NCBI GenBank assembly: GCA_963768855.1
Contig: CAVYJM010000008.1
Span: 1 to 64,000 of the forward strand
DNA from: an uncultured Thermoplasmata archaeon
GTDB lineage: Archaea > Thermoplasmatota > Thermoplasmata > RBG-16-68-12
Length of the DNA stretch: 64,000 bases
Direction: 5' to 3'
Each line of letters opens with the position of its first letter. Positions within the stretch are counted from its first letter, which is position 1. A program made the translations under genes and the position numbers. This document shows, piece after piece, positions 1 through 64,000 of this stretch. The notes beneath the pieces were generated by a model. The model had not been told where the DNA came from. It saw only the letters and a program-made list of their open reading frames with translations, and made no database searches.

Positions 1-484
1 AGTCCAGCCGCAACACGAGACGGTGGTATCGGGCGTCGCCTTCAACCCAATAGCGGGGGTCGACTCGATAGTCCCTAAAGCCTCGGGCCCGGTGAGAGCG
101 CCAGGACTCTGCATAGGGTTGCCGAAGTGAAGCTGTCGGCGATACGTGGACACGGTAAGAACGTGGAAACCCTCCCCGCGCCTCAGCCTCGAAGTGAGGG
201 CCGGAGGCACAGAGGTACCAACGCCGGCGTGCTGCAGATCCTCCGCAACCCCAATGCAGGAGAGCTCCGCCATGTCTCGTCGACGGGGGTCCACGTCACG
301 AAGCCCAAGAAGTTGGCTCTCGCGAGTTGCAACGTACCCTTGGTGAGATTCGAGATCGCGAGCGATTTGGGCAAGGCCGACGGAACCAAACCACTTCTCG
401 AGACTGAGCGAGCGCCAGGGTTGCGGTGGCGTCGCCTCGTTCGGTCTGACGGATAACGAATGGCGGCTTCGTCCTGATTACCAC
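1..484 (-). pseudogene. GNAT N-acetyltransferase, multiply frameshifted, runs off window start
   Basis: Stitching the minus-strand frames gives VIRQTERGDATATLALAQS/LEKWFGSVGLAQIARDLESHQGYVA../LGFVTWTPVDET/MAELSCIGVAEDLQHAGVGT../RGFRDYRVDPRYW. This includes a GNAT motif-A-like QHAGVG. A promoter-like GAAAGGTTAT lies ~25 nt upstream. Confidence 0.7.
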
Positions 485-1230
485 GACATACCTGGCGAGG
501 CGAGGCATAACCTTTCTGGGTCTGGAATGAGGGCCGCGAGCACCTTTTCTCTTTTTCGTTTCGCTACGGAGGACGACCTCGAAACCGATGTTCGTCGGGA
601 CTCTGTTGCGCGCGCATGCTCGGAGCCGAGAACCTTCGTGATGGCCTCGACCACATCGGTCGGGCGCGCGACCGCTCCGCAATACTGGCACTTGGCGAGG
701 GCATCCGGAGACGTCGTTCCCGTGATCGTGGAAGGACTACGACAAACGGGGCAAGTGTAGCTTGCCGAGACGCCCATGGCCCTGAGCTGCTGTAGCAAGT
801 CGTTCACATTGACATGGACCTGGGTAATGTACTGTTGACGTCCCCGGTTTCTCAAGTCCCCCGCTTCCTTCCACATGCCCAGTTTCTCGTAGAGCACCGC
901 GGCGTCCTCGTACCGGCCAGCTACCACGAGGTGCTCCACATGAATCCGGTTCGCCCGCCACGCGGCCTCGGGGCTGAGAATCCTTCCCAGGAACGTGTAG
1001 CCACCGCCCCACTGCGTGATCATCTGACCTCGTGATAGATGGTACTGGGCGGCGTGTTCGTAACAGGCCCACGTGCATGAGTACGCGGGCGTCTGGCGGC
1101 CTTCCTGGTCCGGGAAGCTCATGCCCACGGGTACCGCTACGCACCTTTCGCAGCCCTGGCGGCCGCACGTGGAACACGTTATGAAAGTGAGGCCGAAACG
1201 CTTGTTCCCACACGACGGGCAAACCGCCAC
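478..1230 (-). CDS. Multi-zinc-finger protein (8-Cys N-terminal finger, helical repeat, C-terminal Zn ribbon); paralog of 50455..51066
   Basis: CxxC-x11-CxxC-x4-CxxC-x21-CxxxC, then AGRYEDAAVLYEKLGMWKEAG, then CPVC..CQYC. It aligns along its length with the 50.4 kb copy and has ~45 extra C-terminal residues. Confidence 0.85.
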   Translation of the reverse strand: MAVCPSCGNKRFGLTFITCSTCGRQGCERCVAVPVGMSFPDQEGRQTPAYSCTWACYEHAAQYHLSRGQMITQWGGGYTFLGRILSPEAAWRANRIHVEHLVVAGRYEDAAVLYEKLGMWKEAGDLRNRGRQQYITQVHVNVNDLLQQLRAMGVSASYTCPVCRSPSTITGTTSPDALAKCQYCGAVARPTDVVEAITKVLGSEHARATESRRTSVSRSSSVAKRKREKVLAALIPDPERLCLASPGMSW

Positions 1231-1261
1231 GCAGCACCCTTCCAGCCGGGTCAGGCGCCCG

Positions 1262-1282
1262 GGAGGATTGGAAGGTTTCGGT
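1262..1282 (-). promoter_or_regulatory. BRE/TATA-like promoter motif ACCGAAACCTTCCAATCCTCC
   Basis: 20/21 identical to 50403..50423; both end 31 nt before the start codon of the paralogous gene. Confidence 0.7.
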
Positions 1283-1401
1283 CCTATTCGCGGCGCAAGT
1301 AACCTCTGGAGTATCTCGCAAGGTTCAGCCTTACAGAGCGGGCTCGACGTCCGACCAGGGCATCCTGCTTGGGGGAGGCTTTGTGGAGGCGCCTGTCGGC
1401 G

Positions 1402-1584
1402 TCAGGCGCGGACCCAAAGAAGGGCATCGAGGATCGCCCTGAGGCGGGGCACGTCCGGGGGTGGGGGCAACCAGTACGCGTAAACCGTGGCTGCCTTCGT
1501 CCGGGGACGGATCTCGGCCTCGGCCCGCTCGATCGCGACGCGCAGCTCCGCGATGGCCTTGTCGATCTCCACGGCGGTCTTCAT
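1402..1584 (-). CDS. Small hypothetical protein
   Basis: 60-aa ORF with genome-typical codon use and an amphipathic N-terminal helix. Confidence 0.55.
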   Translation of the reverse strand: MKTAVEIDKAIAELRVAIERAEAEIRPRTKAATVYAYWLPPPPDVPRLRAILDALLWVRA

Positions 1585-1772
1585 GGACCCTGCTCATGGG
1601 AGACGGGTCTAATCAACCCGCCGCCGCCGGACGTAGACGGTCCAGACCCCGAACGCGCCATTCCTACAATGCGCGCTAGAAGGAGCCGCACCGTGCGTGC
1701 ATTGCAGGGGTTCGCGGGACTGTGGCGGGTTCGCAAGGCTCGGTGGTCCTGACGCGCGAATCGGGACGGACA

Positions 1773-2273
1773 TCACGCGTACGCCATCGTGAGCCCTCGG
1801 CGATCCACCAACCTGCGGAACTCCTCGTCCACAACGTGCCGTTTCCTCTCGAGGGAGGAATCCAGAAACTTAAGCGAGGTGGAGGCGCTGTGTACGGGGC
1901 CCTGCATGGGGATGCGGATGCCGGCGCGCACGTCCACCTCGGGCAGGGGGATTCCCCCGGACGTTTCCTCGAGGACCTTCCGGAGCCTCGCAAGGCTAAC
2001 CTCCACAATCGCGAAGATGCCCGCCTGCTGTTTGAGGGATCTGGGAAGGTCTTTGGGGACGGAAGAAGCGAGGTGCGCACCGACGCCCGCGGCCTCAAAC
2101 GGATTGACCTGATATTCCTTCAGCTCGTAGACCCCAACTCTAGGGTGGAAGATGTAGTAATCTCGGGCGAAAAGCCGAGGGTCTTGCCGCACGGCAGCCT
2201 TCCATCCGTAGGGATGCTCTTCAGCCCGTGCGATGAGTTCGCAGAGGATCTCTTCTCGGGTCTTCACGTCCAC
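1773..2273 (-). CDS. Hypothetical protein
   Basis: 166-aa ORF with globular composition; a TATA-like ATATAT lies upstream. Confidence 0.75.
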   Translation of the reverse strand: MDVKTREEILCELIARAEEHPYGWKAAVRQDPRLFARDYYIFHPRVGVYELKEYQVNPFEAAGVGAHLASSVPKDLPRSLKQQAGIFAIVEVSLARLRKVLEETSGGIPLPEVDVRAGIRIPMQGPVHSASTSLKFLDSSLERKRHVVDEEFRRLVDRRGLTMAYA

Positions 2274-2404
2274 GGTTAGTTACGAGGGGGCCCAGGGATA
2301 TATGTCCTTCCTCGCCCGAGCCTCGTGCCGGTCGTGGACGTGAGGACGGGGCGCACTCGCCGCATCGCACGGGCCATCACGTACGAGCGGAGACCGCCAA
2401 GTCT

Positions 2405-3051
2405 TCAGCCATACCCCACCCACGTCGTCCTCTTGGGCATGGCCAGAACCTCTTCGACCTTCAGCCTCTTCTCGGGGTCGGGACCCACGGCATCTTCGTA
2501 GTGGCTGGCTTTGAGTACAACCGCTGAGTCCGCGCCCTCGCCTGTTCCGGCCACGGTGATGACCCTCTTACCGACCTCGACCGATCCGGCGTCAACAGCC
2601 ATGAAGACGACCTCGATCGCCGTCCGGAACCCGTGTCCGCCTACCAGGATGAGGCTCATCCAGAACAGGTCGGCCTCCGGCCTCTTCACCCGTACCGTCT
2701 CCTTCTCCCACTAGTTGCGGGAGGTCAACGGCCGGAACGGTTCCTCGACATCGTCAACAATGGAGACTCCCAAACCATCGAGCATCTTCCGGTCTTCCTC
2801 GGCGACGAGCGGAAACCTGTATCCGGGGCGTACTTCTCCCACGACGGTGGACCCGTGACACACACGACGGGCACCTTGACTCCTGCCTCCCGCAGATTCT
2901 CGGTGACTCGGATGGCCGTTCGACCGGAAACCGACGCCACGACCACAGCGTCGATGCCGCCTTCGCGGGTCCTCTCCTGAACCGCTTGCACGACCTCCTC
3001 CGTGTTCTTCGGTCCCGGTTCCTCGAAGAAGCGCACTGACCGCGCACCCAT
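2405..3051 (-). pseudogene. Pyruvate kinase C-terminal-domain-like protein (COG1751-type), disrupted
   Basis: N-part FFEEPGPKNTEEVV..VVVASVSGRTA and C-part GFRTAIEVVFMAVDAG..VITVAGTGEGADSAVVL. They are joined by a frameshift near 2820 and an in-frame TAG at 2711-2713. Confidence 0.8.
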
Positions 3052-3139
3052 GCTCACACCTCTTGCTGCGCCCAATCCCGGGTAGTGGCTACAAAGGACG
3101 GTACTTATGAGAGGCGAGGAGCTACGGGCGGGGGCCCCT

Positions 3140-3622
3140 TCACTCCAACATCCAATCTCCAACGGTGTCCTCATACGCCAATTTGAATAGCCGCTGCGCC
3201 CACGTGTCCCGGAAGGCCACGTGCTGCTTCTTCAGAGCGGGGGTCAGAACGGGGTCTTCGCACCACGCTTTGGCGTCCTCCACGCGCATCTTCAAATGGT
3301 TGACATCCTTCATGGCGTACGCGATGCGGAACTCGACGTCGGCGGCCTTGAGGTGAGCCTCCGCGATGGCCAACGGATTCTTCACAATCACTTCCTTCGT
3401 CATCCTCAAGCCCATGCGCTTGACCTCCTTGATTTCCACGAGTTCGTGGACAACGAAGAACAGATTGTGAACGACTTGGTCCACGGTTGGGTTGAGGTAT
3501 GCGGTGTCGGTGTGAAGCCAACGGACGAACTCCTTCGCGGAGACCCGACATGTGCGTCCGTGGTCTCGGAGAACCTTGCGTCCGCGTCGCAACGAGGCGA
3601 AGACTTCCGTATCGGTCGTCAT
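3140..3622 (-). CDS. Hypothetical protein with HExxE motif (VHELVEI..EAHLKA)
   Basis: 160-aa ORF from the ATG at 3622; helical globular composition. Confidence 0.75.
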   Translation of the reverse strand: MTTDTEVFASLRRGRKVLRDHGRTCRVSAKEFVRWLHTDTAYLNPTVDQVVHNLFFVVHELVEIKEVKRMGLRMTKEVIVKNPLAIAEAHLKAADVEFRIAYAMKDVNHLKMRVEDAKAWCEDPVLTPALKKQHVAFRDTWAQRLFKLAYEDTVGDWMLE

Positions 3623-3879
3623 GGACGCACTCGTAAATCCGCAGCATCCTGCGGGCACTTGAGGATTCGGTAGTTGTTGCACTGCAGCTAGTACGGGTGC
3701 AATGAACAAGCCTGGGGTCCTCAAGTCTGCCATAACACCCTGCGCCTCGAATACCGCTCTGGCCGCGTGCCTGAAACACGTCTATTTGCACACGCTCTGG
3801 CCCAGGGGGCTTGTCTCGATGCAGTTCGCCCTTCACGCCTGGCATTTGGTACCCGTGCCCATTGGAGGCCTTCGGAGCG

Positions 3880-4176
3880 CTACCTGGGGACGTTGTACCA
3901 TTCCCGCGCGGTGATTGGACACACGAAGCGTCCAGCTCGCTTGCTAATCCTGTTCCGCCACTGAAGGGGACGGAGGTTCCATAGGTCGTTGGCACCCCCT
4001 TCGAACTCTGGGACAATGAGGTCGATTTCCCACCCGAATTGGGAATTCAGGTTCTCGAAGAAGTTCCGTCGAATCCAGGCTCCGCATTCGTCCTTGCGCC
4101 AGATTTCGGGGTCGGCTTTCTCCGTGATCCCGCCCTTCTCCCAGACCATCCGGACCATGTCTTCGTCGAAGGCCAT
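3880..4176 (-). CDS. HNH endonuclease-like protein, catalytic residues degenerate
   Basis: WRKDECGAWIRR..GWEIDLIVP..GG.NDLWNLRPLQWRN resembles the small HNH family pattern WEIDHIxP..GG..D..NLxPLxWxNN. Confidence 0.75.
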   Translation of the reverse strand: MAFDEDMVRMVWEKGGITEKADPEIWRKDECGAWIRRNFFENLNSQFGWEIDLIVPEFEGGANDLWNLRPLQWRNRISKRAGRFVCPITAREWYNVPR

Positions 4177-4354
4177 TCCGGCGTCGCTTCCTCTCGGTTG
4201 ACGGAATCGATGTCGGCGCCCATAAGGGTTCGCCCCGAGGTGCATCGTCACGCGGGTGGCCGCTGCGGCCACTCCTCGAAGGCCGAGGACTGCGGCCTCG
4301 CGACCGTACGAGGGCAAGGTTGGCCAAGTGAAAGTCCTCGCAAATCTAGGCGTT

Positions 4355-4567
4355 TCATGACGAGGGCCTGCGGCTCTCGCTATCCGTCTGGCTCCCGGCT
4401 ACGGGCGTGTTGCTCACCCGGCCTGCGAAGCCGCAATATTCGCACGAAATCCAAATGCGGGTCGCGAGGTAGTACCACTTTCGGGTGAGCTTGCCACATC
4501 GGGGACACCGTTCCGGATGCGACGGATTGTCGTGGACCACGTTGGCCGGTTCACTCGGTCCCGGCAA
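4355..4567 (-). CDS. Small zinc-ribbon protein
   Basis: CPRCG..CEYCG pair in a 70-aa ORF. Confidence 0.55.
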   Translation of the reverse strand: MPGPSEPANVVHDNPSHPERCPRCGKLTRKWYYLATRIWISCEYCGFAGRVSNTPVAGSQTDSESRRPSS

Positions 4568-4694
4568 GGTCCCACCCGGTTCGGAACGAAAACATCGTAG
4601 CCTAGCTGACGCGCCGGCAGGCTTAGGCCTTTGGGATGTGCAACACAGAGATTAAGAGGAGTCGACGCGCTGTGAGAACCTGGGGGCGTTCTGA

Positions 4695-4985
4695 TTGCCA
4701 ATCGGCAGGGACGAGTTCGACGAAGGGGCCAAACTCAGTGATTGGGCCAAGGAAGTCCATACCTTCTTGGAAACTCGATCCGGAGAGGCGTTCACGAAGA
4801 TGGAAATCTTCCATGGGCTGGGACATGAGATACCCCAGGAAGAGCGGCCGCTTGTGGAACTCCTTGACTTCACGGCTGCGCTCGCCGTTCTCAACTCGGC
4901 GCTTGGAGAGCTCATGAAAGCACGGAAGGTCGAGCGTCGCAAGGTCGGGAAGGAAGAGTACTACGCCTGCGCAAGGCGCAAATAG
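4695..4985 (+). CDS. Small winged-helix-like hypothetical protein
   Basis: EVHTFL..GEAFT..EI..ALGELMKARKVERRKVG..YY has a wHTH-like pattern. Confidence 0.65.
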   Translation: MPIGRDEFDEGAKLSDWAKEVHTFLETRSGEAFTKMEIFHGLGHEIPQEERPLVELLDFTAALAVLNSALGELMKARKVERRKVGKEEYYACARRK

Positions 4986-5114
4986 CTAGGATTGGGAAGG
5001 TGGCCGCCCAGTTCCGATGCAACAGCCGTGAAGAGCGGCAGGAGAGGAAGCGGTGAGGCGACGGTCTCCTGGATGACGACCCGGCGGGGTCCCTATCTCG
5101 CACGCGGGGACCGA

Positions 5115-5261
5115 CTACGCGCGCTCGAGGACATAGAGGGTGTAGTCCTTGCGGCTCGAGGTTGGGTACATGTTGTGCTCGAGGCACACGGGAATCCAGT
5201 TGTCCGGGAGCTCGAGCAGCTCTTCCTCGTCGCATTGGACCTGGCGGAGCTTGACCTTCAT
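5115..5261 (-). CDS. 48-aa hypothetical microprotein (MKVKLRQVQCDEEELLELPDNWIPVCLEH...)
   Basis: Translated by hand; strongly GC3-biased codons; below the ORF-track length cutoff. Confidence 0.5.
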   Translation of the reverse strand: MKVKLRQVQCDEEELLELPDNWIPVCLEHNMYPTSSRKDYTLYVLERA

Positions 5262-5413
5262 GTGAATCCGGCAGGTCTATTCCCCGGAGACGAGACAAAG
5301 CTTTCGCAACGTTTCTCGCGAGATCTCCAACCAATGGCGGCTCATGCCGAAACCCCCATCCCTCCGTTCCGGCAAAGCCCTTCCGGCGAACCACTTGGTT
5401 CTGGAGCGGAGGG

Positions 5414-5695
5414 CTAGTGGAGGGCGCGCCACAGCGGGCCTCGAAGCCTGCCGATGAACCAGTAACTCGAGAAGCAACAGAACGCGAGGACGCCGCTCAC
5501 CACGATGACGACCGGCCAGTTAGATGCGAACTCCGAGGGATTGCGCCACCAGATCAGGATGAAGAAGGCAAGCGTGGCTCCCGCCCATGGAATGAGGAAG
5601 TACGTGGGAAAGTCGCCAGAAAGCTTCCTCGAAGCGCCACCGGATTCGAATCGGGAGGTTCCCATGCCGAAACCGGTATTCCCTCGTCCCGGCAT
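5414..5695 (-). CDS. Small two-TM membrane protein
   Basis: Two hydrophobic segments (YFLIPWAGATLAFFILIWW; WPVVIVVSGVLAFCCFSSYWFI). The start was chosen at the ATG inside repeat copy A. Confidence 0.65.
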   Translation of the reverse strand: MPGRGNTGFGMGTSRFESGGASRKLSGDFPTYFLIPWAGATLAFFILIWWRNPSEFASNWPVVIVVSGVLAFCCFSSYWFIGRLRGPLWRALH

Positions 5696-5731
5696 AGCCC
5701 TTGCGGCCGCTCGGGGGCGACGGGGCGGGGC
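5691..5731. repeat. Short dispersed GC-rich repeat, copy A
   Basis: The first 34 nt are 30/34 identical to 6536..6569, and 5704..5722 is identical to 7107..7125. Confidence 0.8.
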
Positions 5732-5878
5732 AGCCTTTCTATTCATGACCACCTGTGGCTCTCTCGGGGGCGGGCGATGATTTGCCAGCGACGGATGAAT
5801 GCCAAGAAACGGAGACGATCAAATCCGTCCAGCTCCTCTTCGACAAGCCCCATCGACCTATATGGTGACGGGTGAGCC

Positions 5879-6022
5879 ATGGGCGCATGCGCTGAGTGTG
5901 GAGCGGAAACACAGTTCGAGTGGGTCCGGCCGGATGTATCGAAGCAGAAGATTGAACAGGTCGGACCCAAGGACCTCATCTGCCTGCACTGTTACATACG
6001 CCTCTACGGGTCGTTGGGCTAA
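5879..6022 (+). CDS. 47-aa zinc-finger microprotein (MGACAECG...ICLHCYIRLYGSLG)
   Basis: CxxC..CxxC, with an upstream GGTGAG ribosome-binding-like site and a CCTATAT TATA-like box; translated by hand. Confidence 0.65.
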   Translation: MGACAECGAETQFEWVRPDVSKQKIEQVGPKDLICLHCYIRLYGSLG

Positions 6023-6142
6023 TGGCGTGAGTGGTATCGCCTCCGCGAGTGCAAGTGACTCGCGGCGGAGGACCGCCTCAAAACCGAAGCGCGGGCGCGG
6101 GCATTACTCCCGTTCGCGGCCATCGAGGTCAGCGTTCTCTGG

Positions 6143-6490
6143 TTATTCGATATGCGCATGGACAAACGAGTTTGTGCTTTCGGCCTGCTGAAGGAATGTT
6201 AGGAGCCGCCTAAGTCGCTGCTTCAGAGGCGAAGTCAAGACGGCTCCAACCTCGGAACCTTCGGTGACCAAGTACTCGATGTATCGCACCAACGCCGGGA
6301 TTTCATCCGGCGAGAAGGACTCATCGGAGCAGGCTGGCGCAGGTCCTAATCGGCGGAGTTGTCGCAACTCGCGCGTGAGTCTTCCAATGAGTTTCCATAG
6401 TTCGTCTTCGACGTGGTCGTCCAGAGAAATGGCCTTCGGTGCTCGGTAGGCGTCCTCGGCGGTCCGCCCCGAACTTATCGAAATCGGCAT
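6143..6490 (-). CDS. Hypothetical helical protein
   Basis: 115-aa ORF from the ATG at 6490 with amphipathic helices. Confidence 0.55.
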   Translation of the reverse strand: MPISISSGRTAEDAYRAPKAISLDDHVEDELWKLIGRLTRELRQLRRLGPAPACSDESFSPDEIPALVRYIEYLVTEGSEVGAVLTSPLKQRLRRLLTFLQQAESTNSFVHAHIE

Positions 6491-6535
6491 TGGTCCCTCT
6501 AGAAGTGTCAGCGTCCTCCTTGAACCCTTTGTAAG

Positions 6536-6581
6536 GGCATGGCCCTTCCGACCGCTCGGGAGCGACGGGACGGGGCGGGGC
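6536..6581. repeat. Short dispersed GC-rich repeat, copy B
   Basis: GGCATGGCCCTTCCGACCGCTCGGGAGCGACGGG..GCGGGGC matches copy A. Confidence 0.8.
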
Positions 6582-6626
6582 ACCAACCGTTTCTATATGC
6601 TTGGATGCGGTCTGGATTGAGAGGTT

Positions 6627-7103
6627 ATGGTACCGGGGAATGTGACACGCCTGTATCTGGACGACAACGTGCTTGACCGTGTCGTAGGTGAGGCACGGGA
6701 CCTAGTCCTCGCAATCGCGGGAAGAGGTGCGGCCGTGTTCTACTCCAGTCACACCACGGAAGATGAACTCGGGGCCATGCCAGCCGGGGAAGCCGAGAGG
6801 CAGCGGGCACTGCTCGCCGATGTCAAACGGTTCACTCAGGACGTTCAACCCATTCCGACGGTGAGGGGTCATGGAAGGTTTGACAAGACTTTGTTCGGCG
6901 ATGACATCTCAATTCGGATATACAAAGCACTGACTGGCAAGCATGGGCCGCGCGACGCTATCCACGTCGCCACGGCGAACTACGTCGGATGCGACTACTT
7001 TGTGACCGAAGACAAGGGCCTCAGGCAGGATGTCGAGCGTTGGGGACTCACGATGAAACCCATCGGCTTCGACGGCATGATGATTCTACTGAGAAGCCTC
7101 TGA
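6627..7103 (+). CDS. PIN domain (VapC-like) ribonuclease
   Basis: LYLDDNVL..TTEDEL..RDAIHVATA..CDYFVTEDKGL contains the acidic PIN tetrad. Confidence 0.85.
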   Translation: MVPGNVTRLYLDDNVLDRVVGEARDLVLAIAGRGAAVFYSSHTTEDELGAMPAGEAERQRALLADVKRFTQDVQPIPTVRGHGRFDKTLFGDDISIRIYKALTGKHGPRDAIHVATANYVGCDYFVTEDKGLRQDVERWGLTMKPIGFDGMMILLRSL

Positions 7104-7106
7104 GTC

Positions 7107-7134
7107 CGGCCGCTCGGGGGCGACGAGCGGGGGC
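7107..7134. repeat. Short dispersed GC-rich repeat, copy C
   Basis: CGGCCGCTCGGGGGCGACG is identical to copy A; it starts 3 nt after the PIN stop codon. Confidence 0.75.
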
Positions 7135-7436
7135 TTGCTGCGGTCGGACTAGCAGACGCAGAGGCTCGGCTGGGCTCGGGGCTGCGAGGCAAGAGCCGCA
7201 TGAGCCATGATCGCCACCCCTTTCCCATCTTCTTGACGCTCCTTGCCGTCGAGAGCGTTTCAGCACTCATAGAGGTCGTCACGTCGTTTGGTCGGCTGAC
7301 CCTCTTCTCATCACAAACGCATCGGTCCGATGCCTGTGCCCCTAGAAAACGATTGCCGCGACGGGCGGCGTACCGGTCTCATCGAATTAAACTCGTAGCG
7401 CAAGCTATTTGACGTGCGAATCGCGTCCCGCGCGCG

Positions 7437-9731
7437 ATGGAAGTCCCCCCGGGACGAGTGGAACGCATCGCCGACGGCGGGGCTGAGGCCGTCCGGACCA
7501 TCCTGGCGGACCTCCGCGCCTCCAAGTTCAACGGCATCCTGAAGACGTCCGTCTTCCGCGGAGACGTGCCTTCCCAGGGTCTCCTGGTCTTCCGGGACGG
7601 GGACGGCGTGCTAGCCCAGCACCGCTCCCGGGAGGACGTCGAAGGCGCCCCCGCCATCCCCGAGATCCTGCGGGACGCGTCGAGCGAGCGGGCCCAGATC
7701 GAGGTCCGCACGTACGACTACGGGCACTCCTCGATCAGCGTCGACCAGATCCAGAAGAGCTACCCGAGCGCCGCGATCGCGGGCCTCGGGGAGCCGGACC
7801 CGCTCCTCGCCCAGATCGTCGCGGAGGCCACCCAGGAGAAGGAGGCGTACCTGCGCGACCTCACCGCGCGCCGCGAGCAGGAGAAGCGCCTGATCGACAA
7901 GGAAGAGGAGCTCTACCGTCGCAAGTGGGACCTGGAGCAGGAGTACCAGCGGTCTTCCGTGCGCCAGCGCGAACTGGAGCAGCTCCGCACCGAGCTCGCC
8001 GCGGTCAAGGAGGCCAGCGGCATGCTCATGAGCCGCCTGGAGGAGCGCCGCACCCAGGCCGACGTCGAGATCGAGTCGCAGAAGAAGCTCCTGGGCATCG
8101 AGGCGGAAAGGTCGCGGGCCGAGGCGGAGGCCCAGCGCAAGTCCCTGTCGGAACACGAGGCGAAGCTCGCCGAGCGGGAGCGGGAGATCACGGCGCGGGA
8201 GAACCTCCTCTCGGACCGGCTCGCCGCGCTCGAGGGCCGCGCGACCTCCTTCGAAGGGGAGCGCAAGCAACTCAACGACATGTACACGGACCTCCAGAAG
8301 GAGCTGGACAAGATCGCTGGGGCCCGCAGGGCGTTCGACGAGCGCGTCGCGGAGGCCGAGAAGCGCGAGCGGGAGCTCACCCTGCGGGAGCAGTCCACGC
8401 GGGATTGGGAGACGGAGATGAAGGACCACGACGCCTCCCTCGGGGAGCGCGAGGCGACCCTCGCGGAACGCGACAAGGAGGTCACGGAGAAGCTCAAGGA
8501 CCTCGCGGAGCGGGAGTCGCGGCAGGCGGAGCGGGCCACCGAGCTGGAGCGGAAAGCCGCCGAGATCGAGACCCGCGACGAGACGCTCGAGGACCGCCGG
8601 GAGGAACTCGGCCGGGCCACGAAGAAGCTGGAGAAGCTCACCCGAGACCTTGCCGCGAAGGACAAGAAGATCGCCGAGGAGGACCGCGAGGCGCGGGAGC
8701 GCCAGGTCGACCTCCGGCGGGCCCAGCGAGAGGTGGCCACCCGGGCCAAGGACCTCGAACGCCGTGAGCGCGGGGTCGCCACCCTCGAGGAGGAGCTCGA
8801 GATCCAGCGGTCTCGGATGAAGGACCAGGCCCTCAAGCTCCTGCGCGCCGAGAAGGCCGCCCAGGAGCGCCTGGCCGACCTCGAGACGATCGAGCGGGAG
8901 CAGGCGCGGCGCGAGACGGCCGTGACCCGGCGAGAGTCCGCCGCGGAGAAGCGCGAGAAGGGGTCCGAGGCCGACGGCGCCCGGCTCCTCGAACGCGCGG
9001 ACGCCCTCGAGGTCGCCGAAGAGGATCTGAAGAACCGCTCCGCCGCGGCGCAGGAGGAGGTCCGCGGGCAGCGGGTCGAGCTCGACCGCCGCGAACGTGA
9101 GGTCGCCGCGAAGGAGAAGGAGCTGACCTCCGAGGCGGAGACCCTCGAGTCGATGAAGGTCACGCTGGACGAACAGGAGTCCGCCTTCCTCAGCGACCTC
9201 CGGGACATCGAGGTCCGCAAGGCCTCCCTGGAGAAGGCGGAGGCGGACCTCGCGAAGGCCCAGGAGAAGCTCGCGAAGCGCGAGGCCTCGTCCGAATCAT
9301 CCCAGACCCGCGCGAAGAACCAGGCGGACCGGCGGGCCTCCGCCCTCGAGGAACGCGAAGGAGAGCTCGACGGACGCGAGACGGGCCTCCTGGAGCGGGA
9401 GAAGGCTGTGGCCGTGCGGACCGCGGACCTCGACGCTCGCGAGGGCGCGGTCGCCGCGCGGGAAAGCCGGATCGAGACGGACCTGAAGCGGCGGCAAGAG
9501 ACGCTGGATGCCCGACGCAAGTCCCTCGAGGACCGCGCGACCAAGCTCTCGACCCTCCGCGATCGCCTCTCCGCGGAGCGCACGACGGTCCAGGAGTCGC
9601 GGGCCGAGGTCCGGGCACGGGAGGCGAAGGTCAAGGAGCGCGAGGCACGGCTCGAGAAGGCCGAGGCCGACCTGGAGCGAAAGAAGCAGGAGCTCGCGCG
9701 CATCAAGGCAGGCCTCCGGCGTCTCCGGTAG
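7437..9731 (+). CDS. Long coiled-coil protein with N-terminal globular (DUF2226/DUF4388-like) domain
   Basis: ~130-aa alpha/beta head followed by ~620 aa of E/R/K/A/L-rich heptad sequence with essentially no Pro. Confidence 0.9.
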   Translation: MEVPPGRVERIADGGAEAVRTILADLRASKFNGILKTSVFRGDVPSQGLLVFRDGDGVLAQHRSREDVEGAPAIPEILRDASSERAQIEVRTYDYGHSSISVDQIQKSYPSAAIAGLGEPDPLLAQIVAEATQEKEAYLRDLTARREQEKRLIDKEEELYRRKWDLEQEYQRSSVRQRELEQLRTELAAVKEASGMLMSRLEERRTQADVEIESQKKLLGIEAERSRAEAEAQRKSLSEHEAKLAEREREITARENLLSDRLAALEGRATSFEGERKQLNDMYTDLQKELDKIAGARRAFDERVAEAEKRERELTLREQSTRDWETEMKDHDASLGEREATLAERDKEVTEKLKDLAERESRQAERATELERKAAEIETRDETLEDRREELGRATKKLEKLTRDLAAKDKKIAEEDREARERQVDLRRAQREVATRAKDLERRERGVATLEEELEIQRSRMKDQALKLLRAEKAAQERLADLETIEREQARRETAVTRRESAAEKREKGSEADGARLLERADALEVAEEDLKNRSAAAQEEVRGQRVELDRREREVAAKEKELTSEAETLESMKVTLDEQESAFLSDLRDIEVRKASLEKAEADLAKAQEKLAKREASSESSQTRAKNQADRRASALEEREGELDGRETGLLEREKAVAVRTADLDAREGAVAARESRIETDLKRRQETLDARRKSLEDRATKLSTLRDRLSAERTTVQESRAEVRAREAKVKEREARLEKAEADLERKKQELARIKAGLRRLR

Positions 9732-9773
9732 GCGCTGGAGGAATCCAGTCCCATCGGATGGGGAGGGGAGAAC

Positions 9774-10562
9774 GTGCCCGACATCTACACCCTGACGACG
9801 GACTTCGGGCCGGGCGAGTATGTCGGCGCGATGAAGGGCGCCCTGCTCTCCATCGACCCCGACGCGACGATCGTGGACCTCGACCACGCGATTCGGCCTC
9901 AGGACATCCGTCACGGGGCGTACGTGCTCCTCACCGCCGTTCCGCACTTCCCCTTCGCCGTGCACATCGGCGTGGTCGACCCCGGGGTCGGCACGACGCG
10001 CCGCGCAATCGTCATCGTGGCCGAGGGCGCCCTGTTGGTCGGGCCAGACAACGGCCTCCTTCTCCCTGCAGCAAGGCGCCTCGGGCTGAAGGAGGTCCGG
10101 GAGATCACGAACCGCAGGCTGTTCGCCAAGGAGGTGTCCCCGACCTTCCACGGGCGCGACCTCTTCGCACCGGTCGCGGCCCACCTCATGACGGGCACGA
10201 AGGTCAAGGACGTCGGACCGGCGATCAAGGACTTCGTCGATCTGGATTTCGGGACGCCCCGCGCGACGCCGAACGGGTTGCAGGGCGTCGTCCTCACGAC
10301 GGACCGCTTCGGGAACATCATCACGAACCTGCCGCAGGCGACCGCGGCGAAGCGCTGGAAGGTCGGAGGCAGGGTGCACGTGAGCCTGGGGGGCTACGAG
10401 GCGACCCTCCCGCTCGTCTCGACGTACGGGGAGGTGGAGCGGGGGGACTTCCTCGCGACGTTCTCCTCCGGAGGGTTCCTCGAGATCGCACGCCGCGAGG
10501 GGAATGCCGCCTTCCAGCTGCACATCAGCCCGGGCCTCGAGGTCCTCATCCGGGACCCGTGA
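9774..10562 (+). CDS. SAM hydroxide adenosyltransferase / fluorinase-chlorinase-like (DUF62)
   Basis: TLTTDFG, VVDPGVGT, GPDNG, TFHGRDLFAP and DRFGNIITN motifs. Confidence 0.95.
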   Translation: MPDIYTLTTDFGPGEYVGAMKGALLSIDPDATIVDLDHAIRPQDIRHGAYVLLTAVPHFPFAVHIGVVDPGVGTTRRAIVIVAEGALLVGPDNGLLLPAARRLGLKEVREITNRRLFAKEVSPTFHGRDLFAPVAAHLMTGTKVKDVGPAIKDFVDLDFGTPRATPNGLQGVVLTTDRFGNIITNLPQATAAKRWKVGGRVHVSLGGYEATLPLVSTYGEVERGDFLATFSSGGFLEIARREGNAAFQLHISPGLEVLIRDP

Positions 10563-10616
10563 GCCGAGGCGGAGGCCAAAAGCTATTTTAGGTGCCGCGC
10601 TACCCGCGGCACACCC

Positions 10617-11846
10617 ATGGACCGACGGAAGATTCTCCTCATCATCTTCGATGGGCTGGGTGACCGGCCCATCACGGAGCTGGGGCACAAGACGCCGCTC
10701 GAGGCGACCCCGAAGCCGAACCTGGATTGGTTCGCCGCGAACGGGATGAACGGCCTCCTCGACCCGATCGGACCGGGCGTCCGGCCCGGGAGCGACACGA
10801 GCCACCTCGCGCTCTTCGGATACGACCCCCATGAGGTCTACACAGGCCGCGGGCCCTTCGAGGCCGCGGGCGTGGGGATCGAGCTGCAGAAGGGCGACGT
10901 GGCCTTCCGCTGCAACTTCGCCTCCGTCGACGAGAACCTCGTCCTGACGGATCGCCGGGCCGGGCGAATCAAGGAGGGGACGGCCGATCTGGCCGCGTCC
11001 CTGAACGGCATGAAGCTCGGGCGCCACCACGCGCTGTTCAAGGAGGGCACGGAGCATCGCGCCGTCCTCGTCCTCAGAGGAAAGGGCCTATCCGCCGAGG
11101 TCACGGACACGGACCCGCACGAGGAAGGCCAGACGATTCCGGAGGCGAGGCCGCTCACGGGGAAGGCGAAGGGGACCGCCAAGCTCCTGAACACGTTCAC
11201 GCGCAATGCGTACAAGATCCTGAAGGACCACCCCGTGAACCAGGAGCGCGTGAAGAACGGCCTCCCACCTGCGAACATGATCGTGTGCCGCGGCGGCGGC
11301 ATCGCGCCGGACATCCAGCCTGTGACGGAGAAGTACGGGCTCAAGGCCGCCGGCATCGCCGGCGTCGCCCTGATCAAAGGGATGTTCCGCACGACGGGGA
11401 TGGACGTCCTCGAGGTGAAGGGCGCGACGGGAGGGCTCGACACGGACATGGTCGCGAAGGCCGAGGCGGCCCTCATGGCCCTGACGACGTACGACCTCGT
11501 CGTGGTCAACGTGAAGGCGGCCGATCTGTGCGGCCACGACGGCAAGGCCTCCGAGAAGATCAAGGTCATCGAGCGCATGGATCAGATGATGGGGCACCTG
11601 AGGGCGCACCTGCCGCCCGATGTCATCGTGGCGGTCACGGCGGACCACTCGACCCCGTGCTCGATCAAGGACCACTCCGGCGATCCGGTCCCAGTGACGA
11701 TCTTCGGGGAAGGGATCCGCGTCGACGAGGTCCCCCACTTCGACGAGCGCAGCGTCGCGAAGGGCTCCCTCGGTCGGATCGAGGGCAAGGACCTGATGCC
11801 CATCCTGCTGGACCAGGCGAACCGCACGGAGAAGTACGGAGCCTGA
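10617..11846 (+). CDS. apgM: 2,3-bisphosphoglycerate-independent phosphoglycerate mutase, archaeal type
   Basis: DGLGD, PGSDTSHL, DLCGHDG, ADHSTP and DHSGDPVP motifs. Confidence 0.95.
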   Translation: MDRRKILLIIFDGLGDRPITELGHKTPLEATPKPNLDWFAANGMNGLLDPIGPGVRPGSDTSHLALFGYDPHEVYTGRGPFEAAGVGIELQKGDVAFRCNFASVDENLVLTDRRAGRIKEGTADLAASLNGMKLGRHHALFKEGTEHRAVLVLRGKGLSAEVTDTDPHEEGQTIPEARPLTGKAKGTAKLLNTFTRNAYKILKDHPVNQERVKNGLPPANMIVCRGGGIAPDIQPVTEKYGLKAAGIAGVALIKGMFRTTGMDVLEVKGATGGLDTDMVAKAEAALMALTTYDLVVVNVKAADLCGHDGKASEKIKVIERMDQMMGHLRAHLPPDVIVAVTADHSTPCSIKDHSGDPVPVTIFGEGIRVDEVPHFDERSVAKGSLGRIEGKDLMPILLDQANRTEKYGA

Positions 11847-11862
11847 GGCCGCGCGCCCCGTG

Positions 11863-11876
11863 GAAAGCCTATATAC
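11863..11876 (+). promoter_or_regulatory. BRE-TATA promoter of hppA (GAAAGCCTATATAC)
   Basis: Matches the GAAA-NN-T-rich pattern also seen before the tRNA (23746) and Sec61beta (47689). Confidence 0.6.
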
Positions 11877-11919
11877 CTTGAGGAGCTTGCCGCGGGCTAA
11901 TCGGACTCGGGTGGGTTGC

Positions 11920-14061
11920 ATGCCACAAATGGACCTGAGCTACGTCATCCTGATTGCGATCCTGGCCGGCCTGGGCTCCGCGGGGCTCCTGACGCGGGAC
12001 GTCCTCCGCCGGGACCAGGGCAGCGAGAAGATGCAGGAGATCGCGGCGGCGATCCGGCAAGGCGCCCGGGCGTTCCTGCGCCGGCAGTATCGGACGATCG
12101 CGATGATCGCGGCAATCCTGGCCGTCGTCTTCGCCCTCGCGCTGGGCTACCGCCAGGGACTCGAGTACGGTCTGCGCACGGCCCTCGCTTTCGCCCTGGG
12201 CGCCACGTTCTCGGCCCTCTCCGGGTTCATCGGGATGCAGATTTCGATTCGATCGAACGTCCGCTCCGCCGCAGGCTCGTTGAAGTCCTTCAACGACGCG
12301 CTCGTCACGGCCCTCCGGGGCGGGGCGGTGTCCGGGCTCTCTATCGTGAGCATGTCCCTCGCGGGGATCGCGATCCTCTTCTACGGCTACGGCGGCGGGT
12401 CCGCCACAACCCAGGGTGGCGTGGACCTCGTCATCCTCGAACTTGTAGGCTTCGGATTCGGCGCGAGTCTCGTGGCCCTCTTCGCTCAACTGGGCGGCGG
12501 AATCTACACGAAAGCTGCCGACGTCGGGGCCGACCTCGTGGGGAAGGTCGAGGCGGGCATCCCGGAGGACGACCCCCGCAACCCCGCGGTCATCGCCGAC
12601 CTGGTCGGCGACAACGTCGGCGACTGCGCAGGTCGTGGCGCCGACCTCTTCGAATCGACTGCGGCGGAGAACATTGGGGCCATGGTCCTGGGCGTCGTCC
12701 TGTTCCCATACTTCGGATTCGCAGGCGTCCTCTTCCCGCTGGTGGCCCGCGGCTTCGGAATCCTCGCGAGCATCGTCGGCATCTTCATCGTGCATGCCGG
12801 GGAGGATGAGGCGCCGATGAGCGCTCTGAACCGCGGGTACCTGGTGACCACGGTCATCGCGGCCGCCCTCTTCGGCTTCGCCGCGTGGGCCATGCTCGAA
12901 CCCAACAGCGTGGCGGGCTCACCGGCGGCCAACCCGAACACCTGGATCTTCTACTGGCTCTGCGGCATCGCCGGGATGATCACGGCCTTCCTGTACGTCT
13001 GGATCACCCAGTACTACACGGAATCCCGCTTCCGGAACGTGCAGAGCATCGCAAAGGCCTCGGAGACGGGTCCCGCGACGAACATCATTGCAGGGTTCGC
13101 CACGGGCCTCGAGGCGACCGCGCTCCCCGCGGTGACCGTGGCGATCGCCCTCCTGGTGTCCTACTGGCTCGGTTCCATCACGAACATCCCGAACGGTGGA
13201 ATCTACGGGACGGCGATCGCGACGATGGGCATGCTCTCGACCGCTGCGTACATCCTCGCGATGGATACGTTCGGACCCATCGTAGACAACGGAGCAGGGA
13301 TCGCCGAGATGTCCGGCGTCTCAGAGTCCGTGCGGAAGAACATGGACAAGCTCGATGCCGCAGGCAACACGACCAAGGCCCTCACGAAAGGGTACGCCGT
13401 CGGCAGTGCCGCGCTCGCGGCTTTCCTCCTGTTCAACGCTTTCCTCACGGAGGCCAAGGTGACTTCGGTGGACCTCGCGCACCCGGAGACGTTCGTCGGT
13501 GCACTCATGGGCGCGACGCTCGTGTTCCTCTTCAGCGCGTTCGCGATCCGCGCGGTCGGACGGGCCGCGTGGACGATCATCAAGGATGTCCGCGAGCAGT
13601 TCAAAGAGCACCCGGGGATCATGGCGGGGACCGAGAAGCCTGACTACGGCCGGACCGTGGACATCTGCACTCGCGGGGCCCTGCGGGAGATGGTGGTCCC
13701 GGGGCTCCTCGCCGTCATCACGCCGGTGGCGATCGGGGTCATCTTCAAGTTCGTCCACATCACCTACATCAACGGCCAGCCCCTCCCCGCCGGCGAGCCC
13801 GTCGGCGGGACGCTGATGGTGGGGACGATCGCGGGAATCCTCATGGCCCTCGTCCTGAACACGGGCGGCGGTGCATGGGACAACGCCAAGAAGTACATCG
13901 AGGCAGGAAACCTCGGGGGCAAGGGGAGCGCGACGCACAAGGCGGCCGTCGTCGGGGACACCGTCGGCGACCCATTCAAGGACACGGCGGGGCCGTCCCT
14001 GCATGTCCTCGTCAAGTTGCTCTCGACGATTACACTGGTCATGGCGCCGCTGCTCCTGTGA
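11920..14061 (+). CDS. hppA: Membrane-bound pyrophosphatase, K+-independent H+-translocating type
   Basis: GGIYTKAADVGADLVGKVE, DNVGD, GNTTKA (Lys indicates the K+-independent class), GGAWDNAKK, DTVGDPFKDT. The start position is approximate. Confidence 0.95.
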   Translation: MPQMDLSYVILIAILAGLGSAGLLTRDVLRRDQGSEKMQEIAAAIRQGARAFLRRQYRTIAMIAAILAVVFALALGYRQGLEYGLRTALAFALGATFSALSGFIGMQISIRSNVRSAAGSLKSFNDALVTALRGGAVSGLSIVSMSLAGIAILFYGYGGGSATTQGGVDLVILELVGFGFGASLVALFAQLGGGIYTKAADVGADLVGKVEAGIPEDDPRNPAVIADLVGDNVGDCAGRGADLFESTAAENIGAMVLGVVLFPYFGFAGVLFPLVARGFGILASIVGIFIVHAGEDEAPMSALNRGYLVTTVIAAALFGFAAWAMLEPNSVAGSPAANPNTWIFYWLCGIAGMITAFLYVWITQYYTESRFRNVQSIAKASETGPATNIIAGFATGLEATALPAVTVAIALLVSYWLGSITNIPNGGIYGTAIATMGMLSTAAYILAMDTFGPIVDNGAGIAEMSGVSESVRKNMDKLDAAGNTTKALTKGYAVGSAALAAFLLFNAFLTEAKVTSVDLAHPETFVGALMGATLVFLFSAFAIRAVGRAAWTIIKDVREQFKEHPGIMAGTEKPDYGRTVDICTRGALREMVVPGLLAVITPVAIGVIFKFVHITYINGQPLPAGEPVGGTLMVGTIAGILMALVLNTGGGAWDNAKKYIEAGNLGGKGSATHKAAVVGDTVGDPFKDTAGPSLHVLVKLLSTITLVMAPLLL

Positions 14062-14106
14062 CACCTACGACCTTCGTCGGATAGCGACCGCTTTCGTTCA
14101 GTCGAA

Positions 14107-14123
14107 TACCGTCGCCAACGGTA
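14107..14123. promoter_or_regulatory. Palindrome TACCGT-N5-ACGGTA abutting a TATA-like TAATAAG
   Basis: Perfect 6-bp arms immediately upstream of the substrate-binding protein gene. Confidence 0.45.
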
Positions 14124-14214
14124 ATAAGCATCCGTGAAATGCAGCCCGCGGAGGAGGACTATTGTAGGCGTCACAGAGTCCTGAGAGCAGTGCGCCCGGT
14201 GCGGTGCAAGCTGG

Positions 14215-16097
14215 GTGGGGAAGGGACCCACGCACGGTGCGACTCCTGGCGTCGTGGTCATCGTGATCGTGGCGATCTCGGGGGTGGCGACGTACTACGT
14301 GCTCACGGCCCCCTCCGCGTGCAACTTCCAGTCCACGAATCCGCTCGTCTTCGATCAGCCGGAACGGCCGGATACGCTCGATCCCCATGTGACGTTCTCG
14401 ACCCCGGGCTGGGGGATCGTTCAGCAGGTGTACCAGAGCATGGTGAACTACAACGGGACGGGGTACACGGAGTTCCTGCCGGTCCTGGCCGAGCAGCTGG
14501 AGCGTCTTCCGCGGACGGGTTCAACTGGATGTTCGTCCTCCGGCAGGACGTCCAGTTCTCCAACGGCGACGCGTTCAACGCCTACGTGATGTGGTTCAGC
14601 CTCTACCGCGCCCTCGTGATGAACCAGGTGGTAGCTTCATCCTTCAGGAGAACTTCTGGTACCCTGGCCTGAACTACTACTCGGACTCGGACCTCAGCCA
14701 GCGACTCGATCCTGTGGATTGACAACGCCCTGAACACGTTCAACTTCGCGAGCCCGACCTCGGCGCGGCTTGCCGTCATGGAGGCGACGAACCAGTCGTT
14801 CCAGGTGATCGACCAATACACGATCCAGCTCAACCTGGGGGCCGGATACCTGGGCGTCGTTCCCTACCCGTACCTGCTCGCGTCGATCGCAGGTCCCATC
14901 GCAAGCGCGGTCGACCCGGCCGTGGTGCAGGCGAACGGCCTCGTGCCCATCAGCGACGTCAACACGTACATGGTCACCCACATGGTGGGAACGGGCCCCT
15001 ACGTCCTGACGGGCGGCTTCCTGGACCTAGGGAGCGCCACGAAGTACACCCTCAACCCGAACCCGAGCTACTGGGCGACCAACGACTCGAAGGCGGAGCC
15101 GTGGAACAACATCATCCAGCCCGCCAAGTCGTCGATCGAGGTCGACTTCCAGGGTGACCCGGCCATCGCGGTCAACGACATGAAGACCGGGCGTGTGATT
15201 AGCTCGTCCTTCGCGTACATCGGTCCGTCGACGGTCAACAGCCTGAAAGGTGTCGCGTGCATCAACGTGAACGCCCTCGACGACGTGTACGGCTCAACTG
15301 CGGGCGGGTGGTGGATCTACATGAACCAGAACACCGAGCCGTTCAACAACCTCTCCGTCCGCAAGGCCGTCGTGCATGCGATCAACTACGACCGCATCAT
15401 CCAAGTCGCGTTCGGCGGCTACGGGAAGCGGTGGGTCGGCCCGGTCCCGCTCGGATACCCGGACTCCAACCCGGACAACCTCACGCCGTACCAATACGAC
15501 GTGGTCCAAGCGCGTCAGTACATGAACGAATCGCCCTGGCCGAACGGCTTCCCTAACCAGATCAACTACGAGTACGTGAACTTGGGCGACTGGGCGACGG
15601 TGGCCTCCCTGCTGAAGGATGACCTGGCACAGATCGGACTGAACATCAACCCCGTGGCCATCCCGAACATCGACGCGCTCTACGGGCTGCAGGGGACCGA
15701 CTCGAACGGGAACTGCATCGCCCAGACAAGCGCGAACGGCGGACCCTTCCCGATCGGGCAGGAGTTCTACACGTCGGACTACATCTCCCCGGATGACTGG
15801 ACGCAGAACAATGCGATCAGCTACGGCAGCGCGAACGTGTGCATGGGGGCCTACAACGACCCGAACGTGGACAACCTGGTCATCGACGCCGCGACGAACA
15901 CGAGCGCAGCTGGGCGGACCGAGGACTACCGCCAGATCGCCCGGATCATGTACGACAACTACACGGACGCCTGGCTTGTGATCCCGACCCAGTTCCAGGT
16001 CGTGAACTCGCATCTCCAGGGATTCGTGGCGAACCCGATGGGAGCGGCCCTGCCGTTCGTCGTCGTGCAGAACACCGAGTACGCGACCCGCGCCTGA
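14215..16097 (+). pseudogene. oppA: Family 5 (peptide/nickel) ABC substrate-binding protein, frameshifted
   Basis: PDTLDP..QQVYQSMVNY, FVLRQDVQFSNGD.FNA, GTGPY, VRKAVVHAINY. At least four indels lie between ~14490 and ~14700. Confidence 0.85.
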
Positions 16098-16103
16098 ACA
16101 CGG

Positions 16104-16140
16104 ATGAGCCGGCGCGTGCGCCGGCTCCCTTTCCCTTTTC
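16104..16140 (+). terminator. GC hairpin plus pyrimidine tract; member of the ATGAGCCGG-loop-CCGGCTCCCTTTC repeat family
   Basis: GAGCCGGCGC/GCGCCGGCTC stem followed by CCTTTCCCTTTTC between convergent genes; the same arms occur at 52417 and 52574. Confidence 0.6.
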
Positions 16141-16160
16141 ATTTCTCAACGAGACGAGCC

Positions 16161-17222
16161 CTAGGCTGCCGGGGCCGATTCGACGCCGGAGTCATTCACG
16201 GTCGCGATGAGCTGAGCGGGGGGCACGTCCCCGATCGCCTCGGCCCGGTGGCATGCGACCAAGCGCCCGGGATACTGCGCGACCTCCCGCAAGGGAGGCG
16301 ACTCCTTTCGACAGATGTCCTCCGCGAACGGGCAACGGGCGGCGAAGCGGCAGCCCGGCGGCGGATGGACAAGGGTGGGGATCTCCCCGGAGATCCGGTA
16401 CCGCGCCCGCCGACGCCGTGGGTCGGGCTGCGGGAGCGCCGCAAGCAAGGCCTTCGTGTATGGATGCACGGGATGCTCCAGGACGTCCCGCACCGGACCC
16501 ACCTCGGCGATCAGGCCCAGGTACATGACCGCCACGCGGTCCGCGACGTAGCGGACCGCGGAGACGTTGTGGGTGATCAACAGGTAGGAGAGGCCAAGCT
16601 CCTCCTGGAGGCTCACGAGGCGGTTGAGGACCTGCGCCTGGACCGCCACGTCGAGGGCGCTCGTGGGCTCGTCCAGGACGATGAGCTTCGGTCGGACGCT
16701 CAAGGCCCGTGCGAGGGACAGGCGCTGCCGGCCGCCGCCGGAAAACTCGTGCGGATACTGGTCCAAGGAGCCGGCTGGAAGCCCGACCAGGGGGAGCAGC
16801 TCCGAGACCTTGTCGCGCAATTCGGCCTTCGTGAGATGGCCCTGGGCCTGGAGCGGCTCGCCGACGATCTGCCATACGCGGAGGCGCGGGTCCAAGGAGC
16901 CGACAGGGTCCTGGAAGACGACTTGGATGTTTCGCCGCCATGCGAGCAGCTCGCTGCGGGACAGATGCGTGATGTCTCGACCGTTGAACAGGATCTCCCC
17001 GGACGTGACCGTGTGCAGTTTCGCAACCAACCAGCCCAGCGTGGTCTTCCCCGATCCGGATTCGCCGATGAGGCCGAGCGTTTCGCCCTGGGCCACGCCA
17101 AGGGAGACCCCATCAACGGCGTGAACGACCTCCCCCGGCCTGCGACGGATGGAGTCCATCAGCGACTTGGGCAGGGGGAAGTGCTTCGTCAGGTTCCTCA
17201 TCTCGATGAGGGGCGGCGTCAT
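16161..17222 (-). CDS. oppF: Oligopeptide ABC transporter ATP-binding protein
   Basis: GESGSGKT, FQDP, FSGGGRQR, LDEPTSALD and the HPYTKALL..CRFAARC C-terminal domain. Confidence 0.95.
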   Translation of the reverse strand: MTPPLIEMRNLTKHFPLPKSLMDSIRRRPGEVVHAVDGVSLGVAQGETLGLIGESGSGKTTLGWLVAKLHTVTSGEILFNGRDITHLSRSELLAWRRNIQVVFQDPVGSLDPRLRVWQIVGEPLQAQGHLTKAELRDKVSELLPLVGLPAGSLDQYPHEFSGGGRQRLSLARALSVRPKLIVLDEPTSALDVAVQAQVLNRLVSLQEELGLSYLLITHNVSAVRYVADRVAVMYLGLIAEVGPVRDVLEHPVHPYTKALLAALPQPDPRRRRARYRISGEIPTLVHPPPGCRFAARCPFAEDICRKESPPLREVAQYPGRLVACHRAEAIGDVPPAQLIATVNDSGVESAPAA

Positions 17223-18352
17223 GCGAGGGTCGGCACCTCCTCACTGAAGAAGCATGCGCTGCGGTGGTCGGGGCTCGCGCTCCCCTTGGCCGTCGCGAGC
17301 GGCGGTCCCGGCTCCTCGGAGCAGACCGGCCGGGCCATGGGGCAACGAGGGTGGAAGGCACACCCCGACGGGACTCGCGCCAGGCTGGGCACGCTCCCGG
17401 GAAGGGACGGCAGCCGCCCCTCCGTCTTGTAGCGGTTGGGGATCGCTCGCATGAGCATCTTCGTGTACGGGTGCCTCGGGTTGTTGTAGACCTCCGCGAC
17501 AGGGCCGTACTCGACGACGTGGCCTGCGTACATCACGCCGACGTCGTCCGCCATCTCCGCGATCACGCCGAGGTCGTGGCTGATGAACAGGATCGAGGTC
17601 TGGACCTCGGTCGATGAGCTCCTTCATGAGCGTGAGGACCTGCGCCTGAATCGTGATGTCAAGGGCGCTTGTCGGCTCGTCGGCGATGAGGAGGGACGGC
17701 CTTTCGAGCTTAGGGCCATGGCAATCATGATGCGCTGCCGCATGCCGCCGGACAACTCATGGGGATACAGCTCGAGGATCGTCTCGGGATCGTTGATGCG
17801 CACGAGCCGGAGGTACTCGAGGACGTCGCTCCGGAGACTCGGCCGGCCCGACTGGTCTGAGCTTCGGAAGTCCGTGGCCAGGGGATGAGGACGGCTTCGG
17901 AGGTGTCGACCGGCTTTGCGCGTCGAGTAGTCGAAGCCTTTCGTGGCCGGGAAGAGGACCTCCGACTTGCCCGCCTCTCGCAACTTTCGGACCTGGACGG
18001 CTTCCGCGACCTGGTCGAGGATCCGGAACGCGGGGTTCAGGGAGTTGATCGGCTCTTGGAAGATCATGCCGATCCCGGTCCCCCGGACCAGGGGAAGCTT
18101 CCACTTCGGGAGGGCGAGGATGTCGATGCCGCGGAAGACGATCCGGCCGGAGACGATCTTCGCGGGCGGCTCCGGGAGGAGGCGCGGGATCGCGTGCCCG
18201 AGCGTGCTCTTGCCGGAACCGGTCTCCCCGACGATGCCGACGACGCGGCCGGGGGTGAGCGTGAGGGAGACGTCTTTCACTGCGTGGAAGGTGCCGGCAC
18301 CCACCTCGAAGTCGACGCTGAGGTCCTCCACCTCCAAGAGCGGCTCGACCAC
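17219..18352 (-). pseudogene. oppD: Oligopeptide ABC transporter ATP-binding protein, frameshifted
   Basis: GETGSGKS and LSGGMRQR. The frame breaks near 17700 (before [10 protein letters not shown]) and near 17610 (before SILFISHDL). Confidence 0.85.
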
Positions 18353-18356
18353 GGCC

Positions 18357-19415
18357 TCACCCTCCGGGGGGCCGCGCGGATCCCGACGCCGCGGCAGCCT
18401 GGGCCAGGGCACGGCGGCTCCGGGGATCCAAGATGTCGCGGAGGCCGTCGCCCAGCAGGCTGAAGGCCAGGACGGTCACGAAGATCGCGAGTCCTGGGAA
18501 CACGACCATCCATGGGTAGAGGAGCAAGTAGTCCCCGTAGGCGGAGATCATGTTGCCCCACTCCGGGACATCAGGCGGCACGCCGATCCCGATGTAGGAA
18601 ATCGTAGAGAAGACCACCAAGACGGTCCCCACGTCCATCGTGAAGTAGACCACCAGAGGCTCGAGGATGTTCCGGAAGATGTGGCGGAATAGAATCCGCA
18701 CCTCCGACACACCCGCGGCCCGCGCCGCCACGACGTAGGGCTGATGCTTGACCGCAAGGACCTCGCCGCGCGTGAGGCGGATGTAGTACGGCCACCACGT
18801 GAGGAGGATGGCCAGGATGCACGGAACGGTCCCACGACCCAGGGTCGCTGCAATCGCGAGGGCGAGGACCAGGGGGGGGAAGGCGAGGAACACATCGGTC
18901 ACTCGCATGATGACCATCGAGATCGCGGCCCCGATCGTCCCGGGCCGGTCCCAGAAACCCGCGACGAGTCCGAGTCCCCCGCCGACGAGGAGGGAGAAGC
19001 CCGCGATGAGGAAGCCGATGGCGAGGTCAAGCGGAAGCGCCGCGAGAACCCGGGAGAACACGTCTCTCCCTGCGCGGTCCGTCCCGAACCAGTGATCCGC
19101 GGACGGAGCCTGCGCGCAGAAGGTCCTGTTGCCCACGACCGGGCAAGGGAGGAGATCGTTGGGGGCGTAGGGCGTCATCATCACGGGATGGCCGAGGGCT
19201 TGGCTGATCGGGGGCACCGTCGCAACGAGGAGGGCCGTGAGCGAGATGAAGATGACAAGGATGAATCCGACCAGGGTCAGCGGGTTCGCCCGCATGACCT
19301 TGTAGAAGTTGCGGCTGCCCGCGCGCAGCCAGCTTCCGAGCTGCCTCGCTTGGTTGAGGTACGAGGCGGCCGCGAGGGCCTGACTCGGCGGCTTCTCCGT
19401 CTCGGTCAACGCCAC
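18357..19415 (-). CDS. oppC: Oligopeptide ABC permease
   Basis: HWFGTDRAGRDVFSR, EAA-like YVVAARAAG, LLGDGLRDILDPR. Confidence 0.95.
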   Translation of the reverse strand: MALTETEKPPSQALAAASYLNQARQLGSWLRAGSRNFYKVMRANPLTLVGFILVIFISLTALLVATVPPISQALGHPVMMTPYAPNDLLPCPVVGNRTFCAQAPSADHWFGTDRAGRDVFSRVLAALPLDLAIGFLIAGFSLLVGGGLGLVAGFWDRPGTIGAAISMVIMRVTDVFLAFPPLVLALAIAATLGRGTVPCILAILLTWWPYYIRLTRGEVLAVKHQPYVVAARAAGVSEVRILFRHIFRNILEPLVVYFTMDVGTVLVVFSTISYIGIGVPPDVPEWGNMISAYGDYLLLYPWMVVFPGLAIFVTVLAFSLLGDGLRDILDPRSRRALAQAAAASGSARPPGG

Positions 19416-20428
19416 TCCACCCGCGGATCCAGGAGTCCGTACAGGACGTCCGCAATGAGGTTCGCGACGACGACCCCGATCGCGAAGAAGATGACAGCAC
19501 CAATCGTGCCGTTGAAGTTGTACTTCGTAATCGCCTCGTACGCGTAACTGCCGAGGCCCGGCCACAGGAAGATCTCCTCAATGACCACGAGCGTCGACAG
19601 GATACCTCCCATCGTCGTCCCGATAACCGTCACGGTCGAGATGAGCGAGTTCCTCAGCGCATGCTTGTAGAGCACCTTGAAGTTGGAGAGCCCCTTCATG
19701 CGGGCGGTCTTCACGTAGTCCATCGGTAGGACCTCAAGCATCGAGCCCCGCGTCATCCGGGTTGCGATCCCAAGGTTCACGAACGCCAAGGCCGTCGCGG
19801 GGAGGATCAAATGCGCGATTGCATCGGCGACGCCCGCGAAGTTGAGGGCGACGAGCGCGTCGAGGACGGACATGTGGAAGGGCTGAGGGAAGGGCGGGAC
19901 GGGGGACGTGAATGCGCCGTTACGCGGCAATCCAAGGACGGGTCCGATCGCGACGGAGAGGACGGCCGCGGCCAGATACGTCGGAGTCGCCCACCCGCTC
20001 AGATAGAAGGTGCGCACGAGATGGTCCGGCCAGCGACCCGTGTTGCTCGCGGCGATCACCCCGAGCGGGATTCCGATGGCCACCATGAGGAACAGCGAGG
20101 CAAGGACCAGCTCCAAGGTCTCAGGGAACTTGGCGAGGATATCGGGGAGGATGAGAGGGCCCCGCGGGCTCGCACCCCAGTCGCCAACGACGAGCTTTCC
20201 CAGGTAACTCGCGTACTGGTTGAAGACGGGCTTGTCCAGATCGTTGTTGACAATGCACTGCTGGATCGTCGCCTGGGTGGCCCGCGGCCCGGACCAGACG
20301 TTGCAGGGATTTGGGACCGCGAGGTGGGTGAAGATGAAAGTAATCGTTACGACCCCGAAGAGGACGGGGATGAGCGTCAGGAGGCGCTTGCCGATGAAGA
20401 TGACGAGGTCCCCTCGACTCCTCCCCAC
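19406..20428 (-). CDS. oppB: Oligopeptide ABC permease
   Basis: KRLLTLIPVLFGV, DYVKTARMKGL, YKHALRNSL, DVLYGLLDPR. Confidence 0.95.
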   Translation of the reverse strand: MGRSRGDLVIFIGKRLLTLIPVLFGVVTITFIFTHLAVPNPCNVWSGPRATQATIQQCIVNNDLDKPVFNQYASYLGKLVVGDWGASPRGPLILPDILAKFPETLELVLASLFLMVAIGIPLGVIAASNTGRWPDHLVRTFYLSGWATPTYLAAAVLSVAIGPVLGLPRNGAFTSPVPPFPQPFHMSVLDALVALNFAGVADAIAHLILPATALAFVNLGIATRMTRGSMLEVLPMDYVKTARMKGLSNFKVLYKHALRNSLISTVTVIGTTMGGILSTLVVIEEIFLWPGLGSYAYEAITKYNFNGTIGAVIFFAIGVVVANLIADVLYGLLDPRVEWR

Positions 20429-20648
20429 CTAGGATCCAGCTCCCCGAGCGTCGCGAGGTCTCCCGACGGCGGGGAGTCCCTGGCGCGGATTCGGACGGCC
20501 GCAACAAAGGGCCGCCGTCTCGCTCAACGGGCGGGGAACTCCCCCCTCGGAGATAAAGCTAAGGTCGGGGCGCACGGGAGAGGCTGCCGAGCCACCTGAG
20601 GCTAAAGTCCTAAATAGATGGACCTATCTCGCCACCCAGCCGGTTCTC

Positions 20649-21233
20649 ATGTACCAACGGGTTCAGCGAGAGGACGTCGTCCGCATCCCGCCCGAGCGCC
20701 TGGGCGAGGGCATCGACAAGGTCGCGAAGGAGCTCACCCGGACGACCCTCGAGGGGAAGGTCGGGGCGGACAAGACCCTGACCTTGATCGCGAGCAACAT
20801 CGAGGCGGTCGGCGAGGGGCGCATCGTCCACGGCGACGGTGCGGTCTACCAGCGCGTGAGGTACGACGCCCTCGTGTTCGCGCCCCAGCTCCAGGAGGTC
20901 GTCGAGGGCACCGTGGTCGAGATCCTCAAGTTCGGCGCCTTCGTGCGGTTCGGTCCTCTGGACGGGCTGCTGCACATCTCCCAGGTCATGGACGACCGCG
21001 TCGACGTGGACGAGGAAGGCCAGCGGCTGATCGGGAAGGATTCGAAGCGCGACCTGCGCGTGGGCGACCGCGTCCGGGTGCGGATCGTCGCGGTCTCCCT
21101 GAACGAGCGCGCGCCGCGGGAGTCGAAGATCGGCCTCACGATGCGCCAGCCCGCGCTTGGCAAGCTGGATTGGATCGAGGAGGACCGCGCCCGCGCCGAG
21201 GGCCGGAGCAAGAAGGGGAAGCGGGGAGGCTGA
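20649..21233 (+). CDS. rpoE1: RNA polymerase subunit Rpo7 (E')
   Basis: DVVRIPP, GDGAVY, S1 domain FGAFVRFGPLDGLLHISQ, KIGLTMRQPALGK. Confidence 0.97.
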   Translation: MYQRVQREDVVRIPPERLGEGIDKVAKELTRTTLEGKVGADKTLTLIASNIEAVGEGRIVHGDGAVYQRVRYDALVFAPQLQEVVEGTVVEILKFGAFVRFGPLDGLLHISQVMDDRVDVDEEGQRLIGKDSKRDLRVGDRVRVRIVAVSLNERAPRESKIGLTMRQPALGKLDWIEEDRARAEGRSKKGKRGG

Positions 21234-21237
21234 CCGC

Positions 21238-21429
21238 ATGGTCGTCAAGATCCCGAAGGCCTGCAAGAACTGCTCCGCGATCACGGACGATGACAAGTGC
21301 CCCCTGTGCGGCGGCGTGACTTCGAAGGACTGGCAGGGCTACGTGATCATCGTCGACCACCCGCGCTCGGAGATCGCGAAGAAGATGGGGCTGCATGTCA
21401 ACGGGAAGTTCGCCCTCCGCGTTCGCTGA
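21238..21429 (+). CDS. spt4: Transcription elongation factor Spt4 (RpoE'')
   Basis: KACKNC..CPLCG..SKDWQGYVIIVD..SEIAKKMG..GKFALRVR; canonical position after rpoE1. Confidence 0.97.
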   Translation: MVVKIPKACKNCSAITDDDKCPLCGGVTSKDWQGYVIIVDHPRSEIAKKMGLHVNGKFALRVR

Positions 21430-21940
21430 GTTCGCGAACGTCACGCTCAAACTCCCTGAGTCACTCCGAGAGAACCTGAAGTGGCCGATGGGGCCGCTCG
21501 TGCACGGTCTGGACGTCCTCCCGACGGTCGGCACCGCGAGCCCCGTGGTCACGGTGGGCGACTTCTGCACGCTCGACCTGATCGCCCGCGGCCGCACGCC
21601 GGACCTCTGCCTCGTCGACTTCAAGACGAAGCGCCAGGAGGATCCGGAGCTGCGGGACGCGTTCGGACGGATCCACGCGCGCGTCGTGCGACTGAAGAAC
21701 CCTGCGGGGACGGTCGCCGCGGACGCGTGGTCCGTCTTGTCCGAAGCCTTTAAATCAGAGGAGCGGGTACGCGTCGAAGTCCAGGGAGAAGAGGACCTCT
21801 TGGCCCTGGTCTGTATCGCCCTCGCGCCCGAGACCGCGGCCGTGCTCTACGGCATGCCGGGTCAGGGCGTCGTCGTGGTGCGTGCGGACCACGCCGCGAA
21901 GTCGCGCGTCCTGGACATCCTGCGACGCATGGAACGGTAG
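21395..21940 (+). CDS. GTP-dependent dephospho-CoA kinase family (DUF359)
   Basis: VVTVGD, VDFKTKR, NPAG, GEEDLLAL, YGMPGQG; canonical synteny. The start is uncertain. Confidence 0.9.
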   Translation: MSTGSSPSAFAEFANVTLKLPESLRENLKWPMGPLVHGLDVLPTVGTASPVVTVGDFCTLDLIARGRTPDLCLVDFKTKRQEDPELRDAFGRIHARVVRLKNPAGTVAADAWSVLSEAFKSEERVRVEVQGEEDLLALVCIALAPETAAVLYGMPGQGVVVVRADHAAKSRVLDILRRMER

Positions 21941-21946
21941 AAGCTC

Positions 21947-22489
21947 ATGGAAGTCCAAGTCCTCACGAAGAAGGAGAACCCGCTCCTGAAGCGGGTCGAG
22001 ATCACGTTCAAGGCCGTCCACAAGGCCGAGGCCACGCCGACGCGGGACGCCCTCCGCTCCGAGCTCGCGAAGCAACTCAAGGTCGCGAAGGACGCGGTCG
22101 TCGTGGACCATTCAAATTCCTCGTTCGGGCGGTACGAGACCCTCGGCTACGCGAAGGTCTACAAGTCCAAGGAGGAAGCCCTCTCGATCGAGCGCTCCCA
22201 CATCCTCGTCCGGAACAAGCTGAAGGAGGCCGAGGTGAAGGAGAAGAAGGAGGCCGAGAAGGCCCCGAAGCCTCCGAGGGCGGAGAGGCCCGCCCCGAAG
22301 GCGGAAGCGAAGGCGGAGGCGCCGAAGGCCGAGGCGAAGCCCGAGCACAAGCCCGAGGCCAAGGCGGAACACAAAGGGGAGAAGCCCGCCGCGAAGGAAG
22401 AGAAGAAGCCGACCGAGAAGCACGAGGAGAAGAAGGAAGCGAAGCCTGAGGCGAAGAAGGCGGAGCCCAAGAAGAAGGAGGGCAAGTGA
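21947..22489 (+). CDS. rps24e: 30S ribosomal protein S24e with long K/E/A/P-rich C-terminal tail
   Basis: [28 protein letters not shown]. Confidence 0.97.
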
Positions 22490-22677
22490 TGGCGGAGACC
22501 AAGAAGGCCGCGAAGGGCACCGCCGGCCTCAAGCATGGGTTCTACAAGATCGAGGGGGAGCGGCTCGAACGGACCCGCCAGAACTGCCCCAAGTGCGGCC
22601 CCGGCACGTTCCTCGCGGTGCACGAGGGCCGCGTCTCCTGCGGCCGCTGCGGCTACACCGAGTTCGCGAAGAAGTAG
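22489..22677 (+). CDS. rps27ae: 30S ribosomal protein S27ae
   Basis: [23 protein letters not shown]. Confidence 0.97.
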
Positions 22678-22749
22678 CCCCCCGGGGTCATTTCGCATTT
22701 TGACGAGCGTCCCAATGCCTTAGAGACCCACCAGATTGTCCCGGGGACC

Positions 22750-23724
22750 ATGCGACGTGCCGTCCTCGGGCTGGCCTTTGCGCTTGCCCTTTCCATCGCC
22801 GCGCTTGCGATCGTGTCTGCCCCGCAGACGCCCACCCCGTCCAGCCCGGTCCACGCGGCGGCGCTGAACCTGAACCTGAACTACAGCGACCCCGCGAGCG
22901 ATGTCTTCAAGCTCTGGACCTCGAACAACAGCCACGTCACGGATGTGAGCGGGTTCTGGATCATGAGCCCGTCACCCGGGGAAGTGAACCTGATTCGCGT
23001 GTCCTCGACGGACGCAGGGACCAACGTGAACCTCTACCTCCGCGTCCAGACGACAATCGCGTCGCGCGCGAACACCTCCTATGAAATCCGGTTGTACTCC
23101 CGAGCCGACAACCGCACCCACTACCTGGTGGACTACTCGAACGGCGTTACGTATCTCAAGCAGAACACGACCGCCGCGAGCACCTCCAACCTCACCGCGA
23201 ACACGACGATCTCGCCAGCGAGCACGCTCAACGTGGTCGTGCGCAAGGCTCTCCTCGGCGGCTCCACGAACATCACAGCCTGGAACATCGATGCGACATC
23301 CAAGCAGGACGCGGGCAACTACACGTACGAGGACTTCGTCTGGCAGCAACCAGGAAACCCGGGATCCGCCCCCGCGTTCCTCCAGGGCCGCGTCACGGAT
23401 GCGGCGAACGGAGCGGGCCTAGCGAACGTGAACGTGTCCACCAACGCAGGCGGATACTTCACGACGACGAACGCGACGGGTTACTATAGCCTTCCCGCGT
23501 CGCCGGGGAACTACACTCTGACCTTCACCCTGACCGGCTACGACAGCCTGTCGAAGCCCGTGTCGGTCCAGTACCAGCAGACGCAGACGGTGAACGCCGC
23601 GCTGACGAAAACCTCGGACCTCACGTTGCTCCTCTGGGTTGTCCTGCTGGTCCTCATTGTGGTCGGCGTCGCCGCGGTCGTGTTCATCGTGATGCGTCGG
23701 AGGAGACCGAGCGCGCCGAAGTGA
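22750..23724 (+). CDS. Secreted, C-terminally anchored surface protein with carboxypeptidase-regulatory-like domain
   Basis: Signal peptide; GRVTD..G..L.NV.V..TN.TGYY.L...PG.YTLT; C-terminal TM followed by a basic tail; 12 N-x-S/T sequons. Confidence 0.85.
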   Translation: MRRAVLGLAFALALSIAALAIVSAPQTPTPSSPVHAAALNLNLNYSDPASDVFKLWTSNNSHVTDVSGFWIMSPSPGEVNLIRVSSTDAGTNVNLYLRVQTTIASRANTSYEIRLYSRADNRTHYLVDYSNGVTYLKQNTTAASTSNLTANTTISPASTLNVVVRKALLGGSTNITAWNIDATSKQDAGNYTYEDFVWQQPGNPGSAPAFLQGRVTDAANGAGLANVNVSTNAGGYFTTTNATGYYSLPASPGNYTLTFTLTGYDSLSKPVSVQYQQTQTVNAALTKTSDLTLLLWVVLLVLIVVGVAAVVFIVMRRRRPSAPK

Positions 23725-23782
23725 TTCCCTCCGGTTCCCTGGGCGGAAAGCCTTAAAGCGACGACCCCTTACGGCGGGCCGC

Positions 23783-23856
23783 GGGCCTGTAGTCTAGCTT
23801 GGACAGGACAGAGGCCTCCGGAGCCTTTAACCGGGGTTCGAATCCCCGCAGGCCCG
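23783..23856 (+). tRNA. trnR: tRNA-Arg(CCG), intronless, CCA not encoded
   Basis: Acceptor GGGCCTG/CAGGCCC, anticodon arm GAGGC-CTCCGGA-GCCTT, T arm CGGGG-TTCGAAT-CCCCG; promoter GAAAGCCTTAAAG at 23746-23758. Confidence 0.95.
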
Positions 23857-23882
23857 TACCATTCCCTTAGAACCGAGGTCAA

Positions 23883-24005
23883 TCACGGGGAATTGACCCG
23901 CACGGGAGTCCCACAAAAGCGCTCGAGATCGTCCCAGGCGCGCTCGGTGCGAATGCGGGCGTAGAACCACTCCGTCGTCGCGGTCGAGCTATGCCGGAGG
24001 GCCTC
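23883..24005 (-). pseudogene. Tyrosine recombinase/integrase C-terminal relic
   Basis: ALRHSSTATTEWFYARIRTERAWDDLERF resembles the L(G/R)H-x5-T-x2,3-Y catalytic C-terminus; it ends 26 nt from the tRNA 3' end. Confidence 0.65.
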
Positions 24006-24849
24006 GCCCCCGGCCTCCTGGGAGTGCCTCCTAGCCGCCGGAAGGGCTCGGCTGGGACGGGCAAACGGTCTCGCTAGGGAGGGACGAGCCAGCCAGGGAC
24101 AAGGAGGATGAGCGACGTGACGACACTCAAGACGAGGAAGAGAATGACGTGCTTCATGTCCTTCGAGATTCGCGCCATTACATCGTCCCCCCTTTAGCGT
24201 ACACGGACAAGGACTCAAGCTCGAAATGAATACCGTTGCCGACGGCGAATTCGGCCCAGGTTAGGACGCATTCCACAATCCCCGTCAATCAGCAGAGAGG
24301 TTTGCGATACGTGCTTGTCATGAGGACGAGCGGTATCGTCGGTTCAACCGGGCGAGCTTCCGGGATCTCGCGGAGCAACAGAGGCTGCGCCGCGTTCTCT
24401 AGTGAGAGATTCCCCCCGCTACCTTAGACCAATCGACGCACTAACAAAGGCTGATGCACGGTGTAGAAAAGTGCCGCCCAGCCTTTCTCTCGGTCTTCGG
24501 CGCCGGGGCCTCGCGCCCGTTGGGGATTCCGACCAACAGAGATATGCACGAAACCTTCCTCGATTGAAAGGATCCGCACCACACTACCCTCGGTGGGTTT
24601 CCGCCCGAGCTCTACGAAAACGCAAGAAAGGGACTGTCTTCGGCAGAAGTTGCTCCAGTCAATCTCGAATCGTTGATGTCCACGCCTACCTCATTCGATT
24701 CGCCACGGTCGGTCGAGAACTTGCGGTGGACTGGCAAACCCAGCGCAGCAGCTGCCTGTAGATGTGAGGAGAAAGAGCTTAGACTGAAGGATGATGGCCC
24801 TCTGGCGAGAGAGCCGCGATGATGCTGCCTAGGCCTCTCAAACGGCACA

Positions 24850-25212
24850 TCACAGAGGACCGATGATGGTGGGCAGGAACCAGCCTACGAATATAGCAAC
24901 AATCCACACGATCACCGCAGTCAGGAGTGCCTTGAGCCAGCCAATCTCGTACAGACTCCCGAGCGCCAGCAGCCAAACGAACCCACCGATCAAGCCCGCC
25001 CAGAGCCCCTGACCCAGGAAGAAGTACGCCAAGGCGTAAATGATGGCCCCGACGAGGGCGGCCAGCAAGGCCGTCCCGATCCCTTCCTTCTCCCCGAGCA
25101 GCGTCGTGATCACGTAGATGATGATGGTCGAAACGATCCATCCGATAACGAAGAAGAGCACGGCCGTGAGAAGCGACCCTGGCACCGTGTATCCGCCGAT
25201 TGTTATGGACAT
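24850..25212 (-). CDS. Small multi-TM membrane protein
   Basis: 120 aa from the ATG at 25212, with four hydrophobic segments. Confidence 0.8.
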   Translation of the reverse strand: MSITIGGYTVPGSLLTAVLFFVIGWIVSTIIIYVITTLLGEKEGIGTALLAALVGAIIYALAYFFLGQGLWAGLIGGFVWLLALGSLYEIGWLKALLTAVIVWIVAIFVGWFLPTIIGPL

Positions 25213-26058
25213 GTCTTCCACCCGGGTGCGGCAATGACGGGCAGGTATTTTGGCCTTGCGCAAATGTACGCTGTAAGCCGGAACCGGTGGCATCGTCGGA
25301 GCACCCGACTCGACGGAAGAGATGTGGTCCCGATATGGGTCCGCTCCTGACACGTAACAGCGTCTCGGACAGCCTTTCACGCAAGGAACGTCGCCTAAGC
25401 CGCGTGTGCCCCGTTACCCTCGGCGAAAACCGATGATGATTCTCCGCAGAAGACATCGTCCTGCGGGCCTCGTTCAGGGGAAGCTGGTTCCAGTACCACT
25501 AACCGCCAGTGCGGCGGTGGCGACCGAGGCGAGAGGGGCGGGCATGGTGGGGAACGAGGGTGATCTCGAACGACATTTGCTGCGCCTGAACAGCTCAATC
25601 CGAACAGAAGGGAGCATACGTCTGGGATCTCAGGTTTGCCCGACCGCCGCTGCCGAGACAAGCGATGTCGTGAACACGCACAACCGGGTTTCGGCGATCC
25701 GTCGGCCGCCGACCCAAGCTTCGTCCTTCGCAGTCTCCTCCTTGATCTAGGCGGAGGTGTACTTCCCGCTCGCCCTTTCTTCGGACGTGAGAGGGCGGTT
25801 CAGTTCCTCCTTGCCGCAGGCCTTCATCTGGGCGTCGGACATCCGGGCGGCGCGCTTCAGGATTTGCGTCCCCATCCGCTCCTCGATTCCGAGACCTCGC
25901 TGTCGGGTCCTTCAGATCGACGTACGGGTGCTCTGGTGCAGGTCACAGAGTCACCGCGAAATCGTTTATTACCTCCGGAGGGCATGCCCGGCTTGGCGAC
26001 TGCCATGGTTCCGTCCACGGTTCCGTCCTCCGGCGAGCACAAGGGTGAGCAGACACTC

Positions 26059-26533
26059 ATGGCGATGAAGCCGACACGATACATCGCCCTCACCTACTAC
26101 GTGCTCTTCATCGTCTTCCTGTTCCTGGCACCCCTCGTCTACCTCCACCCCTGGTTCTTCGACGCGATCCCGCGGGCCCCGGTCGGTCCGATCGACACGA
26201 CCCGTTATCCTCCTGGCCGTCCTCCTGATCCTTGCGCTGTACTGCTTGGTCCGGGCCGAGCTCAGGCGGGCGACGACGTCCTACGTAATCACGGACAACA
26301 AGATCGTCCGCAAGGACGGGATCCTGACCAAGAACACCCAGATGATCCCTTACACGCAGCTCAACCGAATCGACCTGAAACAGACGCTCGGCCAGCGGAT
26401 GCTGCACATCGGGACCGTCGTCGTGGACACGGGGGACGACACTCTGAAGATCGACCACATCGCCCACCCGGAGAAAGTGCAGCAGCTCCTGAGCGAGCGA
26501 CTCGGCCGCAAGTCATACTCCGCGCAGAAGTGA
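26059..26533 (+). pseudogene. Bacterial-type PH domain (bPH_2/YdbS-like) membrane protein, +1 frameshift
   Basis: Two TM segments, then SYVITDNKIVRKDGIL..IPY..L..IDLKQTL.QRML.IGTVVVDT. The frame shifts at the CCC run near 26201. Confidence 0.75.
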
Positions 26534-26632
26534 GCCGCTCAGCAATCCTGAGTACGCAAGAGCGTGCCCGCTCTCAGAGGGCCGGGTCTTGGTTGGGCAG
26601 AGCAGATAACCCCCGCTGTCGTTGCGGCCTCC

Positions 26633-26734
26633 ATGAAGCTGAAGACCCCTCGGAGGAAAATGAAGAGTATCAAGCGCAATCTCGACCGGGATATGAAGAA
26701 GACCTTGAAACGGGTCAAGAGAGTTATCCGTTGA
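26633..26734 (+). CDS. 33-aa highly basic peptide MKLKTPRRKMKSIKRNLDRDMKKTLKRVKRVIR
   Basis: 16 of 33 residues are K/R; an AT-containing GATAAC box lies ~25 nt upstream; translated by hand. Confidence 0.4.
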   Translation: MKLKTPRRKMKSIKRNLDRDMKKTLKRVKRVIR

Positions 26735-27179
26735 AGACCTCAAGCGTGCTCGCTCAGGGGGGTGACGGTCGAGGAGGTCTCTTCTCCATCGGTTCCACCG
26801 TTCGGGAGCGGGAGCTACAAGGACCGTTCCATGCAGGGCTCGTCCCGACGGTGGCTGTCCTGCCATTTCCGGATCCTGAACCTCAAACGGATTCTTGTGG
26901 ACGCCCGAACCACCGCACGTCGCCCGCGAGCCGGCAGGAAGACAGGAAGGGCCGGTGCGCGGATCTTTCGAGCCATTTGGAGGAATCTGCGCGGAGGTAC
27001 CGTGCTACCGACCCGGCGAGGGGGAGACGTCTTGGCTGCAACCTTGCGGCTCTCCGCTCGGAGTCCTCTGCACGGACAGGCCCGCCTTGCGAACTGGGGG
27101 CAGCGTGCAAGCACATCGGATCGAATACGTCCACCTCCGCGAGAGCGCGGGAGCGGGTCCCCATTCGTCGCTAGCAACT

Positions 27180-27730
27180 ACGTTTTGCGAGCCCGCTCCT
27201 CCTGCCGCGAAACCGTTATCGCGCGCTCGAGGCGCAGCCAGGGCATGGAGGTGAAGACCGATTGTATCCGCACACGAGGACCGCCAAGAAGTCAGCGAGC
27301 CGCAGCTGCGATCCGCCACAGTAGCCGGAGCGGGGCTTGATGACGAAGACTCGAATTCCCGCCTCGCCCCAGGTCTTCCGGAAGATCGCGCGCACCCGTC
27401 TTGCGTGCCATTGTTGGGCAACCGTCGATGGTGCTGGTCCCCCTCTTCGCCTGGAGTACCCGAAGCGCGAACTTCGCGTTCTCGATGGTGTTCCGGCTCT
27501 TGGTCTCGAAGCAGGAGGTCGCTTCGGGGACTGACGGTCCTCTACGACGAGATCCAGGCTGCGGCTTCAATCGGCAACTCCGTGTTACACCTACTCAGCG
27601 ACGTTCACTCTGATAAGTAGGACTGCAGCTTGCCTTCCGCGGCGGTAAAGCTCGACGACTTCGTCGGTGACGGCACGTCGAGCGGGAGAGGCGTGGGCCA
27701 GGTCTCAATACGTCCGCCCCAACGCCGATG
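27180..27730 (-). pseudogene. YdcF/DUF218 family relic
   Basis: Fragments in different frames: VVELYRRG, ETKSRNTIENAKFALRVL, WHARRVRAIFRKTWG. Internal stops are present and the limits are approximate. Confidence 0.6.
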
Positions 27731-27995
27731 GATTACATCTGCCGGTTCGACGGAGATCGTCGTCCTCCGTCTCGAACGACCGTCCAACAAGCGACCAGAA
27801 GCCGCTCACGATGTGGCGAAATCAGCGGCATGGATAAAACGGAGGGGGCCCGCCCCTGGCGGAGCGGGCGTTAGCGGAAAGGTGCCACAGGTCCGAAATT
27901 CAATCCGGCCTCATTGAGGGCCGTTCTGGAGGAACCGTTCGCATCCTCGCAGGTCCGTACTCGTCGATGGAAAGCCGAACCACGATCTCGCAACG

Positions 27996-28289
27996 TCAGC
28001 GAGCACGTCGCTTCCTGCGGAGGGCGCCGAACCTCGCAGCGGCTCGCGATCGTGCACGCGCTGTTTCCGCTTCGCGGCTTCGAGGGGCGGCACTGGTCAC
28101 CAACGAATGCAGCAAGACCCGAGCCGTCGCAGTCACTTCTTCGACCGCGCGATCGAACGCCGCCTCGTTGGCTGACGAGGGTTTGTTGAAACCCGAGATC
28201 TTCCTCACGAACTGGAGCGAGGCTCCCCTGATTTCATCGTCGGTAGCGGGCGGGTCGAAGTTGAACAGGACCTTGATGTTCCGGCACAT
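27996..28289 (-). CDS. DUF2277 family protein
   Basis: MCRNIKVLFNFDPPATDDEIRGASLQFVRKISGFNKPS.ANEAAF. Confidence 0.9.
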   Translation of the reverse strand: MCRNIKVLFNFDPPATDDEIRGASLQFVRKISGFNKPSSANEAAFDRAVEEVTATARVLLHSLVTSAAPRSREAETARARSRAAARFGALRRKRRAR

Positions 28290-28367
28290 GCGCTTCCCTC
28301 CCAGGTGGGCGACGGAAGCCGCCTCCGGGGTTTAACCATATCCTCATGTGACTTCGAGATCGCTAGG

Positions 28368-28565
28368 TCACCCGGCACCCTCGGCCCCGAGGTACTCCGG
28401 GCACACGCAGACGAGCGCGAAGTTGCAGGGACCGGTTCCGTCCCGATGCTCCTTTCGCGCGTGCGAGCAGGAGGGCCGGCGACAATAGTCCCCTTCGGTG
28501 GCCTTCGCCTGATCGGACTGGACCTTCTGATGGAGGAAGAGCTGCTCAGGGGTTCCCAGATTCAT
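28368..28565 (-). CDS. Small Cys/His-rich putative metal-binding protein
   Basis: CRRPSCSHARKEH..PC..CVCP motif in 65 aa. Confidence 0.5.
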   Translation of the reverse strand: MNLGTPEQLFLHQKVQSDQAKATEGDYCRRPSCSHARKEHRDGTGPCNFALVCVCPEYLGAEGAG

Positions 28566-28707
28566 AGCATGCTCCAGATTTACGGCCGGCCGAACCACAA
28601 GCCGCGACGAGGCACGTCCCCGTCCACCTGGAGCCGAAGGACGAGGAGATTGAAGCGTTTTGCTCCCGTCGGCGCCGTGACGGACATTCGGTCCGCGGCG
28701 GATACGG

Positions 28708-28962
28708 ATGCGAAGTCTTTATGCCGAGACGCATTGCAGGGGATGGTGGTCCTCCACGGCTCCCGACCCGCAGCCCGACCCGCTCACGTGGCCCGCCGGC
28801 TGGGTCCGGTGCGCGTGGTGCAAGAAGATCGCCTTGTACGGCTCGCCGGATATCATCCAAGTGAAGAGGAAGCGGGGCACGGTCTTCATGCACGCAAGGT
28901 GCGCCCACGAGGCCGAGCTCCACGACTGGGGCAACGCGCCGCCCATGCATGGAGCCGATTGA
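28708..28962 (+). CDS. Small putative zinc-finger protein
   Basis: CAWC..HARC (LIM/PARP-finger-like CxxC..HxxC). Confidence 0.5.
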   Translation: MRSLYAETHCRGWWSSTAPDPQPDPLTWPAGWVRCAWCKKIALYGSPDIIQVKRKRGTVFMHARCAHEAELHDWGNAPPMHGAD

Positions 28963-28974
28963 GACGCATCGGGC

Positions 28975-30606
28975 TTAGGCAGGGAGATCGCCGGGTGGCG
29001 GGCGGTAGTTCGCGTACTGCTCGCGCAGAGTGAGCTTGGAGAACTTGCCCGTCGCGGTTCGCGCGATCTCCTTCGTGAACACAATCGCGTCGGGGAGCCA
29101 CCACTTCGCGAAGTTCGGTTCCAGGTATGCGCGCAGTTCGTCCGCGGAGACCTGCGCCCCCTCCTTCGCCACGATGACCGCGAGGGGGCGTTCGCCCCAC
29201 TTCTCGTTCGCCATGGCGATGACCGCGGCCTCCTTGACGGCAGGGTGGCCCATCAACGCGTTCTCCAGGTCCACGGAGCTGATCCACTCGCCGCCGGACT
29301 TGATCAGGTCCTTCGTGCGGTCCACGATCTTCACGTAGCCTTCCGAATCAATCGTCACGACGTCCCCGGTCCGGAACCAACCGTCCTCCGTCCAGCGATC
29401 TTGGGCTTCGGGCATGCGGTAGTATCTCGCCGCGACCCACGGGCCCCGGATCTGGAGTTCGCCGAGCGCCTTTCCGTCCCACGGAGCGGGACCCGACTCG
29501 CCGATCGCGCGGATCTCGACGAACGGGGCGGGGAAGCCCTGCTTCGCGCGGATCTCGTACCGCTCCCTCTCCGGGAGGTCCTCGAGGTGGTGCTTCAGCG
29601 CGCTCACCGTGCCGAGGGGCGTCGTCTCCGTCATCCCCCAGGCGTGGACGACCTTGAGGCCCAGCTTGTCGAACCCGCGAATCATCGCTTCCGGAGCGGC
29701 GGAGCCGCCCACGAGCATCCGCATGCCGGGGGTGAGCCGCCAGCGGTTCGGGTTCTTGTTCAGGGCGTCCAAGATCCCCATCCAGATCGTCGGGACGCCG
29801 GCGGTCACCGTGACCCGCTCCCGCTCGAAGAGGTCGAGGAGGCTCTCCGGGTCGAGGTGTGGACCTGGGTACACCTGTTTCGCCCCAATCATCGTGGAGA
29901 TGAACGGGATGCCCCAGGCGTTCACGTGGAACATGGGGACGACCGCGAGGACCGAGTCGGTCTCGGCGATCCCGATGCCACCCGGCAACGCCCCGACGAG
30001 CGAGTGCAGCACGAGGGCGCGGTGTGAATAGAGGACGCCCTTCGGCCTCCCCGTGGTGCCCGAGGTGTAGCAGAGGCCCGCTGCGTCGTCCTCCGCGAGG
30101 GCCGGGGCGGTGAATCGTCCGGTCGCGGTCTTCAGGAAGCCCTCGTAGCTCTCGAGCCCCTCCGGCACCGGCTTCCCGGTGAGGGGTGCAACGAAGACGC
30201 GCTCGAACTTCACACGGTCCTTCACCCGATCGAGGATCGGGAGGAGCGTGTCGTCGATAATCAGGAAGCGGTCCTCCGCATGATTCAGGATGTAGGCCAG
30301 ATCGTTCGGATGCAGGCGGAGATTCACCGTGTGCAGGACGCCGCCCGCGGCGGGCACGCCGAAGTAGGCCTCCAGGTGCACATAGTGGTTCCACATCAGC
30401 GTGGCGACGCGGTCACCCGGTTGGAGGCCCGCTTTCTGGAGGGCCTCCGCGAGCGCCCGGGCGCGGCGGTAGAAGTCCGCATAGGTGTAGCGGTGGAGGG
30501 ATTTGTCCGGGAGCCTCGAGACGATCTCGGAGCGCCCGAATAGGGCGCCTGCGTGATCGAGGATGTGCGGGAGCGTGAGCGGGAAATCCATCATCGTGCC
30601 CTTCAT
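28975..30606 (-). CDS. Long/medium-chain fatty-acid-CoA ligase (AMP-binding)
   Basis: YTSGTTGRPKGV, PMFHVNAWG, WGMTET, WFRTGD, DRTKDLIKSGGEWI, TATGKFSK. Confidence 0.95.
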   Translation of the reverse strand: MKGTMMDFPLTLPHILDHAGALFGRSEIVSRLPDKSLHRYTYADFYRRARALAEALQKAGLQPGDRVATLMWNHYVHLEAYFGVPAAGGVLHTVNLRLHPNDLAYILNHAEDRFLIIDDTLLPILDRVKDRVKFERVFVAPLTGKPVPEGLESYEGFLKTATGRFTAPALAEDDAAGLCYTSGTTGRPKGVLYSHRALVLHSLVGALPGGIGIAETDSVLAVVPMFHVNAWGIPFISTMIGAKQVYPGPHLDPESLLDLFERERVTVTAGVPTIWMGILDALNKNPNRWRLTPGMRMLVGGSAAPEAMIRGFDKLGLKVVHAWGMTETTPLGTVSALKHHLEDLPERERYEIRAKQGFPAPFVEIRAIGESGPAPWDGKALGELQIRGPWVAARYYRMPEAQDRWTEDGWFRTGDVVTIDSEGYVKIVDRTKDLIKSGGEWISSVDLENALMGHPAVKEAAVIAMANEKWGERPLAVIVAKEGAQVSADELRAYLEPNFAKWWLPDAIVFTKEIARTATGKFSKLTLREQYANYRPPPGDLPA

Positions 30607-30862
30607 CGCACCGCCTCCTGCCCGCCTTGGGGCGATGCGCGACGAGTCCACCCGCTAGCCTGCCCTGGCCTTCCCCGAGAGCCCACGGCTCTTCCCCTCG
30701 CCCGCCGCTATCGAAACGGCGGTATAAACGGGTTGTTCCAGACGATCCCGCGGTCCAGCAGCCGGAAGCCGACCCCGATCACCCTTCGCGCCCATTATCA
30801 GCGGCGGAATTCATGCCAGCGGGTTCATGGGCGCGGGGCGCGACGCGGGGAATGGAGCCGCC

Positions 30863-31198
30863 ATGGACTACGGATACCTCTCCGGCGCCATCCTCGGCAC
30901 GGCCGCAGGGGGCTTCCTCGGCGTTGTGCTGTTCTACATCTACGTCCAGATTCGACGGACCCCGATGGAACTTTTGCAGCTCCGCGTATTCCAGAGTGTG
31001 AAAATCCTGGAACGAGCCCTGCTCTGTCTGGGCATCGGCCTGGTCGGCGGAGTGTTCCTGCTCCTCCCGGTGCTCCTGCAGATCCCGATCCCCCAGCTGG
31101 TCTATGTGGTAGCGGGTCTGCCTTTCTTCGCCCTATTCGTCTACGGCCTGGCGATGCTCGTCCGGACGTTCCGTTTCCCGACACGACCTCTCCCGTGA
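30863..31198 (+). CDS. Small three-TM membrane protein
   Basis: Three hydrophobic segments; ATG at 30863. Confidence 0.7.
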   Translation: MDYGYLSGAILGTAAGGFLGVVLFYIYVQIRRTPMELLQLRVFQSVKILERALLCLGIGLVGGVFLLLPVLLQIPIPQLVYVVAGLPFFALFVYGLAMLVRTFRFPTRPLP

Positions 31199-31257
31199 CC
31201 GAACCCCCCGCACGCAGACGCGTGGGCTTAAGGTCGAGACGGGCTTCTGCGGGATAC

Positions 31258-32334
31258 ATGCAATTCGATCGGTTCGACCTCCTCGCCCGCGTGCTCGAGG
31301 GGCATGACCACGCCCGGTATGACCTCTCCAGCAGCGACATGCCCGGCTGCCGCCTCTCCGAGGTTGGCGGCCTCGGTGACTGCTCCCTCGCGGAGAACCA
31401 CGTCGGCGGCGGAGAGCCGCTGCGGGCCGAGCTCGCCCGTATCTACGGCGGCCATGTCGAGGACTACATCGTGACGGCGGGCGCAAGCGAGGCGAACTTC
31501 GCCGTGTGCGCGGCCCTCGTGAGCCCGGGAGATCGCGTCCTCGTCGAGCGGCCCACCTACCAACCGCTGGAGACCATCCCGCGCGGACTGGGAGCCGCGG
31601 TCACCCGGCTTCCGCGGAAGGAGGCGGATGGCTATCGGCTGACCTGTGACGATGTGCGCTCGGTTCTTCCAGAGGGTCTGCGGCTCCTCATCCTGACGAA
31701 CCTGAACAACCCGACGGGGGTCGCCCTCGACCCGAAGGATGTGCAAGGGATCGCGGATCTCGCGGCCGAGCGGGGATTCTACGTGCTCGTGGACGAGATC
31801 TTCCGCGAGCTCGCGTTCGGTGCAGAGACCCCCACGATGGGAGGCCTCAACGAACACACAATCGTGACCTCCAGCGTGTCCAAGTTCTATGGCGCGGGCG
31901 GCCTGAAGATTGGCTGGATCCGGGCGGCCGCGCCGGTACGCGCCAGGATCCAGTCCGTCCTCGATTATCTGTCCGGAACCCCCGCGGGGCCTTCGGAGAG
32001 GATCGCGCTCGCGCTCCTCCGGGACCGGGCGAAGACCGTGGATCGGAACCGACGCCTGATCGAAGACGGGCGGAAGGCTGCGCGCGAGTGGGCATCCTCG
32101 GAACCGGACCTCGCGTGGCAGGAACCGGTCGCGCATCTCACGTTCCCAGGGGTGGGAGGCGACACCGCGCGGCTGGCCGAGATCCTGCTTCGCGAGTACG
32201 ACACGTTCATCGCGCCAGGGGAGAGCTTCGAGCTGCCCGGGCACTTCCGCCTCAACATCGGCACCGGCGCGGAGCCACTCCGAGAGGGACTGGCCCGGTT
32301 CTCGAAGGCGCGCGCGGCTCTGAAGCAGAGATAG
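31258..32334 (+). CDS. PLP-dependent aminotransferase class I/II
   Basis: NLNNPTG, VDEIFRE, SSVSKFYGAGGLKIGW, PGESF..HFRL. Confidence 0.92.
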   Translation: MQFDRFDLLARVLEGHDHARYDLSSSDMPGCRLSEVGGLGDCSLAENHVGGGEPLRAELARIYGGHVEDYIVTAGASEANFAVCAALVSPGDRVLVERPTYQPLETIPRGLGAAVTRLPRKEADGYRLTCDDVRSVLPEGLRLLILTNLNNPTGVALDPKDVQGIADLAAERGFYVLVDEIFRELAFGAETPTMGGLNEHTIVTSSVSKFYGAGGLKIGWIRAAAPVRARIQSVLDYLSGTPAGPSERIALALLRDRAKTVDRNRRLIEDGRKAAREWASSEPDLAWQEPVAHLTFPGVGGDTARLAEILLREYDTFIAPGESFELPGHFRLNIGTGAEPLREGLARFSKARAALKQR

Positions 32335-32400
32335 CGCGCCCATCCGAGCGGAATCTCCTCGGCCCGTTCGCGCACGGGTGTTGGCATTGCTTCGGTGCGC

Positions 32401-32880
32401 TCACGCCACGGCGGTCGGAATCGGTGAACCAGGCGCCTGGGTGTGGGCTTTCGCGGGACGGACCCGCCCGTGGAGGGTCGGGCGTGACCGCGCGGCGACT
32501 TGCGGGAGCGGGCGGAGCATGCGACGGACGGCGAAGTAGGCGGGCGCCACGATTGCGCCGCCCACGGCCGAGAAGCCCGAGTTGGAGCCGAGCGAGCGGG
32601 TCACGAGGACGACTCCACGGAGGGCCGGCGTAAGGCCGATCGTCGACGTGAACGTGGAGAGGGATTGGAGCAGCCATAGCGGGAGCACGCCGCGGACCGT
32701 CACGAGCACCTGGAGGACGGACGTTTGGACGATGGAGCTCTGCTCGAGGCTGAGGACGCGATCTCGAAGGCCGAGGGTGTAGTACGCAAAGAACAGGGCG
32801 GTCGTCTCTGCGCCGATGACCAGCGCGGCGAGCACTCGGCCTCGGGGCACGCTCCTCCGCATGGGACCCGGAAGAACCAC
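32401..32880 (-). CDS. Hypothetical membrane protein
   Basis: Hydrophobic segments; it fills the gap between convergent genes. The start is uncertain. Confidence 0.5.
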   Translation of the reverse strand: MVLPGPMRRSVPRGRVLAALVIGAETTALFFAYYTLGLRDRVLSLEQSSIVQTSVLQVLVTVRGVLPLWLLQSLSTFTSTIGLTPALRGVVLVTRSLGSNSGFSAVGGAIVAPAYFAVRRMLRPLPQVAARSRPTLHGRVRPAKAHTQAPGSPIPTAVA

Positions 32881-32936
32881 CTCGCTGGCGTTAATGCTCC
32901 TTTCGACCGCAGCGGGCGCTCAGCGGACAGAAGGGT

Positions 32937-35900
32937 TCAGTGAGTCTCGAACCGGGGCAGGATGACCGTGAAGGTCGATCCTTTGCCGACTTCCGACACC
33001 GCCTCGATCTTGCCGCCATGGGCCACGACGATGCTTCGGCTGGTCGCGAGCCCAATCGGCCCGCTGTCGGTGTGCGGCGCTGCGCCATAAAGGGGGTGGA
33101 AGAGCTGTTGGAGGACCTCGGGCGACATCCCGGTCCCCGTGTCCTCGACGGACGCGAAGAGGAAGCCGGGCAATTCGGTGAGGCGGACCGTCACACTCCC
33201 TCGGGCCGTCGCCTGCAGGGCGTTCCGGAGGAGGTTGACAAAGACGTCCCGCATCTGGACCGTGTCGATGTTCGCGAACGCGGCGTGGTCTCCGGTCTCG
33301 ACGCGGAGCGATACCTCGGGCTTCCGGAGGGGGCCGACCTGCTCGACCGCCGCGGCGATGACGGCCCGGATGTCCTCCGGAACGCGCCGGAGGGAGGGCT
33401 GCCTCGGGACGTCCACGAGGTCCGTGATGATCGCGGTGGCCTTCCTGCGCTGTTCGCCGATCGCCTCGAGCTTCTGGAGGATCTCCGGGTCCTTCTCGCG
33501 GCGGGCAATGTTCGCGGCGAGCAGGGAGATGTTCGTGAGGGGCGTGTTCACCTCGTGGGCCACGTAGGCGGCGAGCTGACCCATCGAGGCGAGCCGATCG
33601 TTCTCCACGAGGACTTTCTCGATCCGGTTGCGCTCGACCGCACTCGCGACCACGTTCGCAATCGCGGTGCAGAAGCTGATGTCGTCCGGGGAGAACGCCC
33701 GCGGGTTGGTGGAATGGGCGCTCAGGATGCCGAACGGGCCCATGGAGCCGGAGATGACGATTGTGATCCCGCTCGAAAGGTTCCGGTCGGTGAAGAGCGC
33801 TGGGACCTTGAATCGCGTCTCGGTGGACGCGTTCTCCATGATCACCGGGGCTGCTCTGGTGAGCGTGTACGCGGCAAGGCTCTCTCCGGGGTCGTTCGCG
33901 ATCCGCGTGCCCAGGGGCAGGTCCCAACCCACCTTCGCCCGGATTCCGAACGCGGTGCGGTCCGCGTTGAGCTCGAGGATGGACGCGTACTCGACCCCGA
34001 GCGTGCGGGTCAGGGTCGTGAGCGTCTCGTTCATGAGGGTCGTGAGCCGCGGCTCCGCGAGGGCTTTCTGTCCCAGGGCGGCGACCGCGGCCTGCTGGCG
34101 GGCGCGGGCTTCGAGATCGTGCCGAGCCTGGACCCGATCCGTAACATCGGCGGTCACCCCGACGAACCCGATGATCGCGTCCGTACTGTCTCGGATGGCC
34201 GTGACCGCCACGGAGGCCGAAAAGCGGGTTCCGTCCTTGCGAGCCATTCTCCTCTCTCCTTCCCAATGACCCGCCTCGCGTATGAGCCGGGCAGCGCCTT
34301 CGAAATCTTCCCGCGCTTCCGGCGAGATGATGAACTCGCTGAGCGACTTGCCTCGGACCTCCGGGAACTTCCAACCGTACATCGTCGTCGCGTAGTCGTT
34401 CCAGTACATGATGCGGAAGTCCGCGTCCGTGGCGATGACCCCGTTCCTCACCTGATTCAGGAGGGACGCCTGGAACCGAATCTGCTCGAGCGCCTCGTTG
34501 CGCTCCGTGATGTCTCGATAGTTGAATACGACCGCGTGAAGATCCGGATCTTCGAGCAGGTTGGTCCCGACGATCTCGGTCCACCTCCACGAGCCGTCCG
34601 CGTGACGAATCCGGACCTCGGCCACGACGCTCTTCGACGGTGAGGCCATGAGGTCGGCAAATCCCACCGCAATTTGGGCGAAATCATCCGGATGAACGAA
34701 CTTGAGGCCGGAGTTCCCCACGACCTCTTCAGATGCATGACCGAACATGCGGAGCGCCGACGGGCTCTGCCAGGTGACCATCCCGTCGGGGCCGACGAGG
34801 CTGATCCCGTCGCTGATCTTCGAGATGAGAGTTTGGAACCTCCGCGCATCCGCCTCGCGCGCCTCGAGCGCCTCCTTCTCCTGGGTCACATCTTCAATCA
34901 TCGCGAGCGCTGCGTCCGGCTGCGTGCCGCGCGTGCTGAGCACGGTGACCGTGACGCGGCCCCAGAAGATTCGGCCGTCTTTCCGGACATAACGCCTCAT
35001 GACCTGGTAACGCGTGCGAGCCCCGTGGGCGACTTCCTCGAACAAGCCCAGGGTCGGCTTGACATCGTCCGGGTGCGTCACCTGGGTGATGTGCATGCCT
35101 CGGAGCTCGTCCGGACCGTACCCCAACATGCGCTGGAATTCAGGGTTCGTTTCGCGGAAGTGTCCGTCGAGGTCTTCAAGCGCCACGCCGACCGGCGCGT
35201 CGAGGAACACGGTCCGGAAGCGCATCTCCGCGTTCCGTAGAGCTTCGTCCGCCCGCTTGCGGTCAATGGCCAGTGCGACCTGGGCCGAGACCATCGACAG
35301 GATCTCTTTCTCGGCCTCTGTGTAGCGCGTCGTGTCCGTGTAACTCTGCACCGCGAGTACGCCGAAGGGCCGACCCCCGACGGTCAATGGGACTCCGAGC
35401 CAGTCCACCCCCTCCACGCCGACCTTTTCGACTTCCCCCTTCTCCGTGAGCCCCACAAGGGACTCGGGCGTCACGAGCAGGGGATTGCCCGAGCGCAGCA
35501 CGTACTCCGTCAGCCCTCGGCCCGCCTTGTACGGGGCGGGGGGACTCTCCTTCGCATCGATGAAGTAGGGGAAGGTCAGGGTGTCGGTGGCCGGATCATG
35601 GAGTGCGATGTAGAGGTTCTCCGCGGGCATCAGGCTCGCGACCGTTCGATGGATCAGACGGAAGAGCTCCGGAAGGCCCTGGGCCATGGACGTGGCCTCC
35701 GAGATCTCGTACATGGCCGCCCGCAGCCGTTCCGTCCGGCGCTCCTTCGTGACGTCCCGGAGAATCGTGAGCAGGCACGGTTCGCCCTCGATATCGACGG
35801 ACTCGACCGAGGCGACGCCAATCCGGACGTCGCCCGACTTAGTCCGGAACGGGACCTCGAGATCCCGGATCGACCCCTTCTGGCGCACCTCGCGCTCGAT

Positions 35901-36545
35901 CCACTCCGAGGTCGTCGGATCAATCAGGACCGGGACCTCTACCGACGTCCGCCCGATGAGCTCCTCGCGGGCGTACCCGACCAGATTCAGGTACGCGTCG
36001 TTCGCTTCGATGAACCGTCCCTCGCCCCGCGTGACAAGGCTGAACCCGACCGGGCTCGCGCGGAAGGCCTTGCGGAACCGTTCCTCGCTCTCACCGAGCG
36101 CTTTCTTCTGCTCCTTCAGGCTGCGCCGCGCCCGCGCGGCCCGTATCTGGGCCTCGACCTCCGACGGGAGGAGCTCGTTGTACCGCGCCGTCTTGACGAG
36201 GTACCCGGCGGCACCCGAGGCGAGGGCGCGGACCGCGGTCTGCTCCTGGCCAACCGCCACGACGAGGATCTTCGGGACCTCGGGAATGCGCTCCGCGAGG
36301 ACGGAGAGGACCTCGAGGGCCGGCATGTCCTTGACCTTGAAATCGAGGACGATCGCCGCGAAGGGCTGAGACAGCGCGGCCCGCAAGCCCTCGCGGGCCG
36401 TCCCCGTGATCGTGACCCGGTATCCCTTGCGCCCCAGGGCCATCGTGCTGAGCGCCTGATGTTCCTCGTTCGGGTCGATGACGAGGACCGCGGGCTCCTT
36501 GGTCGAGGGCGACTCCTTCGCGTCCTTCGAGGTGACGAGGGCCAT
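32937..36545 (-). CDS. Hybrid sensor histidine kinase REC-PAS-GAF-PAS-PAS-PAS-GAF-HisKA-HATPase
   Basis: REC (IVLDFK..GYLVK), repeated PAS ends (RDVT/EDVT/RDIT/ADVT), AHEVNTPL, NLLRNALQA, VEDTGTGM, GKGSTF. Confidence 0.93.
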   Translation of the reverse strand: MALVTSKDAKESPSTKEPAVLVIDPNEEHQALSTMALGRKGYRVTITGTAREGLRAALSQPFAAIVLDFKVKDMPALEVLSVLAERIPEVPKILVVAVGQEQTAVRALASGAAGYLVKTARYNELLPSEVEAQIRAARARRSLKEQKKALGESEERFRKAFRASPVGFSLVTRGEGRFIEANDAYLNLVGYAREELIGRTSVEVPVLIDPTTSEWIEREVRQKGSIRDLEVPFRTKSGDVRIGVASVESVDIEGEPCLLTILRDVTKERRTERLRAAMYEISEATSMAQGLPELFRLIHRTVASLMPAENLYIALHDPATDTLTFPYFIDAKESPPAPYKAGRGLTEYVLRSGNPLLVTPESLVGLTEKGEVEKVGVEGVDWLGVPLTVGGRPFGVLAVQSYTDTTRYTEAEKEILSMVSAQVALAIDRKRADEALRNAEMRFRTVFLDAPVGVALEDLDGHFRETNPEFQRMLGYGPDELRGMHITQVTHPDDVKPTLGLFEEVAHGARTRYQVMRRYVRKDGRIFWGRVTVTVLSTRGTQPDAALAMIEDVTQEKEALEAREADARRFQTLISKISDGISLVGPDGMVTWQSPSALRMFGHASEEVVGNSGLKFVHPDDFAQIAVGFADLMASPSKSVVAEVRIRHADGSWRWTEIVGTNLLEDPDLHAVVFNYRDITERNEALEQIRFQASLLNQVRNGVIATDADFRIMYWNDYATTMYGWKFPEVRGKSLSEFIISPEAREDFEGAARLIREAGHWEGERRMARKDGTRFSASVAVTAIRDSTDAIIGFVGVTADVTDRVQARHDLEARARQQAAVAALGQKALAEPRLTTLMNETLTTLTRTLGVEYASILELNADRTAFGIRAKVGWDLPLGTRIANDPGESLAAYTLTRAAPVIMENASTETRFKVPALFTDRNLSSGITIVISGSMGPFGILSAHSTNPRAFSPDDISFCTAIANVVASAVERNRIEKVLVENDRLASMGQLAAYVAHEVNTPLTNISLLAANIARREKDPEILQKLEAIGEQRRKATAIITDLVDVPRQPSLRRVPEDIRAVIAAAVEQVGPLRKPEVSLRVETGDHAAFANIDTVQMRDVFVNLLRNALQATARGSVTVRLTELPGFLFASVEDTGTGMSPEVLQQLFHPLYGAAPHTDSGPIGLATSRSIVVAHGGKIEAVSEVGKGSTFTVILPRFETH

Positions 36546-36678
36546 ACTCTGACATCCTTTCCGCCGGCTGAGGCGCGGATTCGAGGCTCCCGGAGCGCCT
36601 TAAAGGCTATGTCATGGGAAATGGACCGTTTCCGTGTCACGCTCTATCACGGGACAGGGAGTGGCCGAACTTCGCCCC

Positions 36679-37380
36679 CTAGTGGAGCGGGTTCAAAGGA
36701 AGGGCAAAGCGGATCCGAGATCGGGGTCCGTCCACGCTGATCCGTGCGCGGTCGGTGGTCAACTCTTCGAGCAACGGATGGACGCCCTCGGATTCGAGCA
36801 GCGCGAGGAAGGCTTGGAGCCGGTCGGGCTTCCCCTTCTCGCAGACCTTCTCGAAGCGCAGCCAGGCCGCCGTGACATGGAATCGGCGGCCCGCGCGAGT
36901 CTCACGGATCCGGATCGCGCCGATCTTCCGAAGGCGGGCTAGGGATCTCTCGAGGATGCCCGAATCGGGGACGACCTGCCGGCCCAGGGTCGAACGGAGG
37001 AGTCCCGGGTGGTCGCGGATGATCTCCAGGACGCGTCGATCGAGCGGGTCCTGCCAGACCGCCAGGAAGGGCTCGGCCGCGGCGGGGAACGCGCCCGGGA
37101 GGAAGAGGAGGACCCGGTTCCCGAGCCGCCGCGTCCGCAGCAACCCATGGCCCGCGAGCCGCTGGACATGGAAGCGGAGCGAGGGAAGCGGCGAGAGCAG
37201 GAGGCGGGAGGCGGACCGAAGGTGGACCCCGGGGTAGGCAGCGGCCGTCAGGACGATCTCCAGACGGCGGGGGTTCAGCAGCCAGGACGGCCCAGGCCGG
37301 CGGCTGGGCTGCTCGAGCTTGACGGCTTCGAGTCCCAGGGCCCGCTGGAGTCCTCGCGCAAACCCGGAGGGCGTCGCCAC
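36679..37380 (-). CDS. Tandem winged-helix transcriptional regulator-like protein
   Basis: Two HTH-like blocks (YPGVHLRS..LRFHVQRL..GLL; HPGLLRSTL..LERSLARL..GAI). Confidence 0.75.
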   Translation of the reverse strand: MATPSGFARGLQRALGLEAVKLEQPSRRPGPSWLLNPRRLEIVLTAAAYPGVHLRSASRLLLSPLPSLRFHVQRLAGHGLLRTRRLGNRVLLFLPGAFPAAAEPFLAVWQDPLDRRVLEIIRDHPGLLRSTLGRQVVPDSGILERSLARLRKIGAIRIRETRAGRRFHVTAAWLRFEKVCEKGKPDRLQAFLALLESEGVHPLLEELTTDRARISVDGPRSRIRFALPLNPLH

Positions 37381-37417
37381 GAGGGGGGAATACCTCCGTC
37401 CCTCAAGAGGCTTTGAG

Positions 37418-38218
37418 TCACCACCCGTGGGGGAACGCGGGCTCGACCCGCAGCCCGAGCGCCTCCCCGAGGCGCATCAGCTTGGCCTCCGCGCCTTCGA
37501 AGTATCGAGGATCCTCGTGGGACGCGAGGAACGCGTCCTCGAGCCCGGTCGCGAGGGCCTCGGGGGCCACACGCTCCGCGACGCCAGGCCGGTACCGGAG
37601 GCGGTCGAACATCACATGGCGCGTCCCGGTGGCCGCGATCGAACGCAGGAGCGGCTCCGCGGTCGCCTCGGTCGTGGAGGGCAGAATCGGGCCGACAAAG
37701 GCCCAGGTCCGGATTCCGGCGTCGTTCAGCCGGCGAAGCGTCTCGATGCGCCGCTCGGACGGGCTCGCGAGGGGTTCAAACCGCCGTCGAAGCACGTCGT
37801 CCAGGGTGGTGACCGTCACACCGACCTCGACATCCGCCAGGCGGTTCAGCACATCCAGGTCCTTCAGCACGAGGCTCGACTTCGTCTGGATGCTGACCGG
37901 GAACGCGAAGCGCGCGAGCTGTTCCAGGCAGTACCGCGTGAGGCGGTACCGCGCCTCCAGCGGCTGGTACCCGTCCGTCACCGTGCCGATCCCGACGACG
38001 CCCCTCGGCTTACGCTTCAGCTCCCGTGCCAAGACCGCCGGGATATTCCGCTTCACGTCGACGAATCGGCCCCACGGCCGGACCTCGCGAAGGACCGCGG
38101 GGGAGTAGCAGTAGACGCACCCGATCGAACAGCCCCGGTACGGATTGAGCGCATAGTCGAGCCCGGGCAGCGAGGAAGGCGAGAGCGCCGTCGAGCAGGA
38201 GACCTCGCGGACCTTCAT
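37418..38218 (-). CDS. Radical SAM protein, spore-photoproduct-lyase-like (COG1533/Rv2578c type)
   Basis: [39 protein letters not shown]. Confidence 0.92.
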
Positions 38219-38652
38219 GGAAACCTCAGCCGCATCACGCGTTCCAGGGATTCCCGCGCGTCCGGCACGACCTCGTACTCGCCGAGCTCCTTCAGCGGGA
38301 GGAACCGCGCGTTCTCCGCATCGCTCGCGGGGAAGGGCTCGCCAGAGACGTAGTCACAGAGGACCCCGAACAGGACGTAGTGCCACCGCACCCGCCCCGC
38401 GACGTCCCGGACGATCACGTCCCGGATGTCCACCACGCAGCGCGGCCGCACGACCACCCCGGTCTCCTCGAGGGTCTCCCGAGCGGCGGCCTGCTCCACG
38501 GTCTCCCCGAGCTCCAGGGATCCTCCCGGCGGGCTCCACAGGCCCTTGCTCGGCTCGTCGTTCCGCTTCACGAGGAGGACGGCATCGTCGCGGAACACAA
38601 TCGCGTCGACCGCCGGGACGGGCCGCTCGGGGAACTCGTTGGGCGAAACCAT
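38215..38652 (-). CDS. NUDIX hydrolase (MutT/ADP-ribose pyrophosphatase-like)
   Basis: Nudix box [23 protein letters not shown]. Confidence 0.95.
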
Positions 38653-38682
38653 CGTCTCCCCCGGACCCTCGCGAGGCCGATT

Positions 38683-40026
38683 TTAGCTTTGCGACGGGAT
38701 TGGAGAACGCGGCGGGGCGAGGTCGACCAGGGACACGAAGTCGTCGAACGTTCGCTGGTGGAGGACGTACTTCAGGACCTCGCTGATCCGGACGTACCGG
38801 GCCATGGGGATGTCGAGGCGCGTCGGCAGGTAGGCCAGCGTCTCCGCCAGGGTCGCGAAGGCCCGCGAAGGCCGGCGCAGCGCGTCGCGGACATGCTCCC
38901 GCACGTTCCAGACGCCGACGGGCATGATGTACCCGGGGTGGGTCTCCCGCAGGATGACCGTCGCGGCCTGGCGCCGCTCCCGGAGCAGGGCCTCGGCCAC
39001 CGCGAGGCGAGCGGCGTAGTAGCAGCCGCCGATGCTCGCGTACGTCGTGCGGCCTTCGTAGCCCTCGTGGTCCCCGAAGATGACGACCTCACGCCCCAGC
39101 GGGTTCCACAGCGTGCTCGGGTACCACGCCTCGATCAGCTCGTACCGCCACGGTCGCGGCATCTGGATGACGAGGAACCGGTCGTCGAAGCCCACCGCCT
39201 CGAAGACGCGGATCGTGTCGACGAGCGGGAGCTCCTTGACCTTCTCCCGGAGGACCTTGCCGATCGTGTCGTCCACGGCCGTAATCGACCACCGCGTCGG
39301 CACGAACTTGCGGTTCTTGCTGATCCCGAAGGCTCCCACGCTGAAGGCGCGCTGGATCTTCGAGACGGGGACCTGTCCGCGGTACAGCTCGACGACCGCC
39401 TCGCGGGCCAGGAGGTCCCCGTCCGAATAGGCGCGGTCCAGCCGCGGGTCGACCTTGATCGTGCCGACATCCACGTCGCGCAAGGGTGCGGAGGGGCCGA
39501 AGGGCTGCACGTTGTCGTCGAGGACCATCCGCCCGTGCGGCTTCTTCGTGAAGGAGACCTCCATCTCCGCGGAGGCCACGGAGAGCGCGAGCTCGCGGGT
39601 CAGGTCGACGACCCGGCCCCCCGTCTCGACGTCCATCACGTGGACTCGGTGCATCCCGCGGACGAGCTGGGACCGGAACGAGACGATGTCCTCCATGGAC
39701 TTTCCGATCCAGGACTCCGGGGTGTCGAGCACCTCCGTGTCTCCGTGGACGGGCGGGACGAGCGGCCCGACGAACACCTTGGGATATCCGAACCGCCCGA
39801 CGAACACGCCGGGAGGTGAGGCGCCCTCGAGGTCCAAGCGGTCGATCGCGGGCGCCGTGCGCATCATGAAGTCCCACCGTACGAGGATGGGGCAGCGCGC
39901 CTTGCCGCAGAGCAGCTTCGCCCCGCGGCAGGAGATGCAGAGGCCGCCCGCGATGGCCCTCTGCGTGTCCGCGTCGAACAGGTTGTTGAAGTCCGGCGTC
40001 GCCTGCACGGCCGGAAGCGGGATCAT
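38683..40026 (-). CDS. nreA: Nre family DNA repair protein (DUF650/DUF651)
   Basis: LCISCRGAKLLCGKARCP, SPPGVFVGRFGYPKV, VPTRWSITAVD, GGCYYAARLAV, LREIxPGY-like LRETHPGY, C-terminal PIP-like QRTFDDF. Confidence 0.92.
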   Translation of the reverse strand: MIPLPAVQATPDFNNLFDADTQRAIAGGLCISCRGAKLLCGKARCPILVRWDFMMRTAPAIDRLDLEGASPPGVFVGRFGYPKVFVGPLVPPVHGDTEVLDTPESWIGKSMEDIVSFRSQLVRGMHRVHVMDVETGGRVVDLTRELALSVASAEMEVSFTKKPHGRMVLDDNVQPFGPSAPLRDVDVGTIKVDPRLDRAYSDGDLLAREAVVELYRGQVPVSKIQRAFSVGAFGISKNRKFVPTRWSITAVDDTIGKVLREKVKELPLVDTIRVFEAVGFDDRFLVIQMPRPWRYELIEAWYPSTLWNPLGREVVIFGDHEGYEGRTTYASIGGCYYAARLAVAEALLRERRQAATVILRETHPGYIMPVGVWNVREHVRDALRRPSRAFATLAETLAYLPTRLDIPMARYVRISEVLKYVLHQRTFDDFVSLVDLAPPRSPIPSQS

Positions 40027-40126
40027 CGCAGGCGCCCCAGTTCCCGCGGGCTTTATGAAGGTGGTGGAGGGGGTGCCGAAACGGGCGACGGGAACCCTTA
40101 TGGCCCCCTTGCGGCGTTGCCGGGGC

Positions 40127-40927
40127 GTGCCCGAGCCGCTCCTCGCGCTGAACACGGAGGACCGCATCCTCCTCTATCTCACCGACTTCCGGCACATGGA
40201 AGAGCGCTTCGTCCTGCCGCAGGCCCTTACCCAGAAGGCGATCGCCTACGCCGCGGGCATCCAGCGGAAGCATCTCTCGCGCTACCTCGACGAGATGGCC
40301 AAGGCCGGGTACCTGGTCGAGGCAAAGGGGCACGTCGAAGGTGAGAAGCAGCGGATGCTCGCGTACTACCTGGCCCCGCGCGGCTGGGAGCGGGCCCTCG
40401 CGATCAAGCAGCGGCTCGCCGCGATCCGCGTTCCCGTGAAGCTGAAGGACGAGACGAAGCCGATGACGCTGGAGGAGATCGACAAGGCCACCTCCGCCCA
40501 CCTGACCTTCGCCGACATCGTGCGCGAGGCGATGAACGTCGACACCCTCGACCTGGAGTACCTGAGCGGGATTGACGAGCGCCGCAAGCGCGAGATGGAC
40601 GAACGGGTGAAGGACCTGGAGGACTACACGCGGGCCGTCATGACGGCATGGAAGGACGGTCGCGTCACCGCGACGGAACGGCTCCTGATCGAGCAGCTCC
40701 GTGAGCACCTCGGCATCTCGAGGGAGGAGCGCGACCGTATCGAGACGCAGGTTGTGGAGGAGGTCCTGGCGAACCGCGAGGGGATCTACCGCGCCGTCGC
40801 GGTCGAGGCGGTCGAGCAGGGGCCGATCGCTCCGACCACCCGCGAGCTGCTCGAAGCGCTCCGGAAGAAGCTTGGCCTCTCGGACCAGGACTGCGCCCGG
40901 ATCGAGGCCTCCCTGGCGAAGGCCTGA
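40127..40927 (+). CDS. Winged-helix protein fused to two TerB-like helical repeats
   Basis: LTQKAIAYAAGIQRKHLSRYLDEM..GYL (HTH); two repeats AWKDGRVT..ER..LREHLGIS and AVEQGPI..RELL..LRKKLGLS. Confidence 0.8.
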   Translation: MPEPLLALNTEDRILLYLTDFRHMEERFVLPQALTQKAIAYAAGIQRKHLSRYLDEMAKAGYLVEAKGHVEGEKQRMLAYYLAPRGWERALAIKQRLAAIRVPVKLKDETKPMTLEEIDKATSAHLTFADIVREAMNVDTLDLEYLSGIDERRKREMDERVKDLEDYTRAVMTAWKDGRVTATERLLIEQLREHLGISREERDRIETQVVEEVLANREGIYRAVAVEAVEQGPIAPTTRELLEALRKKLGLSDQDCARIEASLAKA

Positions 40928-40939
40928 CCCAGGCCGGGT

Positions 40940-41128
40940 TCACGACTTCCCGCGAATCAGCGGCAGCAAGATCAGGCCGAGGCACACCACGTTGACCACG
41001 AAGAGCGGGATCCACCACCACTCGAACGTGAGCGGCGTGGCGGACCACCACAGGTCTAGGCCGATGACCATGAGCACGAGAAGCCAGAATCCCTGACGCC
41101 GGAGAGTCAGCCGAGCTCCCTCCCGCAT
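40940..41128 (-). CDS. Small two-TM membrane protein
   Basis: 62 aa with two hydrophobic helices; it follows DUF655 in the operon. Confidence 0.7.
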   Translation of the reverse strand: MREGARLTLRRQGFWLLVLMVIGLDLWWSATPLTFEWWWIPLFVVNVVCLGLILLPLIRGKS

Positions 41129-41138
41129 CCTCCTCCGG

Positions 41139-41705
41139 CTAACGCGCGACGAACAAGCGGTACTTCTGGGTCGGGTCCGAGATCTCCATCTCGATCCGCT
41201 TCGCGATCAGCTTCTCCGGATGGTGGACGCTCGGCACCCGCTTGTCGAAGTCCGCGAAGTCCTTGAAGGGGCCCTTCTTGCGCTCCTCGAGGATCGCCCA
41301 CATCGTCTTCTTGCCGAGCCCGGGCAGGAGCTCGAGCATGTGGAAGCGCGTCGTGATCGCCTGGGCCTTGTTGAAGAAATCGATGAACCGCGGCTCCTTC
41401 TCCTTGACGATCTCCGCGACGACGAACGGGAGCTCCTTCTGCGCGCCGACGGTGAGCTCCCCGTAGGCCACGCGCCGCTTCACGTGGAGGATGTCCTTCC
41501 GGAGGTCGATCTCCTTGCCGATGTACACCCGCGCGCTGACGGGCAGGTCCGCGCCCTCCTTGGGCACGAGCTCGAAGAGCTTGAACTCGTCCTCGCCCAA
41601 CGCGTAGGCGAGGGGCTCGCGGTGGTACTTGGACTGGTCGGGATGACCTTGCGGTAAGTAGTCGAGGATGCGGGCGTAGTCTTCCACGGAAATCGCCTCG
41701 GTCAA
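41139..41705 (-). CDS. DUF655 putative RNA-binding protein
   Basis: YARILDYLP.G, FKLFEL, FFN.AQ.ITTR.H.LELLPG.GKK, F.DF.D; canonical position after rpo4. Confidence 0.95.
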   Translation of the reverse strand: MTEAISVEDYARILDYLPQGHPDQSKYHREPLAYALGEDEFKLFELVPKEGADLPVSARVYIGKEIDLRKDILHVKRRVAYGELTVGAQKELPFVVAEIVKEKEPRFIDFFNKAQAITTRFHMLELLPGLGKKTMWAILEERKKGPFKDFADFDKRVPSVHHPEKLIAKRIEMEISDPTQKYRLFVAR

Positions 41706-42040
41706 CGGTACTTGTTGACGATCTCCAGGACCTTCTCGGCATCCTCTTTGGAGAGGGCGAACCGTTCCTTGGCAAAGATTGCGCGCACGTCGTCGAGGTG
41801 CGTCGGGAGGACGTCCGCGATCTTCGCGGCGTTGGCCTGGGACATCATGGGGACCTCCATGAGTTCCTTGACCATCGCGGGGACCTTCTCCGGCGCGATC
41901 CGGGCGAATGCGGCGGCGTGGGACAGGGCGTACTGCTGCTCCGAGGTCAGGTCGCCCCGGGCCGCCTTCTCCCGCTCCAGGATGATCTTGAGTTCCGAAA
42001 GGGACACGTATTCCTCTTCCACTGGCAACCCCCTAGGCAC
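41702..42040 (-). CDS. rpoF: RNA polymerase subunit Rpo4 (F)
   Basis: YVSLSE.K.IL..EQQYAL.HA..F..KIADVLP...DDVRAIFAKE. Confidence 0.95.
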   Translation of the reverse strand: MPRGLPVEEEYVSLSELKIILEREKAARGDLTSEQQYALSHAAAFARIAPEKVPAMVKELMEVPMMSQANAAKIADVLPTHLDDVRAIFAKERFALSKEDAEKVLEIVNKYR

Positions 42041-42323
42041 GACGCAGGTGCTCCGGGAGGACCACGCCCTGCTTGATGCGCGATCCGAAGCGGACGTCCA
42101 CCAGGTACGCCCGCCCCCGCTTCCCGACGACGGTGCCGGTCATGCCGTGGAACCGGTTGTGGGGCCACCCCTTCTGAATGCTCGAGTCGATGAGGATCGT
42201 GACCTTGTCCCCGACCTCGAAGCTCTGGAACGAACGGGTGATCGGGGAGAGCCCGCGCTCGCGGGGGCTGCGGCGGTACTTCTGCCGCGTCTTCTCCATG
42301 ATGCCCTTGGAGGCCTTTACCAT
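42033..42323 (-). CDS. rpl21e: 50S ribosomal protein L21e
   Basis: SKG..KTR.K..FEVGDKVTI.ID..KGWPH.RFHG.TG.V..RG.AY.V. Confidence 0.97.
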   Translation of the reverse strand: MVKASKGIMEKTRQKYRRSPRERGLSPITRSFQSFEVGDKVTILIDSSIQKGWPHNRFHGMTGTVVGKRGRAYLVDVRFGSRIKQGVVLPEHLRRA

Positions 42324-42329
42324 GCTCCG

Positions 42330-43538
42330 TCACCTCTCGTCGTGGATCTCCACGACGTCCAGTTCGAGGACCTCGCACGCGACCCCGAGTTGGTCCGCGA
42401 GGGACGGTTTCGTTCTCCCCTGGTCCCCGTGGACCAGCTCCTTGATGTAGGAGCCGGCCTCCGCGGTGACCCGGAGTTCCGCCACGGTCCCGTCCGTCGA
42501 GAGGAGTTCCGCTCTCTTGATGGACCGATGCCGCGTCGTGTCCGCCCGCCGATGGACCACCCTGGTCGGGGTGCGCTGCGCGATCGGCTGCGCCTCCAAG
42601 ATGGTCATCTCCTTTTTAAGTTTTGCCTCGTCCACCGGGGAGGCGAAGCGGACCAGGACCCGATACGTCTTGTCCGCGCGGTCCGACTTCACCGCGACGA
42701 CGTCGGCACGGGTCGCGCTCAGGAAGGCGTCCACCTCCACCTGTCCCGAGGCGTTCACACGGTCGCGGGCCCCGGCCAAGTCGAGATGCCGCTTCCGGGG
42801 TTCCTTGATCTCGAGGACGAACGGGCGGCCCGAGCCCAGCATCCGGGCGTCGATGTCCTCCCGTCCCATGCCGTGGAGGGCGTGGCCGGTGCCGCCGGAC
42901 TCCCGCATGATCTCCGTTGCGAGGACCTCCTCGACGCTCGTGGGGTACATCTTGCCCGTGCCGCCGCACTTCGCGCAGCCCTTCCCGCGACAGCGGTTGC
43001 AGGGCCACCGAGTCTGCGGGATTCCTCGGACCAGCTTGCGGTACCGTGCGCGGAGGAAGAGGGGGTTCACGTGCAGGTCCACATGGTCGAACGACGTGTC
43101 CACGATCGCGAGGATGTCCGGGTTCGCGAGGGACGGTTCCTTCTTCACGAGGTCGCAGACCCGCTTGCCCACCTCGCGGTTGATCTCCGACTTCAACGCC
43201 TCCTGGTTCGCCAGGGCGAGGTCGGACCAGAGGGATTCCTCGCGGCCCTGGACCTCCGGGTCGACCTTGGATCCGATGAGGAACGTGTCGAACTCCCAGA
43301 GCTCGAGCTTCTTCGCAACGAGCCGGGCGAGCGCGTCGTAGCGGGAGGTGAGACCGGAGCAGACCCAGCAGGGCCCCGTCCGGAGACGTGCCGCGGCGCG
43401 GACGGGTGCGCCGCGCTCCTCGTTCGTGTGGCCGTGGCCCAGCTTGCCGAACAGCCGGCCGAGACAGGCATCGCAGAGCGTCCGCTCCCCGAGCTTCGAC
43501 CAGTCGACCGCCCGAGCCGCGGCGAGGACCTCGTCCAC
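42330..43538 (-). CDS. pus10: tRNA pseudouridine(54/55) synthase Pus10
   Basis: LCDACLGR, YRKLVRGIPQTRW, HGMGREDIDARMLG.GRPFVLE, QRTP.RV.HRR, GSYIKELVHGD.GRT.PS. Confidence 0.97.
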   Translation of the reverse strand: MDEVLAAARAVDWSKLGERTLCDACLGRLFGKLGHGHTNEERGAPVRAAARLRTGPCWVCSGLTSRYDALARLVAKKLELWEFDTFLIGSKVDPEVQGREESLWSDLALANQEALKSEINREVGKRVCDLVKKEPSLANPDILAIVDTSFDHVDLHVNPLFLRARYRKLVRGIPQTRWPCNRCRGKGCAKCGGTGKMYPTSVEEVLATEIMRESGGTGHALHGMGREDIDARMLGSGRPFVLEIKEPRKRHLDLAGARDRVNASGQVEVDAFLSATRADVVAVKSDRADKTYRVLVRFASPVDEAKLKKEMTILEAQPIAQRTPTRVVHRRADTTRHRSIKRAELLSTDGTVAELRVTAEAGSYIKELVHGDQGRTKPSLADQLGVACEVLELDVVEIHDER

Positions 43539-43569
43539 GTCGTCCGCAAGGGGAGGACGGGCTTAAGCT

Positions 43570-43713
43570 TCACCCCACGCCGAAGACGGGACTGAGGATG
43601 ACGCCGAGTTTGAGATTCGGCAACATCCCGCCCCCGATCTCGAGGAAGGAGCCAGCAATCCCAGCGACGGGCGCCCGGACCGAGAGGACGAGCAACGCCA
43701 CGAGGATGTCCAT
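43570..43713 (-). pseudogene. Possible TauE/SafE exporter N-terminal fragment
   Basis: AGIAGSFLEIGGGM resembles the GxxGSLLGIGGG motif; only 47 aa. Confidence 0.35.
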
Positions 43714-43844
43714 GCATCGCGACGAGGGCAAGGCACGAATGCGTTTGCGGCGGATCGATGCCGCAGAGAGCTCCGGCGCGAGCCCGCGTCCAAGGAACAA
43801 GGTTTATTCGGGGCCGGCTGCTCAGCGCGTCCGAGGCGGCCCGG

Positions 43845-46274
43845 GTGCGTTCCATCTTCCACATCCTTCTCAGCAGCCCGAGCCCCCCCTCGGCGCCGCC
43901 GCAAGTCCCACCGACGGATCTGGAGATTGGCCTCGCGGCCGAAGAGGTTGCGCGCCGACTCCAAACGTTCGGCGCCAATGAGGTCCCGGAACGGAAGCAG
44001 AGCACCATCCTGCGATTCCTTCGCAAGTTCTGGGGTCTGACACCCTGGATGCTCGAGCTTACCGCCCTCCTGACCTTGTTCCTGAGGAACCTCGGAGACA
44101 CGTACATCGTTCTCGGCCTCCTGATCCTGAACGCCGTCCTCGGGTTCTACCAGGAGGAACGGGCCAGCGCGGCCATCACCTATCTGCGTCGCCAGCTCCA
44201 GGTCAACGCACGGGTGAAGCGTGACGGCAAATGGTCCCTCGTCCCCGCGCGCGAGCTCGTGCCCGGCGACCTGGTGCGGATCCGAACCGGCGACTTCGTC
44301 CCGGCCGACCTGAAGATCCACGTGGGCTCCGTGGAGGTCGACCAGTCCGCGGTGACGGGCGAGTCCCTCGCCGTCGAGAAAGGCGTCGGAGGGCTCGTCG
44401 TCTCCGGCTCGACCATCGCCCACGGCGAGGCGACCGGCGTCGTCGTCGCCACGGGGACCAAGACGTATTTCGGGAAGACCGTCGAGCTCGTGCAGATCGC
44501 GAAGCCAAAACTCCACATGGAGGAAGTGACCTCGAAGGTCGTCCAGTGGCTCCTCGTCATGGTGGGCAGCCTGCTCGCGGTCGCGATCGCGTATACGGCG
44601 ATCATCGGCCAGGACGTGTTCGCGATCCTCCCTCTCGCGGTCGTCCTGCTCGTGTCCGCGATTCCCGTCGCCCTGCCGACGATGTTCACGATCTCCATGG
44701 CCCTCGGATCCCTGGAGCTCGCGAAGAAGGGCGTGCTCATCACACGGCTCAGCGCTGGAGAGGACGCTGCCACGATGGACGTGCTGTGCGCGGACAAGAC
44801 CGGGACGATCACGCTCAACCGGCTCCGCGTCGTCGAGGCCGTGCCGCTGAACGGGTACTCGGCCGAGGACGTAATCCGCTATGGGGCGCTCGCCTCCCAC
44901 GAGGCGAACCGCGACCCGATTGACCTGGCGGTCCTCGAGGCGGCAGACTCCAGCGGCGTGGAGGGCCAGGGCTGGGTGCAGCGGGCCTTCGTCCCCTTCG
45001 ATCCGGCCACCCGCCGAACCGCCGCCGCGATCGAGAAGGACGGCGCGAAGCTGTTCGTCCTGAAAGGGGCGATCCACGCGGTCGTGGCGCCCGGGTCGTC
45101 GAAGGAGGACCTGGCCCGGGTGGTCAAGGAGGTCGAGCGGCTCTCCGCGAAGGGATATCGTTCGCTCGCGGTCAGCATCGGCCCGGCGCTCGACCAGACC
45201 ACGCCGGTCGGCATCCTCGCCCTCGCGGACCCGCCGCGCGAGGACTCCGCACGCTACCTCCAGGAGCTCCGTGGGCTCGGCATCTCGGTCAAGATGCTCA
45301 CGGGGGACGCCCTCCCCATCGCCCGCGAACTGGCATCGGAGGTCGGGCTCGGAGACCAGATCACGCGCATGGCCGACGTGAAGGCGAGCCTTGGCACCGG
45401 CCGGGACTTCGGCGCGATCGAAAGGTCGGCGGGGTTCGCAGAGATCTACCCGGAGGACAAGTACCTCGTGGTGAAGGCCCTCCAGGAGCACCGCCACGTC
45501 GTCGGCATGACGGGCGACGGGGTGAACGACGCCCCCGCCCTGAAGCAGGCCGAGGTCGGCATCGCGGTCAGCAACGCCACGGACGTGGCCAAGAAGTCGG
45601 CGAGCGTCGTCCTGACCCACGAAGGGCTCTCCGGCACAATCGACCTCGTGAAGTCCGGGCGCATGATCTACCAGCGCATCATCACGTGGATCCTGAACAA
45701 GGTCGTGAAGACGTTCCAGATCGTCGTGTTCGTCGTCCTCGCGTTCCTCCTCACCGGAGAGTACGTCGTCTCCGTATTCAGCATGATCCTCTTCCTCTTC
45801 GTCACGGACTTTGTCACGCTGTCCCTGGCCACCGACACGGTCCGCTACTCGGAGACGCCCGACACCTGGGACATCCTGGGGCTCGTCAAGGTGGCGGTGG
45901 CCCTCGGGGTCCTCATCGTCGCGGAGTCGTTCGGGCTCCTGCTCCTCGGGGACCGCCTGTTCGGCCTCGCCGCAGACGTGCCCGCGCTCCAGACCTTCGT
46001 CTTCGACTTCCTTGTGTTCCTGGGCGTCCTACATGTCCTGATCCTTCGCGAACGTCGCCACTTCTGGGAGAGCCGGCCGAGCGTCCCCCTGCTCCTCGCG
46101 GTACTCCTCGACATCCTGCTGGTCGCAGCGATCTCGGCGCTGGGCTTCTTCCAGCTACATGCCATCGGACCGCTGGAGATCCTGACCGTGCTGGGGTACT
46201 CGGCGGCGGCCGCGTTCCTGGTCAACGACCTTGTGAAGGCCGCGCTCGTGCGGAGGTTCTGGCCGTGGGCCTGA
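43845..46274 (+). CDS. Plasma-membrane-type proton-efflux P-type ATPase (P3A)
   Basis: [58 protein letters not shown]. The start is approximate. Confidence 0.92.
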
Positions 46275-46556
46275 GACGTTCGCCGGTCGGTTCAGAATGA
46301 TCTCGATGCTGCTCACGCTGGCCGTCTTGCCGTCGTCCCCCGTCAGCCTCTCCGTGGCGATGCGGACGTCGCGGACCTTGGAGCCCGGGACGAAGCGGTT
46401 GCGTACGATCTCGGCCACGTCCACGGCCCGAGCGATGGATCGGCCACGGGCTCTGACGATGACCTCCGCGCTGCCGGTGTTGAACTGCGTCACGACCGCG
46501 AGCACGTAGTTCATCGTGGGCTTCTTGCCGATGTAGACTGTGTTGGGCTCGGGCAT
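46155..46556 (-). CDS. albA: DNA/RNA-binding protein Alba with read-through C-terminal extension
   Basis: [39 protein letters not shown]. The ORF continues ~45 codons and overlaps the ATPase 3' end by 120 nt. Confidence 0.92.
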
Positions 46557-46714
46557 GGAGGAGGCTCCGGTCCGTCGCCCTGTTAGGAGGAGGTGCGATA
46601 TTAAGTCATTTCCCAGGAGACCTGGGGCTAGCCAGGATGCCAGGGGCCACCCCCAACGGAGGCGTTTCCGGTCGGAGAGACTCCGACGCTATGGCCAGAA
46701 CCTTCAAATACACA

Positions 46715-46735
46715 ATAGTTGTATTCTGCAACTAT
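46715..46735. promoter_or_regulatory. Inverted repeat ATAGTTG-N7-CAACTAT, probable MarR operator
   Basis: Perfect 7-bp arms overlapping the marR start codon, in an AT-rich patch. Confidence 0.7.
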
Positions 46736-47201
46736 GGAAGCAACCTCCCCCAAGGCGTGCGCGGGAGAAGTCCTGGACACCGTCCCCCTGATCATGCAAT
46801 TCATTCGCGTCGAGATGCGCCGCAGCCGTGGGCCCGGCGTATCCGTCCCCCAGTTCCGCGTCCTGACCTATCTGAACCGCACGGAAGGTGCGTCCCTGTC
46901 GGCCGTGGCCGACCGCGTGGGACTCAGCCTCCCCGCGATGTCGCGCCTCGTCGACGGGCTTGTGAGGCGCGAACTCGTTCGCCGCGAGGAGTCGGCGGAG
47001 GACCGGCGCCGGGTGACGCTGCGCCTGACGAACCTGGGCAAGGAACTCGTCCGCACGTCCCGAGTCGGGGCGCAGGCCCACCTGGCCGAGGCCCTGACGG
47101 CGCTCGCGCCCTCGGATCGTGCCGAGGTCGCCGAGGCGATGCGGCGACTCCGCCCCGTGTTCCTTCCCAAGCCTCGGTCACCCGACGGAACGGAGGGATG
47201 A
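46734..47201 (+). CDS. MarR family transcriptional regulator
   Basis: SVPQFRVLTYL..SLSAVA..LS...MSRLVDGLV...LVRR....DRR...L.LT.LG. Confidence 0.93.
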   Translation: MEATSPKACAGEVLDTVPLIMQFIRVEMRRSRGPGVSVPQFRVLTYLNRTEGASLSAVADRVGLSLPAMSRLVDGLVRRELVRREESAEDRRRVTLRLTNLGKELVRTSRVGAQAHLAEALTALAPSDRAEVAEAMRRLRPVFLPKPRSPDGTEG

Positions 47202-47675
47202 CTCACGCCGATCCTGGAGACCGAAAACCTCACCCGGCGCTTCGGTGAGCTCACGGCGGTGGATCGTTTCACCCTGAGCGTCGAAGCCGGCGAGACCTTC
47301 GGGCTGCTCGGTCCGAACGGCGCGGGGAAGACCACCGTGATTCGGATGCTGACGACCCTGCTCCCGCTTACCTCCGGTAGCGCGAGAATCGCGGGCTACG
47401 ACGTCGTGCACCGGGCGACCGATGTACGCCGGTCGATCGGCTACGTGTCCCAGATCCTCTCCGCCGACGGCAGCCTCACGGGGTGCGAGAACCTCCTCGT
47501 GTTCGCGCGCCTCTACGACCTCCCGCGCGACCAGATCCGAGCCCGCGTGGAGGAAGCCCTCCAGATCATGGGCCTCTCCATTTACGGCCTCCCGTTGGAC
47601 CTCGGCGTCCTCGGAGCCTTCGCGGTCGCCCTCGTGCTCATCGGGGGCCACTACTACGCGAAGCTCGTACTCTGA
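47198..47675 (+). pseudogene. Deletion chimera: N-half of DrrA-type ABC ATPase fused to C-terminal tail of ABC-2 permease
   Basis: Walker A GPNGAGKTT and IGYVSQ are present, but there is no signature or Walker B motif. The sequence jumps near 47576 to the TM tail SIYGLPLDLGVLGAFAVALV. There is also a frameshift in the first codons. Confidence 0.8.
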
Positions 47676-47731
47676 AGAGGGTGCGCGGGAAACGTTTTAA
47701 TAGCCCCCCGGGCATGGATTGACCGAGTCTC

Positions 47732-47896
47732 ATGCCGAAGAAACGCGACTCCGGATTCCAGTCCGCGGCGGGCCTCATCCGCTACTTCGACCAGGAGGAC
47801 GAGAAGGCCATCAAGGTCAATCCCTGGCTCGTCGTCGCGATGTGCGTCGCCATGTCTGCGATCGTCCTGGTCGCCGAGTTCGCGTGGCCGTTCTAG
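47732..47896 (+). CDS. secG: Preprotein translocase subunit Sec61beta
   Basis: Hand translation MPKKRDSGFQSAAGLIRYFDQEDEKAIKVNPWLVV..; promoter GAAACGTTTTAA at 47689. Confidence 0.93.
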   Translation: MPKKRDSGFQSAAGLIRYFDQEDEKAIKVNPWLVVAMCVAMSAIVLVAEFAWPF

Positions 47897-47938
47897 GCCC
47901 CGCGGAAGGCTTTTCACCTGTGCCGCGTTCCCCGCCCC

Positions 47939-49099
47939 GTGGTTCGGCGAGGGGTGCCCGATGAAGCGTCGAGGCTGTACCTGCGCCTCGCCTACTCTCT
48001 GGATCGCCGATCCCGCAAGAAGGACGGCACCCGCCTCGTCCCCTGGGACCTGGATCCGGTGCGGCTGCCGCCGCTGAGGACGTGGCCGGACGTCGACGAG
48101 GCGCACCGCCGCTTGGTTTCGCTGACCCGGCGCATGCCGAACGGGTTCCGACGGGAGTGGCTCCAGGACCACCTGCCGACGCTCCGGGCGCTGATTGCGA
48201 TGGTCCAGGGGCACGTCCCGGACCTCCCCCACCAGGTGCGCGAGTTCTACTCGCTCCCGGCCCGCCCCGCCAAGGAGGAGGAGCTCGAGAGCCTGCGGGT
48301 CCGCGTGCGGCGCGTGCTCCACGTGTCCCGGGACGACGAGGTGCGCGCGGCCGTGGAGGCCTGGGAGAAGGACCACCGAGTCCCCTCCGATGCGGTCCTC
48401 CTCACCATGGACAAATACCTGCGCCAAGCGCGCCAGGGGTCGCGGCGGCTCTTCGAACTTCCGCGGACGGAGCGCGTCCGGCTCGTGCCCATGCGCCGCA
48501 GCCGGAACAGCGGGTACTGCCTGTACACCCCGGAATACCAGAGCCAGGTCAAGCTGAACACGACGCTGCCCTGGACCTGGCCGGCCCTCCGCGACATGGC
48601 GACCCACGAGGCCTACCCGGGCCACCATGTACACCAGACCACGCGGGAGTTCGAGTACCTCCAGGGAGACTTCCCCCGCGAGGCCGCGGTCAGCATGGCC
48701 GCGGACCCGATGGGCCCCGTCGAGGAGGGCCTCGCGGAGAACGGGCTCGTCTTCATCCACTGGGACCGGACGAAGGAGGACCGGCTCACGCTGCTGCTGA
48801 ACCGGCTGCGCTGGGGGACGGAGGTCAACTTGGCCTGGATGGTCCACCGCGAGGAGCCGCGGCGAGAGCTCCTCCACTATGCGATGCACTCCGGTCTCGT
48901 GGACTGGCAGCAGGCCGTGCGCGACGTGAAGTACGCCGGGAACCGGGCGTGGGCCTCCTACGCGTTCTGCTATTGGTACGGGACCGCGATGATCCGCCGG
49001 AAGTACGAAAGCATGGACGGCGATCCGACCTTCTTCGACGTGCTCTACTGGAAACCGTACACCGTCCGCCTCCTCGAGAAGGCGTTCCGCCGCATCTGA
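47939..49099 (+). CDS. DUF885-like putative metallopeptidase-fold protein
   Basis: ATHEAYPGHH motif and downstream EEG.AE. Confidence 0.75.
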   Translation: MVRRGVPDEASRLYLRLAYSLDRRSRKKDGTRLVPWDLDPVRLPPLRTWPDVDEAHRRLVSLTRRMPNGFRREWLQDHLPTLRALIAMVQGHVPDLPHQVREFYSLPARPAKEEELESLRVRVRRVLHVSRDDEVRAAVEAWEKDHRVPSDAVLLTMDKYLRQARQGSRRLFELPRTERVRLVPMRRSRNSGYCLYTPEYQSQVKLNTTLPWTWPALRDMATHEAYPGHHVHQTTREFEYLQGDFPREAAVSMAADPMGPVEEGLAENGLVFIHWDRTKEDRLTLLLNRLRWGTEVNLAWMVHREEPRRELLHYAMHSGLVDWQQAVRDVKYAGNRAWASYAFCYWYGTAMIRRKYESMDGDPTFFDVLYWKPYTVRLLEKAFRRI

Positions 49100-49106
49100 G
49101 GCCGAT

Positions 49107-50099
49107 TCAGGCGGGCGGCCCCTCGTCGCGGAATCCATGGGCCAGCTCGGCGACGTAGTCCTTGGCCGGGACGAACCCGTACGTGCAGATCCCGACGACC
49201 ACCCCGCTCGTTGGCGCCGCGACCGCCTCAAGCTCCCTCCCCAGGAGGTCCGTGACCTGGCCGAGGGTCGCGCCGCTTCGGACCGAGGCGGCGGGCTCGA
49301 CCTCGCGACGCCACAATCCCTCGCGGCGGTTCCGGATGATCGTGAATCCCTCGAACACCTGGTACGACGGGAGGAGACGGGGCGACCCGGCGACGACGCC
49401 GACATGGGCCAGCGCGCCGCGGACGGCGGCCGCCATGGAATCGATCCACGTGGGCTCGGCCTTCCCTTCTCCCGCCATCTCGATGAGGACGGCCGGTTTG
49501 CCCTTCCGCGCCGCGGCCGTGATCAGAGCGCCCTCCAGGATCGATCCCTGATGCGCCCAGATGTATCGGAGGCCACAGGCCTTGGCCAAGTCCGAGGACG
49601 CATCGTCCACGGGCTGGCCCGTCCGCGGGTACGCCGTAAATGGCTCCTGCATGAAGCGGTTCCCGCCGCTGTGAAGGTCGACGACGAACTGGCTCCGGCC
49701 AAGCAGTTCGATCGCCGCCCACGAGGTCAGGTGTGAGGCCGCGGTTCCCTCGGAGTCGGGCTCCCAGATGCGGTTGAGGTCGGCGGGCCGGTCCGGATCC
49801 TCCCGCTGCATCGCCCGGATTCCACCGGGGTTCAGCGCAGGAGTCAGGATCAGGCGCCCCCGGACGGCGGCCGGGTCCAGCTCCCGGAGCAGCCGGACGA
49901 CCGTGGCGGGACCGAGGTACTCGTCCCCGTGGAGCGCCGCATTGACCCAGACCGTGGGCCCGGAAGTGGCGCCCTGCAAGACCGCAAGGGGGATCGCGAG
50001 CCGCGGTCCGCTCGACTCGCGAGGCAATTCGACACTCCCGAGTCGCTTGCCGACGCCGCCGTCGAGGATGTCGTCGGAATCCACAGGTCTCCCGCCCAC
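49107..50099 (-). CDS. Succinylglutamate desuccinylase/aspartoacylase family (M14-type)
   Basis: AALHGDEYLG, LNP.G, DLNR, VDLHSG, VLIEMAG, C-terminal biotinyl-like domain. The start is approximate. Confidence 0.88.
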   Translation of the reverse strand: MGGRPVDSDDILDGGVGKRLGSVELPRESSGPRLAIPLAVLQGATSGPTVWVNAALHGDEYLGPATVVRLLRELDPAAVRGRLILTPALNPGGIRAMQREDPDRPADLNRIWEPDSEGTAASHLTSWAAIELLGRSQFVVDLHSGGNRFMQEPFTAYPRTGQPVDDASSDLAKACGLRYIWAHQGSILEGALITAAARKGKPAVLIEMAGEGKAEPTWIDSMAAAVRGALAHVGVVAGSPRLLPSYQVFEGFTIIRNRREGLWRREVEPAASVRSGATLGQVTDLLGRELEAVAAPTSGVVVGICTYGFVPAKDYVAELAHGFRDEGPPA

Positions 50100-50402
50100 G
50101 TTCCGGTTCGCGCGGGGAACGGGCGTGGCGGCATGAAGGTTGCCGCGATGCGGCCGTCCATGGAGGGAATGGCCTGGAACCACACTACGGCCGAGGATGT
50201 CAAATTGTGACGCATCCGTGCGGCCGCGAAACACACTTCGTGACAACCGTTTACAAAGGACTATAGCCTTGCGCCGCATTCCGTCAAGTACAAGCATCCC
50301 TCCACAACGAGGCGCCCGGGCTTGTCGGCGAGCAATCGCCGCCGGGCTGCCTCCTTTATTATTGACCCAGGGCCCGGCGCAAGCCTTCCCCGGCGGCAAT
50401 CC

Positions 50403-50423
50403 ACCGAAACCTTTCAATCCTCC
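50403..50423 (+). promoter_or_regulatory. BRE/TATA-like promoter motif ACCGAAACCTTTCAATCCTCC
   Basis: 20/21 identical to the reverse complement of 1262..1282, with the same 31-nt spacing to the start codon. Confidence 0.7.
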
Positions 50424-50454
50424 GAGGCCGGTCCTTGTCGGAACGAGGACATCC

Positions 50455-51066
50455 ATGGCGGTCTGCCCGAACTGCGGCCACAGCAAGTTCCTGCTCGCAC
50501 CGCTGAGCTGCGACGGATGCCGCAAAGTCGGCTGCGAGCGCTGCCTGGGCGTCTACGCTCACACCTACCCCGTTGCTGGCCGTCCCCCGATCGCGCACCG
50601 CATCTGCTCTTGGGAGTGCTTCGACCGCCTCGCCTCCTACAACATCGGCCGCGGGCTGACGATGGCCTCCTCGGGCGGCGCGTGGTACATCGGCAGCTAT
50701 CAGCTCGTCCCGCGGGCGGCGCAGCGCGCGGTGCGCATCCGGGCCCAGAACTACGTCCTCGCGGAACGCCACGAGGACGCTGCGCGCCTCTACGAGAGCG
50801 TCGGCATGTGGAAGGAAGCGGGCGACACGCGGCGCCTCAAGGCCCGTCAGGTCGTCACCCAGATCCACGTGAACGTGAACGACCTCGTGAGCCAGCTGAG
50901 GGCCATGGGCGTGACCGCGACGTACACGTGCCCGGCATGTCACAGCCCCATCGAGATCACGCCCGACACGAAGCCCGACGCGCTCGCGAAGTGCGCGTAC
51001 TGCGGCGCGGTCATTCTGCCGACGGACCTGATCCAGGCCATCTCCAAGGTCGTCGGCTTGCGCTGA
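50455..51066 (+). CDS. Multi-zinc-finger protein, paralog of 478..1230
   Basis: MAVCPNCG..CDGC..CERC..CSWEC; AERHEDAARLYESVGMWKEAG; CPAC..CAYC. Confidence 0.9.
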   Translation: MAVCPNCGHSKFLLAPLSCDGCRKVGCERCLGVYAHTYPVAGRPPIAHRICSWECFDRLASYNIGRGLTMASSGGAWYIGSYQLVPRAAQRAVRIRAQNYVLAERHEDAARLYESVGMWKEAGDTRRLKARQVVTQIHVNVNDLVSQLRAMGVTATYTCPACHSPIEITPDTKPDALAKCAYCGAVILPTDLIQAISKVVGLR

Positions 51067-51091
51067 GGGCCGCAGCCCACCGGCCCGGGCT

Positions 51092-52060
51092 CTACCACAG
51101 GGAGAACGCGGGGCGCTCCCCGTTGATGACCTGTCCCGTGGAGCCGTCGATCAGGATGAACATCTGCTTCCCCTTGTGGGCATACTGCATGAACCAGACG
51201 GGGATGTGCACGAGCTCGCCGTCGAAGCTCGTGGGATTCACGTTGATCGACTGCAGGTTGTCCACGCGGGAACGGGCCTGTTTCTCCGCGAGCTGGTGGG
51301 CGAAGGAGCCGGCCTGACCCTTGGCCTCCGCCTCGGAGACATCACCGCTCTGGACCTCGACGCCGCCGGTCTGGCGCTTGTCGAAGTTCGCCTTGCCCTG
51401 GAGCTGGAACTGGAATCCCTCCTTGGGCTGGTACTGGTTGTACCCGCGGACTGCGACGACCGGGATGTTCTGCTGGAACTGGATTCGGTCGTGAACGGGC
51501 ACCTGCTCCGTGATCGTTGTCCACTGTCCGTTCCGCTGGACCGACTTCGACACGTTCTTCGTCCCCGAGAACTCCGCCACGACGGACGTGGGCACGATCC
51601 AGTACGGGACATACTTCAGGACGACCTGGCCCAGCTCGGACCGTTCCGCCACCTTGCGCCGGAAGAGGCCCTTGTTCAGCCACTGTCCTCCGGCGTTCAT
51701 CGCGCTCTCGTTGTTGAGCTTGTTGTCGAGCATGTAATGCTTCTGGAACACCTCGGCCGTACCGCTGGCGGCCATGGCGGTTACCGCTCCGCAGTACTCG
51801 CATACCACGAGGGCGGTCCCTGCGGAGGGCTGCAACGAGCCGCCGCACGAGTTGCACTTCAGGCTCTGGGGCAGGGGCGGAGGCGCGGCGGGCGCCTGAA
51901 CCGGAGCGACGGATTGCGGGGCCGGGTAGCCCGGAACGCCGGGGGCCATGGGCACGCCCGGTGCGGGTGCCGGCGCCGGGACGACGCCTTGCCGCCCGCC
52001 ACACAGGTTGCAGAATACCGATCCGTCCGCGATCCGGCCGCCACACTGATTGCAGAACAT
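51092..52060 (-). CDS. Zinc-ribbon protein (double Zn ribbon, Pro-rich linker, Zn ribbon, YVPYW domain)
   Basis: CNQC..CNLC, PAPAPAP linker, CNSC..CEYC, YVPYW, HIPVW, IDGSTG. Confidence 0.88.
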   Translation of the reverse strand: MFCNQCGGRIADGSVFCNLCGGRQGVVPAPAPAPGVPMAPGVPGYPAPQSVAPVQAPAAPPPLPQSLKCNSCGGSLQPSAGTALVVCEYCGAVTAMAASGTAEVFQKHYMLDNKLNNESAMNAGGQWLNKGLFRRKVAERSELGQVVLKYVPYWIVPTSVVAEFSGTKNVSKSVQRNGQWTTITEQVPVHDRIQFQQNIPVVAVRGYNQYQPKEGFQFQLQGKANFDKRQTGGVEVQSGDVSEAEAKGQAGSFAHQLAEKQARSRVDNLQSINVNPTSFDGELVHIPVWFMQYAHKGKQMFILIDGSTGQVINGERPAFSLW

Positions 52061-52262
52061 GAATACGCCTCGAGTTCAAGCCTCGTCAGCCGCGGAGGTT
52101 GGCTTAATCATGTTCAGGTGGTTATCCGGGCCCGGATCGACGCTGCCGCCATGCTCCTCCTTTCCACGGGAGCGCCCAGGGCAGGATTCGTTCTTATGGA
52201 GGGTCCGGTACAGATTTCGGGCGTTTCGCGAAACCGTGACCGCGATTGGACTCTCGGCTCCC

Positions 52263-52602
52263 GTCCCAGCATGCCGGGTCTCGTAAGACCCGGCCCTTTC
52301 CCCTTTTCCCGGCGGTTCGCCGTCGTGCGGAGTTGCTCTATACCTGTCAAATCCGCGTCAATGGACGGGTAGTTGCCAGAACTCAAGACCGACGCCTACC
52401 GATGTCCTGTCCCCGCATGAGCCGGGAGACCCCCGGCTCCCTTTCCTCTCTTCCCCCAATGTTTCGCCTTCGCGCGGTTTCGCCCTACATCATCGGAACC
52501 CTGGTCAACGAACAAGGAAATGGCCGGCAGTGACTAGGTGCTGATGCCACGCTTGCCGATGTCCTGTCCTAGCATGAGCCAGGTGCGTCCCGGCTCCCTT
52601 TC
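52263..52602. repeat. Three-unit ~150-nt imperfect tandem array with conserved hairpins
   Basis: 52399..52445 vs 52556..52602 match at 40/47; 52316..52343 vs 52463..52490 match at 20/28. The core GTCCY(A/C)GCATG-hairpin-CCCTTTC starts at 52263, 52409 and 52566. Confidence 0.85.
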
Positions 52603-53466
52603 TCATGTTGTCATCCGTCAAAGCTCACTCAGCCTGGCGCGGCCCAGATCCGCAGGCACTTGGACCCAATCCATAGAAATCGAGGCTCGATCAACTGGAA
52701 TTTAGGATTCGCGGCTCGACGACTCGAGATCGCGTGCGGCGGCATTTTAGCGATGCGTGGGAAGCTTCGACGCCGGCCTGTTCCCTGCTGCCGGGTCACG
52801 AGACCCGCCCCCCTTCCCCATCTTCGTGAACCGGAACGCGCCTCTATGACACTCCTGCCCCTCGCAGGGTCACCGCCTAAGCTTCTTTGGAGCAGTCGTT
52901 CAGGAGGAGTCACACGCGGGGAGGGTCGAAATGCTGCCACGGTCAAAGGATACACCGGAATCGGCCTTCCCGGCAGAGGTGCGGACTCAGCCTGCGAGAC
53001 ATCCGGGCGAAAGAGCGGAGCGGGATTCCCGCCGCCTCCCAACGTACCCTCCGGGGGATGCGAAACCCCTTGGCATGAATCCCTCTGAGGGCCGGATGGG
53101 TGTTGAACCTGGCGGGTCGAATCGTCCTTCGCACTCATGGCCCGGAGGAAGTCGGGATCATCCTCTACAACGGGGTCGGGAGTTGTCGGCGGCTGAACCT
53201 CTAGAATCTCAGTAGGCGTGTGGTAGAAGCCCGAATCGACGACACTATCCGATAGCTGCCAGGGCGGGAGCGAGGCTCCCTGCTGAAACTGGCGCATTGC
53301 TGTACCAGACAGCATCAGTGACCCGCGGCGGGCATCGCTACCAAGACTACGAACCTTCCGACTATGGGCCCCAGTCCCCCATCCCCAGTTGTGCTGCAAA
53401 TGAAATCCCGGAAGCGCAACACGCCGGTCTGCCGACGTTCATCGCCCCATGATGCCAAGGCTTCCC

Positions 53467-54075
53467 TCAGGCTTTCTTGGGTGGCGAAGCTGGCTTTGGC
53501 ATGGTGGAACGTAGGGTCTTCCGCAGCTCGCGCATGCGCCCAAGAAATCGTTCAAACTCAGCTTCTGATGCGGTCATAAGGTACGTGTACTCGAGCAGTT
53601 CCTGCTTGACGAACGGGCCAACGTCCGTGAGCGCGTCAATTCGCTCCGCCCACGAGGAAGCGCTCTCGGGCCCTTTCATGGTCTGCATTATCTGCACCAC
53701 TCGCGTGACCACTGACGGCTCTATGCTTCCTCCGATTCCAAGCCTTCCCAAAGCGCCCAACGCTTCGCTGACCTGTTGCTTCAGGATTTTTCCGCCCCCG
53801 GATTTCCCATGGGTGAGGTTGAACACCTCGGCGGTCGCGCGGTAGTACGTCTCGATGAGGTGGTCCACCCGCTTCTCCCGCGCAATCTCTACCATGTCAA
53901 TGTCCTTCAGCTTGCGGATGTGGTGGTAGATGGCTTGAGGCGTCAGCTTCAACTGCTCCGCGATCTGGGCGACGGTCATCTCCTTCGCCCGGAGGAGATA
54001 GATGATTCGTCTGCGCGTTTCGTCCGCGAGGAGCTGGAAGGCCTCGGGGTCCGTAATCACCTTGAAAGACCGCAC
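53467..54075 (-). CDS. ArsR-family winged-helix transcriptional regulator
   Basis: FQLLADETRRRIIYLL..EMTV.QIA..L..T.QAIYHHI..L; the ORF is open to 54147. Confidence 0.9.
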   Translation of the reverse strand: MRSFKVITDPEAFQLLADETRRRIIYLLRAKEMTVAQIAEQLKLTPQAIYHHIRKLKDIDMVEIAREKRVDHLIETYYRATAEVFNLTHGKSGGGKILKQQVSEALGALGRLGIGGSIEPSVVTRVVQIMQTMKGPESASSWAERIDALTDVGPFVKQELLEYTYLMTASEAEFERFLGRMRELRKTLRSTMPKPASPPKKA

Positions 54076-54990
54076 GCTGCCCTCAAGTTGAATGATATGG
54101 TAGGCCGGCATAAAGCAGTTTCCCTCGCCAGCAGAGAGTCTGCCCAAGCCATTTGCCTCGAGACGCGTTCAACCTCGGTCAGGACAGAGCCTGGGCAGGA
54201 GCGCCGAGAAACATCAACCCGCCGATCCAGCACTGCGCTGCAAGTTAGAGGCGTAGCATCGAAAGCGTTGGCAACGGGATTCCGTCCGCCCAAATCTTCC
54301 GCATCTCGCGAGGCTCTCCCGGCTAGACTCCATCAGGAACTCGTGAGACTTCCTGATAAGACCAGTCGGACAGGTTTCCAGAGCACCGGTGAGCAACCGG
54401 AGAGCGGAAAGCACGGATCTTCTGCTCTTGGCCATAATCATGCTCGCCCTGGCACACTGCGAAACTTGGGCCACGGCTTCGAGTCGCATGGGAACCGTCG
54501 GAGTAGCGGGCGACTTGCAGGGGCACCTTAGAACTTTGGATGGGGCGGCCATTGCCTGCGAGGAGAGCTGTGGGCATAGCGCGGTGGTCGCAAACATAAG
54601 GCCGACGGCAATTCTCGCCCGCCTGTTCGGGGCCTCTGGCGAGCAGTAGGACTTCGTCTTCACTTCGGGTTCGGTCTGTACTGGCCTAATCGAACCGAAG
54701 ATCCCCAATATCCTGGATGAGGAGAGGTGCCGCGCTGGGGGGGCATTCCCCCCGCGACTACGGCACTGGCGGAGCCGAGGCGAGCCACGCTCGACCGCCT
54801 CAAGTGGTCCACAATTGTCCAACGGCGAATCGCCACAGGCGCATGACCGCTGAAGCTTCCCAACGGCAAGGGGTGTGCAAGCCATCGGCGGGGCCAGGGG
54901 CCATGAGGATTGTCCTCGGAGACAATCCCGCTCCAGACACCGGTCTCGTTGGAATTACGGAGCGCTTAAGTAGCCCCATGGAGGTTCTCA

Positions 54991-55779
54991 TTGGGGGGGC
55001 CGGACGTGACACACTGGGCCCGAATCGCGATAGAGCATAAGGATTGCTGGGGAGCCAACCTCGTTTCAGATCCCCGCGTCCGCGATGTGAGGTTTTGGTC
55101 GGGGTTGAAGGTTGACCCGCATCGGGTGCTGGGGAGTATGACTGTGCGGACGAATCGGAAGCTGGACCTGCTGGATTTCAATCCGTACAAGCTAGAGTAC
55201 TGCAGAGCGCGCGAAGCTCAGCTTGATGGCAAAACCTGGCAATACTACGTCGAGTTCATGTTGTATGAGAAGGCGGACGAGACAACCGCCGACATGCTCT
55301 TCCAGGCAGGTTGCCTCTTCCAGCCGCCTGCTATCGTCAGAGGCCGATACGAGCTCCAGACGATGCTTGCTCCGTCTTCAGACAACATTCGCCGTTTGTT
55401 CCGTCTGCTCAAGCGAAATAAGCGTGACTACAAGACGTTAGGCATTCGCGAGGTCGAACCGGGTCCTCGGATGCTGTTCACCGTTGAGGAGAGCGGAATC
55501 CTTACCCCCAAACAGCTCGACGCGATTCGGATAGCTTTCAAGCGAGGCTTCTATAGCTACCCTCGGAAGATCCGAATCTCGGACCTGGCAAAGGAAGCAG
55601 GATCTGCGCGCTCCACCTTCCAAGAACATCTCCGGCTTGCTGAAATAAGGCTGATCACCCACACGTTCCAAACGGAAGATCCATTTAGCGTCTCACCCGT
55701 GCCGGAGGAGCTCGATCGGAAACCTCGACCTAACTCTCGGCGTGCGCACACTTCCAGCAAGCCGACAGAATCGCACTGA
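54991..55779 (+). CDS. HTH-10 (bacterio-opsin activator type) transcriptional regulator
   Basis: LTPKQ...I..AF..GFY.YPRK..I.DLA...G..RST..EHLR.AE. Confidence 0.9.
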   Translation: MGGPDVTHWARIAIEHKDCWGANLVSDPRVRDVRFWSGLKVDPHRVLGSMTVRTNRKLDLLDFNPYKLEYCRAREAQLDGKTWQYYVEFMLYEKADETTADMLFQAGCLFQPPAIVRGRYELQTMLAPSSDNIRRLFRLLKRNKRDYKTLGIREVEPGPRMLFTVEESGILTPKQLDAIRIAFKRGFYSYPRKIRISDLAKEAGSARSTFQEHLRLAEIRLITHTFQTEDPFSVSPVPEELDRKPRPNSRRAHTSSKPTESH

Positions 55780-55878
55780 AGCACCCGGCCATGGCCGGCC
55801 ATAGCGGTAAGAAGGGAGGCAGGATTCGAGTGATGACTTCCATCATTGTGGACCGGATGGTTCAGGGGTGAGACTGGC

Positions 55879-56913
55879 TTGATCTCTAGCTTCCTGAGAT
55901 TCGCGATCAGGAGAATCATCCTAGTAATCCCTGTGTTGTTCGGAATCAGCGTAATCATTTTCATCCTGACAAGATCCATCGGGAATCCAGTCTCTGTCTA
56001 CATTACGAATCCGCAAGGACTGACCCCAGCGGCAATTCAAGAGTTAATCAAGATCCACCATCTTGATCAACCCCTCTACATTCAGTATTTCTACTGGCTC
56101 AGCGACGCATTCCATGGCGATCTCGGATACTCTGTGTCGGCAGGACTGCCGGTAACCGCTGCAATCCTGGCTTTCTTTCCAAACACAATCGAGCTGACGT
56201 CGGTATCACTTGTACTCGCGGTACTCTTTGGAATCGCCTCGGGGAAGTACTCAGCGGTCCACCGGAATCGCCCCGGCGACCATGCACTTCGTGTCGTTGC
56301 GCTGTACGGTGTGTCAACACCGGTTTTCTGGCTTGGCATCCTCTTGCTATATTTCTTCTTCGGCACGCTCGGAATTGCCGCTTTCTCGCCGGGCCCATAC
56401 ACTCAATCCCTGTTTATCAACCATGATATCAAACTCTACACCCGCTTTCTCATCATCGATGCAATCCTCAATGGTGATCCTGCGTTCCTCCTTGACGTGC
56501 TCACTCACCTGCTTCTGCCCGCGCTGGCTCTTTCGTATGCCTCAATGGCCATAATCATGCGAATGATGCGCTCCTCGATGCTGGAAGTGCTCGGCCAGCA
56601 GTATGTTCAGGTCGCCCGGGCCAAAGGGTTGACGTCGAAACAGGTGATCCAACGTCATGTGATGCGCAACGCCATGCTCCCCACCACCACAGTCATCGGG
56701 TTATCCGCAGGGTTTCTGCTAGGTGGTTCGGTTCTTGTTGAGACCGTCTTCAGTTACCCCGGGCTTGGCTTCTGGGCAGCAGCGGCGATCCTTCGACTCG
56801 ATCACGCAGCAGTCGTGGGTCTGGCCCTGTTGGCAGGTATCGTGTACGTTACGATTAACCTCGTGGTGGACATCGCCTACGCCTACTTGGATCCGCGCGT
56901 TTCTCTCGGTTGA
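55879..56913 (+). CDS. oppB: Peptide ABC permease
   Basis: RRIILVIPVLFG, QYV..ARAKGL, RHVMRNA, DIAYAYLDPR. Confidence 0.95.
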   Translation: MISSFLRFAIRRIILVIPVLFGISVIIFILTRSIGNPVSVYITNPQGLTPAAIQELIKIHHLDQPLYIQYFYWLSDAFHGDLGYSVSAGLPVTAAILAFFPNTIELTSVSLVLAVLFGIASGKYSAVHRNRPGDHALRVVALYGVSTPVFWLGILLLYFFFGTLGIAAFSPGPYTQSLFINHDIKLYTRFLIIDAILNGDPAFLLDVLTHLLLPALALSYASMAIIMRMMRSSMLEVLGQQYVQVARAKGLTSKQVIQRHVMRNAMLPTTTVIGLSAGFLLGGSVLVETVFSYPGLGFWAAAAILRLDHAAVVGLALLAGIVYVTINLVVDIAYAYLDPRVSLG

Positions 56914-56919
56914 TTGCCC

Positions 56920-57846
56920 ATGAACCAACGCCTCGCCTCATATGCTAAAGCCCTCCGAGCACGAGCGAAAGGAATGCAGGACATGCTGAAGCTGCTACGC
57001 AAGAATCCGCTTGCAATGATTGGGATAACTATCGCCGTCGTGTTGCTGGCAGTCGCAATCCTCGCGCCCATCCTGGCACCACCCGGGCCTGGAGACCCAT
57101 ACCAAAGGCCTCGAACATGGCTGCAGCCTCAGCCACCAGGAACGCCCGGGCACATCCTCGGAACAGGCGTAAACGGTGCCGACATCTACTATGGGCTGGT
57201 CTGGGGGACCCGCGTTTCTCTGCAAATCTCCTTGTACGTCGTCGGGGCGGCCTTGCTCATTGGCCTCTTGCTGGGGGGCATCGCTGGCTACTTTGGTCGG
57301 TGGATTGACGAGGCCATCATGCGCACTACGGACCTCTTCATCGCGATTCCGGGGTTAATTCTCGCCATGGCGGTCGCGAGTGCCCTGGGCAGGAGCATTC
57401 AGAATATCATGATTGCGTTGATAGTCGTCTGGTGGCCAGCCTATGTCCGAATCTTCAGGAGTCAAGTCCTGGTGACGAAGCAAAGCCAGTATATCGAAGC
57501 TGCAAGATGCTCGGGGGCTTCGTCGTGGCGGATTATTCTCCGCCACATCATTCCGAATTCGGTCGCGCCACTGATGGTACAGGCCTCACTTGACCTTGGT
57601 GTAGCTATCTTGGTGGCCGCCGGGCTTAGCTTTATCGGCTTCGGTGCGTCGCCAGGCTACTCGGAGTGGGGACTCATGATCGCAGAGGGGAGGGACTACA
57701 TCTCGCAAGGATTCTGGTGGATGGTAGTCTTCCCTGGTCTGGCGATTAGCATCTTCGTGCTCGGATTCAACTTGCTCGGCGACGGACTTCGGGATATACT
57801 TGACCCGAAGTTGAGGAGTCTGATGTATGGGGAGATTGCTGCTTAA
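56920..57846 (+). CDS. oppC: Peptide ABC permease
   Basis: HILGTG.NG.DI, YIEAAR..GA, RHI.PN, LLGDGLRDILDP. Confidence 0.95.
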   Translation: MNQRLASYAKALRARAKGMQDMLKLLRKNPLAMIGITIAVVLLAVAILAPILAPPGPGDPYQRPRTWLQPQPPGTPGHILGTGVNGADIYYGLVWGTRVSLQISLYVVGAALLIGLLLGGIAGYFGRWIDEAIMRTTDLFIAIPGLILAMAVASALGRSIQNIMIALIVVWWPAYVRIFRSQVLVTKQSQYIEAARCSGASSWRIILRHIIPNSVAPLMVQASLDLGVAILVAAGLSFIGFGASPGYSEWGLMIAEGRDYISQGFWWMVVFPGLAISIFVLGFNLLGDGLRDILDPKLRSLMYGEIAA

Positions 57847-59140
57847 GGTGGAGAATCTCACTTTGACTTTCCCAACGATTCGTGGCAAGGCCAGAGTGCT
57901 GGAGGACGTCGCCTTCGAGATGCATGAAGGCGAAACCCTCGGTCTCGTCGGCGAGACTGGTTGTGGCAAGAGCGTGACAGCCAAGACCATACTGGGTTTA
58001 GTGGACCGACCCCCGGCAGAACTGCACAGGGGACGCGTCTGGTACTACTCCCGAGCCGACGACACGGCTCAGCTGCTCCGAACCAACCTGCTCGCGCTTC
58101 CTGAGCCGGAGCTGGTCAAGATCCGAGGGAACGTGATTTCGATGGTCTTTCAAGATCCTATGACCTCTCTCGACCCGGTTCTGAAAGTCGCAGACCAGAT
58201 TGCTGAGTCCTTCATGATACACAGGAGGGGGGACCTGCTTCAAGCGGTCATGAATCGGGCAGCAAACACAATCAAGTTGCTAGACGCGAAGGACGCCCCT
58301 CAGCGCAATTGGAATGAAGATGGATGGGAGTGTTCTCGTTGCAGGAAGCCCGTCCGTCGAGAAGCCAGCTTCTGTAGGGAGTGCAACTCCTACTTCCGCA
58401 ATCGGCACTCATCATGGTTGTTCAGACTCAGACTCAGTTACCTGCGGGGAATCTGCCGCAGGACTCTCGCTCGAGACAACTGGGCTGCTCGGTTGTTGCA
58501 GCGCATGCCTTCTGTGGACTACCTCGGTCGGCTGGAGGATGAAGCAAGAGAGCGCAGCATTGAACTGATTCATAGCGTTCGGATGCCGGACGCCGACAAA
58601 GTGGCAGATTCCTACCCCTTCGAGTTGAGTGGGGGAATGCAGCAACGTGTGGCGATAGCCATGGCTCTTGCCTGCCGTCCCTCACTTCTCATCGCAGATG
58701 AGCCAACGACTGCACTCGACGTGACCATCCAGGCGCAAATACTGAAGCTAATCTCTGATTTGAAGCAAGCGCTCGGCATGTCCGTCCTCCTGATAACCCA
58801 CAATCTCGGCATCGTTGCTGAGCAATGTGATCGCGTTGCGGTAATGTACGCCGGCTCGATAGCCGAAATCGCAGACGTGCAGTCAATATTCAAGAGCCCA
58901 CTACACCCATACACCAAGGGCCTCATTCAATCCATACCGATTCCCGGTCAACGTAAGGAAGAACTAGTCGTCATCCCGGGAAGGCTGCCGGACCCTGTCA
59001 ACCCGCCGAGCGGGTGCAGGTTCCGCACCCGCTGCGCCCATGCCTTTGAAAAGTGTGCAAGTGAGGTCCCAAGACTGACTCAGCTGGAGCCGGGGCACTA
59101 CATCGCTTGCCATCTGTATGAATCAGGGGAGCCAACATGA
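57827..59140 (+). CDS. oppD: Peptide ABC ATP-binding protein with ~100-aa zinc-ribbon insertion
   Basis: [29 protein letters not shown]; the insert contains CSRC-x10-CREC. Confidence 0.93.
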
Positions 59141-60180
59141 GTCGGGACGTACTGGCGACTCGACGACTAGTCAAGCACTTCATGAGGCGACGAGGCTTTG
59201 GTAAAGGGGCCGTCCGGAGCATACATGCGGTCGATGATGTCTCTCTCGAGATTGAGTCGGGCTCCACCTTGGGACTTGTTGGTGAAAGTGGGAGTGGGAA
59301 GACTACGGTAGGCAGGCTGCTGCTTCATCTAGTGGAGCCGACTTCTGGGGAGATTTACTTCGACATTCCTGCAGACGAGTTGGCTGAGATTGACCGGTCA
59401 TCAACAACCCGGGGATCAGAAACCCGTCTTCGGGAATTGCAGACGAAGTACGGGGTGGGAAAATCGTCAGCGGCTCTAAAACGATTGAGACGCAAGGCCC
59501 AGATGGTTTTCCAGGACCCATTCTCGTCCTTGGATCCGCGAATGCTTGTCCGTGACATTGTGGCCGAGCCCCTGGTGGCACTGAACCTGGCACGTGGCTC
59601 CGAGCTGGAGGACAGGGTGGGCGGAGTCCTGGACAAGGTGGGGCTTTCGCAAGATGATCTCTTCCGCTTCCCCCACGAATTCAGCGGTGGACAGAGGCAG
59701 CGAATCGGGCTTGCGAGAGCACTCGTCCCGGATCCGACGTTCATTGTGCTCGACGAGCCGACCAGCGCCCTGGACGTATCCGTGCAAGCCCAAATCCTCA
59801 ACCTTCTTCGTCGGCTGCAGAAATCCGCTGGGCTCTCTTACTTGTTCATCTCACATGACTTGAGCGTTGTCGACCACATGGCCGATCGCGTTGCTGTGAT
59901 GTACGCTGGTGAAATCGTAGAGATTGCTGACAAGGAGCCATTCTTCGCCAAACCCCTCCATCCTTACAGTGAACTCCTACTAGCCGCCGTGCCACGGCCG
60001 GACCCAGAACGAAAAACCGCCCGAGCCGTGGCGTCGGGTGATGTACCGAGCGCCGAAAATCCGCCGCCCGGCTGCCGATTTCATCCGCGTTGTCCGTACG
60101 CAGTTGAAATCTGTCGCCGCTTGAAGCCGCCCCTCGAGGACAAGGGAAATCGACACCTGGTGGCTTGTCACCTCCGTTGA
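59137..60180 (+). CDS. oppF: Peptide ABC ATP-binding protein
   Basis: GESGSGKT, FSGGQRQR, LDEPTSALD; ~30-aa insert after Walker A. Confidence 0.95.
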   Translation: MSRDVLATRRLVKHFMRRRGFGKGAVRSIHAVDDVSLEIESGSTLGLVGESGSGKTTVGRLLLHLVEPTSGEIYFDIPADELAEIDRSSTTRGSETRLRELQTKYGVGKSSAALKRLRRKAQMVFQDPFSSLDPRMLVRDIVAEPLVALNLARGSELEDRVGGVLDKVGLSQDDLFRFPHEFSGGQRQRIGLARALVPDPTFIVLDEPTSALDVSVQAQILNLLRRLQKSAGLSYLFISHDLSVVDHMADRVAVMYAGEIVEIADKEPFFAKPLHPYSELLLAAVPRPDPERKTARAVASGDVPSAENPPPGCRFHPRCPYAVEICRRLKPPLEDKGNRHLVACHLR

Positions 60181-60200
60181 TCAGAGAGCCTTCGGTCCGT

Positions 60201-62636
60201 TCACCCCTTGGATAGGCTGTAGAACAGCGGCGCCGCACGGAGCGGCTGGTAGTAGTAACCATGGACCCACGGTGCAGCTGCGTCTAGAGCCAGCGTGTAG
60301 TCAACCCATACATACCAAGCCAGCTGGTAGAGCCGGTATTGGATGTCCCCATAGAGTTTCGATTGGACGGCTGGGTTCGTCGCGTTGAGTGCTTGGTCGA
60401 GCAACGGGTCAAGGGTGTTTGGTACACCCATGAACTTCGCGATGAACGCCTGGGAATACGACTCCTCTCCCAACCACGTGTACGCGTCAGCGTATTCCGG
60501 GTACATGGTCGTCGACATCACGGCATAACCCCAGCTCGTCCACTTGCTGAAGAAGGCGGAAAGAGCCAGCTCCTGGACATTGATGTGGATTCCGGGGTTA
60601 ATCGATTCAAGGTTGTCCTTCAGGTTGAGCAAGATCGACGTGTAAGCCGGAAAGCCCTGGAGATCGATCGCGGTCAGGGTGAATCCCTTATCCCACCACG
60701 AGGTGCCACCGGGCGCTATCGCTAGCTTGAGCTCTTGTTCGGCCTTCGCCAAATCGAGATCGTAGGTCGGGACAGATGCGTTGTAACCGAACACAATCGG
60801 AGGCAATGGTCCCACGGATTCAATGGCCTGACCTGCTCTCGCGCTCTGAATGACGGCCGTCCTATTGAGCGCGTAGTTGAACGCTAGCCTTACGTGGATG
60901 TCCTGGAAGAAGTTCGAGGGCACGTTATCGGTTGCGGGTACCTCCGCGAGGTTGATGTTCTGGTTCAGCTGTATCTTCGCGGTCTCTGAAAGGGACGGGT
61001 TCCCCGAGATCACTGTATATCCAGAGCTACGCAGGGCACGGACAGTCGCATATTGAGCGAGATCTTGCCGGAAATAGCTCGAATCGGCCGTTCCACCTTG
61101 GAGAGCTAGAAGACGTGTGTTGAATTCACTCGCGAGGGCTAGGACAACAGTCTTGATTGACGCGGGCTTTCGCCAGTAGCCATCGAATCGTACAAGTGTG
61201 ATGGATTGACCATGCTGCCACGCGCTGAATTGGTATGGGCCGGTCCCGCACATGTGGGAGTCCATGAACGGATCGTCCCGTCCCCCCCAGCCCGTTGCGT
61301 TCGCCCCGTTGTCGTAGGAGAGGTTGCTCCCCGGAACACGGGGATCCCATCCGCCGTTCCCAGTAACATATGCCTCGCTCAGGACGCCGAAGCCTCCGAA
61401 GGTGAGCAGTTTTAGGAAGGGCGCAAACGTCCGCGTCAGATGGAATACGACGGTGTATTGATCGACAACCTCAATGCTCTTATTGTTCATAACTTGCAGA
61501 AGCTCCCAAGCTGGCCCGTCGGGGAGGTTCATAGTTGTGGAGCGATCGAAACTGTACTTGACGTCGTTGGCGGTGAGCTGGCCACCGCATTGGAACTGCA
61601 CGCCCTGCCTGATGTGGAACGTGTAGTTCCTGCCGTCCGGGCTAATTCCACCATTGGCAATCGTGGGGACCCCTGTGGCCAAGACGGGGACGAGCGTGTT
61701 CACGTCATCGCGGTCATAGGTGATGAGATGTTCATAGACGTTGTCGAACAAGTTGTTGAAGGTCGGCCATGAATAATCATGTGCAGGGTCCAGATATGAG
61801 GGCTCGTTTGGCAGGTCCATGGTGTAGAGGTCTGGGTTCGGGACCGTTCCGGTGTATGCAGGTTCAGGCTCCAGAATCCTGATGGTGTTGATGGCGGTGT
61901 CCGTCAGCCCGGTTGTTGAGCTCGTCACTTTCAGTTTGACAGGATAGTTTCCCGGTTGGGTGAAATTCCATGTGGGGTTTGGCGATGAGGAATCGCTGGT
62001 CGAGCCCCCGGTGAAGCTCCAGCTGTACGACAAGGCCGGCACGTTGAGGCCCACTAGATTCCCGGCCACACTGGTCCACTGCCATGAGGACGTCGCGTCG
62101 AAGGACACAGTCGTCCCCACAGGCCGCGCGTTACCATCGGAGTAAATCACCGCAACCGGTGGGCTGGTAGTAGCCTGTGGCGGATCGACCGAGAGGATCT
62201 CGATGTACGACAGGTATACATCGTTGTTTGCCGTCGCCCCAAGGTTGTCCGTTAGGTGAAGTGTCACCACGTAATGGCCGTGGAGCGAGTAGCTGTGCGT
62301 CGTCGTGGCTCCAGTCCCCTGGGTACCATCTCCGAAGTCCCAGGCATATGTGGTGATACTTCCGTCGAGGTCCCAGGACCTCGTGGCGTCGAATTGTATC
62401 GGAGTATTCGGATAGGTGGTTGTCGCTGAGGCAGACGCGACGGTAATCGGAGGAGTCCCCGTTCCCGCCTTGGGCAGATTCAAGTAGTACCATGTGCCCG
62501 CGACCACCAGGACAAGGGCTATCACAACAACGGCCACCATGATCCAGCGTCGGCTGCCTTTCTTAGGCGGGGTAGGCTGGACCTCTTTCGCTTCTTCTGT
62601 CACTACCTCTGTACGCCCCGATGGAACCGGTTCCAT
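60201..62636 (-). CDS. oppA: Family 5 ABC substrate-binding protein with N-terminal TM anchor and two PKD domains
   Basis: TM WIMVAVVVIALVLVV; PKD motifs FDA..S.D.DG.I..YAWDFGDG and YSWSF.G..F..PG.Y.V.L.V; YLDPA, CGTGPY, VRLAFNYALNR. Confidence 0.92.
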   Translation of the reverse strand: MEPVPSGRTEVVTEEAKEVQPTPPKKGSRRWIMVAVVVIALVLVVAGTWYYLNLPKAGTGTPPITVASASATTTYPNTPIQFDATRSWDLDGSITTYAWDFGDGTQGTGATTTHSYSLHGHYVVTLHLTDNLGATANNDVYLSYIEILSVDPPQATTSPPVAVIYSDGNARPVGTTVSFDATSSWQWTSVAGNLVGLNVPALSYSWSFTGGSTSDSSSPNPTWNFTQPGNYPVKLKVTSSTTGLTDTAINTIRILEPEPAYTGTVPNPDLYTMDLPNEPSYLDPAHDYSWPTFNNLFDNVYEHLITYDRDDVNTLVPVLATGVPTIANGGISPDGRNYTFHIRQGVQFQCGGQLTANDVKYSFDRSTTMNLPDGPAWELLQVMNNKSIEVVDQYTVVFHLTRTFAPFLKLLTFGGFGVLSEAYVTGNGGWDPRVPGSNLSYDNGANATGWGGRDDPFMDSHMCGTGPYQFSAWQHGQSITLVRFDGYWRKPASIKTVVLALASEFNTRLLALQGGTADSSYFRQDLAQYATVRALRSSGYTVISGNPSLSETAKIQLNQNINLAEVPATDNVPSNFFQDIHVRLAFNYALNRTAVIQSARAGQAIESVGPLPPIVFGYNASVPTYDLDLAKAEQELKLAIAPGGTSWWDKGFTLTAIDLQGFPAYTSILLNLKDNLESINPGIHINVQELALSAFFSKWTSWGYAVMSTTMYPEYADAYTWLGEESYSQAFIAKFMGVPNTLDPLLDQALNATNPAVQSKLYGDIQYRLYQLAWYVWVDYTLALDAAAPWVHGYYYQPLRAAPLFYSLSKG

Positions 62637-62768
62637 AGTGGGTTCTCCTCCGAACCGCGCGGACCGCTTGCGTATAGCCGAGCTCCTGATAAGAACAATG
62701 AGGCGGCATTGGCCGGCTGGCATTCGCCGACCAAAACGTCTAGTCAACCTCAGAAGATCGGGTATGCG

Positions 62769-63992
62769 ATGGCCATCGGCCACGCCGCAGCTGGCTCGCC
62801 AATTTCTCGCAGAGCGAGTTCGCTCGCAGATTCTATGATCCGAGAAATGACCGAGCTTTGCGACCAATGTGGAGGCATCAATTTGGCAAGGGGGTACCCC
62901 GATGAACCCACTCCCACGGCGCTTCGGAGGGCAGCGACTGACGCCATTCGTGACGGTTCCAACCAGTACTCGCCATCGGGTGGCCTGCCGGAGCTCCAAG
63001 ATGCATTGGCCCAAAAGCTTGATTGTTTCAATCACGTAGACGTGGACCCACGGACGGGACTCGTCATCACCTGTGGCGCCACCGAGGCTCTTGCTTGCGC
63101 CATTCTTGCAGTCGTAGATCCGGCCAAAGAAGTAGTCGTGTTCGAACCGTCCTACGAGGATTTTGTCCCATGTGTTCTCATGGCGGGCGGGATTCCCGCC
63201 TGTATTCCACAGCGGGACAACTGGTGGTTGCCCGAGGAATCCATCAAAGAGGCAATTGGGCCCCGAACGAAAGCCATCATCATCAACTCACCACAAAATC
63301 CAAATGGCAAGGTGTACAGACTCGACGAATTACGACTCCTTGCCGACCTGTGCATTGACTATGATCTGACAGCGATTTCTGACGAAACCTATGAGTGCTT
63401 CACGTATGATGGAACCAGCCACCTGAGTCTAGGCTCGGTTGAGGAAATGGGTAGAAGAACCCTAACAATCGGCTCATTCTCCAAGACTTACTCTGCAACA
63501 GGATGGCGCGTCGGCTATGTGGCTGGCCCCGACGAAATCGTGAAGGGTGTTCGGAGGATACACGACTACCTCACTTTGGCGGCCCCGACCCCATTTCAGT
63601 GGGCCATTGCCTGCGCACTTCGCGATCAAGAGGCACGGTGTGAGCGCGTCGCGAGAACATACGCTGTCAAACGCCGAATACTCTGTGACGCACTTCGCGC
63701 ATGCGGATTCAAATTCCACAATCCTGAAGGGGCCTTCTATGTACTGGCCGATTTTTCAGACATCGCAGCTTGCGATGACAAGGACTTTGCGCTGAGACTC
63801 CTCGATTCCGTCGGAATCGCGACGGTGCCTGGGCGGTCTTTCTATTCGAATCCACGGCGAGGTCGCAATAAGGTCCGCTTCTCATTTTGTAAGAGCGGGG
63901 TTACGCTGCGCGAATGTGCCCGAAGACTCGGGGGTTTCCACTCAAATTCACGTCCCAGGGGGAAGAGCCTGAAGTATGGTCAGACCGGGTGA
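62769..63992 (+). CDS. PLP-dependent aminotransferase class I/II (methionine/kynurenine aminotransferase-like)
   Basis: SMIREMT..INLA.GYPD, NQY, GATEAL, NSPQNPNGKV, SDETYE, SFSKTYSATGWRVG, VRFSFCK. Confidence 0.92.
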   Translation: MAIGHAAAGSPISRRASSLADSMIREMTELCDQCGGINLARGYPDEPTPTALRRAATDAIRDGSNQYSPSGGLPELQDALAQKLDCFNHVDVDPRTGLVITCGATEALACAILAVVDPAKEVVVFEPSYEDFVPCVLMAGGIPACIPQRDNWWLPEESIKEAIGPRTKAIIINSPQNPNGKVYRLDELRLLADLCIDYDLTAISDETYECFTYDGTSHLSLGSVEEMGRRTLTIGSFSKTYSATGWRVGYVAGPDEIVKGVRRIHDYLTLAAPTPFQWAIACALRDQEARCERVARTYAVKRRILCDALRACGFKFHNPEGAFYVLADFSDIAACDDKDFALRLLDSVGIATVPGRSFYSNPRRGRNKVRFSFCKSGVTLRECARRLGGFHSNSRPRGKSLKYGQTG

Positions 63993-64000
63993 TACCGTGC

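Follow-up and report, generated by a model that had tools for sequence, protein, structure and literature searches.

A hairpin repeat array at an island border of an uncultured Thermoplasmata archaeon as a probable stack of tRNA-derived att end modules

Introduction

What kind of element is a short run of hairpin-bearing repeats that carries no gene and lies at the edge of a low-GC island? This question is raised by a stretch near 52 kb in the window analysed here, which is the whole piece of 64,000 nucleotides taken from contig C8 of an uncultured Thermoplasmata archaeon (genome G000). An initial annotation, made by inspection of the letters, described the stretch as a repeat-spacer array of three hairpin units and proposed that these might be either tandem small-RNA genes or recombination sites left by repeated insertions, possibly of the HUH-transposase type. 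In the present study, the array was compared with the remaining contigs of the same genome and with related genomes, and the results suggest that the units are probably the ends of integrative elements that target tRNA genes.

Results

Many of the features described in the initial annotation were recovered, and several of them have been given another meaning. The GTCCYMGCATG core has three plus-strand matches in the window compared with 0.20 expected, and none of 100 shuffles reached three, so the three repeat units are real (Table 1). In all three units the core is followed by a GC hairpin and then by a C/T-rich tail; the TATA-like strings at 52193, 52338, and 52485 and a second block at 52315 and 52462 are also present as described. 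A conserved ORF was said to be absent, and no Pfam-bearing ORF covering the stretch was found. The possibility of a peptide gene on the minus strand, with CAYG read as ATG or GTG, was rejected: four of the five orthologues have 11-aa frames, and in genome G021 the frame is lost through a 2-nt insertion. The second block is the reverse complement of the 3' end of tRNA-Asn. Therefore, the natural unit does not run from hairpin to hairpin, the register adopted previously, but from a tRNA fragment to a hairpin tail. In other words, each unit of ~150 nt consists of a reversed tRNA 3' end, an arm of ~100 nt, a GC hairpin, and a C/U-rich tail.

Table 1. Features of the array and its surroundings in the 64,000-nt window
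Feature	Position	Strand	Remarks
Host zinc-ribbon gene, chromosomal side of the junction	51092..52060	-	322-aa ORF, weak DZR match
Host flank (B'), from the zinc-ribbon gene to the tRNA-derived core	52061..52171	.	Aligns with the G023 zinc-ribbon/tRNA-Ser(CGA) interval up to 52129
Core of the probable attR, last 17 nt of tRNA-Ser(CGA)	52172..52188	-	Exact match to the 3' terminus of G000:C12:105703-105787
Unit 1, probable integrase-distal arm of a Ser-type element	52189..52310	+	Arm start matches the C12 sequence right after tRNA-Ser at 20/26 nt, inverted about the core
Unit 1, near-core inverted repeat	52192-52217
Unit 1, CTCCCGTCCCAGCATG	52258-52273
Unit 1, 9-bp hairpin, then C/U-rich tail	52273-52294
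Second core, last 14 nt of tRNA-Asn(GTT)	52318..52331	-	Exact to positions 61-74 of tRNA-Asn at C6:1041397-1041471
Unit 2, probable Asn-type arm	52332..52461	+	84-90% identical in G012, G010, G015, and G021; 86% on C11
Unit 2, CTCTATACC	52336-52344
Unit 2, TCAATGGAC	52358-52366
Unit 2, TGTCCTGTCCCCGCATG	52403-52419
Unit 2, 8-bp hairpin, then C/U-rich tail	52419-52439
Third core, decayed tRNA-Asn tail	52465..52482	-	15/18 nt
Unit 3, probable second Asn-type arm subfamily	52483..52617	+	Model R1 E 1e-11; aligns with G053:C7 and G009:C110
Unit 3, hairpin	52576-52596		One A.C mismatch on the + strand
GTCCYMGCATG core starts (units 1, 2, and 3)	52263, 52409, 52566	+
Possible degenerate fourth hairpin and tail	52789..52825	+	70% identity to unit 1 over 37 nt; fold as in shuffles
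Low-GC island cargo: ArsR-type regulator, HTH_10 regulator, peptide ABC transporter	53467..64000	.	Pfam; GC 0.56-0.59

Units 2 and 3 share 83% identity across 54 nt, and no array was called over the stretch by Tandem Repeats Finder because the units are diverged paralogues. The segment between units 1 and 2 had been considered unique; on the contrary, 52318-52431 is the best conserved part of the array, matched at 84-90% identity in four congeneric species and at 86% by a second copy on contig C11. This conservation of the supposed spacer in other genomes and the divergence of the paralogous units agree with the earlier view that the array is not a CRISPR, a view judged here on the repeats. 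Unit 1 is matched by the model R1 at E 3.5e-6 and has a paralogue at C6:1069290-1069190. A possible fourth copy is weaker: it resembles unit 1 in the letters, but the fold has a z of 0.08, no better than shuffles, and a search with R1 up to E 1 gave no match there.

The cores that open the units originate from tRNA genes. The outermost core is the sole extra-genic exact copy of the tRNA-Ser(CGA) tail in the genome, and the second is an exact tail of tRNA-Asn(GTT), a gene that was not found near the window. The third core alone is not significant (27 matches at up to three mismatches compared with 26 expected); homologous modules start where this core does, with an exact 19-nt core in G053 and a core with one mismatch in G009. 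Among the 29 R1 matches in the loci examined, 14 start no more than 3 nt from a reversed tRNA-Asn 3' terminus that is exact over 11-20 nt, and one Ser core (17 nt) and one Asp core (16 nt) were also observed. Moreover, all four fragmentary extra-genic exact copies of tRNA tails in the genome (Asn twice, Ser, and Val), a set restricted to fragments with whole tRNA genes excluded, are followed by YCCC..CAYG and a hairpin within ~100-150 nt. Tail copies of tRNA-Gln and tRNA-Pro on contigs C2 and C6 were rejected as att sites, being whole tRNA genes missed by ARAGORN. In a passage of PMC9897764, tRNA fragments of such origin are described as common in archaeal genomes, with the advice that they should be labelled attR. 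Loose contig ends in other metagenomes fall at 52170/52171, 52318 (in two runs), 52331, and 52414; in the contigs from four DNA runs, a joint bridging the island was not listed, and none of the pieces spanned the whole stretch.

The outermost core coincides with the border of an island for which an empty site is found in a relative. Orthologues of the zinc-ribbon gene on the chromosomal side show 84-89% amino acid identity in G053, G009, and G023, and the DNA homology to these three genomes stops at window positions 52059-52129. In G023, tRNA-Ser(CGA) lies ~110 nt from the orthologous zinc-ribbon gene, and the two sides of this empty site match two contigs of the present genome, the tRNA side G000:C12:105786-103819 and the gene side C8:52024-52129. 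The locus is split here, with the intact tRNA-Ser(CGA) on C12 and the zinc-ribbon gene on C8. On C12, a 408-aa ORF for a tyrosine integrase (PF00589) ends 32 nt past tRNA-Ser; it shares 41% identity across 395 aa with the C6 integrase that adjoins tRNA-Asn, and no integrase was found on contig C8. Unit 1 opens with an inverted version, agreeing at 20 of 26 nt, of what directly follows tRNA-Ser on C12. The GC content is 0.67 outside the island on both contigs (left of 52 kb on C8) and lies at 0.55-0.61 between each junction and the end of its contig, and the low-GC cargo runs on to the end of C8 at 72663. Thus, the direct repeat, the intact tRNA with its integrase, the empty site, and the composition that characterize a tRNA-targeting island have all been observed, with the intact tRNA and the integrase on another contig. 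Synteny and composition suggest that an island of at least 37.6 kb occupies tRNA-Ser(CGA), with one end on C8 and the other on C12; the ends of the two contigs do not overlap.

An association of the array with island ends, raised earlier as a test, is supported, with the outermost fragment as the probable attR of the tRNA-Ser(CGA) island and the same modules closing integrase-bearing or integrase-derived tRNA-Asn islands elsewhere. In the 28-kb tRNA-Asn island of this genome, a module at C6:1069495-1069363 adjoins the 20-nt attR. In G010, the module is situated 11.3 kb from tRNA-Asn and closes an 11.3-kb island, and in G021 it is situated 0.9 kb from tRNA-Asn and closes a 0.9-kb remnant; in both genomes the homologue of unit 2 occupies the far end of the tRNA-Asn insert, where the tRNA tail is repeated over 15 nt beside it. 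In G010, the integrase adjoining tRNA-Asn is itself a remnant without a Pfam match, of which the 3' end alone is recognisable through DNA similarity to G009. The near-core part of unit 2 is an inverted copy of the sequence that follows tRNA-Asn in G010, G009, and G014. At C6:1069495-1069190, Ser-type and Asn-type modules stand side by side in the reverse order. In G018, a whole module follows tRNA-Asn in forward orientation, which is not predicted by the attR reading. A search of the relatives with a covariance model, a check proposed earlier, detected the module in 16 of 79 genomes and in 4 of the 10 genera of the order.

The hairpins of the three units have folding energies of -17 to -20 kcal/mol, with a z of about -2. 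In alignment A3, eight of nine hairpin pairs are changed on both sides, 95% of the cells are paired, and the wobbles on the strand co-directional with the integrase amount to 16 G.U and 5 A.C cells, although A3 consists of related rows fitted to the model, so that both the pair counts and the 16:5 strand test lean toward structure. Few two-sided changes were observed in the body helices of the module in A3, and the hairpin of unit 3 pairs better on the minus strand. The hairpin of unit 2 was the sole call in the consensus scan. With stems of at least 7 bp, the combination of a hairpin and CCCTTYC is weakly enriched genome-wide (79 sites compared with 50-61 in offset controls), and these sites are not biased toward ORF ends (24 near same-strand ends, 23 near opposite-strand ends). 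A genome-wide type of terminator, based on 295 sites of this combination under a loose rule, was dropped after the recount. The hairpins point in the direction of the integrase: the C12 integrase is opposite to the tRNA strand and the units are opposite to the tRNA fragment, and the same is observed on C6. Consequently, the hairpin lies beyond the distal arm, is co-directional with the integrase, and is parted from it by integration, a layout shared with tI/sib of phage lambda.

Discussion

The array is probably a stack of three att end modules and one decayed module from tRNA-targeting tyrosine-integrase islands of this uncultured soil archaeon. Each unit would be an attR-type junction, in which a reversed tRNA 3' end (Ser(CGA), Asn(GTT), or decayed Asn) would serve as the recombination core and be followed by the integrase-distal arm of attP, the "P arm". 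This arm would open with the sequence that is found inverted on the integrase side and would carry tandem GTCC-type pentamers farther out; these pentamers and the inverted repeats are putative integrase-binding sites. The GC hairpin with its C/U-rich tail would then point into the island, in the integrase direction. The outermost unit would be the working right end of the island in tRNA-Ser(CGA); the opposite end, where the intact tRNA and the integrase lie, would be that on C12, and the two inner units would be the ends of tRNA-Asn-type elements accreted at the island border. To the left of the Asn core lies the tail of unit 1, without an integrase-side arm, and the layout is thus not given by simple tandem integration. 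The route of the Asn-type ends into the tRNA-Ser island is not explained by this model.

The hairpin might terminate RNA synthesis. Once the element is excised as a circle, the integrase transcript would end there, ~155-170 nt past its stop codon; in the integrated state the hairpin would be apart from the integrase gene, as with tI/sib of phage lambda. A more far-reaching version of this idea is that the stack is a working docking platform of multiple specificity, in which Ser and Asn cores allow integrases of different tRNA specificity to capture, move, or reshuffle the island, and in which the hairpins are an archaeal counterpart of tI/sib that gives the integrase transcript a proper 3' end in the excised circle only; we consider this version unlikely.

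Other explanations have to be weighed against the stack of att ends. Tandem small-RNA genes, each running from its own promoter at the TATA-like box to the hairpin and its U tract, would travel on the islands for a function of their own and would yield RNAs of 80-100 nt, predicted to combine a shared 3' handle (GTCCC-N-GCAYG and the hairpin) with variable bodies. The boxes TTCTTATGGAGGG and CTCTATACC do look like promoters of tRNA genes in this genome, GGAATCTTTATGGGGC being one example, conservation from core to tail (84-90%) is that of a discrete unit between unrelated flanks, and the two-sided changes in the hairpin and the wobble pairs, which favour the plus strand, point the same way. Nevertheless, conservation begins exactly at the tRNA tail and not at the promoter, the boxes belong to inverted repeats on either side of the tRNA-derived att core, and little covariation was seen in the body helices; a discrete conserved arm of ~130-145 nt is likewise expected of a functional attP arm. 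Known RNA families were also not matched, as a search of the window with Rfam gave a tRNA-Arg at 23783 as the only match at the gathering score and nothing better than E 1.2 in 52000-53500. Inspection of the stretch by eye for C/D-box, H/ACA, and ribozyme motifs revealed none. We therefore regard both the genes and the RNA design predicted from them as rather doubtful.

The recombination sites proposed in the initial annotation have fared differently in their two parts. Repeated insertion at the island edge fits the tRNA 3' fragment that opens each unit, whereas the enzyme class has to be replaced, since the linked enzymes are tyrosine integrases (PF00589) and not HUH enzymes. Hairpin sites of an HUH/Y1 transposase (IS200/IS605-like or REP/RAYT-like), left by single-strand transposition, would agree with hairpins that have conserved flanking motifs and a single orientation; with no match to a Y1/HUH family among the 16 neighbouring ORFs (41.7-63 kb) that were scanned with Pfam, and with a tRNA tail opening every unit, this origin is hardly credible. 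A neutral tandem duplication at this locus, independent of mobile elements, is also extremely improbable: the 83% identity of units 2 and 3 would agree with it, but the units are paralogues, each with homologues of its own in other genomes, the cores come from different tRNAs, and Tandem Repeats Finder is silent. It is further conceivable that the units are not the remains of large elements but self-standing, gene-free mini-cassettes of ~150 nt, moved in trans by integrases into tRNA tails wherever a copy occurs. The units follow one another without cargo and have their bounds in the cores at 52172, 52318, and 52465, in other populations these modules have different partners and the joins fall exactly at the core edges, and on C6 the Ser- and Asn-type modules adjoin in the other order. 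This proposal is quite improbable, given that islands of 11 kb and 28 kb, which have integrase genes or remnants of them, bear the same modules at their far ends and that no integrase-side arm is present between the units; moreover, a circle of ~150 bp is a poor recombination substrate.

As a stack of att ends, the array has much in common with known systems. Like the attL/attR junctions of tRNA-targeting tyrosine integrases in archaea and bacteria, it shows the tRNA 3' end directly repeated at both island ends, an integrase beside the intact tRNA, cargo of foreign composition, and a relative with an empty site; as the integrase gene next to the tRNA is intact, the island presumably belongs to the type called pNOB8-type. 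Unlike the usual junctions, the array packs three ends without genes into 450 nt on the side away from the tRNA, and their cores come from two different tRNAs. Cis-mobilizable elements (CIMEs), which are flanked by att sites and lack an integrase, have been described for streptococcal ICEs. As in ICE accretion and CIMEs, the piling up of elements at one target would create internal att sites, and decay would leave att-bounded pieces without recombination genes; in contrast to CIMEs, the units are arm-long and gene-free, with mixed tRNA specificity and an archaeal host. Site-specific accretion of integrative elements has also been described for streptococcal ICEs; related papers are PMC5704250, PMC7563491, and PMC13651849.

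The comparison with phage lambda concerns the hairpin. In lambda attP, the tI terminator and the sib retroregulator lie beyond the P arm, and tI/sib retroregulation was reportedly described by Schindler and Echols in 1981. The order of integrase gene, integrase-side arm, core, distal arm, and co-directional hairpin is the same, and in both cases integration parts the hairpin from the integrase gene. The likeness is one of layout alone, and no homologue of lambda sequences is claimed. A passage of PMC6379469 cites Schindler and Echols 1981 for lambda. Neither stacked att arms lacking genes nor hairpin terminators within archaeal att arms were the subject of any paper found in a limited literature search.

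Should transcription of the integrase gene stop at the hairpin, archaea would have a lambda-like, state-dependent control. Read as a stack of att ends, the repeat-spacer array becomes a readable record of island history, in which the border is placed to a single base at 52172-52188 and two contigs would be joined. The integrase-distal att arm of these Thermoplasmata elements would be a conserved module of ~130-145 nt that ends in a hairpin. Since a covariance model finds this arm in other genomes of the order, it could be used to map island ends that are otherwise marked by a tRNA repeat of 14-20 nt alone.

Results

Composition of the array

The array lies in an ORF-poor gap of 1.4 kb between two minus-strand genes, and the GC content drops at 52 kb from about 0.67 to 0.55-0.60. 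The three repeated cores with GC hairpins and tails described in the initial annotation were confirmed by motif counts against shuffles and by folding: GTCCYMGCATG starts at 52263, 52409 and 52566 (3 matches versus 0.20 expected; 0 of 100 shuffles reached 3), and a C/T-rich tail is located 3' of each of the three hairpins. A weak fourth copy was observed at 52789-52825, with a fold not above shuffles. Two long stretches inside the island edge, 52620-53466 and 54148-54990, contain no convincing ORFs; the first includes a CTCTATGAC box at about 52845 and what may be the fourth unit.

Features of the array and its borders (window coordinates)
Feature	Position	Strand	Remark
Zinc-ribbon gene	51092-52060	minus	One border of gap
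tRNA-Ser(CGA) tail	52172-52188		Exact reverse complement of final 17 nt (gene C12:105703-105787)
Unit 1	52189-52310	+	
GC hairpin, unit 1	52273-52294	+	Three hairpins: -17 to -20 kcal/mol, z about -2
tRNA-Asn(GTT) tail	52318-52331		Exact reverse complement of final 14 nt (gene C6:1041397-1041471)
Unit 2	52332-52461	+	
GC hairpin, unit 2	52419-52439	+	
Decayed Asn tail	52465-52482		15/18 nt
Unit 3	52483-52617	+	
GC hairpin, unit 3	52576-52596	+	
ArsR-type regulator gene	53467-54147	minus	Other border of gap

A DNA search of 41 related genomes revealed that the best conserved piece is 52318-52431, with 84-90% identity in four congeneric species (G012, G010, G015 and G021) and a second copy, 86% identical, on contig C11 of the same genome (G000). 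The spacer between units 1 and 2, initially considered unique, is thus conserved. In the alignment, homology starts sharply at CGCCGTCGTGCGGA and stops just past the hairpin tail, and both flanks are unrelated. When the gap sequence was compared with all tRNAs of the genome, the tRNA tails listed in the table were observed. The decayed tail alone is not significant; module homologues in two related genomes share this start point, G053 with an exact tail of 19 nt and G009 with one mismatch in the tail. The second repeated block of the initial annotation is a tRNA-Asn tail in reverse complement, exact before unit 2 and decayed before unit 3. Based on the homology edges and the tail matches, the natural unit is a tRNA fragment (hereafter, the att core), followed by an arm of about 100 nt, the GTCCC-N-GCAYG motif and a hairpin with its tail.

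The island in tRNA-Ser(CGA)

G053, G009 and G023 encode the nearest orthologues of the zinc-ribbon protein (84-89% amino acid identity), and DNA homology to these genomes ends at 52059-52129. In G023, tRNA-Ser(CGA) lies about 110 nt from the zinc-ribbon orthologue on the same strand, representing an empty site; the gene side matches C8:52024-52129, on the contig of the window, and C12:105786-103819 corresponds to the tRNA side together with the genes past it. Since the two sides match separate contigs, the ancestral tRNA-Ser/zinc-ribbon locus is, by alignment, split between C8 and C12 of the assembly. On C12, a 408-aa tyrosine integrase (PF00589) is encoded on the strand opposite to tRNA-Ser, with its stop codon 32 nt after the tRNA. 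The GC content is 0.67 before tRNA-Ser versus 0.55-0.61 from the tRNA to the contig end, and 0.56-0.59 on C8 from 54 kb to the contig end; because these low-GC stretches reach both contig ends, the insert is at least 17.2 + 20.5 = 37.6 kb. As there is no overlap between the two contig ends, the C12-C8 join across the island is a predicted one. Judged from sequence, the outer unit (unit 1) is the right end of the island in tRNA-Ser(CGA).

The C12-side cargo includes TGT-like, QueC, Ogg, ThsB-TIR and 8xMP genes and transporters, and the C8 side carries hydantoinases, amidohydrolases and a peptide ABC transporter. At G000:C12:109880-113360 (L093:6384-9863), proximal to the integrase, TGT-like, Ogg-like, QueC, ThsB-TIR and 8xMP genes stand in a row that looks like a deazaguanine DNA-modification system and a Thoeris-like defence cluster. 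A further island, at G000:C6:128078-128656, comprises a second tRNA-Ser(CGA) adjoined by an integrase fragment.

Related modules at other island ends

In the 28-kb tRNA-Asn island of C6, a 416-aa integrase ORF adjoins the tRNA, with its stop about 45 nt from the tRNA end, and the far end carries a 20-nt repeat of the tRNA-Asn tail at C6:1069478-1069497. Just inside this repeat, and reading away from it, is a hairpin-arm module (C6:1069495-1069363), with a unit-1-like module next. The unit 2 orthologue of G010 adjoins a tail repeat 11.3 kb from tRNA-Asn on one contig, and that of G021 adjoins a 15-nt tail repeat 0.9 kb from tRNA-Asn. Linkage with a tyrosine recombinase, initially suggested as a check, was observed as a tyrosine integrase at the tRNA-Ser (C12) and tRNA-Asn (C6) islands, and in G010 as a remnant only. 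The integrase ORFs at C6:1041520-1042770 and C12:105820-107046 are 41% identical overall, and their first ~45 aligned residues (KASEDGTLRLSLGE..RASTLEAEGNTHGT) are far more conserved than the rest, which may reflect a misannotated start or an element conserved at the nucleotide level.

Exact 16-nt tRNA-tail copies outside annotated tRNA genes were found in six places in G000. Two were rejected as att sites, being whole tRNA genes missed by ARAGORN (tRNA-Gln and tRNA-Pro, G000:C2:5738 and G000:C6:930241) that appear interrupted, probably by introns. The remaining four are fragments (Asn on C6, Asn on C11, Ser on C8 and Val on C11), and a YCCC..CAYG motif with a hairpin follows within about 100-150 nt in 4/4. 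At G000:C11:236481-257516, a 21-kb insert after tRNA-Val(GAC) carries a tail repeat and a hairpin-bearing arm; no PF00589 match was found beside this tRNA. A GC-rich element of ~45 nt (…ATAGCCCTTCCGGCCGCTCGGGGGCG..GACGGGGCGGGGG…), often paired with a GGGTTCGAATCCATGTGACTTCGAAC palindrome-like motif, recurs in intergenic places (G000:C11:211500-218500 (L001), C4:1732 and C6:1069560).

A covariance-model search of relatives, as proposed initially, was run with a model built from the five unit 2 orthologues (R1). Within the genus, 16 of 38 genomes contain family members (E up to 1e-4); order-wide, at E up to 1e-5, members occur in 16 of 79 genomes, which represent 4 of 10 genera. Among the 29 matches in the loci analysed, 14 have their start no more than 3 nt from the tRNA-Asn terminus in reverse complement (exact over 11-20 nt). 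A Ser tail is present in one and a tRNA-Asp tail, 16 nt exact, in another (G015); the G018 match overlaps a genuine tRNA-Asn in forward orientation, and the other 12 have tRNA-tail matches of only 8-13 nt. The weak matches L037, L025 and L022, which resemble ordinary gene-end hairpins, were rejected as family members. In G015 (C212; L012:1501-1665, minus), a unit 2-type arm is joined to the Asp instead of the Asn tail, about 30/32 overall; this switch, at a point inside the T-arm sequence, is possibly a change of integration specificity. In G017 (C109; L052), a 755-nt insert after tRNA-Asn, closed by a tail repeat, contains one small ORF with a signal-like start, the end of which overlaps a unit 2-like near-core arm; this insert is without the hairpin module.

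Contigs from four DNA metagenome runs were aligned to the window with a minimum of 90% likeness; each covers a single module before continuing into other sequence. Their loose ends fall at 52170/52171 (Ser core start), 52318 (Asn core start; two runs), 52331 (Asn core end) and 52414; one piece is the C6 paralogue, and the rest are from other populations. As alignments, these contigs show the same modules joined to differing partners at core edges, which is evidence for recombination at the module edges; they concern junctions rather than excision at this locus.

Discussion

In the present study, we consider it probable that tyrosine-integrase elements targeting tRNA genes left their attR-type ends as this stacked array, and that the stack marks the distal border of a composite island inserted in tRNA-Ser(CGA). 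Of the earlier proposal of serial recombination or HUH-type hairpin sites, the stack of recombination ends at the island edge is upheld by the tRNA tails and the empty site, and the linked enzyme is a tyrosine integrase. The kind of system is known; what appears new is the gene-free stack, with cores derived from two different tRNAs, and the hairpin-terminated conserved arm. The literature search yielded no description of either, and PMC9897764 describes in archaea only single attR fragments.

The other initial proposal, tandem small-RNA genes with TATA-like boxes, is unlikely as an added or main function of the units. The boxes at 52193 and 52338 resemble genuine tRNA promoters of the genome, and a promoter role is therefore possible.

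The arms are inverted about the core. The start of unit 1 (52192-52217) matches, at 20/26 positions and in inverted orientation, the 26 nt that directly follow tRNA-Ser on C12 (TCTTATGGAGGGCC...). The unit 2 start likewise has its inverted equivalent past tRNA-Asn in G010, G009 and G014 (CTCTATATC...TCAATGGAC...). On this match the two boxes are part of repeats flanking the recombination core, the predicted integrase-binding sites. Farther out, the tandem pentamers TGTCC-TGTCC (unit 2), CTCCC-GTCCC (unit 1) and CGTCC-CGTCC (another subfamily) are predicted arm-type sites.

For the hairpin, we propose a role as putative terminator of the integrase transcript. The integrase genes of C12 and C6 are both oriented toward the core. 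Transcription of such a gene in the excised circle would therefore continue through the integrase-side arm, then the core, then the distal arm, and would reach the hairpin with its U tracts some 155-170 nt past the stop codon; integration would shift the hairpin to the opposite end of the island. The order int, attP, tI/sib is found in phage lambda, and the layout of integrase, att arms and hairpin in these islands is similar. Across the 29 aligned matches, 95% of terminal-helix cells are paired, 8 of 9 pairs have two-sided changes, and wobble cells (16 G.U versus 5 A.C) favour the strand co-directional with the integrase, although these counts are biased in favour of structure, the alignment having been fitted to the model and its rows being kin. 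Genome-wide, hairpins with CCCTTYC are only weakly enriched (79 sites versus 50-61 in offset controls), without ORF-end bias (24 versus 23). A simple scan called only the unit 2 hairpin among the array units, and the stem of unit 3 pairs fully on the minus strand, whereas its + strand contains an A.C mismatch.

Several features of the layout are puzzling. No tRNA-Asn gene lies near the window despite the Asn-type cores, and left of the Asn core is the tail of unit 1, not an integrase-side arm, an arrangement that plain tandem integration with deletion would not easily give. In G018 (C57:15878-16086; L041), a full module (arm, GTCC motif, hairpin and tail) is located directly behind tRNA-Asn, in forward orientation, and no integrase was seen downstream of it. 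Asn-core modules occur in islands near tRNA-Glu(TTC) in G000 (C11) and G053, and on C6 the Ser-type and Asn-type modules lie side by side in the order opposite to that of the window.
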